From positions 4,020,722-4,084,721 of the forward strand of contig OZ037766.1 in NCBI GenBank assembly GCA_964035545.1: a stretch of 64,000 nucleotides of DNA. The letters are read 5' to 3'. Both the position numbers and the translations under genes were made by a program. The notes under the pieces were generated by a model. The model worked only from the letters and a program-made list of their open reading frames with translations. It did no database searches and had not been told where the DNA came from. This stretch comes from Bugula neritina. Its lineage: Eukaryota; Animalia; Bryozoa. Shown here piece after piece: positions 1 through 64,000 of the stretch; position 1 is the stretch's first letter; every line of letters starts with the position of its first letter.

Positions 1-2785
1 TTAAAAGTGTTTTCTGAAATCATCAATTATCATGTATAAATAATGCGGTTAGGCTCTTGTCAAATTAAAATAGGATTTCAATTAGCCATTTTTTGCTCGG
101 CTTTCACATCAGACTTTTAAAAAAAATTTTGAGTTGAAATTTTCTCAGCTATGCTTAGTAATTAAGCCTTATTTAATTACATAAAATTAATATTGCATTT
201 AGATTTACAACGCATTGTGAGCTACAAACTCAAGAAGGTGTCAATATACGTTCAGAATTCTTTCACGGACAGAATTATCTATTTGAGATTTAATGCTGAT
301 TGTTGAAAAATTGAATTAATACCATCTGGCGCCAAGAGAGTCTTGTTCTCTCATTTTAGTCGCTAATAGATTTGACTTGTGGGCGCGTAAACCATACAGT
401 GGTTGGATTATTCACCTTTAACACCTAGCCATTTTTCTTATCCCAACTGGTTACTGTGTTCAGATAAGAATGCAGTTATGTGGAATAGAAAATTATTTTG
501 CATAAATTATCCATTCCAAACAATGATTACATAAGATGCAAGAGCTTAGTAGAATAAATAAGGAATCTTGCGTGGTAAATCTAAGCGTTGTCAAGCATTT
601 TAATTAAGGTTTTTTGTTATGGAATATAATTATATAACATAGTAGGCCTTATTGGCATGAAGACCTGTGAATATTTTAGGTCGATTTTACACAGATTCTA
701 ATAAACTGTTTAATAAACAAAAACGTCAATGTGTAGTTCTTTACGTCCTCATTTGTCACAAGATCCGCTTTGTATTAATTGATTTATCTGTGAAATACTT
801 AGATAATTTCCTAGCAAGCAAACTAACCAAAGCTTGCAAATATTAACTAGAGTAGAGGAGATATAGTTCTTAGAAGTTATTAAACCAAAGTATTAGATTC
901 TAAATGAAGAATGTATACTCGCTTATTCACTTTTTTACTGTACATAAAATATGAAGCAGAATGCTACAATATGAAGCCTGAAAACATTGAATTAAAACTG
1001 AAACTCCATGGGTATAGCTCTAAATTGAAATATAATAAATCTGATATGTTATGCTATATTTCAAAACCGGAGCATTTCAAGAAAATACAACACTACGTTG
1101 TAGCACACAGTGTATTATTTTAATAGCAGTTTCAAACAAAATCAATCAGAATATCTTTGTGAAACTTGCCATAAACTGTAACAGCTTACCATGTCATTAT
1201 TGAATAAATTATATGATTTAAAATGATAAGTCTTAGACAATAGAGAATAAATTCATAAAGTAATTATAATATTTCATGACAGGAGCCAGTTACTCACTAC
1301 AAGACATGTTTAGCTGTTGCCAAAATATTTGATAAAAAATATAAAATAGCTAAATTTTATGTTAAGCTTGCATTTATGCATGGCATACAAAACGCATTGG
1401 CATGTATCATAATAAATGTAGAGGTAAGCAATATACTGACCATTTGTAGTTCAGAGAGCAAAAAAGTGTTATGGCTTGTATTTATGCTCATTTTTTGAAA
1501 AAAATTATGGTGGAGAATTTGTTTATATAACTGCATATATATTTTTTGAACAGTAGTCAATTTGTAAATATTTGCTTTTACACAAAAAGTATGTATTCAA
1601 ACTCAGATTTTTCAAATTTATATAATGTGTGTGAAATAAATTTGTATAGTATAAACGTTTACCTAATGCTGCTGCTATCATGATGAAGTAAATTGGAAAA
1701 TGGCTAATTAGTTAATATATAAAAATTATTATATATAAGATGATAGCATAGTTGCTTTGTTTTAAATAAACACATAAATTCATACTCATAAGACATACAA
1801 TTCCTATTCAGCTGATCATATATTTATTCATAACAATATTATTTTCTACATCTTTCTGACTATTTTAAAAAACAGCCTTCAAAAAAAATTTCTTTAATGA
1901 GGCAGGAGTTTAAAATTTCAAAATCTTTTGCTGCAGTGGAGATAAATAGAGGTTATTAAAATACTGAAGAATTCTGGTGGTAAAGAGGTGCAATTTATCT
2001 TCTCACCTGAGAGGTTAAAACACTAAATAATTCCTATTTGAGTTACAGAATGTCAGGAGTTGACCAGGCGATGGTTAAATATTCACCTCACAAACCCATA
2101 AATATTTATTGAGGTATGATTTCAACATGTGTGGCTCTCTTATTGATGTGTCAATTTATTTAAATTCTTTTATGAAGCTAAGATCTTGGCTTAATATTAT
2201 CTGTTGCCTAAAGCAGTTATATAATAGGTACGGCCTATAATTTCTTAAAAACCAAAACAGGAAAAACATTTTTTGCAAGTGGGCTAAACCTAAATAAGAA
2301 AAGGTGACCCAGTGCTAATAAAAAAATTCAATTTCTCTTACAACAAAAGCTGTTCTCAATATAAAAGACTAAGCTAGTTAACCTAGAAAGGTTTTTTTCA
2401 TGTGTACCCTTACAAAATAATTATATAAATATAATTTTAAGAACGGCTTTTATACAGCTTTAAAAATGTAACATTAATATAAAACCAGCATATTAATGAA
2501 CAGAGCTAATACTTTTTATATATAATAATTCAAAATGAAATACTAAATTTAACAAGCCGCATAGTTGAATTTTGCTCTGCAGTATAATGTTGTTTTGGAT
2601 GTTTTTCATTTTTTCTCGTACTTGTTGATAATTCAGCGCTAATTTCTTTTTTATAACTTATTCACGAGCAGCTTGCAGCGGTTTAATCAGATAATAACAA
2701 TCATATCTTCTAAAATTTCAAGCTTTGAAAGAAATTGAAACCAGATAAAATTTGCACTATGAGAGATATTTTATAGCCAACAAAC

Positions 2786-4800
2786 CTGCACTCTTGATTC
2801 TACCAGGTTGAGACGAGTGGCCAATGTCTCTCTACTAAATATATCTGGATAATGACACTCATGAAACGCTCTCTCTAACTCGTCCATCTGCCAGCTGGTA
2901 AAGTTTGTTCTTGATCTTCTTCTTTTCTCTCCATCAGAGTTAGAGTCACACTCATCTACCAGCAATATTGCCATTTTAGTGTTTTTGAGTAGCATGATAC
3001 TATTTACCGGCAAAACTTTTTCAAATAAATAAAAATAAAAATGCACTTGTCTGGAAATATTTCATCAGGGACTTTTAAACAGTACTATATAATAGATACA
3101 ATAAATTAAAATGGTTAGTTTGACTATTTTTAAATTTTTTTTCTATTAGATAAAAAGGCTGCAACTTCCACCCCTTTGATGGATGACATTATCACTGCAA
3201 GTGCTATTGCCATGAAACTTTGCATAAATTAATATTATGTAATGCATAATATAGGCTATCACGGTGTATTTTCTAATTATATATGAACTCAGTAAAATAC
3301 AGCCCAACTCTTGTCATTTTACTTATTCCCCCTAAGCAATATGCACACACTATTTATAGTAACGTGTCCTTGTGTCCTTGTTTTAAAACAAAGCAAAACA
3401 TCAGCACTGTAACCGTTTGCCATTATTATGTGTTGGCAAATGAAACGATGCAATCAATATAATTGCTTGAGTTGCAGCTAAACAATCTTATACCATTACA
3501 GAAATTGCTTAAAAACTTTATAAAAATGTAGGAGAAACTTTATTCTTGGTAACAAGAATAAAAACACTTAGCAACAATTGTAAACTTTTCTTGATGTTGC
3601 AATGTGCTGTGTATTATTATAAAACCTACTGAGTAGCTAATATTACTAAAATATTCAGTAGATTCTGTTTGGATTTCTCATTAGCCGAGATGCACTGAGT
3701 TTCAAATAAAAAGAAAGAATTATTTTTTGCTTTACACTAAGCTAAAAATATATCAACATTTTATTAAGCTGTTGAAATAAAGAGTGTAGATCTAACATTT
3801 GATGCATAATAGCTGAGAACTGGGAACTCAATAGTAATTAATTCAGCATTTTCTTTGGCCAAAGTCTTCATTGTTGCTCTATGTACAAACTCATATTGTG
3901 TTGCCAACTTTTTTTAAAAGGTGTTTTAAAAGGCCCCTTTTTTGTATTCCTATTTCACCAAGTTTTATTGATTTCGGACAAGCTGAGTCTGATACACTGG
4001 GTATATCAAGTTTCAGCTGTTCAACTTTAATATTAACAAGACAAACAATCTTTGTATCAACTTCGTGTAGCCAAATGGTATTATTTCAGCGCATAGTTTA
4101 ATTTAATTAACAAGGTTTGGCTTGCTAAATCAATTGGCACAAAATGCAGAAATTCTGTGAAAAATATTTATAAGTGTGTTTAGTAGAATAATTTGATATG
4201 TTATGATTGTTAAAGTTGCAAATTTATTCCTCCTGCCTATGCAGAATAAAATTGTAAGCTTACCAACTAGTGAGTTATATTCACCGCAATACGTGTGTAC
4301 AGGTGTTAGGATCAATGCTTCTAATAATTTCTAAGGTTTCTTTCATTACCCAAATTTTTTGATAATTTTATAAATAATTGGTTTTTAGCTACTCACGGAT
4401 GCTATAAGGTGTTTCATAAACAAACTTTCAAAGTTTTTAATCAACAGCCGATTATATAAAAATAACTATAGCAGCAGCATTTAATGGAATATAAAATTTG
4501 TGAGATGACGAAATGCTGACGGGTAACTCTGACATAATATTTGAGAAGCTTACCATGCGTGCTGTTGTCGGGTGAGAGTAGAGTGGAGATGCTAGTAGAA
4601 GTCTCTTTCATTGATAAGTTCTTCTGGTAGTGAGCTTCTTGGAGAGAGGATAGTGCAGATAGGTTACAGAGCATTGCGTTATAGGGGTTGAAAGGCACCC
4701 CTAGAGAGGGGTAAGCCTGAGTGAAAAAGGCTGCAGGGAAAGTTGGGATCATTATAGCGTCTCGTGGGGATGAAGACTCTGTTGTTACTGGGCTAAGCAT
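2786..4800 (-). CDS. unc-4: Unc-4/Uncx paired-like homeobox protein, partial. Coding exons 4800-4554 and 2955-2786; the exon with WFQNRR is not in the window
   Basis: Exon 2 encodes [47 protein letters not shown], typical of Unc-4/Uncx, and ends at the usual VQ|V homeodomain intron. Donor GT 4553-4552 and acceptor AG 2957-2956 join in phase 1 (G+AT = Asp). Confidence 0.85.
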
Positions 4801-7796
4801 AACATCCGACTACTAGCTACTCCAATATCTAAATAAAAAATCAAAATAAATATAAAAATTTGAATGAAAAAGATTACCTGAAATACTCAAAACTCTAGTG
4901 ATATTTTTGTTGAAATAAAAAAGTAATATTGAAAGGAACTCTGTTAGATTTTTACATCATGGGGTATGTTAATAAACAAAGATTTGTGCATCATGGCTGA
5001 TGCACCATTCATCAGGATATAATATGTTTACAAAAGAGCAATTTTAGTTAGCAAAGTTATAAAAAGATTTCACCGATTGCTGCCTTTAACTAGACCAGAA
5101 AGAAGGCAAATATTGATACGTTTTTAAATGTTTGTTTCAACTTCAACTGATGTTATAATTTCTACTCAGTAAGTTCTTCATTCAATTGCCTTCTTAGTTT
5201 GGATGCTGTTTCATAGTACAGTTAGATTCATCTATCTATTTATTTACACCAGTGCAATGGTACTGGTAAGGGTATGTAATTTTCTAATTAAGTTGATTAA
5301 ATAGCTTAAGCACTTGCTAAAGAAAAGAAGTATTACTTTTAAAGTAATAATAAACTTGAAAATAAAATTTTGCCATTTTTAACTGTAAAGAGTTTTCTAT
5401 TTGGACAGAAGAGAAATAAAATATTAATGCTGTATGCAAATACAAACAAAGCACCTTATAAAGCATCCATTTATTACATTCCTTGTTGTTTATTTAAAGC
5501 TGTAATTGCCTCTACGTAGTTAATGCTGATTTTCAATTACTAAGTTTGAACTGGTACAAGATCTAGCCAATTCAACTTTCAAACATATGACGCTTCCTTG
5601 TATATGTATTTTATTTTTCGCAGAATAGGCCAAACTAGAAAACATATTTTTATACATTTATCTAAAGGCTACAAGCGCATACATCTATGATCAATTCCAT
5701 CATTACTATCTACTCTAGTTATTTTATTTACTCTATTTATTCTGTCTATTTTATGTATTCTATACATGCTATCTATTCTTTTATGTATTCTATAATACAT
5801 GCTATTTATTCTATATATTTTCTCTTTTATATTCTATACTATATATTCTAACTATTCTGTCTATTATATTCTAGTCTATTCAGCATCTATTCTAGTGGTT
5901 GTCATAACCGTTTACTAGCTTTCAGTTTCATACTCCTAACTTCTATTTCAACTGTAAACTCTTTCGTTAGTTGTTTGAAAAAAAACAGAAACTGTTTGCA
6001 AGAAAATTTGGTAAATTAAAAGATTTATGCAGTTTTACGTAAATCTTTAACTCACAATTTACATATTTATTCAAATCTTCTTTCTATGTATTATGATTAT
6101 TTTACTTAACAATATGTTATTTGTTTACACAATATTCTCGTCAGTTTGGCTACTATTAAAATTCGATAAAAATACAATAAATTCTCCATATAAGTGTGAC
6201 AAATAGCTTTACCTTATTTCCTTCTCATGAAGATGTGAAATGTTATCCTTAGATACAAGTTGAGTCTAAAAATTGTTTGAAGATTAAACGATGCAACCTG
6301 TTAGAAGGTACGACTGATCAGTATGAGTAGAGATTGGTTACTGGTAGTGAAGTATTGAGAGCCACCAGTTGATATATGTGTCAGTAACCTCTCCATACAA
6401 GATAAATGTGTTTCTGATACTCTCTCCTATCAGAGAGCCGATATTATTGGTCGCTCGTTCTGCAGTGTATAATGTAATACTTGCCTTTAATTGATCCAAC
6501 GCTAGACTGATAGAGAGAACGCACCCATCAACATTACCGACATAATGCAGGTGGATGTTCAAAGACAAAAGAGCAATCAAATGAACGAGTATGTTTATCA
6601 ATAAAGAGTTAAATGATTTTTAAATAAATTCTTTCAGACACTGGAATAGTGAGTTTATAAAAACATTAGTTTTAGAAAAGTGCCTTTATATCTATTATTG
6701 TAGATTATTAGATTATTATTTATTTATTATTTTTATACCTGATAAAGCGTCAAGATGTAAACTAATCGTTAACTGCATACTTAAAGACCTCTTACTAATC
6801 CTTGAGTGACAGCCAAAACTGTAAATTCCTTGATACAAAGCTGGAAATATGCAAAAGCTAGCAAGATCGTGAAAATATTAAATTCAAAACTGTAATTATT
6901 CTGCTCCTTTATACTTAAAAAAACATTTGTTTACAAGCTGCTAGTAGCCTACTAACAGCAAAATATTCTGGTTGATCAAAATGTAAATTTCTTTAGTGTA
7001 GTAAGAATTTTAGAACATCATGTTTCTATGTTATTATTAGATTGGTGTATCAATATGCAAATTATGAATAAGCAAACATGGGATTTCACAGCATTTTCTA
7101 TATATACACCAGTTGATACATTGCTTTTGGGAAAAAAGTAAATTCTGACTAATTAACTGAGTTACCAAGTATTTCAATTATCAGTGCTAAATGAATATAT
7201 TCTCACTAAACCTACTATTTTGAAGGTGAATGCATGCATTGTGACTTGTCATTGGTAATGTTTTACTTGTTATGGACATCTAACTTATATTATGAGTGGA
7301 TCTAAAAACTATAGAATATTTATTTTGATACTGAGTGATAGTTGCTTAGCTTTGGCCGACCATGCCTGACTGGTGCTGACATAGTTTCAGCTACACAACT
7401 GACAAACCTGTTTCAGTACAAAAAATCAGTTTCTTCAATCATATTATTAAAATGCTTTGCTGCCAGTACTTTAACAATGTTTAATGTAGGATTGTTTACG
7501 GCTTTTATTTTACAAGGACTTCTATTTAGCTATAACTTATGGGTATGATCAACTTATTGATAAACACTTGCCAAAGAAAGTTTTGTTGTAATATTATTGA
7601 AGGTAAGCATAACTACTCACCTTTAATTTGTTTTACTTTGCTGGAGAAATTTACATTAGCTACTATCAAGCAGAAATACTCAAAATTAGACAATATTTCA
7701 GCATAAATACATATAATATTATAATACAAATATTATATGTATTTCACACACACGCGCACACACGCACGCATGCACGCATGCACTCACACACGCGCA

Positions 7797-7800
7797 TATA

Positions 7801-7881
<81 letters not shown>
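7797..7881. repeat. (TA)n microsatellite, preceded by a CA/CG-rich tract (about 7746-7796)
   Basis: Directly visible; explains the YIYI ORFs. Confidence 0.97.
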
Positions 7882-7885
<4 letters not shown>

Positions 7886-9635
7886 TCTCAGCTGCAGGTA
7901 TAGTCTCATTAAGTTAAGTAATTTGTACAGAGGTTAATTGGTGGGGTTTGACATGGTGGTGCATGTATCAGTTTTCATAACCCTTCAGTTCATCTGCAAG
8001 TACCTGCAAGTACCTGCCAGCACAACACAGTTGTTATTTCATAATAAAATAAAACTTTTAGTCCTAAACATAGAAAAGCTACAAGCTAATGTGAAATAAG
8101 TATATTATGTCAACATGCAGAAACTACACAAGCAACTGGGAACATCCAATCACATATATATATTATATTTTGTAAATTTTATAAGTTAAAGCTTTAGTTA
8201 GGGTTTAGTTCATGATAATGTAATTTCATTGTAACAACATTGAAATAAAAAAAAAATCTCAGTAAATAAAAGTAAAATGGATGTAAAATTGAAAATATTA
8301 AAATATGAATCATACCATAAAGCAATTCGAAAGCATGTTATGATTTAAAATTCAACCGCTAAGAAAGTTAAAAATTCAAATTTAAAGCAAAAAAATTTCC
8401 AATCAGATACAAAACCCTTTAAAGTTTAGACTCCCAACTAAAATATAACATCTCTGGGCAATAAATAGGTAGAAATGTACTAAAGTTACTTATATTAGAG
8501 ATTTATGGGCTAAATATAACACTGCGTTCCTTATTTGACCCATTAATGAATAAGGCTAACTTCTTTAACCTGTGTAATTATAGTTTATTGATATGTAATA
8601 ACAGATAAATTTAGAAGGACAACTCCGAGCAATGAGTTATTAAAAAGACAATACATGTTTGCATGCTTCATTGTATGAAAAATTGTCTTGTGATAAATAA
8701 TACATCTTTAAACTTCCAAAGTCTTATAACCCTTTAGCCTCCAAAAAAATGTACTGCTCTCATCTCTGTTGACAAGTAGGGTTACCTGTTGGAATAGTTG
8801 TGCCACCATAAAGCTCAGCCTAACTTTATAAGTCTACATTATATTTCACCAATCAGAATGCATCATAGAGTACTTGTAACTGGACACTATACGAGTGTCT
8901 TGTAATTAATTACTATTTACTAATTATCAGTGTACATATATTGGGTAATTTATAGAGCTAGGGTTACAAACCTGTACTCAGCTTGCTTTACAAGTGTATG
9001 TGGTCAGCAGTTAATTAAGGAAGTTATACTTCATTAGTAGGATTCACCTGTTCTGCAGATGTTATGACAAATTATGTAAGCTTTGGTTTTCTATTTCGAA
9101 GTTTGATTTGAGTTTTACATTGCTAAGGCTTGTTTGATTGATGGAATTATTAATAAAAACATACATGTAAGTACAACTCTAAAATAATACGTACTTCATT
9201 TCCATTGTTTGCTCGGTATGCAAATTGATAGCTTAACAATTGCAGGTAGAACAGAAAATTAACAGTGAAATTGCAGCCTAACAAATAACTGTTTTATATG
9301 TTTAATTTTCTTAGAGAAGGCAAATTGTCCAAAAATAATTAAGTTCCAAACATGGAGTGGATTTTATTTTGAATAACCTCTACATTCAGGCTCAGATTAT
9401 TATGTTTAGTTCTCTACAAATTATCTTTGTGTGATGAAAGTCTGCAGAGCTATAAGAACAAAATATTAGAGAATTTCAAGCACTTGATTTAACAGGACTT
9501 AGAACTGGCTGTGGCGGTTTTTTGTTGGCTTTTTTCAGCAAGCAATAAACATTAAGTTGTCACAAGATTTAGTAACCTGAGTGTACCCATTAAGTAGACA
9601 ACAATACTAATAAGTTTTGTATTTCTACAGTTGCT

Positions 9636-9832
9636 AGCAGTCATGCCTAGTGGTTAGAGAGCAGACCAAGTGTGGCAAAGGTCATAGGTGTGAGTCTAGG
9701 TCATTAGCAACCCTGTGCCTCAGTAAAAACCCCCAAACCATGTTGCCGGCATAATGAGAGACGCAGTCTGCAGCCTGCTTAAACCTCTTCCATCAGCAGT
9801 TTTCGCAGGGATGGAGACTTAAACAGGTGTGA
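9636..9832 (+). mobile_element. Degenerate tRNA-headed SINE sharing head and tail with the 33805-33993 SINE
   Basis: Head AGCAGTCATGCCTAGTGGTTAGAG (A-box-like) and tail CTTCCATCAGCAGTTTTCGCAGGGATGGAGAC resemble the other copies. Confidence 0.6.
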
Positions 9833-10065
9833 TATTACTTTATATAAACAGTTATTGTTACATTGTAACAAACATTATTACTATAAATATTATTACTATA
9901 AAAATGCCTTAAGAATGCTGTATATGACAAACATGCCGTAAAATATTTCAAACTACCTTGTATGTTATTGCAATGATTATTATCATAGTTGTTTAATATA
10001 TTTTTGCTATTAGGAATTGCGGGATATAATTACAGTCTAGTGGCTGACATATTTTATTTATAGTC

Positions 10066-13000
10066 ATGTCTAGTCTAAGGTACTCAGATATAGGATCGCT
10101 GAGAAGAAGGGGGTATACCCGACCTCACACTGGTAGGCCTATGCTGTAATTTTCATTTATATATTGCTTTATATTATATACTTATAGATGCTTATATTTG
10201 TATTAATAGTGTATAGTAATTAGCGTAGCACAATCTAGCATAGCATAGCACAGCTTAGCATGTTATGCTATGCTATGCTATATTGTGCTATGTTATGCTA
10301 TATTGTGTTATGCTTATAGCTGCTTCTACCATCTGTATATAACTTGAGCACTCAATACTTAAAGCAGTTCCACTGTTAGAATACTTGTACCTACAAATAG
10401 TTCCTAAATTGGTAAAATCTACTGGAAAATGACTCAATGACTCATACTGTTAGGATCAGCGATTGTGTTTACCGACACTATTTAAACAGTTATCGTATTA
10501 ACCTATTTTTGACCTCATGGTGGTGGTGAACTTTGCTGATGAGTAACTTTTGCTAAAGGCAAAAAATCACTTTTGAAAAAAATAATAATTATTATATATT
10601 TTTTAAATTTGGTCAGGAAATGCCAAGTTTAGGTAGCTTAGTGGAAATACTCAGGTGCCACTTGAATTGTATTGAGTTAGATTCTGTCTAGACTCTAGAA
10701 GTTTATTTGTGTAGCAATAGTATAAGCAAAGTAACCCGATGTAGTACATTATTATGTAACTTAGAATAACTGGAGGGTATAATGCTCCAAGCAGTGTGCT
10801 ATAAATATACATTTGCCTAGTAAGCACGATGTCATGGGTTCGCACCCCAGTAAAGGCCATTAGTGATGTTAGGAAAAGCATCCAGTCATAATTGCTCCTG
10901 TGCCACATATGAATAAGTCTTTAGCCCACTTTAAAAAACCCTTTTCCATCAGGGGTTCTCACAGGAATGGTGACTGTAAGCTTGAGTGAGTATATGCATG
11001 CAAAAACAAAACATAGAAATCAATCATGCAGTAGTACTGGCTTAAGTTCAGAAGGAGCTGGAGTTAAGCTATCATCACTAAGCTGTGTTCTCATAAATTT
11101 ATGACTCAGTTATGTATTTTATGACATGTCCACTGTTTTAGATGATAGTTTTTCACACCGCAGTTACCATAGAAACTACCAAGGTTTGCTGTCGGAGATG
11201 AAGCGTTACAGAAGTCAGTTGCGCCAAACACTGGCAAACAACGCTGACACATCTCACGTTAGTTTCCTACGCCAGGAGTGGCTCACTTAAATATTTACGA
11301 TAATACTAATATTACAACACTTCAATATATAGAGATGTTCAGCGGGATAATATTTGTTACTAATTTGTATTTGTTGCTGTTTGCTATTTGCTGTTTGTTA
11401 TTTGCTACTTTTGTTTGCTATTTGCTGTTTACTGTTTGCCATTTGCCAATTAATACTATTGGTAGTTATTTATTGATATGTTTCAGCTAAAAGGACAGCT
11501 CAGTGAAGCGTGCAACAAACTCCAATCACACAAACAGGTGAGTCAATTTAGTTAACAGTATGCATCAGATCTGGAGAACTATACAGTTTATTTTTACTTT
11601 CACATGTAAATCATAATATATAAATCATTTGTATATGAAAGATACTCATATTTCAACACTTGTTTCTTTAAAATTATTTGGTTTTAGTCAAAGGCACAGT
11701 TGTTTAATTGACATGGTTCGCGGCCTGTGCTTCAAATTGAAACAACAAGTTGACAAATTTGGTTTTTGAATTATGCAAAATACATTGTGTCAAAGCATTA
11801 ATAACAAAACTATCTTACGTGAAGTAATGAAATACAACATTTCAAAGCAAATAAATTTGATTGAACTTGTAACTGGTAATCAATAATCCTACTAATAGTA
11901 TATACTTGGCATTAAGTTTAAGCTTGACTTATGAGTGAGTCAACAGTGTTTAAATATATTTTTTATTAATATTAAGATCTTCAATAAATTTATGAAAAAG
12001 TAGTGAAACATGCTATAACATGTTCATCATTATCTATTTATATAAAGGCTTTTCCAAAAACATTATTGGTCATAAAACAGCAAAATTGATTAATTCTTGA
12101 AAATATTACAGTAGCTTTTGAATCAGAGTATATTTAAGCTTATTTTATGGTAAGCAGTATATATAATAAAGTCAATTTTTTACTGACTATTGTCTAAATA
12201 TTATCGAAAATGTAATATGCTTTATTGCAAATATACAGCAAAGACACTTCTGGTTACCCACTTAGAGTACAAGATATTTTTTAATTAATTGAGGTTTATG
12301 TTTTCATTAGCCAAGTGGTGATTTATTACAGGATTATTAGAAAAACATCCACAATTAAAATAAATTATATACCTGACTTTAGGTTCATGATGTTGTTCTT
12401 AATGATGAAGTAAACATTAATTTAAAACTGGTTGGGTTTTGGCTTGAATCACTCATAAACAGTTCTGCAGAGTGCTAAGTGCAAATTTTACATTTAAATT
12501 CATATTCTAATACTGCTAAATGCTAATATACTATTAAATAGCCATTTCTATTGCTAAGATAAATTGGAAGGAATAATTGTGTATTAGAGTTTGAGGTTCG
12601 AAATCGATTACTTATGCTGCTATATTAAGAATAAGCACTAGTTGTCCTTAAAATTAATAACCACTCTCATTTTCAACTATTGTTATTATATAATAATTAG
12701 TAAAAAACACAACATTTTTTGCTGAATACAAGCACACAGCTTTAGTATTTAAGTAGTTTTTTGCATAATAGATAAGATTATGCTTAGAAATGTAGCCAAG
12801 GGTAATCATTTTAATCTCACCAACTATACATTTCATCCTAATTATTATAATTATGCCATTACAAAAATAGTTTTTTGCATAAAATCTTACATTTTTATTA
12901 ATCTCACTAAATTAAATTACTTTTTATTCAAAGCTTAAATATTACGAAAATTGATTAAAAATCAGAATATCACCAGTAGAAAATATGGACATTGGTATGG

Positions 13001-16000
13001 TATAATCTTAAATATATTAGCACACTAGCTATTTAAAAGGAGACACACTAGAAGCAGCACAAAGCTGGAGGTTTGTAAAGACACCGTTGTCCAAACTTTA
13101 AACCCCTTCAACCATTGCACTTAGGGACCACCGACTTTGTGCTGCTTCAAGCGGTTTTCATACGTGTACAAACGCGTTATACTAAGTTTGATGTTCATAA
13201 ATAGGAGCTGAAGTCGCATTTAGACGAGTCTCTCAATCAACTGGATGAATACAAGTATCTAAAAGCAGAACTCAGTTTACAGTGCACTGAGCTAGAGAGG
13301 GAGAACTTTGAGTTGAAGAAGGATAATGGCATACTGGAAACTAACAACCGTACTCTAAGGTGATTGTCCTGATAACAGGCCAACAGGTTTAGGTTGTTTT
13401 ATTTTTCAGTTTTAGAACTTTTGCTGCATTTTACTTTTGTGTTGTATTAAAAAGGTTGAAGCTAATTGAATTTATAATAGCATAAAAGTATTTGCACTAC
13501 AAATATAGAATTTGTGATTTTGTGTGACAGAAATGTTCACAGATGAGCACCAAAATACTATTTTGTCTTACATAATGCATTTATTAAAAATAAACTTAAA
13601 TTTTTTCTGTATCATGAATTTTATTTTTATGTGGTGTCATATTATCTTTATGCTGGGTAAATTCAGTAAATTTTAAGTTTTCTAATAATGCAAAAAGGTG
13701 TTAAATGCTAAAAGATCTTCAATTTAAAAATGTTGTGTAATTGAAGTTAAAATCAGCATTGGAGATAGAGTCTTGAAAGATTAAATATTCAATTTAAAGT
13801 TAGTTCTTTTAGCAAATCTATAATTCGATCAAATCTGACTATTGCATTCAATGATCACTAAAAATATAGACCATATATTAATTTGAAAAATGCTCACATT
13901 ATTTAATGCCCTTTTCAAACTTTTCATATTACAAGTAATAACTCTTATGATGAAATACATCTTCAAGACATCAAGTAGATGATATTGTTCTAAATATAAA
14001 CTGCAGACAAATATCTTATCAAACAAAACTGCTGCACATATTCAAACAAATCCTTTTTCATAATAAATTTTGAATTTTCAAAGTTTTTTTCTTAGCTTAG
14101 TTGTATTGCATAAAATATATTAATCTAAAATTTCGTACATGTGCATACAGTGCTATTATATTTTGTAGAGATATCTTAGCAGACTATATGGAGGAGACGG
14201 ACAGATTCGAGAGGGTGCTGCACAAGGTTTACACAGAGTCAGCTAAAATTGATAAGGAGCTGACTGAAAGAGCTCGGAAAGCTCTGGAAAGGAAATAAAT
14301 TCAAATCATTATTTCCATTTTGTACCATTTGCTGTGTTCTATGTAAACTATATTCATAAACCACAGCGAAATTAGGAGATTGAATAAGTTAAATGGACTC
14401 TCTGTGTTTTGTACTAAATAAAACATGTAAATATCTAAACAGCTTTTCATAACAACATGAAAAAATGTGTTATCTTTTTCTTGAATACAATTGCAAATTC
14501 TAAGACACTTTTACAATATTATATATAACAAAAGGATGTATATTGTTTGTAATAAAACATTTATTCTTTGTATTTACCAACATATTTCTAGACGTATGGT
14601 ACTTGTAATTAATTTCAGTAATAGTCAGGAACGATAAGGTGCATCTTATACTAGTGACCATGCTTGTAATAAAGAGACTATTGAGTGCCAATCTGTAGTT
14701 TAGCTGAGTTTTTGATATTTGTGTGGCATTTGAATTAAAATAGAAAAAATTCTTCACAAAAATATATAAATTTTCATAGTACAGACATTTGATGAACCTG
14801 ATACCATCTAGAGAGCCTAAAGACTGAAGACATAATGAAACCCATCATATTGTTGAGTCTGTTATATCAAGGCTAGGGGGATATAGGAGAAAGGCAGGGG
14901 GATTATAGAACCAAGTAGCTTGAATTGAAATGAGATGAAATGTTGAGGCATGTAACACCATTTTATACTTTCTAAAAACTTGTTTTAAGAAAGGATGTGT
15001 AGGTTTTGTGATGTCATAAGATTTTGTTGTGCCACAATGTTGTTATGGCTTCCTTTATGGAATATGCGCGGGCAACTAGACGGCTAGATGAAATAGACAG
15101 AAAACTAGGAAAGGCTGCAAGAGAGGAAACTTTTTTAAGAAAAGTAAGCACACACAAAATTTCTCTGTTGAGGTCAACTAAGCTGGTTGCCAACTCAAAA
15201 TAAAATTATGTATCAGAGAACAAGTTTGTAACTATTTGTACAATAAACTGTGTTTTATGCAGTGAGTGTTGTTTATTTAGTATCCAGTGATATAATAATA
15301 TCATTATGTTGTTCACATGATTAATATTTCATAGACAAAAGACATCAATCTATTTATTAATGCCCTGTGTTCCTTTCTAAATGCAGCATTCATGTCGTCT
15401 ACTCATACTAGGGACCAGTCCTAAAGACTAACCTCCATTTAGTCCATCTTGAATTCCTAATAATTTTCATTTTCAAATTTGAAATAAATCATAAGTCATC
15501 TCTTGAATCTAGATTAAGTTATTAACCAAACTACAAGTCAATCCTGCATGGGCAAGCTCATTTAAAACAAGAAAATAGTGATTTGAACAGCCATAGGTAC
15601 ATGCTAAGGCAAGCTGGTTTATATCTGCCCCTGCCACATCCTTTTCACTGGTCTTTTTATCAGATATCTGAAGTAATTTTTGTCTATGCATGACTAAAAC
15701 TTATATAGTAAAAGTTCAACTTAGGAAGTTAGTACAATACAATATTAGTCCATCATTTTTTTTATTTTGAATGATTACTTTTTTATCTAGGAAATAGACT
15801 GCCTGGATACAACATGCAGGCGATTGACTGATCAAAATGAGGTAGGACATAATGGTACAATTAATATTTAATTTAGTTATTGCTAATTATATCTTGTACT
15901 ACTTGCTATATACTGTAAGCATAAAAAGTATTAATCTCTATAGACAGTTAGTCTTCTCTGCAACTTTATATTATTATATGCACAGCACATTCATAACATA

Positions 16001-16355
16001 AATAGTAAAAGCAGTTGAATGAAGGTTATATTATGATGATTATTTTGTTGTGCTGTAAATTTAATAGATGTATAGAAAAGATTTGATGACTGTGGTCAGC
16101 TGTTTGAAGAGTGAAAGAAAATTGGTTTCGCAACTTTGTGACGATAAAAAGAGATTAGTTCGAGAAAATGAAGATCTTCGTTATGAAAATATGAACTTAA
16201 AATCTGAAAATTTAAACTTGCGAAGAAAAGTGAAAGATTATGTGTATGTGAAGCATGTGCCAGTCCCTTATCCCAAGTTTATGCCTTATCCTACCATGCC
16301 TTGCTCCACAGCTAAACCTCCAAATGACCATAGCAATAGGCTGCCACCATTTTGA
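10066..16355 (+). CDS. Uncharacterised coiled-coil protein, about 261 aa. Exons 10066-10132, 11142-11257, 11487-11537, 13205-13359, 14169-14226, 15791-15841, 16068-16355
   Basis: All seven exons have GT-AG boundaries in compatible phases, giving one 786-nt ORF. Heptad-like E/K/L-rich segments (ELSLQCTELERENFELKKDNGILE; LVRENEDLRYENMNLKSENLNLRRK) and a Pro-rich tail. Confidence 0.7.
10810..10993 (+). mobile_element. SINE copy with damaged 5' end, same family as 33805-33993
   Basis: B-box-like GGTTCGCACCC at about 10837; body closely matches the reverse complement of 33805-33960. Confidence 0.75.
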
Positions 16356-17630
16356 ATATTCATAATTTTGAGCCAAGACATTAGTTTTGCTTTTTGGCCC
16401 GGGCTGAGATTAAAATTACTTTTTTGTTTGAGCAGCCCATAATACTGATTTAAAAAAAATTTATGTAACAGGACTTTTCATATATACTCTTGTCCTGACT
16501 ATTTTATTCTCCAACCATTCTTTGACATGCTTTGGAAATATACTGCTACTTGTCATTAGTGCAAATTGCTTTTTAGTATTGAACATAGAAAGACCATGCA
16601 GGAAGAATATATTATATTATTAGCATTTGTGACTTTTGGTGGCTTCTTTTTCATTAATTTCATGTTTCAGCACCTGGTAAGGTTTTATAACATTGTTTAG
16701 CACTAAGGAAGCTCTTCATATTAGAAGGATTGGTTACACCTGCTCTGCATAATTTGGTCTAGACTCGTAGAAGGCTAGCAACAGCTTTCACCAAATCTAT
16801 TATTGAACAAGTTGTCAAAAGGCACCTTCTTAAACTCATAAAAGTCAAAATTGATGAGTCTCTAAAATAATTAATTAGATTTTGTCTAGAATACAAATAT
16901 GCGATTGGTGGTCACATGGGCAACTATTACATCAGTGGTAACTCATAACACCAATTTGAAAGGAAGTGTGGTCACTAAAGAGCAACAAAATTCGCAAGGG
17001 CATCCGGTTATGTGCTCAATGTCACTTGCCCTGTGCCATGTTGATAAATTTGGCATGTGAAATCAAGTTACTGTCATAAAGCTCAGGTGCCCTTTCAATG
17101 GGATACTTTATTTTATTTGAGTACTGGTTATTATTAAAGAGAACGTAATATATCAATTTATTAATTTATGTTCAAACCATTGAGAAATCTAGAAAAAAAA
17201 AATTGCAGATAACTAGTACCCATTAAAACAGACATTATGTTAATTTATTTTAGTCAGAAAACAATAATTATTAATTTGTTACTATCAATTGTAATTATGA
17301 TGCAGTTTGTACTGAATTCTTATCAAATAATATTACTGCATCAGAACATGTCCAATGAATTCGCCAAATTACTAAAGTAGAACATCAGTGTTGAAATATT
17401 GCATAATAGCTATATCAAGGTTACACAGTGATCTGAGCATACAATAAACAGAAAAGGTAAATATACATGAATAAGTTGACAAGACCACTGCAATGGAAGA
17501 AAACGTTTAGAATTTAGACAGATAGAATATTTAGAGCAGAGAAGAAGGAGTGATAGACAATGTAGTGTTAACAGATATCATATATTATATCAGACTAGCA
17601 AGGACTAGTTTATACTATAGTCTGTACAGA

Positions 17631-20600
17631 TCAGTCTAAATCGCTGGAGGCAAGAATTCGAGGTGACTGGGCAGATACGCTGGACGTAGATGGTGTACTC
17701 TGGGAGACGCTGTATGGTAAATCTTCGCTTTCATCTGAGCCAGAAAAGAGACTATTAAGGAGTCCACCTACAATATAATTAACCAATTAGTACAAACCAC
17801 TTGAGAAAGCTAAACACAACAAATCATAGTAGATTAACCATAACAATAAATACAATAACAAAAAATATACAAATAAAACACTAATATAAAGCGCATATAA
17901 AATAAAGTAAATCCCAAAATATCTGCTAAATTCTACAGTAACTGAGCTTTGCAGTATGGGGAACTATTATCAAGATTTAACACAAGACAAAAATCAACCA
18001 TACAATTTTTAAAGAATAAGTGTGTACGAATATAATCTCTTGAGAAAGAGGTAGAATAATATTTATTTAATGCATAGCTACATAAGTGCAGCAACTTGCA
18101 AGGAAAAACAGTAAATAGATTTTTCACCTACTAGTTAAACACTTAGAATGACGTGGGCAGATGATTTGAAAGTCAAAATACAAATACGAAGCAGTATGCA
18201 AGTACCGACCAATAAGTAACTATATAGCAGTATCTATATTACTTGACTCACTGAATAATCCACCGGAATTCTTTGGTGGAGGCAAACCAAAGAAGTTCTG
18301 TCCTATTTTATCTAAATATGCTTTATATGATGGATCCCTGGACAAGCTGAAGTTGTATTTCTCACAGAGGATAGTGAACACAGCTAATTTACCCCTACAA
18401 CAGATATAGTTTGCAATGAAAAGAGAAAGACCTAAAAGAACAAACATACTAAGAATATTCACCAACTGTCGGGAGGAAAATGAATATGAAAAGTTATAGA
18501 AATAGCAGTAACTGCTTATATAAAGACAAAATTATACAATTACAACAGAATTATATACTTATAGACATTTAACAGAGAAAGGGAAATGCAAGCATACTCA
18601 TTAACAGCCGAGAGTAGAAAACACAGGAAGTTGAGTAGAGGTAGGAGATAAGGCGGCCCTTTCACCACATCTGGGTGATTATCAACATAGGCATAGAAAG
18701 TCACGGAGGCTGTAGACGCGTTCTTTAGGCACAGCAACCTGAAAAACAGACGGTACATTACCATGTAGCAGTTTTGATAACAAATATTTAGGCCAATCTC
18801 TCATCTAAAGTTACAGAAGAGTATATACGAGTTTGATCAACAATCTATGAGATATTAAACCCTGTATAACGATAAAAAAAGTTCTAAAAAGAGATGATAT
18901 CAGCAGAGGGGCTAAAAATACAATTATGCTAGCGAAGATTTTTTTAAAAGTATAACGAGTAAATTATTAGCGAGTTAAGTAAAATGTCTTTTGTTTTCAA
19001 CTCTACAGATCTCTTAATTTAGTTTAAGCTCCGAACACTTTCTATAGAGCAAGCAAATGCACTGTACAGAATGGAAAGGACACCCCCAGTGTAGAACTCC
19101 ATACTAGCTCCTTAGTATGTGGTGGGTAAATTGAATTAAAAACCAATTAATTTCACTGAATGACACGGAATACCATGCAGAATGTAAAGGGCTCTCACCT
19201 AAACCATGTAACATGAAACCTCATTTTCTACGAATTGGGTCACTTTCATTTCCGAAAAACATTTAAAAACAATTAGCAGAGAATATTTTAATAGAGTATT
19301 GAAGTACCATTCTCAGCTACACAGATGTAAAGTGGGATCAACCATACCCTCTGTGTAGCCTATTGCAGTGTAACAATCATGTGTGGAAACACAAGTTCAA
19401 GGTTAAAGCTATACAGAATCCTGCCAAGTGTTTCAAATAAAATAAAAAATCATTAACTAGTCAGCACAGTTTGCCACCAGCTTCCTGTGAAACCAGCATT
19501 ATAAATGGTGTATCCATGGCGCCCAGAGTTGGCAGACTAAACCTGTAGAGACAAGCAGTTGGCCACCAGCTGCTCTGCTCAATAACCTTACCATGAGTAA
19601 TACTGTGTACAACAGGACACGAAAACAATTAACACATGACATATCCACTAAACATAAAATTAAAGACATAAGTTTATTGTGTTTTTCCAATATAAAGATG
19701 ACAATGCCAATGATTTACTAAGTAAAAGGTAACTTTTGAGAAGCAGGTGGACTAATTAGTTATTGTCAAAAGTAGTTTTCATTGTCTGGTCATTTAACTA
19801 AAACACTGTGTGAAATGACATGAAGATTATTCCTCATTCAGATGCCACTCACTGCTGGTATTTTGCTGTCAAAAATTAAGGGTTAAATAATGTTTACCCC
19901 AAACAGGATGCATCTTCTTTTATATCCACTCGCCCCATCACAATCAAATTAAAGCATAAATATGGCGACATGAGTAGCATGCCAAAAGCGTTGAAATTAA
20001 TTAGAACGGAGCATATGTTAACACCAACTGTTCGAACTTCTACAGATCTTACATACCTTTTATGCAAATTTGTTGAGCTAAATTCTAAATATTCTGAATA
20101 CAGTAGGCAGATGCGTGTGGTTTTACAAGAACTTCAAGGGCAATGACAAACTCAAGGTTGCATATCATCTAGACAATGTGTCACTTACTGTAGCACCATT
20201 TGCGTAATAAAGAGATCTACTTCGTGTGGACTACTGCCACTGCTGTGGTGCAACTCAATCAGAAACCTCCCACAATTCTCTCCATCAGCTGAGTACAGGA
20301 AATGATATCGGGCCTCGTTATGGCGCTTTTCTATACACACAATGAAAAACTAAAACTTTGAAAAAGTAATTGTATACTGTAGCAAAAAACAGATATAACA
20401 TCAGATATGTAATTAGGTATTAGTTGTTAGTTATTAGGTACTCTATACTACTATTATTTTGTTTGGTTGGAAATTTGGCATAAGAATGTCATTAGATGAT
20501 GTTTCTTTATCAACAGACATCTTAATTATAAGATATTCACATTAACTGCAAAGTATAAATGTCTTTAGCTTATAGCAACTACATGAATAACTTCGATCAT

Positions 20601-23423
20601 CTTGAAAACTGAAGTTATCTTCTCATATTAGCTCTTCTCAAAAGAGCACAACCCTTAAAAGCAAGATAAACTGTGGTAATCTCACAATGTGTCATGGTAA
20701 TAGTAACAGAAATTTTACATGTTACCCCTATAACTGCCAGACTTGCACATATTCAATAAAAAATTAACAATAATATAAAGATATAATGTTGGAGCAACAA
20801 AATGAAAGCCTATTTCAGTGAGAAAAAACCAGCACCTTTCCAAAGCGTATTAGCTACAGCCGCATGTAGTTCGGGAGATCCTGCTGTGTGACTCGATGTT
20901 TTAGTCTGTTTTATGGCTTTACATATAAAGAGTTGTCTCTCTTGCCCATCTGGAGGGATCAACTCGTGTATTGTAGTGAGCTTATGTATGTGACCTGCTC
21001 TTTTGTCATTGTCTAACTTCCCAATAACATCTAATAATGACATGGCTAGGTCTACACCACTTTCAATCTACAATGTTTTAAATATCCATAATGATGACAA
21101 AGTGATTTATTCAACATATTTTAGTAACTTGGAGAGCTGATGAGATGCTAGACTTCAAGTTCTACTCTCTAATTTCAAGTCAAGATGGTAGAGGCACTGT
21201 CTGTACACCAAACAGAAGCAACTCAAGAAACATGTAGAAAAACTGCATTTCGAAATTCCGTGTCATATATAACATGAAAAATGGACAGTATTACTAATAA
21301 TTTATATTTGATATGCAATGTGTTGAGAAAAAAATTTGAAGTAACCATTCTTTGTGTTTAGTAGAGTGATGTGGTTGGGGGCAGATATTCATCCCACTCA
21401 TCAAGTTTGAGTTGGGGTGCATAAGGAGCCGTCCATATTGACTGAGTACAGCATATGCTTTGCTCGCATGAAGATGCAACTCATGATAACTCAATCTGGA
21501 TGAGTAATTTGTGGAATAGAGATGGCTACCACAGGGTTAAAGACACCACTAATATCAAGTATAGCACTTGGCCACATTTGAAAGAAAATTTGCGGACATC
21601 AATTACTAGGAATACGAAGTTATGAGTCTGACAAAATGTTATGTATGCATTACAGCACGGAATATGCAAAAAAGACAAAATAACTTTACCTGTTGACTTT
21701 GAAGTAGCCTACACGAACCCGAATATAACAAGTCAATCGCCTCATCATATTTCTTTTGATTGGAAAGTCTATAGCAAACAAAAACAGGACATGTAACAAA
21801 TACTTGTTACTCATAGTTTGATAGAGTATTTAGAGTGGCATATGCTGATATAATTGTGAGATATTAGGGAGAAAATATAGTTTGCAAATTTTATTTCCAA
21901 TAATAAGATTGACTTGTGAAAAATATTACAACTGCAGCTACAGTTTTGCAGAAAAAAGAGTCTGATAAATATCGACAAAAAATTTATTTTTATAATAACA
22001 AAATAAGCAGAGTTTACTATCAAAAGAAGTTACACTAATATATTTACACCAAGCCCCCTTAATTATTAGAAGAGTTACAGTTTAATGTTTAAACTTGTTC
22101 AAGCTGATAAACAATACAATTATAACAGACAGTTATTTATGAGTGATAGCTGAAGCTAATAAATTGGAAGAAGCAAAACTTAATCGCATGTGATTATACT
22201 TATGATGATACTAGTAGTTAGCACGGCTATAACTCGGCAATTATAAACAAACCTGGAACAAAACTATGGCAAATCACCAGTCAACCCAAACAAAACTTAA
22301 ATTTATCTACAGATTAAATTAACTTGCAAGCTTTTGTTTCGATGTATTACCTCGAGTTTTATTTATCGTAATAATTACTATTATACTCATAATAATATTA
22401 ATAGCCATTGCTGACTCCATTCTGGTAATTTAAATCTTCATGGTTCACTATAATTTTCATATTGATAACATTTACATTCAGATTCGTACAGGTGATGTTT
22501 CTAAAGTCTTGGACTGAGCAATTTGATTCTAACTCAAAAAAAAAAAGAAGTGAGATTATAATAGCTGCAATAGCTTTTAGTGCAGTGAGTATTAACAGCA
22601 GAATCGGAATAATCAGTTGATACAAAATAATTTCAACAACTATGTATTAATAAAATAAGTCAACTTTTTGTAAATACCTCAACTATGACATGTGACTATA
22701 TAGTATATTTTATTTTCAAAATTAAAATAAGCTTTAGTTTAACCAAGCAGTGATGCAATAGCCCCTATGGCTATAGTTATATTTTTCCAGTAAATTTTCA
22801 TTTTATTTTTAAAAGATGATTGAAATTGTAGTCTGAAATAAAAGAGTACTTCACAATCACATTTACTGTTTTTCCCTGACACTCCACTTCATGAAACTAA
22901 AAACCTGATGAAGCCTAGCTATTACTAGCTATTTCATCTAGATTTTACTACTACTATTAGTATTAGGATTACTAGTATTAGTATAGACTTAGACTATAGT
23001 CAGTGATATTTTAATTTATATTGATATTTTATAGGAAGTTACTGACTAATACTAATAGTAATACTAATAGTAATAAGCCAGTGCCAATATCACTCACTCA
23101 CAGTTACACTTAGTGACTCCCAATCACTAGCTGAGTCACTGTCAAATAAATGATGATTTTAGTTCTACTTTCACTTTGTCATTTGAGTTGATTTTAATTT
23201 AGATTTTGAAAATGAAAATCAAAATCAAAATGACACTTATATTTTAATGAAAATCCATCGTTTATGGTGCATACGTATTTACAAACCTATAAGATAATGT
23301 TTTATATATCTGGTGAGCTTCGTAGAAATTTCTTTCAGCCAAATTTGATTCCAATTTTAACAGTATTCTTGATACGCCTTTTGAAGGTCGAGTGTTTTGT
23401 CCATCTCCACAGGAGGCAGCCAT
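17631..23423 (-). CDS. GET4: Golgi-to-ER traffic protein 4. Exons 23423-23287, 21768-21690, 21067-20836, 20330-20189, 18738-18598, 18394-18252, 17767-17631
   Basis: Motifs [85 protein letters not shown]; splice phases consistent. Confidence 0.93.
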
Positions 23424-23695
23424 GATTTTACGTCACATCCTAAAAAAGAAGCTTGTTTTTCGAAATGAGGTGTTTCCAGTCACGTAAAAACAGACGGTAC
23501 GGTCCGATACACATTGTGGTCTTTTTTTAGCATTTGCTGAAGCGAACGTTGGGCGAATATATTTGAACACGGCTTTTTCTAGCATTGGAGGTTTCGAAAC
23601 AAAACCGGCTTTCTCTGTAGGTCATTATTTTGGGGTGACAAGCGCACCAAAAGCAGTTGTAACCTCATTCGTCAAGTGCCCGCTAAAATTACGAG
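23424..23695. promoter_or_regulatory. Probable bidirectional promoter for GET4 and lamin
   Basis: CpG-containing stretch directly upstream of the GET4 ATG. Candidate lamin non-coding exon donor GAG|GTTAGT at 23695/6; the lamin ATG follows an acceptor AG at 25218-25219. Confidence 0.55.
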
Positions 23696-23814
23696 GTTAG
23701 TTGAAGGACAACGCACTTACTCTTAGAGTCATACTAGCTAAATTTTATTTAAGTCTAAATAATGTTGTATCATTATTGTGATTGTGAATAAATTGAGTCA
23801 AAATAATATCAATA

Positions 23815-24930
23815 GTTAAGTAATACTAATAGTAATACTAATACTAACAGTAATAGTTATAGACTTAGAGTGATAGTGAGACTGATTGTGATAGTAATAC
23901 TAATAGTAATACTATTACTATTAGTATTACTGTAATACTAATACTAAGTCTAATAGTAATACTAATACTAATAGTAATACTAATACTAAGTCTAATAGTA
24001 ATACTAAGAGACAAGAGTAAGTCTAATAATAATAATAATACTAATACCAAGTCTAGAGTACTGGGAGTGAGTAGTTTAGTAGATATACAATGATATTGAT
24101 TGTCTATCACTATGATACAAAAACAATTACAAAATGAAATTTAGTATTTACACAGACTCAGACTGGTAAACTAATGGTAGTGATACTGATAGTGATAGAA
24201 TTAGGGTACCAGTCATAACTCATACTCATAGGGCTCCGGCTACTGGCTAGGCAGTATGAGTATGACTATGAGTATGGCTAACTTACAGTTACTACAGTAT
24301 CAGTATGAGTATTAGTCTGAGTATCACTAGTAGTAGTACTAGCAGTAGTACTACTACTAGTCGTGCTAATAGTTATACTTAGTCTTAGTTATTCATATTG
24401 ATATTATGATATTCATATTGTCAATTAGTATTAGTATTATTATTAGTATAAGTATTACTATTAAATAATTAGTAATACTAATAGTAATAGTATTACTATT
24501 AGTGTTATTATTATTACTATTAGTATTACTATTAATGTTACTAGTATTAAGATTGGTAGTATTACTATTACTGTAAGTATAAGTAATAGTATTGTATGTA
24601 TTACTGTTAGAGTTGGACTAATACTATTAGTATTAGTGTTACTATAAGAATAAGTATAAATATAAATATGAGTAATACTAATAGTAATACACTTACAGTA
24701 TCACTATTACATTAGTATTACTAATAGTAATAGTGATACTATCAGTATGAGTATCATAATCACATTTACTATGATTGTGATATTGATAGTGATTATAAAT
24801 GTAAGTATAAGTACGGCTATGACTTATAAGTATAACTATGAGAATCAACTTAGTATAACTCAGTATGACTATCACTGTGACTTTGAGCTGTTGAGCATAG
24901 TTATGACATTGACCTTTGACTATCACTTGT
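23815..24930. repeat. TAC/TAG/TAA tri- and hexamer low-complexity field (lamin 5'-UTR intron)
   Basis: Runs of TAATAC, TAGTAA, TACTAA and TATGAG. Confidence 0.85.
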
Positions 24931-25220
24931 CAAATTTAAACACATTCGCGGTCATTAGGCCTATATGCTATTTTATACAGGCTAATTATTAATGCAATTA
25001 AATAACGATGACTTTGTTATATAAATAAGAGCTTCAATTATAATATTGTGGTCGTTTTAATTTGATGGTATTTGATAGTTATGTTGCAGTCATTTGAAAT
25101 AGTGTTTCACTCTTTCTGGCAGGCATTGGTAGTTAATATTCACAATGTAATAATTGTACTTTTTAATGTAGGCCCATCTAATTACAATATTTGTATATTG
25201 TTATAATGTACTTGAACAGA

Positions 25221-26595
25221 ATGGCTACCAAACAAGTTAAAAAGACTGTGACTACCAGAACCTTCACCTCAAGTGGTTCGAGCTCAGCTGGTGGTTCACC
25301 ATCTCGACTAGCGACTCGATTGCAGGAAAAAGATGAGTTAACCACGCTGAATGACAGGCTCGCGGCCTACATTGATCACATTCGTTCTCTTGAAAGTGAT
25401 AATGAAAAGCTCACTTTGCAAGTTCAGATGTACGAGGAAACAACCAGGAGAGAGGTTGATAACGTCAAGGCGTTGTACGAGAAAGAATTGGCTGCTGCTC
25501 GTAAGTTGGTTGATGAGTTGTCAAAGGAGAACGCCAAGCTGTCTGTGAATGTAGGCACTTACAAGTCGGAAGCCGAGGAGTGGATGAGAAAGTAAGTTAT
25601 TGTACTAAGTCCAGTGCCGAATTGGCTTAATTCACAACACTGAAGATAATTTCTGAAAATATCACACTACGTAATTAAAATGTAAAAATTCACTGTAGCT
25701 TTCTGTCCCATGATTATATGAAATTCTTCAAGTTTAAAAATGATTGGAGGTTGAGAATAAGTGTTGATTTTTAGTGTATGCAGTTTTCTCAAGTGTCAAT
25801 AAGCCTGATATCAGTCATGAGTCTCCTACGTTGGTACTTCACTTTAAAAGAGAAATATTTCATTGACATTTTATAGAAGGTTGTGCAATTGTCTTTATAA
25901 ACAAGCAGTTATCTTTAGTAAACACAGTTTTATTGGGTTTATAACCCTGTTGAGAAATCATTTACTTATTTACATTCGTCTATTATCTGTACTAATATCT
26001 AGGATGTAGTAAGTTAATGCATTCACAATGAAATTAAGGCTATCTGTAACAGTGCAATGCTATACAACGTCAGTCATTCATTATTCTACAGTCAACGTAA
26101 CATAGTTATTACTAACAAGGTGTAACAGCTTTCTTCACATTTCTAGGTGATGTCTATTTAGAAAGTTTGCACATTTGGTGCTGTTAGTTATAGCTACACC
26201 CACACAAAACTGATGATGTTAACTAGATTGCAATTCTGGCTACACCCTTAAGTCTAGAGTCTACATACTATTGTATTGAGTTCTTTCTAGTTGTATGTTA
26301 TTATAGTGATCATATTCAGCTACCAGTATACTGATGTTGTTCTAGTTTTCTTGTCTCCTTTCTTATTCTCTTAGGAATTATAGTTGACTGTTTATTAGCC
26401 ATTTGTTTTTAAACCTAGTAACTACTACTACTACTACTACCACCACTACTACTATAATGCTACTACTACTGCTACTACTACCACCACTACTACTACTACC
26501 ACTACTACTATAATGCTACTACCACTACTACCACCACTACTACTACTACCACTACTACTATAATGCTACTACCACTACTACCACCACTACTACTA

Positions 26596-26641
<46 letters not shown>

Positions 26642-29600
26642 CACTACTACCACTACTACCACTACTACCACTACTACCACTACTACTATAACACTACTGC
26701 AGGTATCATAAGAAGGACAGAGAGCTGTCGGCTCTATCTAAGAAATATGCTGATCTCGAAGCAGTTCTTACTGACTTGGAAAGTAAATTATCAACTGCTA
26801 TCAGTGAGAAGGAGAAGTGGCAGATCGAATATGGGGTGAGGTTTAGTATTTATTCAGCTGTTATTATTATATTACTCATCATATTGTAATAGATATCGCC
26901 TACTGTAGCTTCATGCTCTGTTGAAACCACATACTTGGTTACAATGTTGAAAATTCTAAACCCTGCGCGGTTAATGAAATGCTTTGTGGAATGAAGAAGT
27001 CGGCTAAGTGTAACTTCTGTGAGTAATTTTAATGAAAGCTTGTGCTAGTTCCAATCACATTCTATGCTGATAATTATCAACACGTTGCAGTCAATTTATT
27101 ACTGCCCCGAGTCTCTCTTTTTTATCTTTTGTGACTCGTGAAGGTACATTGTTGTTCCTGTGTATGCGCACAGTGCTCGTCAATCCCTTAGGTTAAAATT
27201 AGTCCATTGTCAACAGCTTTTACCGGCTTCAATCATTCTTTCAAGCTAATGTGACAATTTTCCACTCAAGCGAATCTATTTATTTGGTATAGTTGCTCGA
27301 AAAGCCCATTTAGTAATCTATAGTGGGGTATGAATAACAACAATGCTTACTATGTGGGGAATGCTGTCCCTTTGCTGACTCTGGTGCGAAATATTATTAT
27401 ACCTTCACTTACAGCTGGAATCGTAATTTATAAACAATAAGCTGGAGGAACTGCTTTGTTGCCGTCTTAGTGAGATATTGATTGGCCTAGCAGCCAGTTC
27501 TTCACCCACTAGGTGTTTACTAATGTCCAACTCTATAATGTGTTTGCAGCTTTACATGTCGAAATGACAAACCTATTGTAACTGTGACTACTTGTTTACA
27601 CTGCAACTGTATTGTTTCTAACACACTTCAATAGTTGCAATATTATCTAGTGAAACTAGGACTGCTCACAATGAAAATGGCCCAAATATGGCCAACTTTG
27701 GTCTCACAAAATTGCCAGTGCAACTGTCAACAAAATCTGCTGCTTTAATAACCTTTGGCTGGTTTTAAAGTAAACCAATATGTTCTTCATGCTTATCTAA
27801 ATGTACTGGCGATGTGCTGAGTGTACATTAGTTTTTACATGGCCGCAAGAGGCAATGTTAGGTTTTGTTTCATTTATTTATTCATTTGTACTTTATTTAT
27901 GGTTTTTGTTGCCTCTAAATCATTCATGGATTGAAGCAGTTTATTTTATTTGGTCATGATTGCCTCTGTTAGCAGTTATTCATAGTTAGTATTTAAAAGT
28001 ATATTAATACACCAGTAAGATTCAATTCCATGAGTTTATTTCTAGAAACTGAAGGGAGAAATCTCGGACCTGGAGAGACAGCTGGCGTCTGCACGCAAGC
28101 AGTTGGAGGAAGAAACTCTCCAGAAAGTAGACTTAGAGAACAGAGTACAAAGTCTCAAGGTTTGTTACTCTCCAACTGCCTTAGTTTAGGTTTTTATTGT
28201 TTATATTTATTTTATTACATTATATTATTTTTATTTTAACTTCCTTGTTTTAGTTTTATCATTGTATCATTTCTGATTGTGGTTTATTCAATTTAATTAT
28301 TTATTAGAATTTCTGTAAATTGTAGTTAAACTGTATATCTGTTAGCATATTAGCAATTTGTTTCAAAATAGCGCATGATTATTCAAGTTGATATGGTATT
28401 TTAAAGTTGATTTTTTGTTAGGTCTTGGAATCATGGAGTAAACCAAGTGTTTTGTGTGGATCAGGCAGTCTGTCTTGTGCATGTTTTAGGAAGAGTTGGC
28501 ATTCAAAGCCCAGCTCTACCAGTCGGAGATCAATGAGACGAGAACCAGAATGGAGATCTCTATGGACGAGGTGGACACGAGAGCTCAGAGGGAGTATGAG
28601 CACAAGCTAGAGGAAGCTCTGTGTGACTTCAGGAAGCAGCATGATGTGGACATGAAGAGATACCGTGAGGAGATAGAGTGCATGTATGAGAGCAAGGTTA
28701 GTCTCACTCTCTCGTGCTCTTTTTAGACTTGCACGCTTAGTTTTAGAATGATGCAGTTGATTTGGAAATTTAATCAAATTGAGAGGTGAGAGAGAGAAGT
28801 GGAAATTGAGTGAACTTGTTAGGTCAGTCAATCTGAGAAGAGGAATTAGTTGGGTTGAAAAGGCAATCTGTTAGCATCTTTACTGCTACTGCCACTCAAA
28901 AGATCAACCTTGAAAACCACAAGTTTCCTTCCTGTTTTTGATGAAGTAAACTGAAAATGTACTTTGCTGAAATAAGGAAAATTTTTGAAAAGCAATAAAA
29001 ATTAATAACTTCTAGTACTTGGTCTATGTTAGTGGTAAGGTTAGGAGTGTAAACCAGTTTGAATGTCACTCTGGGTGGGTAATAGGAAATGATTCAATTG
29101 TTTAGTAGAGAAGTTTAGTGTGTGAAAGTGTTGGTAAACATTGTACTTATCTTACAAATGAAGTATTCAACTATGAGTCAGCTACACTTTTAAGGCTAGA
29201 ATTTTGTTGCCTGGTTACAAATGTTTCATCATGAAGTGATGTTTTGCTAATTAATTTTAAAAGTGTTCTGAATTTGTTATTTGTTAATCTGTCTATTAGA
29301 GGTTGTTACTGTAGAAACTAGTATTTATCTAACTCAGTTAAAATCAGCTGTGTTAATTGATTTTGAGTTTGAAAATTGGAAGATTTTCATATACAAACTG
29401 ATTGTATGAACTCAAGACCATTAAATCTTGAGACAGACATTGACCTCAAGTGGTCATCATGTTTACAGATAGCTGGACTGCAACAGGAGCTACAGCAAAG
29501 TGATGGCTTAGATGAGAAAGCTAGGATAGAGATCAATGCTTATAGGAGTAGGATCTCGGAGCTGCAGTCTCAGATTACTAAACTGACCAATCAGGTGAGA

Positions 29601-32600
29601 GTGTTTACTTGCTGTTGTAAATAAGACATATCAATAGGTATAGAGTATAGACTATAGAGTAGATTGTGGGAGATGTAAGGGGTTACTTGACTGTAAACTA
29701 CCAAGTCAATTTAATAAGCCAGCTCATTGTATAATTTTAAGATGCTTGATAGGCTTTCTATTTTTATAAATTTAAAAAATTGAAATGCTAAATGGAAAAA
29801 TATTTTGTCCTTCGTAGCAATATTTTAGTAGATTAGAACACAACAAAAATGATGTCATTGTACTGGCTGAATCAGAGCCGATAACGCAACTCTAAGACAT
29901 AAACCAACTTGTTGGGACTATAAAAGTTGGAACTACTACGAAAGTAGTTGATTCAACGATTAGGGATTTTTCATAGAGGCATTTCAGGTAATTTTAGCTG
30001 GTTTCCGATCAATTTTCACCTGTAGTGTTGCCTTGCAGAATGCTAACCTTGAGGCTCGCGTTGCTACGCTGGAGAGTGACTTGGCTGCCGAGAAAGACCG
30101 GTTCAACAGCATGTATTCTGCCAAGGAGAGGGAAATCCGTATGCTGAGAGAGCAAATTGATTTGCAGATGAGGGAGTACCAGGACCTGCTGGACATCAAG
30201 GTCAGCCTTGACCTTGAGATTGCTGCCTACAGGAAGCTGCTGGAAGGAGAAGAGGAGAGGTAGGCAGACCGTGCGGTGTAGACACTCAGGATACAAACAA
30301 ATGAGCTAGTAAATTGTTGGCTAAGTTTTGTGTCTAATTATTATTAAAAATGTAAATATATATTAATTGCTTCCTAAACATATGAACACTTTGCACTGCT
30401 TTAACACTGTTGACTACCATTTTCCTTCTACTTAATTTCGGTTTCCCACCTCATTAATCACTTAGACTTAGGTTTCTGTGTTTACCTTAGTTTAGTCACG
30501 GTTCATTTTAATCACATTCACACTAGTAGTAGTAAATAGCCTACATTTCTGTTGACATAACATCATGCATCTCATAATACACTGCATTCAGTTGTGCTCT
30601 ATTACTTTCCCACAAATTTAATTATAGTTCTAGGTCAATAATGGAGCTTTATTCATGTCTGTTAGTATTTATTCCCTCCATTTATAAACTGAGCCACTAT
30701 AGATCTATGCAATTTACTAGTTTTAGAAAGACATTTGCACCAATATCTGCTTTTTTCCTATATTTTTTCTGTCAACTTTGTTCCTTGAAATCATCCACCA
30801 TAAGGCGCTATCAAATCCTACACTCGCACGTAAAAGTTGTGCTTCAACACCTGCAGCTGTACCACACTTTCTTCCTGCTGTAGATTAAACATCTCTCAGT
30901 CTACGTCTCAGTCGGAGGTTAAAGTGACTCCTAGGAAGAGGAAGAGGGATGAAGTTGATGCCGACTCTTTTGTGCAGGAGACACAAACCAGTCAAGGATA
31001 CAGTTCCTCAGGTAGATCAAGTGGCGCAGTGGAAGTGTCCGAGGTGGATGAAAATGGAAAGTTTGTGAAAGTGAAGAACATTTCTGACAAGGTGAGTTGT
31101 TGATTGTGGGTGTAAATATTTTCAGGCTACAGTGCTCCCTCCGTATCTCGCTAATTTAAGGCCCCGACACCTAATTATGTAACATGGTGGAATAGCTGAT
31201 TTAACTCATGGATACATGTATTAAATTTGGCCATTTCATGCTTACACACACATACATAAGTTACAAAATGGGGGTCCAAGCCCTTCTCGTGAACTAAGGA
31301 ATTTCGTGAAAAGTGGATCTGTGAGATAAGGAGACATGCTTTTACTGGTGCTAGATTTGAAAAAAGTCAAAGTTTATTTGCTTTACAACACTGTAAATTA
31401 AACATAGTCATCCAAGGAGTTGACAAAAGATTGGTCACTTAGAATTTTTCTATTTGCAATGTCTGTGTTCACATACATGTGTCTATTCCAGTTGGTTTCC
31501 TCACACATTGTTGCTTTATATTTAACAAAACAATAATTGGGGACAAGCTTTTGACTTCAAAACAATTTTCATTAGCTGGACAAGTCTAAATTCTAATTTA
31601 CACTTTCACCTCTGTTTAAAAGCTTCTTATTCTCTCTGGTAGTCAACTTTTCTTACACTCTGTTTCTTTCTGTTTCTATACAAAGTTTTGCATTGTGTGA
31701 TGATAATGTTTACAGAAGTTTACATCAATCACAGGGAAATGGTAAGCAGTGAAGATGAGGACAAACTGTCAGTTATATGATATTTTTGAACAATTGAACT
31801 TTACAATTTATAGTCTTATTAGTTACCGTTGATCTCTAGATCTCTTACAGTCAACCATATTTTGAACTTGCTGCAAGAGATCATTGTCTCCATAAAATTA
31901 GTAGTTAGTTTCCCGCTCTCCCCTCTCAAGTGTTTGTCACAGGCTGTATTTATATTGCCCACCTGATTTTATTAATTTTATAATCATGATAAACATGATT
32001 TTCAAAGCTGTTCGCCTGGTAAAATAATTTAGACAATCAAGTGAATGCCGACTCTATTTTTTATCAACTTTGGAGGGAGATGACAACTTTTCATATAACT
32101 TACTTCTGAGAGGAGTAAGTGTTTATAGGCACCAGAATAACTGAATGAAGTAACTAGTTTTAAATAGTTGGAATTTTATGTGCCGCTAACGAATAAAACT
32201 AATGGTTTAGCAACATCTACAATATTATGTTGAAAGTTTGGATTTTTTACTAAAAAGCTCATTAGTTGAAAGTTCATGCATTTATTTAAAATTTATTTGT
32301 TAGTATAAAAAAGTTACAAAATGTTGGGTTACAAGTGCTGACACATTTTGGATAAGAAAGGGCCCACTAGTTGTAATATAAACTTGATTTAAATATAATA
32401 TTTTAAACACATTTTAAGATGAACTGGTTTCTGTTTAGACTGTGGCCCTTGGAGGTTATAAGATCATTCACAAGGCTGGAGATGACGAGACCGACTACAA
32501 GTTTCACCGCTCTGCTAAGTTGGCTCCGGGAGAGATTGCCACCGTATGTCTCTACTTATGTTCAGTAGACAATGCAACATGTTTTATGAGTGACAAGTTG

Positions 32601-34387
32601 CCATATTTGTATACCTAAAAGTGAAAGTCGACTGCGCTTTTGTCAAATGAGTAGCCCCAGGCAGTGATAATTTTAGTATTTACGTTAAGGCTGAATTGTA
32701 CATTATGAAATTTCTTGTGTATGAGGCACTAAAATGTTTGCATCAAACATGGCTGTGTTTCACCCAATACCCTTGACTTATATAGCAACTAGTGCCAAAT
32801 ATGGGAGGTTGTCTTACCATTCAATGTGATTCAGTTTGTAATTACTGACAGTTGAGAGAAGACAATCCCATACCCACTTTTTAAGTGTAATTACTAATAA
32901 AAAACTCTAATCTTTAGTCATATGCAGTGGCATTTATATTATTGACTTTATTGATTTATATATTTTAGACCCAACATAAAACATTTCATTTACATTTAGT
33001 CAGGGTTGTCTTATTTACATGAATGTAATGGGTACTGTGTTTTATGTTTTGATTGGCTACTTCTGCTGCTTTACCAGATATGGAGTGCTGACGCTGGGGT
33101 GATTCACGATGCTCACACCCACAACTACGTCATGAAGGGGAAGAGATGGATGGTGGCTGACAGTATGTCAACTACTCTGATTGGGAAAGTTGAAGAGGTC
33201 AGCTTATATATATATATATATATATATAATTCTGGTGCATTGAATTTCATCATATTGTAATAAAGGCCCTCTGGTAATTTCTGCACTAATATATTGTCAG
33301 GGAATGTAAGGTTTACTGAATATATTCCATATATGTCTAATGTGTATATATAAATGGTTAATGTATGCATATTTTATGTGTGAAGATTGTATGGCATGGT
33401 ATGGGTAGGCATAATTTCTAATATAAAAAGTAATTTCTTGTATTGTTGAATATATATGTAGTTTTTTTTAAACGCAATGAGTGAATCTAGAGTTTGCTGA
33501 GTTGTTCTGTAGTTTGTTGTAGTATTTTGCTTACTTCACTTGAGCAGGTGTTGTCTTTTACAAGCTTTCTTATTCCAAGTCAAGTTATTTAGAGCTCCAT
33601 TGTTGTCATGTCATTTTCTTGTAATGTAGGAGATGGCAGTGCATGAGATGTCCAAGTCCAGCCAACGCACCGTCACCAGAGGCACTCGTAGAATAGTGGC
33701 TGGCTCCAGCTCTGAGGAAGTGTTCCACCAAACTGTAAGCAGACTACAAGAGCTGCACTGTGTCTGAATAAATGCAATCACAGCTCACTATAATATTATC
33801 TAATTTACTCACACAAGTTTATGGTCACCATCCCTGTGAAAAACCCCTGATGAAAAGGAGTTTTTTTAGCAGGCTAAGGACTTATTCATATGACTATGTG
33901 ACACAGGAGCAATTACGACTGGATGCTCTTTCTAACATCACCAATGGCCTTTACTAGGCAAATGCTCTAACCCCTAGACCATGACTGCTCCCTACTATAA
34001 TATTATCTAATAACTCAAGTTATTGTTTTTTATGTTTTACTTGAAAAGCTTTCAATTATATTTCCAGTTGATTATAAATTTTCAAAAAGAAATTGTCTAC
34101 AAAAACAGTATTTGAAATGTGAGTTTTTATAATTGCCAAAAATGAAGCCATCAATAGTTCGAATTGTAGTAGACCAAATCTGGCTCTTTTGCTTTAATTA
34201 CATGGATGGTTTTTGTGTAAGTCTTCAGCTAGTGTTTAGTGCACGCTATTCAATACTGGGTTTGTAGCTCAATCTGTATGCGCTATTCAGTTGGTGATGC
34301 AATTATATTTTGATATGCTAACTTTAATTCCACCTTCTTTATTCATAGGGTGATCCAGACACTGGAAAATCTTGTGTTGTAATGTAA
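25221..34387 (+). CDS. lamin: Nuclear lamin, B-type, about 582 aa. Exons 25221-25591, 26703-26835, 28046-28159, 28490-28696, 29469-29594, 30039-30259, 30884-31091, 32439-32543, 33078-33197, 33630-33734, 34349-34387
   Basis: Head SPSR CDK site, [16 protein letters not shown] rod start, [18 protein letters not shown] rod end, NLS PRKRKR, lamin-tail Ig domain (GKFVKVKN; IWSADAG) and C-terminal CaaX CVVM. All splice phases fit. Confidence 0.96.
26421..26692. repeat. (CTA/CCA)n trinucleotide repeat abutting a lamin 3' splice site
   Basis: Directly visible; ends about 10 nt before acceptor AG 26701-26702. Confidence 0.95.
31130..31340. mobile_element. Degenerate MITE-like element; related end at about 61073-61100
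   Basis: TA followed by CAGTGCTCCCTCCGTATCTC; near-identical CAGTGCTCCCTCCATATCTC at 61073; degenerate inverted end GTGAGATAAGGAG at about 31321-31333. Confidence 0.45.
33805..33993 (-). mobile_element. tRNA-derived SINE with an 18-bp target-site duplication, in the last lamin intron
   Basis: Perfect direct repeat ACTATAATATTATCTAAT at 33787-33804 and 33994-34011; tRNA-like head GGAGCAGTCATGGTCTAGGGGTTAGAGC on the minus strand; second copy at 10810-10993. Confidence 0.85.
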
Positions 34388-35166
34388 AGACAACTCCTGT
34401 GATCTCAACAATTTTTACCCTATTGCCATGCTTCTTCTACGGGTTTACACAGGACTACATTCTCTACTTGTCATGTACCAGGTTTCTTGCAGTTCTATAC
34501 TGAATATCGATTTCTTTTTGTTACAGTATGCATGTATATCTTTCTAATAATTACTAATTTTCCTCTACCACTCAGCATTGATAGGATTGTACAATTTTGT
34601 TAGCAAAGTTCTATACACTATCTATGTTTTGATGCAGCCATTTATTTTATAGCATCGTATTTTCTAGCTAGACTTTATTGGTCATAATATTATGTTGAAG
34701 AAGCTAGGTTTTGTGGTATGCCATTTTATTCTGTAGATCTTGTATATTTGTAATATCATTTTATTGTAGTTTGTCTATTGGACGAATAAAGCTTTGATAA
34801 CAACCCACTGATCAGCAAATTATACACACATTTTCTTGTACTGATAAATCGAATAAGAATATAAATGAATGATGCACCTTGTTTATATAAAATTTATTTT
34901 GGTTGTAATATCATTCACATTATATGAACTGAATTATTTACAAACAAAACAATCAAATTTTCTCAATAGCAAACATTGGCCCAATCTGTACTGTTTATAA
35001 AGAAAATAGTTCTCTTTAAATTTACCTATTTAATTAGAGTGTTGAATTACCAATCTACACAAATAAATAGTACCTGTAGATCTGAACTTTCATACTATGG
35101 CTATTTTACATAATGAAAATCATTGACAATTTAAATTTTTTTAAAAATACTGTTCTATAGAATACT

Positions 35167-37087
35167 TCAGAACCCAGAAATAATTCGCCCTTTCTTCTTG
35201 GCCAACTTTATTTTCCGGTCTACTTTTGTTTGCTTTTTAGCTTGGATATTCTTCTTTCGCTTGTCCTGTCGCTTTTGTTGCTGCTCGGCAACATGTGCTA
35301 CTCTTTCTTGCCATTTCTTCTGTGAGTGTTGTTTCAACTTTTCTTCCTTCTTCATACTTTTTTTAAGAAGTACAGGATCATCCTTGACCTTCAATTCAGT
35401 AAAGTAAATTGACACAACATTTCACGTTACCACTGGCATAATTTTACAAGTAAAGTGTAGCATATCTTCCACCAATTCATGGACAAGCAATGAACATTTT
35501 TATTGTGTAATTATCTGCTAGTCATAAGACAAAATGAGATCTTTTAAACAATTTCTATAAGTTGTACCTAGTAGTGAAGAGAGTAGAGACAAACCTTAAT
35601 GCCTTTTGATTGATCCATTGCCTTCCGCCATGCATTCTTTTCAGCAACTTGTTTGGCTTTATCAGCATCTGTTTGCTGCAACTCCTCAAATTTAGCTTTA
35701 TTTTTTATTACCTAAAATTTCAACACAACCGTCAATGAAACACCCATTAACATAGAGACCAAAAACTACAGCAAATACTTTACCAGATAAAGACAACTCA
35801 GGAATAGTAAATTAGTTACAAACATTCTAATAACTATTTGTTATCATCAACAAGAAGATTGGAAAACCTTTCTTGCAAGCTTGAACTCAACTTGTATCAT
35901 TGAAATCCCACCAAATCTATCCATGATACCACTGATTAAAATGTTTGTGCATATTACCAAAGACATTTGCTTACAAGTACAGGTGCTGCTGGTTAACCTT
36001 CTTTTACTTAGTGATGACGTACCTTATCATATAGTTCTTTATAGGACTTTGGCTTTTTCGGCTGCTTATCCTTTGGTTTCTTGGCCTGTTCAGAGAACTC
36101 AAATTTGCTAAAAACCATGTTACTACTTCCAAAATTTAATGAATTTGTTTCTGGTTTAACCTCTGCAACACCATTTACTTTACTTTGATTGTTTTTTGTT
36201 TGCTTTTGAACAGAAAGTTTTAGCTTTTTATTTTCTTTTCGTTTTTGCTTACTTTTCAATTTAGAAGCTTTGCGTCGCAATCTTTTTGATTCCAGATATT
36301 CCTCAGGAGTCATCCCATGCATGCGCTTTGCCTTGAGATCTTGAATACGCATCTGAATTTTTTCTCTGAGCTCATCAGGAGAAAGTTTTACAGTTTTGTC
36401 AACTTCATCATTCTGACTTTCTACGTGACCAGTAAGCTCTGGCAAATTTTGCCCTACGGCATCTGTTTTCAGATTTAGGTCTTCGGGATCATGTCCCATA
36501 GAACTAGAAGTAGAAGATGGTTCAAGCTCTAGACCTTTAGAATGTTTATGTTTTTTCAAACGTTTCCCATCACTGGATGACTTTTTCAACTCTAAGTCTT
36601 TAGGTTTACTGCAGCCGTTTATTTTCAAAACTAATTGATCTTTTTCTTGGCCTCTGTTGGCTTGTACAGCTTCGCCATTGGCGAAGGCAAGAGACTGAGT
36701 ACGACGTTGACTTTGAGAGTGCACATCATTTACTTTTGCTATACCATTCCCTGCTATGCTAATCTGTGGTGTATGGCTGTCACAATCTACGGAATTATTT
36801 ACCTGGAGCGAAGCCTGCTGAAGTTCAGATGTTTTTGCAACTTGAGTTGGGTCTAACTTGACCTTTTTAAGTACCTGCTTACTGCTCATCTTTTCACTGT
36901 AATCCTTTTGGCTTTTTCCAACATCCCGACCTTTAACTACTTGCTGCTTGCTTTGATGATCCAAAAGCTTTTGGTTGAATTCGGAGTCAAAATAAGCTTG
37001 TCGCGGAATTAAATCAAAGACATTTTTGAAATGTTCATTCGTAGACCTTACAAAATTCGTCGAACCTCCGGTTTGTTCTTTTTCCAT
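35167..37087 (-). CDS. SURF6: Surfeit locus protein 6 (nucleolar, Rrp14-like), about 467 aa. Exons 37087-36023, 35711-35595, 35388-35167
   Basis: C-terminal SURF6 domain (AWRKAMDQSKGIKVKDDPVLLKKSMKK...KKWQER...KRQDKRKKNI...KKKGRI), FSKFEF motif, Lys-rich. Confidence 0.9.
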
Positions 37088-37679
37088 ACTTGTAAATTTC
37101 AATAGGATGGATTTGAAAAATGTTATCAGCGGCTAACCAACTTCCAGCAATAAGTTTACAACGTATATTTAGCAAATAGCTGTGAATTTAGTCGTCATTA
37201 TTATTTCATTTAAACTTTCCAGTTAGTTCAGCATAAACCTTGTAGTTCTACATGTGGGACTTCACAATGTGCATCCGGTTAGTGAGTGCTTTGCATTATA
37301 TGTTACCCGTGCGAATAATTTTTTTTAGAATTTTTTTAAAAAATATGCCAAACAACACTGAAATAAATAATTGTATATACAATAAAATGTTGCCTACTTA
37401 CTACCAAGCTTTAGTTTTTTAAACTCTGGACTAAAAAATGCGGGAAGAAAAATATGTAGTTTCGTTTCGTGCTGTCACATGATCAACAGAAACACTTATA
37501 CGCTTTCCTTTTAGGAATGCCAAGTAAAATCATAATGATTATCACTGTCACTACTAGTGACTACCATATCACTACAAGAATGGCTATCTAATTTTGCCTT
37601 CAAAAAGCTTCTAATGAAATTTGAATATTAATGCTGAATCTTTATCTAGTATTGAATAACAACATTTATATTAGATACA

Positions 37680-38350
37680 ATAATATACTATCAGTATGAG
37701 TATCACTATCAGTATCAGTAGACGTAGTACTACTAGTACTACTACTACTAGTACTACAGCTACTACTACTAGTGCTACTACTACTACTACTAGTACTAGT
37801 ACTAGTACTAGTAGTACTACTAATAGTAATACTAATAATAATATTAATAATCATAATGATAATGATTAAATTTAATGTAATTTATTATTTATCTTATTAT
37901 TATTACGATTTAAAGTTACTGTTAGTGTTAGTCAACAACTGCCAAAGTGAAAGTGTAACTCAGTTATTTTATCTTTTAATAATTTATTTTATATCACTAT
38001 GAGTATGTCTATTAACTTAATATTAATATGTACCAATTTGAATTTTAAAGGTATTGACTATTATGCTACTGTTATGGTCTAAACTCTATACTCTATGCAC
38101 TTACATCATAAATATAGCTATAACTACAAGTATGAAATTGCATACCTATAACTATTACTATAAGTATAAGTATAACTTATAAGTATACACTTCAGCTTCT
38201 AGTATGTTTGATTATCTAATTCATAATAATGATCATGGTGACTATAAGTATAAGCATGAGTTTGTTGAATTTCTCTTTAGAGTAGTTCTTATAAAATTCA
38301 AATTAATTAGTAATACTAAATCATTTACTGTAAATCTACTAGTAGTAGTA
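37680..38350. repeat. TAC/TAG/TAT low-complexity field between SURF6 and the LAMTOR3 CDS
   Basis: Runs of TAGTAC, TACTAC and TATAAG. Confidence 0.8.
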
Positions 38351-38976
38351 ATAATTTAGGCTGGGCTATTATGGAAGTTTTCCTGCACTTTAGAATTTTT
38401 CAACACTTGTTACTTTTACATAATTAGAAAATTTGAGATTTGTAAAATTTTAAGACAATATATAATGAACACAATATATCTTCTCATAAACAGAAAATGA
38501 GCAATGCTCAATGGAGTCCCATTCAATCTTGTATTTATGTCATATGTTTTACTTCCTATGTCAGTGTTTATCTTTCTGTTGCATATATTTTCATGCTGGA
38601 GAATTTTAGTGAATTTGAAGCTTTTTACTATTGCTTAGTATGCATCTGCTTGTAAACAATAATAATTTTTTACTTATTTTTACATCTAAGATAGCCTTTT
38701 GTACTCTCAAAATGGAGTTGTGACATTGCACTTGTTTTCTGATAACTTGTAAACATTCTCTTAGTCTCTACGTTAAATGCTGCACATCATAGCATATATT
38801 AAAATTCTCCTTAAAATAGTCTTAGCTGTTAGTTCTGTAGCAGCACTCAAAGTTTTCAACACCAGTGGTTAATTAATCTTGGTCTTATAAAAGTACCTAA
38901 TATTTAATTTTTAAATTTTAGTTGACGAAAACAAGCATATACTCAAGTAGACTGGCATATAAAGCATATTAAAGCA

Positions 38977-41900
38977 ATGAAGGATTCTAGCGCTCATCAG
39001 GTAGGTTTTAATTTTTAAGTTGTGTGCTAATATCTTTAAGTCACTGCTGTCATAAAGATGGTAAGCTTATTCTAAATGACAGAACATAGAATTATTTCTG
39101 TCACATAATACAAGATTCTGACATGGCCCAAAATTGGCACTAATTTACTATAATTATATTAATTATACTTTAGTTCAGATTTTCTTTTAGTTTTTGTATG
39201 GAGTCATTAGCAACTTCTAATTTTTACATTTTATAACTAAGTCATTACAACGTGCAAATATAATTGTATAGTTCGTTTCCTAATTAATTTTTTATGTGTA
39301 AGTTTGATTTATTTTCCAAAAAATACTTTGTTCCATCAAGGTGCCAACTAGTATGATTTACTCATAAAATGTGTCATGCAAGTACTTGTGAGTGGTTTGA
39401 TTACTAATCAGTCAACTACACTGGGCTGCAAACTTCCACTAATGCATATTTTCAATGGAAGTGTGTTGAACATGTTTTCCAATGTAGTTACAAGGATATC
39501 AAATTAAATATATTTGTTTGAGACAGCTTTATTGCAGCCAAATATAATGTCGCATGGAGTAAAGTTGCTTCTGCTATTTTTTAGGAAGTCAAATTAACGG
39601 AATATGTTGCAAATCAGGTTCGGTAAGTGTTGGCAGGTTTTTATTGGTTACAGTGTTTAGCCAATAATATTAAAGTAAATAGATTTTATAATTTCTTCTA
39701 TTGTTTAATTATAAATATGCAATGCCAGTGTTTTTGCAATTTATATTTTTACTAATGAAGTATTTTGTTTTTTAAGTGAGAATAAAGATTTGCTAGGAGT
39801 AGTGATCACAGACAGAGATGGTGTACCTATTGTACAAGGTGTGTATGTCAACACTAACATGTCGGCACTATGTCAAATGACACCTTGGTCTGTTGAATAA
39901 AGTATGCAATTATGTAAATGTTGTTTTCTATTAAAGCTTGTATACTGTGTTACTTTATTTTATTTCAGTGCTTATGAGTATTGAGTTACTTGTTCATAGA
40001 TTCATCTGAGGCTATTATGTTAAATTTAGAAGATTAGGTCAACCTATGAACAATGCCCAATATAGGTACATAGTGTAAGGTGTGAGATAGCAGCTTCCAT
40101 CATAGAGTACAAGGTGAATCCATTGCTTCAATTAGTTACAGTACTAATTGGCTGACTTATGATTTTATCCTCTTAGTTCACATGTCAAGCAGCAAACAAA
40201 ACATATTATTGGTTCCATTCTCTTAATAAGTAATATTGAAGTGTTTTTATAGAACTGTTTTCACATGTACTTCTTGTTAGAGAAAAATATAGGCTGCTTT
40301 TAATAAATTTAGACTGGTCTAACAGTGATAGAGAATTACAGAACAGATTCTTACAGAACCGCCAGTTTGTAGCCTCATATTCAAGTATAAGTGAACAGGC
40401 CAACAGACTTGGTATAGGAACTAGCGACCTGTTCATAGCCTCATATTCTCACTACCAGGTGGGGTTATCTTCCCACTTCCCATAATTTAGCATAGCATGC
40501 TAGAAATTTTTTTCAACGAGTCTTTGAATTTTTTTGCTATTACCAGTCTGTATGCATTTTATTAAAGTTGAAAATTTGAGTTAATATCTGTGGATCATTA
40601 AAATGGCTGGCCACTCTTTAATGATGTAATCCATGTTATAGGTGATAGGAATTGTCTTCCCTTGTGAGCCAGTAATTTTTATGCCTCTCTATGCAGATGC
40701 AACATTTTATGACATACTAAGTTTTATGACATACTAGCTGCACACACTTAAAAATATTCTACAGTGATGTGAAAAAGTTTAAGGACGCTTGCAGAAATTT
40801 CTATGTATCTTGTTTAATAGGCATTTCTTGTAAGTTCCTAATATTTTCCTGCAAGTTCTATATATCAAAATGACCCTTAGAATGTGCTCTACAATTTCCA
40901 CTTTCTAAATTCCTGCCGTTGTGATGTTTTTTACTCATTTTTGGGCCAACTGCACAAGCAGCTAGGGAAGCGCAACTCCTGTTTTTTTTATGTAACCAAA
41001 GTTTATCGACTTTTATAACCACAAAAGGCTAAATAGTGAAATTTGACTTTGTGCATGGCATCATGATATCATAAAGTATGACTTTCTTTTATAATTTGAA
41101 ATATGTCATTTAGTTGTGAGCTTTTACATGGTGTCCACTTGGGCGCTGCCCATAGACTAAATAAGAGCTGTAAATCTTCCTTCAGAGGCATAGTTTGTAA
41201 TAATTTTCTTGCACAAAGAAGGTTATTCAATTAGAGAAATATCTGAAAAGGTTGGCAAAGTAAAGACAACTGTACATCAAATTATCAAGAAGTTTATGGA
41301 CACTGGTAGTGTAGCAGATGGACCTGAAAATGGCCGAATAAAAATAAGCACACCGAGAGATGACAAGGTTCTCATTGGGATCAGCAAGAAAGATTGCCAT
41401 AAAACAAGTCTTGAGTAGGCAAGGAATAGACAGAATCAACAGGAACACCAGCTTGGACATCCCTGATAAGGCAAGATTGCTGAGCCATGGTTTACATGGC
41501 CGCAAAGCAAGAGGAAGCCTCAACCAACCGAGAAGCAGCAAAAAAGCCGGTTACGGTGGGCCAGGGAGCCTGGTATAATTAGACAGTGAATGATTAGAAA
41601 AAAAGTAATTTTTTTAGATGAATCTATATTTAATGTGAACAATCATGCTGGAAACTGTTGTGTTAAAAGGTACCAGTATGAGAAATATAACCCTTAATGT
41701 ATTTTTCGAATAATTAAGCACCCTATCGGTGTTATGTTCTGGGGTTGTATAACATCAATAAGTGTAGGTCGACTCAGTAATTGCTCTGGAATGATGTTAT
41801 TGCTCAAAAATATATGGAGAATCTCAATGCTAGACATCTTTCAATCATAAAAAACTTCTTTTTAAATGAAATTAACATATTTGAAGATGACAATGCACCA

Positions 41901-42993
41901 TGCCATTGGGCAAAAACTGTTAAAAAGTGGATGAAAAAGCAGAAAGTCTCAACGCTTAACTGGCCTGCACAAAGCTGGGACTTGAACCCAATAAGAAATT
42001 CATGGTCAATAATGGCTAAAATAGTCTCTTCACAGAAGCCAACAACTAAGGTGACACTCATAGAGCCTGTAATTCATGCATGGCATCATGTCGTGACTGA
42101 AAACGAGTTGGAGAAGCTGTACGAGTTGATGCCTCCTCGCTGCCGACTTGTGATTGAGAATAAAGGCTGGCCAACAAAACATTGATACTAAAATTTAAAG
42201 CCCTGTGTGTTGCAATGCTGCTATAATGTGTATAACAATTCACATATAATATTTTTCTATGTTTCAAGTAAAATATTATGATGTCATGCAGTGCACACAA
42301 ATTGTGGGAACATTGAATAATTCCCATATATGCATAGTATCTCATTGTTTCACCCAAGTTTTTGGAGGATGTAAAAAAAGACACTTATAATTTATATGAA
42401 TGAGATAAGGAGATCTTAAGGATCATTTTGATAGGCACCATGCCTATGGAAATGCATTAGTTATGTCTTAAAATTAGCTTGGAACATTGCTATTATGAAA
42501 AACATGGAGGCGTCCTTAAACTTTTTCACAGCACTGTAGTTGGAATCTCCAGCTTTCTAATGGTACAGGTTGTCTGGGAGCAGATAACTCCTAAATTTAA
42601 AGTTTTTCATAAGTTTTGATTTGTGCAGGTGCTGCAGTTTAATGAGTTGTCTTCTCACCGATGTCTAGTGACTCTGTTTATCAAGGCTGACAGCAACATT
42701 GGTGAGTGTTTAGAGAGTTTGTAGTTATCTTAGCATGTACTGATTCACATCATATCCAATATCCAGAGTATATTATTGCTCTTTCATTGCTGTATTTCTG
42801 ATGTTGTTGGTAAGTGTGGTAGTTGTCTGCCCTACTGTGTGCAACAGTCAATATTATCGGTTGTAACATTGTAGTGTTTTATACTATGATTCCAGGTGTG
42901 TTTATTGGTCAGCGAGACACTTGGAAGCAGGTGACTGAAATGATAGACAGACAAGTAATGAGAAGTGGTAGACATGAGCAGACCTTAGCTTAG
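38977..42993 (+). CDS. LAMTOR3: Ragulator subunit LAMTOR3 (MP1), divergent, about 146 aa. Exons 38977-39000, 39585-39622, 39777-39838, 40313-40458, 42629-42701, 42896-42993
   Basis: Signature VITDRDGVPI, then EQANRLGIG...SYSHYQVLQFN...ADSNIG; phases consistent. The start exon is less certain. Missing from the ORF track because the exons are short. Confidence 0.8.
40762..42536 (+). mobile_element. Tc1/mariner DNA transposon, 1775 bp, inactive, in LAMTOR3 intron 4
   Basis: 27-bp TIRs CAGTG(A/C)TGTGAAAAAGTTTAAGGACGC (26/27 match) at 40762-40788 and 42510-42536; TA duplicated at 40760-61 and 42537-38. Confidence 0.95.
41130..42185 (+). pseudogene. Tc1 transposase pseudogene
   Basis: HTH (GYSIREISEKVG..KTTVHQII), FLDES, VMFWGC, FEDDNAPCH and WPAQSWDLNPIRN in broken frames with stops; the catalytic Glu position reads Arg. 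Start is approximate. Confidence 0.88.
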
Positions 42994-44496
42994 CAGTTGC
43001 ACATAAATTCATATATAATATAATATATTATGTAATATAGTATGTATACTATGTTATATAGAATATAATATGGTATATGTATAGTAAAAGTTTGGCAGCT
43101 ATGTCATTGAAAAGCTGTGGTCCAAAACTGCTTATAATTTGCTTAGAACTTGCAATATCTACCATGTAATAACTTCTGTTGATATTTATGTTATTATCTT
43201 TTTCATTGATGCATATGTAGCTTAAAAGTTTGTGTCTGCAAATTTCATTTTATAGCTGCAATAACTTGTGTCAGTTTTCTTACGCTTACAATCATATTTA
43301 CCTAAATATATTCTTATATACAGGTTCTTCATAAATCAGATCTTTCCTGTGCTGCTGTAAACATCATAACTTTTATACTGTGTATATAGATTCAGTTGAA
43401 AAACTGTAAACACTTAGTGAGTGCAGAGAAATAAACTAAACTCATTTTACTCTAGATTTTGTCCACTGCAGCCCCTTGACATTTGAGTAAGGTCTCAGCA
43501 AGGTATATGAGAGAAAAGCTAGTAGCAGTGGGAGCTCTCTCAATTTGGTGACTTGTTTCTTAGACTGATAGTCTTAAGTGAAAATAATATGAACATAATA
43601 ACATGTGTATGAAATTAAAATATTCGTTGGTGAGAAAACATATTTAAATGTCGGGTCATAAAAAACATCTAAACCCTAAGGCAATGGAGCCAGTAATGAA
43701 TTTAATGACAAGAAGCTGTTTATACATTCATTAACAATACTGTTGGTCATACATATCTAAACTTCGATGTGAAATTACAATCATTTAAAATTTACTTGTG
43801 TTGTTATAATGCAATTGATATTATAATAACGTCCTAAACTTGTCTTTACAAAAAAACTTCCATTTAATTCGCAAAAACTACCAGATATGTGAAGCTTTGT
43901 AAATTCTACAATCATCATTAAGATTAGTAGTCAAACTACCGATTTTGCCTCCACACATTAGCTGATGGGTGAATTACTAAATTTTCCTATTAGGGGGTAA
44001 ATTGTAACTACAGTGATTTTAGCACTCGGAAAATAATTATTATTATGATAATTATTAGTATAATATAGACACATCTCTTACCTACTGTAACATAAACAAT
44101 CAGGACCGTGGCTAAGGTGCTAGCAATAAGATGGTATTACAAATTATTTATGTTCAATCTGCAGTTATAAGCTTTCTGCATCAACTATGGTAATAATAAT
44201 AATAATGATAATACTATCAATTTTAAAAGCAATTTTATTTAGAGTTATCAGGGGAGACAACTTATAAAATATGACGTCACATAAAACAAATTATTAACAT
44301 TGTCTATTTATGTTATATGCTTTTTTGTTGAAAGTTTCAATTATTGTAAATAATATTTATGTTTGAAAAGTAATTTAACATTTAGTTTTTTAACAATAAT
44401 TTAAATGATCAAGTTTTTCATAACATAAGCAGTATTCACACTTTCTTATTATAACTTTTCGTTATTTATGAACCCGCTTGAATCGCCGGATCAGTT

Positions 44497-44543
44497 ATCG
44501 CTTCTCGGCCTATTGGCTAAGATCAAAGTGTAGTATCTGTTCT
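44497..44543 (+). ncRNA. U2: U2 snRNA, 5' fragment (nt 1-47)
   Basis: ATCGCTTCTCGGCCTATTGGCTAAGATCAAAGTGTAGTATCTGTTCT is the canonical U2 5' end with stem I and the branch-point recognition motif GTAGTA (44530-44535). Confidence 0.97.
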
Positions 44544-44801
44544 ACAGTTCCAAAGAGTCTCTGCTATCAAAGGCAAAGAGTATCTGTTCTAATAGTCTAC
44601 CATAGCTCCCTTAAGTTCGAGTTCACTCCTTAAGGTGAGGGCGTGCAATCGCTACGGTTGAAGAGTTCGCTCTCCCTCTGTTTGCAACCACTATTCCATC
44701 TTAGTACCTGATCAGGTGATTCCAAAACCAGTCCTTTTCAGGACTATCAGGCACCAACCATTCAGAGTCCCACTCTACCCCTTTTTTCAAGAGCCCCAAA
44801 C

Positions 44802-45887
44802 ATGGCCATCTTATCAGCCATCGTTAGGGGCTGCCCTGACAGCTCCACGGAGTTTTTCAACAAGCTGAAGGATCTCGTCGCTCTTAACAGAGTGAAATCA
44901 GTAGTGTCACTCCAGACTGGAGTGGAAATCGCCTTCTTAGACGAAGAGGCTTTAAAAAAGTTCGTCATGGGTGCCCCTGGAAACTGGGCAGTCAAGTCTT
45001 CTCTTTCCAGAGACATCTTGGTAACCGTTACCCCGCAGCTGGGTCAAGGCCACCACGAGGTGACAGACCAAGCACTGGGCGCTGCCCTTGCAAATTGGGG
45101 CACAGTGAAAAGTGGGCGCAAGCTCACTTACAAAGAGTTCCCCTCCATCGAGAATGGTGTAAGACAGTTCTTTATAGAACCCAAAGTGGGCGTGGTGATC
45201 CCAAGCTCAATAAGATTTGGTCCTGCTGCCTTCAGGATTACATACAAAGGCATGATCCGCACCTGCCACAGGTGTAGATCTACCGAACATGAGGTGGCCT
45301 CTTGCCCTGAGAAGTGGTGCCACAAATGCCACCAGATTGGTCATCTGAAGAGCAGCTGTACCAACACAGCACTCTGTGTGGTGTGTGGTAGCACAGACCA
45401 CTCCTTCACCAGCTGTCCTGAGTCCTACAGGAACAAACTGGCTTTGAAGACAACTTGGTCAAGACCCCCCAGATCCCCAACTCAGACCTCAGGCCAAGAG
45501 AAGAAAACTCCCAAGGCCTCGAGCAACAACAAAGCTAAAAAACCAGCAGAAGCAAATACTTCTAACAAGGAGTCAGAAGAGGACAAGGCGGTGGAACCCC
45601 CCAAAGAACCTAGCCGAGAGCCAACAGCCCCCCTGACGCAAAAGCCCCTGGCCCAAAAACCAGAAGGAGCCCTGCGCAGACGCTCAAGCTCCCGGCAAAA
45701 CAGAAGGAAACGAAGAAAAGAAGGCAGCCTCTCCCCATTAGGACTTCCTACCCCTACATCCATCCCTGAGACTAGCTCTGACACCGGCAATGATGTGGCA
45801 AATCGTTTCAGTATTTTAGCTGACTCGGAACTGCTTCCCAACACAACAGATGTAGGGGAGATGGAAACCAATCACCAATCATCATAA
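44802..45887 (+). CDS. Retrotransposon ORF1, gag-like, three CCHC zinc knuckles, 361 aa
   Basis: CHRCRSTEHEVASC, CHKCHQIGHLKSSC, CVVCGSTDHSFTSC; ENGVR motif; basic disordered tail with an NRFSIL motif. Confidence 0.93.
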   Translation: MAILSAIVRGCPDSSTEFFNKLKDLVALNRVKSVVSLQTGVEIAFLDEEALKKFVMGAPGNWAVKSSLSRDILVTVTPQLGQGHHEVTDQALGAALANWGTVKSGRKLTYKEFPSIENGVRQFFIEPKVGVVIPSSIRFGPAAFRITYKGMIRTCHRCRSTEHEVASCPEKWCHKCHQIGHLKSSCTNTALCVVCGSTDHSFTSCPESYRNKLALKTTWSRPPRSPTQTSGQEKKTPKASSNNKAKKPAEANTSNKESEEDKAVEPPKEPSREPTAPLTQKPLAQKPEGALRRRSSSRQNRRKRRKEGSLSPLGLPTPTSIPETSSDTGNDVANRFSILADSELLPNTTDVGEMETNHQSS

Positions 45888-48800
45888 TGGCTGGCAGATT
45901 GAAAATCACCACCATCAATGTGAATGGGATAAGGGATCACTCCAAAAGGGCAAACGTGATATCCTCTCTCCAAGAGTCGAGAGCTGACATACTCCTCTTA
46001 CAGGAAACACACTCAGAGAATATCCCTAATTGGCCCGGACATAAATATGTGAACTTTCACACAGAATGGTCTGGAGGGACTGCCATACTAGTCAACCCAG
46101 CCTTTGGAGGAAAAGTTACCAACCCCCTTTACGAAGAAAACGGCAGAATCACTGCAGTGGACGTAGATGTAGGTAGCGCCGCCCTGAGGATTGTGAATGT
46201 GTACGCACCCAACAACCCTAGAGAGAGGCGTCAATTTTACAGTCAGTGTCTCCCAGAATACCTTTCCTTTACAAGGAAAAACATTCTAGCGGGAGACACA
46301 AACTGCATCACATCAAGAGACCTTGACAGCCACTCGCATTCCGACTCTACGGCAAGCCTCATCGGCTCGGAAGAGCTCAGAGTTTCAACCTCAAACTTTA
46401 GAATTACTGATATCTTCAGAGCCAAACACCCCACTGCTAAGGATTTTACCTGGTACGGCCACCAGGGAAAACAAGCAAGCCGACTAGACAAGTTCTTTAC
46501 TCCCATCGACTTGCCTTGTCAGGTTAGCAGTGAATTCTTTCCGTATTCCGACCACAAGACTGTCTCGTTGGTAGTCTCCCTTGATGCAGACGGTGCTACC
46601 CCGGGTAAATCCTACTGGAAACTCAATGTCTCCATATTGGAACATGAGTCGTACAGGGGAAGAATCCAAGAGCTCCTAACAGACTGCCGCACTCTTCGAC
46701 TGGCTTTTGACACAGCGGGAGAATGGTGGGCCGACATCAAAAGGAGAATAAAAGTAGTGACTACCAAGCACTGCTCTCTTGTCAAAGCCAGTAGAACTGC
46801 AGAGGAAACCGACGTTCGATCTTCTCTCCTGAGGGAAACTGACTTGTCGGAAATATCTGTCCTGAAGGAAAAGCTGAGGAGGCTGGAGCATAACAGATTC
46901 CAGGCTCTTAGGGCCAGAGCCAGGTTCAGGAGGGATAAGTTCGACGAGAAATGTACCCCTTTCTTCTTTAACAGAATAAGGGAGAGAAGAGCTCAGAAGT
47001 CGGTAACCAAAATCAGGGCGCCGTCTGGCAAGGTTGAGACTAACACGAAAGGCATTTTGAAGACTTTCCGTGACTTTTACACAGACCTGTACAAAAAGGC
47101 CCCTTACGACGCCAGGACACAGGAGAGAATCCTGCAATGCACAACAGAACATCAAAGTGCTACCGACGATGACCTTTCAGTTTTAAAACTGACCCCTGAC
47201 AACCTTCGTCACAGCGTGTTCTCGAGTAAAACAGGGAGCACTCCGGGGCCAGATGGCCTCCCTGCTGAATTCTACAGAGTTTTCTTTGAAGATTTGGCAG
47301 ATATCCTAGTGGAGGTTTATATGGAGATCGCAACCACAGGGCGCATCCACTGCTCCATGCTGGAGGCGGTCACCATATTAATCCCCAAACCAGGAGACCC
47401 ATTAGAACCAGCAAACTACAGACCCATCTCTCTCCTCAACACTGACTACAAACTGCTGACTAAACACCTGAACACCCTCTGTTTTCCCAGCATTCTTGAG
47501 AGCTGCATCTCAACAAACCAGCTTTGTGCAGTTCCAGGAAGGGACATCAGAGATGGAACCCTCATGATCAGAGATGTTATTCAGTATGTTCAAGACAAGC
47601 ACGGCAAAGCCATTCTTATGTCCCTCGACCAGAAAAAAGCATTTGATGCTGTAGACAGAGACTTCCTCTTCAAGTCTCTGGAAAGGTTTGGCGTACCAAC
47701 ACACTTGTCTGCCATACTGAAGACTCTCTATACCAACACCTCTACGAAGATCCAGGTAAATGGACACCTGTCTGAGCCTGTCATGCTAGAGAGAGGAGTT
47801 AGACAAGGTTGCCCCCTTTCACCCACTCTGTATGTCCTATACGTACAGATGTTTGCGAATTTCGTCACTGAAAACCCACGCTTCAATGGAGTAAGGACCA
47901 CCTCGAACAACATCGCAAAGCTCACGGCATATGCAGATGATCTTCTATTTTTCTGCAGTGACGAGTCTGATGTTACCGAGGTGTTTGAATCCTTCGAATC
48001 CATCAAACAAGGAACTGGGAGTATGCTCAACACAGACAAGACTCAGCTACTCCCAATTGGCAACGCCAACTGTGTCCAGTATCAGCGGTACGTAGTGGAA
48101 AGAATGAAAGTGTGTGGCATAACCTTTTGCAACCGCTCTTTCCAAATGATAGCCAACATCAACTTTGATTTGGCACTCAGAAAGATATGCAAAAGAGCAG
48201 CGGGATTAAAGAACCTATCGTGCACAATTAGAGGAAAGGAGAACGTCGAGAAACGTTGCCAAGCCATCTTTTTCTTCAACTCTGTCCTAAAACCGGGGCA
48301 TGGAAATTTTGACCATCAAAGGCTCCCCCTGTTCTCGTATTACCTGAGTCAATGGTTCAGGAATTTCCCTCAGGGTTATTCCAACCAGACTCCCCACAGT
48401 TTCCACAAATCTGAAACTGCCACCCTGTGCTTGAACATCTGGCAAAGTCTGACCGACCACCAGACCGTGCTCGCACAGTTTCTGACCCCCCCTAGCCAGC
48501 TATATTGCTGGCTAACCTCAGGTGACGAGCAGGCAGACCTTAAAACCCCAAGACCACAGTGCAGGGACCTAGAAGACACAGTCCTCAGTTCCCTCATAAG
48601 GATCTGGAGCACGTCTTCCCTGCCAACAAAGGACATTGACTTTGGATGGAGAACAGCAATGGGAGGCCTTAAGACAGGCGAGTTTGTCTCGCAATACAAC
48701 ATCCCTGGAGCTAAACTCTCTTGTGTCTTCTGTGACGCATGCCCTGTTGAGACAGTAGAACACTTGTTCGTCTCATGCAAGGGCTTAACTCCAGTTAGAG

Positions 48801-49114
48801 CCATCATGGCCCACTTCATCCAATTGCTCGGAGGCACCATCCAAAGACAAGCCACACCCGCAAAAATCCTCTTTTGCCTGGGTGTGCTCTCGGACCCTCC
48901 CGATCGGACAACTCTTTTTTCAGTTTTCCAACTCATTTCCAGATGTAACCAAGTCATTTGGAACATTCGGAATGAGCTGGTCTTTTCATACCAGCCACAC
49001 AATCTTCACTCCAAAATCCAGAAGATTGAGGCAGTCGTCCAGTGCACAAGCCAACATCTTCTCGAAGAACATAGGCTCTGTGCACTGGACGGTGCGCTAG
49101 AACCAGGTGAGTAA
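45887..49114 (+). CDS. Retrotransposon ORF2: APE endonuclease, reverse transcriptase and C-terminal zinc finger, 1075 aa
   Basis: APE: TINVNG, LQETH, NVYAPN, GDTN, RLD, SDH. RT: PGPDG, YRPISLLNTDYK, LDQKKAFD, GVRQGCPLSP, YADD. C-terminus: CVFC..ETVEHLFVSC. Confidence 0.96.
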   Translation: MAGRLKITTINVNGIRDHSKRANVISSLQESRADILLLQETHSENIPNWPGHKYVNFHTEWSGGTAILVNPAFGGKVTNPLYEENGRITAVDVDVGSAALRIVNVYAPNNPRERRQFYSQCLPEYLSFTRKNILAGDTNCITSRDLDSHSHSDSTASLIGSEELRVSTSNFRITDIFRAKHPTAKDFTWYGHQGKQASRLDKFFTPIDLPCQVSSEFFPYSDHKTVSLVVSLDADGATPGKSYWKLNVSILEHESYRGRIQELLTDCRTLRLAFDTAGEWWADIKRRIKVVTTKHCSLVKASRTAEETDVRSSLLRETDLSEISVLKEKLRRLEHNRFQALRARARFRRDKFDEKCTPFFFNRIRERRAQKSVTKIRAPSGKVETNTKGILKTFRDFYTDLYKKAPYDARTQERILQCTTEHQSATDDDLSVLKLTPDNLRHSVFSSKTGSTPGPDGLPAEFYRVFFEDLADILVEVYMEIATTGRIHCSMLEAVTILIPKPGDPLEPANYRPISLLNTDYKLLTKHLNTLCFPSILESCISTNQLCAVPGRDIRDGTLMIRDVIQYVQDKHGKAILMSLDQKKAFDAVDRDFLFKSLERFGVPTHLSAILKTLYTNTSTKIQVNGHLSEPVMLERGVRQGCPLSPTLYVLYVQMFANFVTENPRFNGVRTTSNNIAKLTAYADDLLFFCSDESDVTEVFESFESIKQGTGSMLNTDKTQLLPIGNANCVQYQRYVVERMKVCGITFCNRSFQMIANINFDLALRKICKRAAGLKNLSCTIRGKENVEKRCQAIFFFNSVLKPGHGNFDHQRLPLFSYYLSQWFRNFPQGYSNQTPHSFHKSETATLCLNIWQSLTDHQTVLAQFLTPPSQLYCWLTSGDEQADLKTPRPQCRDLEDTVLSSLIRIWSTSSLPTKDIDFGWRTAMGGLKTGEFVSQYNIPGAKLSCVFCDACPVETVEHLFVSCKGLTPVRAIMAHFIQLLGGTIQRQATPAKILFCLGVLSDPPDRTTLFSVFQLISRCNQVIWNIRNELVFSYQPHNLHSKIQKIEAVVQCTSQHLLEEHRLCALDGALEPGE

Positions 49115-49360
49115 CATGGAGGCTTGGCTGACTCCTTTCCTTAGTCCTAGTCAAAGGGCAGGCGAGGCTGCGTGGGGAGTAGTCTGTCCTGACAGCAATT
49201 GCCGCATGATCTGTGGTCATGGCTGTCAAAGGCTCCTTGGGGCAAGTTTCGGCTGGCCTCTCGGAGTGCTTTATTAGAGAGCTCGATTTAGGTGACAATC
49301 TCGTTTAGTTTAGTAGGAACACTAACCGCACTGGTTAGCTTCCGCTCTCTAATAAACAGG

Positions 49361-49513
49361 AGTATCTGTTCTAATCAGTTTAATATCTGATTCGTGGCAC
49401 ATCGTGTCACTATGATATTAATCTGATTTTTGTAAATGGACGGAGCGCAGAAGCTTGCTTCGGCCCTGTCACGGGTTGTCTTGGTATTGCAGTACCTCCA
49501 AGCACGGCCCACC
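49361..49513 (+). ncRNA. U2: U2 snRNA, 3' fragment (nt 36 to end)
   Basis: AGTATCTGTTCTAATCAGTTTAATATCTGAT (stem IIa), Sm site ATTTTTG 49426-49432, stem III with GCTTGCT, loop IV ATTGCAGT 49486-49493. Confidence 0.95.
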
Positions 49514-49744
49514 TCCCCTATTGGGGAAAATAAAACCAAATTAAAATATTATAAAGGTCTTAATTAACAGTAGGCTTTTCCTACCATGCCCGCTGTTAAA
49601 TACGAAATTCAGATTAATTCATCGTAATATAGTATCAATGTTGAGAACAAAGGAGGTAAGCTACTGTCAAAATTGCCCCTAGTAGTTGGACCATATAAGT
49701 GAGATGGCATAACTTCTATGTATCCTTTGTGAGAACAAAAGTAA

Positions 49745-49856
49745 GTGTAATTAATTACAATAGCATGTAATTGTAATTAATTACATTGCTTTTTAATTGT
49801 AATTGGCAAATCTTCATGTAATTGTAATTAATTACATGTAATTGACCTCAACGCTG
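49745..49856. repeat. GTAATTAATTAC palindromic-motif repeat, probably a non-autonomous DNA transposon end
   Basis: Three GTAATTAATTAC copies ending in GTAATTGACCTCAACGCTG. Confidence 0.5.
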
Positions 49857-49902
49857 CTACCATGCTTAGGAAAAATTGATATGTATTGTGTATACATTAG
49901 CA

Positions 49903-50209
49903 CAGGGCTGGCCAACAGGCCCCATGGCCAAATGTGGCCCCTAGCATACATTTATGTGGCCCTCAAACTAAGATTATTTTTCACAGTATACAAAAATTAG
50001 AGTGAAAAACTACCTTTTAAATGTATTATTTATACACATGCTACAAAGCATGCAGCCTGCATTAAATCTATTGGGACTTTATTGTGTAATGATTCATAAG
50101 AATTTAGAATAAAATAATTTGAAAAATACTGATGCTGTTGCCCTCAGCTCAAGCTAAAGCCCTCGCCACTAAATATTCTCTTTCGCCCTGAAAATGTTGG
50201 ACACCTTCG
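49903..50209. mobile_element. hAT-type MITE, degenerate
   Basis: Ends CAGGGCTGGCCAAC and GTTGGACACCTTCG (9/14 inverted match), internal GGCCC motifs, 8-bp flanks CATTAGCA and TATTAGCA (7/8). Confidence 0.6.
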
Positions 50210-51044
50210 TATTAGCACCTTTGCTTCTTACTTAGTATATCTTTGTGTTTGTGTATTTTTGTTTTGTGTGATTTCCGGTGTAGTTCTTACTGCATGTATA
50301 CTTTTTCTAATTTGTTTTAGGTTACAGCTTACAAAGTTTACCTTAAAAAGCAACAGCCTTAGAGATCCACAGGTTGCATCAAAAAAGCTGTAGCAAAAAT
50401 GTAAAATTTTATAGAATACCTTTTATTTTATCAAACAAATGTCTAAAACTAACTTATGTTTTAAAGTCTAACAGTAATAAAAAATACACATGTATGCGCA
50501 TGCACACACACTACTGAACAGGCAGAAATAAACGAAAAATAACATATAATTGCCATGTCTCAAGCAATTTCTAACCACACTTTCCTTTAATAATAGATAA
50601 TGTATGCATAATTGAATTTTCCCAGTATAGTTTACAAGTTTTCTATTAACAGATTTTTGTTTCTTGTTTTTAAATGGCTTTTGACTTCTTGGCTATATAG
50701 AGTTACCTTCCTTATCATCATTGGATGTTTTATTCAATTTTTAATAAGTGAGATAACTCTAAATTTTTATTCAAAAGGGATGATTCCTGTAAATTACTAT
50801 AGGCTAATACTATTATTGAACCTTGATTATAGCGAGCCCGTTCCTCTTGCCTTTTTTAAGTAGGTCGCAATGATGTCTTCATAATATTACCAGTCCTTAA
50901 AATAGTAAATAGTATGCGAAGTACTTCAATTCAATTCTGAATACAAGTTATCAATATGAATATCGACAGGACTATAATTTCAAGGATTATTGTCTAAAAC
51001 TCAAATGAACAACATCAGCTTCAGCTAGCACGACAAGCTCTTAC

Positions 51045-51790
51045 TATTAATTACATTCTAACAGTAATACTAATAGTGAGACTCCTAGTAAATTTAATGA
51101 TGATTATAATTATAATACTACTAAGTACATTTTGATTTAGTACTGAAATACTAAAACTAAATGTAAATTCAAATTGTAATACTAATAGTAATACACTATA
51201 CAGTTACACAGGTTCACTGTCAGTTTTAACTTTACTCTTTTTAATTTTACTCATCACTCATTACTCATTAGACTTAGTCATTAAGTCTTAGACTTACCCA
51301 TTACATTTGATTTTATTTACTTTTAGTTTTAGTTTTGCTTCATTTTAATATACTTTTAGTTTTACTTTTAATCATTAAATTCAATTTAGTTTTATAATTA
51401 TTAATTTATTGTAGTAATACTGATACCAATAGTAATACTAATACTAATAGTAATACTAATACTCATTAATACTAATAGTCTAATACTAATACTAATAGTA
51501 ATACCGTAATAGACGGTAATACGCTAATACTAATACTGTAATACTAATACTAATAGTATTAGTAATACTAATACTAATAGTAATAGTCATTAATTGTGAT
51601 TGAGTAAGTATATAATCATAATCACTTATTAGTTATTAGTCATTTTGATTATCATTGACTTGATTGAGTTTAACATTATCATTATGATTAATATTATAAG
51701 AATAACTTTAACTATCACTAGTAGTAGCCTAGTAGTAGTATAGTAGTAGTAGTAGTTGGCACTGAGTCTTATTATGATTATCTTTATCGG
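51045..51790. repeat. TAC/TAG/TAA low-complexity field upstream of the Ly6-like CDS
   Basis: Runs of TAATAC, TAGTAA and TAGTAG. Confidence 0.8.
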
Positions 51791-52722
51791 CTATAGAATC
51801 ATGGTAATGATAATTGTTATTACATTTACAATCGATGATTGTGCCGTGATAAACTTGAATTTGGTAAACTAAGGGTAAAACATGATGGTAAGTTGAATTG
51901 AAATCATTTTCATTTTGATATTCAACCCTGATGGCTTAAATAAACAATTTTCAAGTCAAATTGTCACGAACGCTTACGAAATTTTCTGTTAATAATTTAT
52001 TTAAATAAAGAACAAGTGCTTTAGCATAATTAATTTTTAAAGTAATGAATAGGATGCTTCACAATTTTACTTACATGAATTTCATACTTGGGTTCAAAGA
52101 TATATTTTGGTTGAGTTTGCGTTGTGGTAGATTAACTTGATCAACAGTTGATTGCCATTACTATAGCTAAACTTATATAATGTAACTTTGTGGTGTGTCA
52201 GTCTCAATAACTCTGGTTGTAATTATTCAAAATCGAAAGACTATAATTTTAAATTAACTTAGTGTCCTCGGACTGTAAAAATATATTCAATAACATAACA
52301 AATGTTCTTGAAATTAAATATATCAATCATGGTATTGACGTATTATTTATAAAACATGATTCTTTCTATAATGAGAAGTTTATGTCTCAATACATGTGTA
52401 TTGAGACATAAACTTCTTCAGCAAAACTCAGGCTTTGTAATGACATGAAAGATCATTAATAGTAGAAAACCTTGTGGAAACTTGAATTGCTAAATTACCC
52501 TGCATGGTTTTTATTTTTATTTTCACACCAATTCACTCTCAGTCAAACCATTTACAATAAATAATTATTGCCCGATTGCATATCTATCTTCTTGATATTT
52601 ATTAATCTTACTATCACCAGTTACAGTACTTCTGTATTACTGCTTGTTTACAGTTATTTGAAGATAAACATTGGTCACAGATACCGTACTAAGACGTATG
52701 CTGGCGGCTGTATACTGACATT

Positions 52723-54274
52723 ATGGTTACAATGTTTGAAAGCATTCCTCGCCTGCTGGCTCTTGTAGCTTTTCTATGTCTTCTTACTGTTCCTTTTGGT
52801 AAGTATTTTGTTAGTATCAGTTTAATTAATTTTTTGAATTGTGTGCTATTCTCTTCACTTATTTCAGATGTAATAGAAGTTTATTGATAACAAGCCAGCT
52901 TTTACTGTTCTGTAACTCAAACTGTTGAACTATTAGAGTTGAGACTAGAGTTAGTAACTTCTATTTTTGAGTGTTTGATACTTGGATCTGACAATAGTTT
53001 TGTTTGCGAATAGTCTTGAAGTTAAAAAATAAATTTTAACCAGGTTACTGTTTAAAAGAACTTTATATTGTAATTCTTTGAATTTGTTTTTTAGCTTATG
53101 TTATTTTAAAATATGCCTTGTAAAATAAAATTGTAATCAGTTCATTATTTTTCAGCCGAAGGCATACAGTGTTATCAATGTGATAGTGACTTTGATGCAA
53201 ATTGTCCAGCCAATAAGCCATTTGATGATAAAATCAATGCACTTGTTGACTGCCTAAGTGACGAAGCCCATGTTCCGGGGACCTATTGTGTAAAAAGAGA
53301 GTATAGGAGCCCTGGTTGTAAGTTTCTTTAGTCATTTTAATGTTTTCTCATTAATTTGTTGACGTTTTTGTACAATTCGAAGGGAAATTTACAACATATG
53401 TAAGTTTAGTCCCTCATTTTTATAAGATTAGTTTTGTCTGTTTTTTGATTAAAATTATCACACTAATAAAGTTTGGCCAAGTCTTTTTCTGGTAGGTAAT
53501 GTTGTTATTGTAACTCATGTAAATAATATTTCAGATTTATAACATTTCTCTAACTAAATTTTCAGGGTGGGGTTGGCATAAGGTCACTCGAAGATGTGGT
53601 ACCTCCACTGGTGTAGGTAGGTGAACTATTGCTGTGTTGTATTTATCTGTGGGACTCCATCAGTTGATCTACCCCAACATATCTTGTGTGCCATTATGTA
53701 GTTATTCTTTAGTATCTTAAATGTCATTCAATTTAAGATTTTGTTCATGTTGTGCTCCTTGTCATTCCTACATTTTTCCAAGTACAGCTCAGAGGGCAAA
53801 ATAAACTGCAAGTAAATCTTGGCCTGTAACTGTTCTTTTTACCAAAGACCTCAGTGTGCTTTGCTCATGCATGGAATTACGTTCAAATATTCAGCTATTT
53901 TGATGTTTTGATTAAATAGATCTTGAATTGTTTGCTTACCCAACAAATGCCAAGTAAGAGTTTTTTTATTTGATGAGCATATGAAAATCGATGATACACA
54001 GGCTATGTTTCAATTGTATTCTAAAACATGACCTAATATTTTTCAACTAATAATAGTTAGAGACTCAATTTCAGTCACTTCTCTTCTGCAGCAGTTTGTA
54101 TTGTTGCGTATCAACTTTGTAGGAAGTTCAGCCACCTGCGCTCGTGGCATGGAAGATCAGGGAGTGGCTATTTCTGAATGTACTTGTAACACAGATGGTT
54201 GTAACACTTCAAGCAACATTCGTATCAGTCTTGTGTCTGTGTTTGTATCTCTTGGCCTTTTCCTAATGTCATAG
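52723..54274 (+). CDS. Ly6/uPAR three-finger protein, quiver/sleepless-like, signal peptide plus GPI signal, about 146 aa. Exons 52723-52798, 53156-53317, 53566-53616, 54123-54274
   Basis: Hydrophobic leader, IQCYQCDS start, 10 Cys ending CTCNTDGCN, hydrophobic C-terminal tail; all introns are phase 1. Confidence 0.88.
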
Positions 54275-55814
54275 TTTGAATTATACTTGTTTTCATTAAT
54301 AGCACAAGTCCCACAATCAAGACATGTGCCTAACTTGCATACATTCCTATTTCTGCATTCCACTTACTTGCATCTGTTTTACAGTTATCAATTTTCAAAT
54401 TTTATATGAGTAAGCGTCCATGTTATGTTACAAAATGAATATATTTCATATTTTTATCCTATAAAAGTTATTATTATAAACATATGTTTGTCAACATCAG
54501 CTTTATATAAGTTTATATCAGTCGATTCTTCTCTGAAATCAGCTATAAGAATTTACCAACCTCATTTTATTTCGCCGAATAAAACATTTAGTTATATTGT
54601 CATGTACTCTCAGCTCAGTGACTTTGCTAAATATTGAGTATATAATGTAGATTATAATTATTAGAAGTCTTGGATACCTCTTTTATATCATGATAAATAG
54701 AGTAATGACAAAGTTAATATCAAGGGATGTGCAGTTACATAAGAAATTCAATGTATGGCCCAATCAAGATTGTTTTGTACATCTATACATGTATAATGTG
54801 AATGGGAATTTCACCTATGAGCTCTAGGCAACAGTGCATTCTACTAGTTGACATTGTGTAGAGCCAGGTTAAGAAAACATGTGTTGACTAAAACTTAGAC
54901 TTCAGTGGTTTCATTTCATGTCTATTATTGAAAAGTAAACAATCCTTATAAAATAGAAGCTATGTGAAAAATCAGGGTTTAACATAAATAAATTAAGTTG
55001 AATAGCATAGAACAAAAATTTACAATAAAATCGCAGAAAAGTATTTGAATTAAAAAATTTTGAACACAAGCCGATCAATCATATAAACTATCGCAAAAAT
55101 GTATTGCTCTAAAAGTTGAAATGGCTTCACTCTACTATAGTTTTGTCTTGAATACTTTCATCAGCATTTTAGCTAAAAATAATAACTGTAATAAAGCGTG
55201 TTTTTAGATTAATTTTAGAAATAAACCTTAGGAGATCAATAAAATAATATGTCAAAGTGTATAGAAGATTTGAGGTTTCTTTCAGAAAAGCTTGTGTTCA
55301 AAATTTCCTGATGTCAAAACTCGAAAGTGAATATTTTTATTCTTTTTACAGACTCTGAAATGAAAACAATTTCCTTATTTTACCAGATAGAACTACTAAC
55401 TTATAAACTAGTGATTATATACTAATTAGAACACTAAAACATTTAGCTACGGCTGCACTAATTCTTTGTACAAGTCAGATAAACATAAATACAGTTTCAT
55501 AGATAGCAGTTAGTCAACTGTTTAAATGCAGATGGCTGCACACATAGAATAGAACCAAACACTGATACCTTACAAGAGGCAATAACTCATTAATATAGAA
55601 ACAAGCGCTCAACTTGATGTTAAACGATAATACTGAACATCACATGTCCAACATGTGCTCGCAAATTAAACTTAGAAAAAAAACAGAGTACATTTCGCTA
55701 GTTGTGAATTTTTAAGAATGTACACTACACACTACAATCTTCGTACAACATATAAAGAATATATTTAACTATTTAGTGAATATTTATACAATGCGGTGTG
55801 ACAGTCAGGAGGTT

Positions 55815-58800
55815 TCAAGAGGAGAGGGAGAGGCCACTCATCAGTCTCTGCCACAGCTCCTTCTTGCAGGACTTATTCCTCCTCAGTCCTTGTAGCAGTT
55901 CCTGGAACTGAGCCATCCCGTTGGGTAGAAGTCCAAATGCCTGCAAGTGGATACAATAGGAGCAGTTACCATCAACTGTAAGATCAACCACACTTCACCA
56001 AGTATCATACCATACTTCGATTTAACTTTTCGGCTAGATCTTATGGATAACCAGAGCAAAGCGTTGATTTATGAAGAGAAATGATAGAGCTGGCATACAT
56101 GAAGTGATACACCAGAAGTTTCAACAACACCCTGCCATTGCATGTTAGTATTATTAGCATCTGAGTATCTCTTATGGTGATGAATAATTCCATAAGCAAA
56201 TACACGAAGTGCAATCAAGGTTGCAATACATATCAAGTCAATTAAACAGTTGCCCCAACATGATCCTCAGATAAATAAGACAGACAGACAGACAGACAAA
56301 CTGCTTACTTTTCTGGCAGCGCTGACAATGCTAACAAACTCATCGTAATCTGTGGCTGGAATGTGGTGTATTCTTTGGTGTGCGCACTGAGTGAACCTAC
56401 ATACAGCATATAACTTACATATACTAGCATATAACTTACATACACCAGCATATAACTTACATATACCAACATATAACTTATGTGTATCGGCATATGACTT
56501 ACATATACCAGCATATAACTTACATATATCAGCATATAACTTACATATATCAGCATATAACTTACGCATACCAGCATATAGCTTACATATACCAACATAT
56601 GACTGACATAGTATGTCAACATATAATTTACACACATTAGTTTGACATACTTAGAACTTGGAAGTGTAAGTCACTGAATGAATAGGTGTAAATAAAACCA
56701 CATGTGACATTGTGGCAATATTATTACAATATAACTTTATGATAGGATTCAACAACATAAATCTAAATCTATTGCTTATAACAGCCCGTCTCATCCTACA
56801 ATCTAAATACCGATATATTTGGTGCAGTAAATCATACAAAAGTACAGCCAGAAAAAATTCAATTTGCACTTTACTAGTAGTAACAGTGGAGTAGTCTTGT
56901 TTTAATGTTTTTAATATTTTGGGACTGAAATCACAACAATAAATAAATTGAAGGTCAGTATTGCTATAAAACACATCCTACACAAGCGCTAACACTCACA
57001 TCTGAACACAGCGCTGCATGAGAGCGTTAAGCATGGGGGTCCTGAATATCGACTGAAACTGTGCCGGGCTATTCCTAGTCTGAGTGTTTGCTATTTCTGT
57101 AGCTATATCGTAGAGTACAAACGGACTGAGGAGAGAGTTGATGGCCATCTGACAGAACTGTTGTAGGTAACTAGGCCCAGTGTAGCAGGGGCCTGCAACC
57201 ATATTGTATGAGTAAAGACATGATGGTAAACAATCACAGTAACAAGCCCATAGCAAAGAGAAGGCAACTCTAAAAATCAGCTTTAGATATGATAAAAGAG
57301 TATTTAAAACATTTCACAATTTCACACAAAACTATGAAAAATTAAAGCAGCACTCAAAAAATTTAAAAAACTCACCAAGTTTCATGGAGAGGTTAAGCAG
57401 CCACTTGATGTCTTCTTTACACGAGGGGTTCCTGTTGTACTTAGCCTGTGGCCTATCGTCAATAATCCGACAGCCGTAAGTTTCTAGGGCTAGCATGCCG
57501 ACTCTGAAAGCCGAGAGTACGTAGTTTGTGTGGTCGGTGTTGTGGGTGGCAGCAATCTACAGAACAGATGTCCAATCAAACTACGAGTACGAAACAACTT
57601 CTCAGGAGATAAAATTTGTGAAGTCTTTTGGAATATGGCTAATAACAGCAAATACGCACTTGGCTTAGAGTGTATTGCTAGCAATAACTCAATACTAAAT
57701 ATTGGAATAACAATGCTCAGGCATTCTCACTGTAGCTATAAATAAGAATAACCATACAATTCAGTAGAATATAGAGAATATAACTCCATAACCAGACACA
57801 AGTTGTTATGGACGGAGAGAATCGGCATGCTGACCTGCATATGATGTTGTGACATGAGAGCCATGTTTGGCACCGCTGCCTGTGGGTGACTGAGAGGCAG
57901 CATGGAGGGTAATGACGGTGAGTTAGTTATAGCCATCACTGCTGGTTGCTGAGGAGACGTATTAAACACTGGGTTACCATTGCTAACGCCAATGTGGTAC
58001 ATCTACAATATTCATGTCATCATCACAATCACAAATGTTATGCTGCCACTCATGCCTGCTGTACAAAGTATAATCCTTTACATAATTACAATAAAACAGC
58101 ATCAAGTCATTCAATGTGAGCAGGCCAGTGTATCTAAGTACAAACATGACAGTAAAAACCTAAAATCTCAATCAACACTCAGAAATGTGGAGTTATCCCA
58201 CCTGATTCATAGTAACTGGCTGCGTGAAGGTCGGAGGTGAAGCAGCATTGTAGGCAACTGCTGACATAAATCCCGAAGGGTGCATTTGTTGAGATGCAGA
58301 GGGAGGGTAGCAGCTAACGTAGACAGTGTGATTTTGAGGGTACCCTGATATCCCTCCACCAGGTTGCTGTTGAGAAACTTGGCTAATGGCCGGATGTTGT
58401 GTTCTATACATGGGCTGTGGTGGTAGGTTAGCTGGGGCCGCCATTAGCTGAGGCTGTGATTGCTGAAATAAAAAACAGTCGTGCTGATAAAGAAAGCCAC
58501 ACATTTGGTGATATGCGAGTTAAAGCTAAAAAAATCTTACTCCAAAAGAGATGGTATCAAGGAAAACTAACTTAATTTAAAAACCCACTCCGCCATAGGC
58601 TGTAATCAGTGATAAAACCAGTAAACCTGTTTCCTATGCACTGCTGAGACACTTACATCAAGACTGTTCACCATCACAGGGATGTGAGAGATTGCTTGAG
58701 GTCTAGTAATGTTGGGGTTAGACATCACTGAGTGAACGAGTTGCTGCTGAGAATGACGTTGATGCGGAACAGATGTGGGTGGAGACATGCGAGCAGGTTG

Positions 58801-61800
58801 AAGAGAATTGTTCACCTGCTGCTGTGACTGGACAGCGTTGTTCTGCTGTGCCTGTCTCTGCGTCTCGTGTAAGTCACACCATTTCCTCGCCACATCAAAC
58901 AGCACTTCGGGGGACACGCCCCCGTCTTTGGCAGCACTTTCAACAGCCATACACGCCTACAGGTAAACAGGTTGCTAACATATACTACAGTATACTAAAG
59001 AAATGTAAGAAAGTGCATATAAATACCAACTATCAATCAATTCAGTTAACTTATATAATTAAATTTTTTAACATTTGAAATTGTTTCCTTTTAGATAAAA
59101 CCGCGTCTACTATTCCACCAACATATGCCAAAAGTGAGAGAGTTTGAGTAGACAGAAGCTACCTGCTCCAACATCTTATTGCTCTGCTCCTTGCACTGCA
59201 GCATGGCCCGCTTCGTCTCCTGTGGATTCAGAGCCTGAGCGTGAGCCAGACAGCTCAGCGCCAACTCGGCAGCGGCTTTGATCATATTGGGGTCGCGACC
59301 TCTGGAAGCGCGGTCAGTAAGCGATGCAACTTCTGTAGGCGTGAGATGACCCTCCCAAGTGTCCATTAAGATATTTATAGCCACTGTGCCTATCTCTATT
59401 GCTTGACCTGCGTCACACCACAGCTATATTATACTCAGACTATACTATATTATACTCAGACTATACAAAAAGTACCCACAAACTCCAGAACATGGCTATT
59501 TAATACAGCGGAACATGTGTTTTCTTTAAAAAAAATGCCTCAGAATGTGTGTCTATTGCTATAAAATTGACATCTGCTCATTGGTTGATGACAAGGTGAG
59601 AGACAATATAGCCACACCCACCAGTGATCCAAGACACGTGAGAGGAGTAGGTGCGGGACAGCCAGTTCTTGCTGACACAGTTATTGATGCCGAGTGCGTA
59701 CAACGCTATCTGGAAGGAGCAGAGATGGAGCAGTCGGTGGGTTCCGTGGTGAGAGTTTGTCTCCCTCTGAAACAGCATAGATGAGGAGAAAACTCCATAC
59801 ACAGCAATTCAGACAGGAGACAACATAAGACTTTCATCATTAAACATCATGGAAGGCGAATGGCTAACTAAACATCAATGCAGTCAGCTTATTCTTCAAA
59901 CACCCACCTGGTTGAACATGGATATTGAGCTCGTGCCTCCAGCCTTCTGCAACAGAGTCTTGGCGAGCTCAAACAGGAAGTGGGCCAACGCCTCGCTGGG
60001 CTGATTTGGTTCAGTAGGAGTTGCCTTCGCTTTACCTTTGTTTCTACGTATAGAATAGAATATCTCCATGTAACTTCTATAGAGCATGAGGAAAGACTCT
60101 CATCATACAGAGGGAAATGAACTAACCTGAAGTTGATATGATTCTTCAAGTTTCGAGGCTCGAGGTTGTACTGATACTTGAAGGAGGGGCTGTCGGTGTT
60201 CCTGGCCCTCTGGGGTCGTGGCATAGAGCTGCCAGACCCGACGCTGCTTCTCCCGCTGCTCTCCGAGTCACTGCTGCCTGCACCACCTCCAGTGTGCTTA
60301 GTGAACGGCCGTCTCACCACAGTAGGGGAGTTGTCACTAGATGTGGTCTCAGGGGCACTGCTGTCCACCGCCGCCATTCCTGTGAAGATAGAGAAGAGAG
60401 TGAATCGTGTTATATAATATAACGTATATGTCATGACACCTGGAGGAGTATAACAGAGTACAGGAGTAATTTTAATATAAATAATGTTTCTATTAACCCA
60501 ACAAGTTCCCTGAAAAACTGTGATGGTAACCATATAAGGTTCCTTGATGTCTATTTAGACTGAGGTTGACTTCTTTAGACTCACCGACAGAAGGGCGTTT
60601 CATTTTCCCATCGTAGTAACATCTAAGTTTTGAGGCTGTGGTTTCTTCAGAGGATGACACATCCATGAGCCTACAAAGACAGTCACATTTTTTACTCTAC
60701 AGAAGATGTGTTTCCGCTCTATGAAGCCAGGAAACTACATTCAGTAGACTTACTGTGAGGGGCGGTTGAAGGAGACTCGGTTAGCCTTGGGTCTCACCAC
60801 GTTATCTCCCCTTGGCTCGTCCATTGTTAGACTTACAAGGTTACGAGTCATTTGACCGATGCTAGCGATAATGTCTCGCCCACTGCAGGCAGCGCTAGGA
60901 CGTCCTGAGTTAGTGCTGCCGGTGGATATGTAACTGCTGATTGGTGGAGCCTTGAACAGACTGTGTATGTCTTTATCCAGAAGCTTCTCCAGGATCTGGT
61001 GAAAGAGAGACACAACTTAGGGAGCCAAGACCACAGTCACTTGAACAAAGACAATGAAACTACACTGAAGCACAGTGCTCCCTCCATATCTCACGGACCC
61101 AATTCTCCTGAAATCTAATAGGTTACAAGAAGGGCTTGGACTGAGTTTTGTGGCTTATGTATGTGTGTAGAGGATCATAATACAATGAAGCTACATTAAA
61201 GTAATGCTCATGTAACCATCAGTGCGTTTAAAGTTATCTTACCTTGTCAAGCCTGTACGAGTCATCTTTGTAGTGAACTAACATGGCTATGGCCAAATCT
61301 CCTTTCTGTATTCGCATTCCCTCGCATATGAGGGGGTGGTCTGCCTCGGAAATGTTGGTTTTCATTCCTAGCGCTGCCACGGCTGCCTCAAACCCGAGCT
61401 GCTCATCGGTAGCCAGTCTGGCACCGTTTACTTGCACACATCTACTCGGGGGTCTGCTGTTTGTTACAGAGTTGCTCAAGGCACCCTGGGCTAAAGTTAC
61501 AAACAGGTTGAGAGAAAATACTACTGCACTAAAGGACTTACTAAACTACTACTAGGTATCTCAATCTAACTAAAAATAACATATTAAATCCTGAAATATC
61601 ACAATATTGAACTTATTGATTGCTGTTACTGTGTTTATATAACAAGTCTTTATAGTTTGATCAAGTAAAGTAAAAGCCTAAACAGCAACAAAGATGAGTC
61701 TATAGAAAGCAAGTGATGACTCATCTCACCCGGTAAGCAGAGGCACTCGAATATGAGTGTAGTCAGCATAAGAGGTAAATGTGCTTGATCTCTAGAGATC

Positions 61801-63606
61801 AACAAGCCGTCTCGGATCTTCTCAGCCTTCTCGCGTATTACAGACAACTCAGCATCTCCCAGCGGAATCCGCTTCAACAAATTAACCAACTCACTCTCCT
61901 GGTTCGCTATCTTTACCTGCAAAACACGCCGCATGATAGATGATAGACAATTCTAAAAAGAGATATTCCTCAAAATGGCAAACTTCAACCTAGTCAAAAC
62001 TCCAGTTACCAACACTTCATTCTACCAAATACAAGCTCACTTCTAGGGCTTTGCTAGGGGCGGGCTCGCGCCGTATCTCTAAGCCATACATTCCTATTTT
62101 GAAAGCCAGGTGATGATAGTTTACATTGTCGGTCAGCACAGTGCACATGAACGCTGCCTTCGCTGGAGGGGTTTGACTGAAGTTGGTGTTGAGTGACCCC
62201 TGCGACTGTCTTTTCCCTGCAAAAGAGAAGCAATACTTAGCCGTCTACATGTCAACCTCTACTAATATCTGTAATAAGTTCTAAGTTGGTAAACTTTTAG
62301 ATAACTGCAATGGTAAAATTATGGGAGGCCTTCGCTGAACCCATTGTATGTACCTGTGTTCCCTGCAATATGTTCCCCCTCCTCTCCCATCATGTTGAGA
62401 GCCAGTTTGGATGCCAGTTCACAGGCTTGTTTACTGTGACCATGAGCGTACAGGGCCTCTGCTCTCGCAAACAGTATCTAAAATCATTTAACAACTCAAC
62501 AACATATGTCCATTTAAAGTGGATTCTGAACTCACACTTTCAGCATTTATTAAATAAACTAAAATATCAATTTATACAATACAAAGTACACACATCTAGC
62601 ATTTTACACGCCAACTGACCTCTTTCTTATCTTCAAGCTGCCGTATACCAGCGAAATAGTTTGGTTCGTCTATGCTGCCGTCTAGGTTAGTCAGAGAAGG
62701 CAGGTTAACTCGGAGGAGACTGGCGTCGTACTGGTAGAGAGTTTGCAGATCCTCGCCGGCACCGTCTTCCAGTGCAGAAGCAGCACCTTCTGCTGCCGGG
62801 GAGATGGGTGCTGCCGCAGCAGAGCCGTGATTGGGAGAGAAACTTTCATTGTGTATGGTGGGAGAGTTGCTGCACTCGGGACTGGTGGTTTGGGCACCGG
62901 CAGGAACGACAACTCCAACTCTGGGAGAAGTGTCGGCTGTGGAGAGTGCCGGCATCTCAAGGTCGCTGTCGTCATCGGCAGCCGCTTTGTTCAACTTTGA
63001 GAAAATATGACAAGTTTATTACTTCTAAACAAAGATGATAGGACAGCAGAATATACAGCAAGCGTACAGAATGCCTGGTGTCATTACAATTTATCATTCT
63101 TTCAAAAGTATTATAAATTATTGAATACTATCACGTGTGAAATTAAACCCGCTTATATCAAACTATTCATATTAGCATAATTTATACACAGCACAAGAAG
63201 TAGTTTCATAACGAAATCAATTGCTAACCGATAGAGAAAACTCACAAGTTCAGAGTGGAAATAACTCACGAGTTCAGAGTGGAGATAACTCACGATTCAG
63301 AGTGGAGATAACTTATGAGTTCAGAATGGAAGCAACTGATGAGTTTAAGAGTAGAAACAACTTACGAGTTTAGAGTGGAGGTAACTCACTCACCTTGATC
63401 CCTTCGTCACTGGAGTCAGAGTCCCTGTCCGTCCTCTCTGTCTCGGTGTGAACTCTCCTTGAAGGTCTTCTCGGCTCCTGGTCACAGAAACCTTCCGAGC
63501 CGGAGCTGTCATCCTGACGTCCACCTGCTGCTGCCTGTAGTGCGGCAGCGGCTGGAAGTCGTAAACTGGCTTCATCTGCTGCAAAGGAGTACTTGCTGCC
63601 ATCAAC
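55815..63606 (-). CDS. ZSWIM8: ZSWIM8 (EBAX-1/Dora) Cullin-RING substrate adaptor, 3' multi-exon part; the gene continues beyond the window end
   Basis: PNQPSEALAHFLFELAKTLL.KAGG, LHLCSFQIALYALG.NNCVSKNWLSRTYSSHVSWITG, WEGHLTPTEVASL.DRASR, VSPEVLFDVA, DYDEFVSI, LRRNKSCKKELWQR; stop at 55817-55815; last visible exon 63606-63394. Confidence 0.93.
56405..56633. repeat. 21-bp minisatellite, about 11 copies, in a ZSWIM8 intron
   Basis: Unit AGCATATAACTTACATATACC and variants. Confidence 0.95.
63238..63393. repeat. About 24-bp minisatellite, 6-7 copies, starting at a ZSWIM8 splice donor
   Basis: Unit AACTCACGAGTTCAGAGTGGAGAT and variants. Confidence 0.9.
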
Positions 63607-63925
63607 CTGTAACAGATGCTGTGATGTTACCTGGTGGAATGCACAGTGGGGGGGGGAAAGATGGAGACCAGATATTGATTAATGAATGGTAAATAAAACT
63701 TCACTTTCAATGTATTTTCGTTAACTTTACATTAGTTTTGAGTGTCACAAAAAACTTTTTTCTTGTTTCATAAACATTCTTAGTTTACAATAACAGCAGG
63801 AATAGCAGCTAATAATATGTTTTATAGCATAAAAAACTATATTGATACTATAGCAGAGAAAACTCTGAATAAAAAGTAATCTGATACAATATGATATACC
63901 TTTTCTCTTTACCAAATAACATCAC

Positions 63926-64000
63926 CTTACTTTATAGTTGGTAATAATATGACCTCACTTACTTTATAGTTAGTAATAATACGACCTCACTTACTATATA
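63926..64000. repeat. 32-bp tandem repeat, at least 2.3 copies, cut by the window end
   Basis: CTTACTTTATAGTT(G/A)GTAATAATA(T/C)GACCTCA. Confidence 0.85.

Follow-up and report, generated by a model that had tools for sequence, protein, structure and literature searches.

One U2 snRNA gene of the bryozoan Bugula neritina was found to be split by a full-length LINE, in which both ORFs are open. All positions given here refer to the window, which is the whole stretch of 64,000 nucleotides that was analysed. On the + strand Rfam detected a U2 piece at 44497-44680 (54.7 bits, with genuine alignment limited to about the first 47 nt) and a second one at 49335-49517 (122.4 bits). The boundaries were set by aligning the locus with the genome's four uninterrupted U2 genes, by which U2 nt 1-48 correspond to 44497-44544 and nt 36-192 to 49361-49517. 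Between the two pieces lies an insert of 4,816 bp (44545-49360), in sense orientation relative to the U2 gene. The U2 numbering is the species' own, with one extra A at AAAG, and own nt 36 equals human nt 35. The duplication of the target (TSD) is perfect and consists of the 13 bp AGTATCTGTTCTA, with copies at 44532-44544 and 49361-49373. The 3' junction, GT/AGTA, falls within the GUAGUA box that pairs with the branch point, and the 3' flank of the element begins with AGTATCTG, i.e. at vertebrate U2 nt 35.

An earlier note on this DNA had described U2 nt 1-47, followed by an insert of about 4.8 kb with two open ORFs, a return to U2 at nt 36, a 12-bp duplication and a 3' junction inside the motif GTAGTA. 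Most of this description was borne out, including the length of the insert, its two open ORFs (which measure 361 and 1075 aa), the point at which U2 resumes and the position of the junction. The 5' piece is present as well, but it ends at nt 48, and the duplication had been counted one base pair too short. The count of intact versus interrupted U2 genes, also proposed there, was carried out: in the 216-Mb genome the 5' half of U2 and the 3' half each occur exactly five times, and four of the five genes are intact and one is interrupted. The split gene carries a single substitution, C at 49465, where all four intact genes have T. In the upstream region, a CACAC..TT box near -60 is common to all five U2 loci when these are aligned.

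Table 1. Features of the interrupted U2 gene and of the inserted element, in window positions.
Feature	Position	Strand	Details
U2 upstream (promoter) region	44014..44496	+	83% identity over 556 nt with the sequence upstream of the uninterrupted U2 gene at G000:C2:3990k
U2 5' piece, nt 1-48	44497..44544	+	upstream TSD copy in the final 13 nt (44532-44544)
Filler at 5' junction, 34 nt	44545..44578	+	no second place in a whole-genome pattern search
Internal second copy of U2 nt 36-50	44579..44593	+	AGTATCTGTTCTAAT, perfect
5' UTR of the element proper	44594..44801	+	begins AGTCTACC.., resembling the start of L050, AGCTTACA..
ORF1, 361 aa	44802..45887	+	three canonical CX2CX4HX4C zinc knuckles, aa 155-205 (nt 45264-45416)
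TAATG stop-start, ORF1/ORF2 overlap	45885..45889	+	
ORF2, 1075 aa	45887..49114	+	
APE endonuclease of ORF2	45887..46591	+	aa 1-235
RT of ORF2	47381..48094	+	aa 499-736, YADD box
zf-RVT Cys-rich domain of ORF2	48602..48781	+	aa 906-965
3' UTR hairpin	49155..49190	+	9-bp stem, conserved loop GAGGyTG..GGGGAGTAG
Terminal long-range stem	49270..49356	+	49270-49282 pairs 13/13 with 49344-49356
Free 3' tail	49357..49360	+	CAGG
U2 3' piece, nt 36-192	49361..49517	+	downstream TSD copy in the initial 13 nt

The filler and the second copy of U2 nt 36-50 at the 5' end of the insert had been overlooked in the earlier note. Directly before the second U2 copy the filler contains ATCAAAG, which equals U2 nt 26-32, and no match to the filler was found in the element, its relatives or the degraded cluster of copies described below. 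It may derive from a mangled 5' part of U2, from a second insertion that was aborted or from captured sequence. No 5' ribozyme from Rfam was detected at E<=5. An R2-like ribozyme at the 5' junction was also considered and rejected, as the Rfam scan of 44400-49600 gave the two U2 pieces and chance matches only.

The zinc knuckles and the APE-type endonuclease that had been proposed for the element are both present. Pfam recognised the CCHC knuckle in ORF1, in which the knuckles are followed by a basic, low-complexity tail and which shares 37-38% aa identity with ORF1 of L070/L071. ORF2 matched Exo_endo_phos (PF03372, aa 9-223), RVT_1 (PF00078, aa 499-736) and zf-RVT, and the catalytic motifs of the APE domain (N, E, D-x-N, D and SDH) line up with those of L1 EN. 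Among solved structures, the best match of ORF2 is human L1 ORF2p (aa 5-799, E 7e-59). C-terminal of the RT no domain except zf-RVT was detected. A PDB search at E<=0.001 listed L1 ORF2p/L1-EN and the R2 RT, and no endonuclease chain of R1Bm or TRAS1. The Pfam match of the endonuclease was PF03372 and not PF14529, so that this feature of the R1 clade (R1, TRAS, SART) was not found.

The closest protein relative in the searched protein collection reached 45% identity at best. Nearest by identity is P0001 (42-45% by alignment), whose insertion site is not in U2 and has a 5S gene ~470 bp downstream; the flank of the P0001 family had no match in the Bugula neritina genome. Two further relatives, P0002 (L052) and P0003 (L054), share 37-45% aa identity with the element, have U2 on both sides and show the same 3' junction, ..ATAAACAGG/AGTATCTGTTCTAATCAG. 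P0156 (L081) and P0015 (L083) belong to another clade (about 31-32% identity) and are also inserted in U2. The former lies inside a U2-U1-5S tandem array with the junction A(n)/GTATCTGTTCT, its flank beginning GTATCTG, and the latter has the junction A(n)/TCTGTTCT, which is the published Keno boundary (PMC6136364). Other flanks were seen in P0018, which is followed by the 3' part of 5S rRNA, and in P0004, where the 3' UTR runs up to a (TA)n tract; P0001, P0004 and P0018 are metagenome sequences, and the specificity of each was read from one locus. The metagenome contigs L051 and L061 have the expected 5' flank and a different 3' flank, which reflects either off-target insertion or chimeric assembly. 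With a 19-mer that spans the junction, 12 exact matches were obtained in metagenomes, 3 of them in real relatives (P0002/P0003 families) and the rest by chance. In the tree the element falls in a 4-member clade (SH-aLRT 99) within a 7-member clade (100).

The 3' UTR hairpin was found in every sampled member of this 7-member clade, and three of its pairs vary with the pairing kept. Matches to a covariance model of the hairpin were confined to the same clade, and 49155-49190 was the only place in the genome among the matches listed. The terminal stem also occurs in L050, L052, L054 and L061, with compensatory changes, and the final 16 nt, CTCT[A/C]ATAAACAGG, are common to four families. Because the same CAGG tail precedes other sequence in L050, L051 and L061, we concluded that the AGTA at the junction is derived from the target. 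Searches for 5'-truncated copies or a SINE partner with the same 3' UTR, by 3' UTR DNA and by the hairpin model, gave this copy only, among the matches listed.

Within the genome one copy with termini was found. A degraded cluster (G000:C2:3983221-3987135), ~80 kb away, lacks both termini, and no U2 remnants were detected beside it by pattern, Rfam or short-word BLAST. The dN/dS against the degraded copy was 0.21-0.22, which indicates that the family has a history of activity. Among the sequencing runs the element was present in X1 only. Runs X3, X5 and X7 contained U2 and an ORF1-like variant unlike either copy in the genome, and apart from this variant no element contig; these runs are uninformative on polymorphism or expression, because the unique flank 44300-44480 is absent from them too.

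The claim of U2 specificity in the earlier note thus draws its support from the relatives, with L052, L054, L081 and L083 in U2, and not from the genome itself, where a single copy has termini. The collection of genomic copies suggested there likewise yielded one copy with termini in U2, and otherwise the cluster without termini and without U2 beside it. The young age that had been proposed agrees with the open ORFs, the perfect TSD and the single substitution in the split U2 gene. That the family is undescribed agrees with the low identity of its best protein match, and no paper linking bryozoans with Tx1 was found among those searched.

From the anatomy of the insert, its site and the specificity across relatives, all of which were observed directly, we are confident that the insert is a non-LTR LINE of the L1/Tx1 group, complete in length and recent in its insertion, that is specific for the U2 snRNA gene and works like Keno. 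By analogy with target-primed reverse transcription of other APE LINEs, the APE of ORF2p would nick the bottom strand of U2 opposite T35 and A36 (own numbering), in the GUAGUA box, and the freed 3'-OH would prime reverse transcription at the 3' end of the RNA. This end, ..AAACAGG-3', may be kept single-stranded by the 13-bp terminal stem, and the conserved hairpin upstream of it is a likely handle for the RT. The 13-bp duplication would arise from a further nick, presumably 13-16 nt downstream in the top strand, and imprecise joining at the 5' end could account for the 34-nt filler and the second U2(36-50) copy. The element is probably transcribed from the intact upstream U2 promoter (co-transcription), and translation of ORF2 probably relies on termination-reinitiation at UAAUG.

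A possible but doubtful alternative is that a bryozoan-centred, Tx1-like clade of APE LINEs gained U2 targeting independently of the classical Keno / A-tailed clade, with a structured 3' end (hairpin, covarying 13-bp stem and free CAGG) in place of an A-rich tail. The A-tailed U2-targeting clade with P0015/P0156 (SH-aLRT 98) is indeed separate from the 7-member clade of the element in the tree, and P0018 (next to 5S rRNA), P0001 (non-U2) and P0004 ((TA)n) fall among and between the two. The restriction of the hairpin model to the clade of the element, and a 3' boundary 4 nt away from the published Keno boundary (PMC6136364), point in the same direction. The backbone between the clades is weak, however (SH-aLRT 80-82), and it is just as possible that U2 targeting goes back to one common ancestor and that the target was switched later. 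The tree contained no named Keno/Tx1 reference sequence, and no Tx1 or Keno label for the clade was found in cluster names, in the protein atlas or in a literature search. The evidence for a place among Tx1 elements is indirect, and consists of L1 ORF2p as the best solved match, the zf-RVT domain and the occurrence of target-specific relatives. The difference of 4 nt is a small shift and not a different site, because the boundary also varies, by 3 nt, between the A-tailed L081 and L083.

That a non-specific LINE landed in U2 by chance is very improbable. Such a landing would fit the single insertion with termini and the degraded copies outside a U2 context, but the U2 genes make up ~1 kb of the 216-Mb genome, and four other families from two clades occupy the same position of U2 in the same orientation. 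We regard it as equally improbable that the assembly had artificially joined a LINE to U2 fragments. The contigs of run X1 cover only 30 nt of U2 at either junction, 1 nt less than was required for bridging, and X1 is possibly the assembly's own sample; but they reproduce both junctions with zero differences, the two U2 pieces complete each other and overlap by exactly 13 bp, as predicted by target-primed reverse transcription, and independent contigs of relatives show the same architecture. A U2-targeting element of the Utopia type, with a restriction-like endonuclease, would insert in the same target region (PMC4640811) but is refuted by the domain content, i.e. the N-terminal APE with its catalytic motifs and a zf-RVT as the only domain past the RT.

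U2-targeting LINEs are rare cases of retrotransposons in a very small and highly conserved niche, which here consists of five genes in 216 Mb, one of them occupied. As a Keno-like, U2-specific LINE the element extends this type to the Bryozoa, a phylum that is not named as a Keno host in PMC4640811 or PMC4494074. The conserved RNA structures at its 3' end are candidates for the recognition signal of the reverse transcriptase, and the relatives with the same 3' end but other flanks bear on how APE endonucleases change target. If the independent origin were true, the relatives near 5S rDNA and at (TA)n would form a natural series, which could map what sets the choice of target in an APE endonuclease. 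The known picture of site-specific retrotransposition is left unchanged.

In the telomere-specific SART1 a UAAUG stop-start overlap serves the translation of ORF2. The element has the same overlap, and reinitiation may operate there as well. Among the target-specific families of the Tx1 clade, Mutsu reportedly targets 5S rRNA. Kibi and Koshi of this clade target (TC)n and (TTC)n, respectively (PMC4494074), and the relatives P0018, P0004 and P0001 fit the frequent target switching described for the Tx1 clade. Unlike the element, in which no Rfam ribozyme was found, R2 in 28S rDNA has an RLE and an HDV-like ribozyme at its 5' end. R2 and its target gene are transcribed together, and its junctions are precise at the 3' end and variable at the 5' end (cited in PMC4494074 and PMC4640811). 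Utopia inserts in the same gene as the element and at almost the same 3' boundary (PMC4640811), but it lacks an APE and carries a restriction-like endonuclease behind the RT, whereas the element has an APE and no RLE.

APE LINEs that target U2 have been known since 2004 (Kojima & Fujiwara, as cited in PMC4640811). Keno is such a non-LTR element, of the Tx1 clade, APE-type and specific for the U2 snRNA gene (Kojima & Fujiwara 2004, as cited in PMC4640811, PMC4494074 and PMC6136364), and its reported hosts are vertebrates, lancelet and hydra (PMC4640811, PMC4494074). Like Keno, the element combines APE and RT in ORF2, has a separate ORF1 and is inserted in sense at the GUAGUA/UCUGUUCU region of U2, with a precise 3' and a variable 5' junction and a low copy number that goes with the few copies of its target. 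It differs in its bryozoan host and in its protein sequence, for which no entry of the searched protein collection exceeded 45% aa identity. Its flank AGTATCTG begins 4 nt upstream of the published Keno flank, TCTGTTCT.. (U2 nt 39 in vertebrate numbering; PMC6136364), and, compared with Keno by description, it ends in a structured ..ATAAACAGG tail that is not A-rich. The element is a new family of an already known kind, at the spot used by Keno.

U2 was the only Rfam match in the 64-kb window and was found as two pieces, both on the + strand, whose boundaries were set by alignment to the four U2 genes that are intact in this genome. We used the species' own U2 numbering; because of one extra A in AAAG, its nt 36 corresponds to vertebrate nt 35. 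An earlier note, made from the sequence alone, had let U2 break off at nt 47 and restart at nt 36 with a 12-bp duplication. The alignment confirmed the restart, but the 5' piece ends at nt 48 and the duplication is 13 bp long. The 3' junction was indeed located inside the GUAGUA box that pairs with the branch point (GT/AGTA), and the 4.8-kb element with two open ORFs was recovered as an insert with both frames on the + strand. At the 5' junction we additionally detected a filler and an internal copy of U2(36–50), neither of which was part of that note. The first bases of the element proper resembled those of its closest relative. Compared with the intact genes the split gene carried one substitution (at 49465), approx. 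480 bp of its upstream sequence shared 83% identity with the corresponding region of an intact paralogue, and a CACAC box near -60 was common to all five U2 loci. Approx. 220 bp past the 3' end of U2, positions 49737–49845 comprised AT-rich nested palindromes and direct repeats with the core TGTAATTAATTACA. Read depth there was several-fold above that nearby in all DNA-like runs, and we therefore regard this stretch as a dispersed repeat, perhaps a MITE-like element.

Features of the split U2 gene and of the inserted element, in window coordinates.
Feature	Position	Strand	Remark
U2 nt 1–48	44497–44544	+	alignment with 4 intact U2 genes
Target duplication	44532–44544 and 49361–49373	+	13 bp, AGTATCTGTTCTA
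Insert	44545–49360	+	4,816 bp, two open ORFs
Filler at 5' junction	44545–44578		34 nt, after U2 nt 48
Second copy of U2 nt 36–50	44579–44593		perfect
Start of element proper	44594		AGTCTACC
ORF1 stop/ORF2 start overlap	45885–45889	+	TAATG
3'UTR hairpin	49155–49190		9-bp stem, conserved loop
Terminal stem arms	49270–49282 and 49344–49356		
U2 nt 36–192	49361–49517	+	alignment with 4 intact U2 genes

The zinc-knuckle ORF1 proposed earlier was verified: the 361-aa protein contains three canonical CX2CX4HX4C knuckles (aa 155–205) and ends in a basic, low-complexity tail. ORF2 (1075 aa) comprises Exo_endo_phos (aa 9–223), RVT_1 with a YADD box (aa 499–736) and zf-RVT (aa 906–965). All APE catalytic positions (N, E, D-x-N, D, SDH) were present, in agreement with the proposed APE type. 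Among solved structures human L1 ORF2p matched far better than any other (E 7e-59, aa 5–799), R2 proteins aligned in the RT domain only, and no R1- or TRAS-type endonuclease matched. No restriction-like endonuclease was found in ORF2, and Utopia, the U2-targeting type with such an enzyme, was thus ruled out.

The 216-Mb genome contained U2 5' halves and 3' halves in equal number, exactly five of each, which make four intact genes and one interrupted gene. The latter harbours the only full copy of the family. A degraded cluster (G000:C2:3983221-3987135), approx. 80 kb upstream of the window, contained at least three pieces within 4 kb, with 93%, 86% and 67–79% identity; they had internal deletions, in one case of 1.2 kb with 13 replaced letters, and lacked either element end. 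No U2 remnants were found beside this cluster, which may represent the remains of a repeatedly hit U2 copy whose U2 trace is gone. An intact U2 gene of matching orientation lies 3–7 kb upstream of the cluster. For the main degraded copy against the full one, dN/dS was 0.21–0.22, both in ORF1 and at the start of ORF2, and most of their divergence therefore accrued during replication under selection. Beyond the full copy, neither the 3'UTR nor its hairpin was found among the best genomic candidates scored, these counts being lower bounds. The site specificity claimed in the earlier note could thus not be demonstrated within this genome; its support comes from relatives, in which the same site recurs.

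None of the nearest proteins in a collection of 5.8 billion sequences exceeded 45% identity to the window ORF2 or carried a family name, as expected if the family is undescribed. Flanks were read from the contigs fetched for these proteins. P0002 and P0003, two families from several samples (37–45% aa identity), had U2 on both sides, a 3' junction of ..CTCATAAACAGG to AGTATCTGTTCTAATCAG and a 16-bp duplication. In P0156 (31%), inserted within a single unit of a tandem U2-U1-5S array, the A-tail was followed by GTATCTGTTCT, and the 5' junction lacked U2 nt 31–36. P0015 (32%), from the same clade, had its A-tail followed by TCTGTTCT, which is the boundary published for Keno (PMC6136364). The array itself, on a 70-kb invertebrate contig (ERZ25071797), has units of approx. 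1.95 kb and at least two copies of the A-tailed, U2-specific P0156, both with 5' junctions lacking U2 nt 31–36; a second, different APE LINE lies beside one copy in opposite orientation. In a maximum-likelihood tree with relatives that carry no family name, the window ORF2, P0001, P0002 and P0003 formed one clade (SH-aLRT 99) nested in a seven-member clade (support 100). P0156 and P0015 fell into a different clade (support 98), and the backbone between the two was weakly supported.

Other relatives had different flanks. P0001, closest by identity, had a 3' tail identical to that of the window element and was inserted at AGAACTTCCG.. with a 10-bp duplication, approx. 470 bp upstream of a gene for 5S rRNA. 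This family could target a 5S rDNA spacer specifically, or its contigs may be one locus sampled several times. Two further contigs (L051, L061) had the expected 5' flank and a different 3' flank, and represent either insertions off target or chimeric assemblies. As the common tail precedes differing sequences in P0001 and these two contigs, the element ends at ..CAGG and AGTA at the window junction is target-derived. P0018, a 1299-aa APE LINE (32% identical to the window ORF2), has an A-tail beyond which lie the last two-thirds, at the 3' side, of a divergent 5S rRNA (Rfam, 35 bits), and a similar but truncated element precedes it; this arrangement suggests a Mutsu-like family that targets 5S genes and was inserted in tandem. 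In P0004 the 3'UTR extends as far as a (TA)n tract.

Every sampled member of the seven-member clade had a hairpin at or just past the ORF2 stop, the three distal stem pairs of which vary with pairing kept. Among 28 sources, matches to its covariance model were confined to this clade, the single genome match being the window hairpin. In all four inner-clade families, the 13 nt that precede the terminal CAGG form 12–13 pairs with a segment 61–147 nt upstream, and the four stem positions that differ between the window family and P0002/P0003 are each compensated in the partner arm. By analogy with 'stringent' LINEs, hairpin and terminal stem are likely the structures through which the reverse transcriptase identifies its own RNA. 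No known ribozyme was found at the 5' end of the element using Rfam.

Target-primed reverse transcription at a fixed site is the most likely route of insertion. The APE domain would nick the bottom strand opposite T35/A36, a chemistry that we infer, reverse transcription would be primed where the RNA ends in CAGG, and a top-strand nick 13–16 nt downstream would yield the duplication, with imprecise 5' joining. The filler and internal U2(36–50) can be read as the product of a template RNA with upstream U2, its source copy being co-transcribed from a U2 promoter; ATCAAAG, identical to U2 nt 26–32, immediately 5' of the internal copy favours this reading, and putative co-transcription driven by the intact U2 promoter is plausible. 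The same stretch can also be read as a second, abortive insertion into the upstream half-site, or as extra nucleotides captured by template jumps.

Run X1, a public run under the same organism label and possibly the source sample, covered the whole element at 100%. Its contigs extended 30 letters into U2 at both junctions, one letter under the bridging criterion; such a break is expected where 31-mer graphs meet a repeated gene. Three further runs (X3, X5 and X7; two same-label runs from other samples and one 2016 'symbiont metagenome') contained only U2 and an ORF1-like stretch (44906–45461), approx. 95% identical to the window and with some differences matching neither element copy in the genome. 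They also lacked the unique flank of the window and are therefore uninformative on expression or presence of the element. The differences in the ORF1-like stretch hint that the samples are genetically distinct from the assembled individual, perhaps a cryptic lineage. One X5 contig switched, exactly at the inferred nick site (44531), from U2 nt 1–35 to 173 letters, beginning with CACTGCCAATGG, that are absent from this genome and may belong to another element or to another organism's U2 context.

Reports of Keno cover vertebrates, lancelet and hydra (PMC4640811, PMC4494074), and our literature search found no paper linking bryozoans with Tx1 elements. The element works as Keno does and fits Keno's operational definition, that of an APE LINE with the GUAGUA/UCUGUUCU site of U2 genes as its insertion point. 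U2 targeting could have arisen independently in the clade of the window element. The window element departs from Keno in a 3' boundary shifted by 4 nt and in a structured 3' end that is not rich in A, and no sequence was found that exceeds 45% identity to it.
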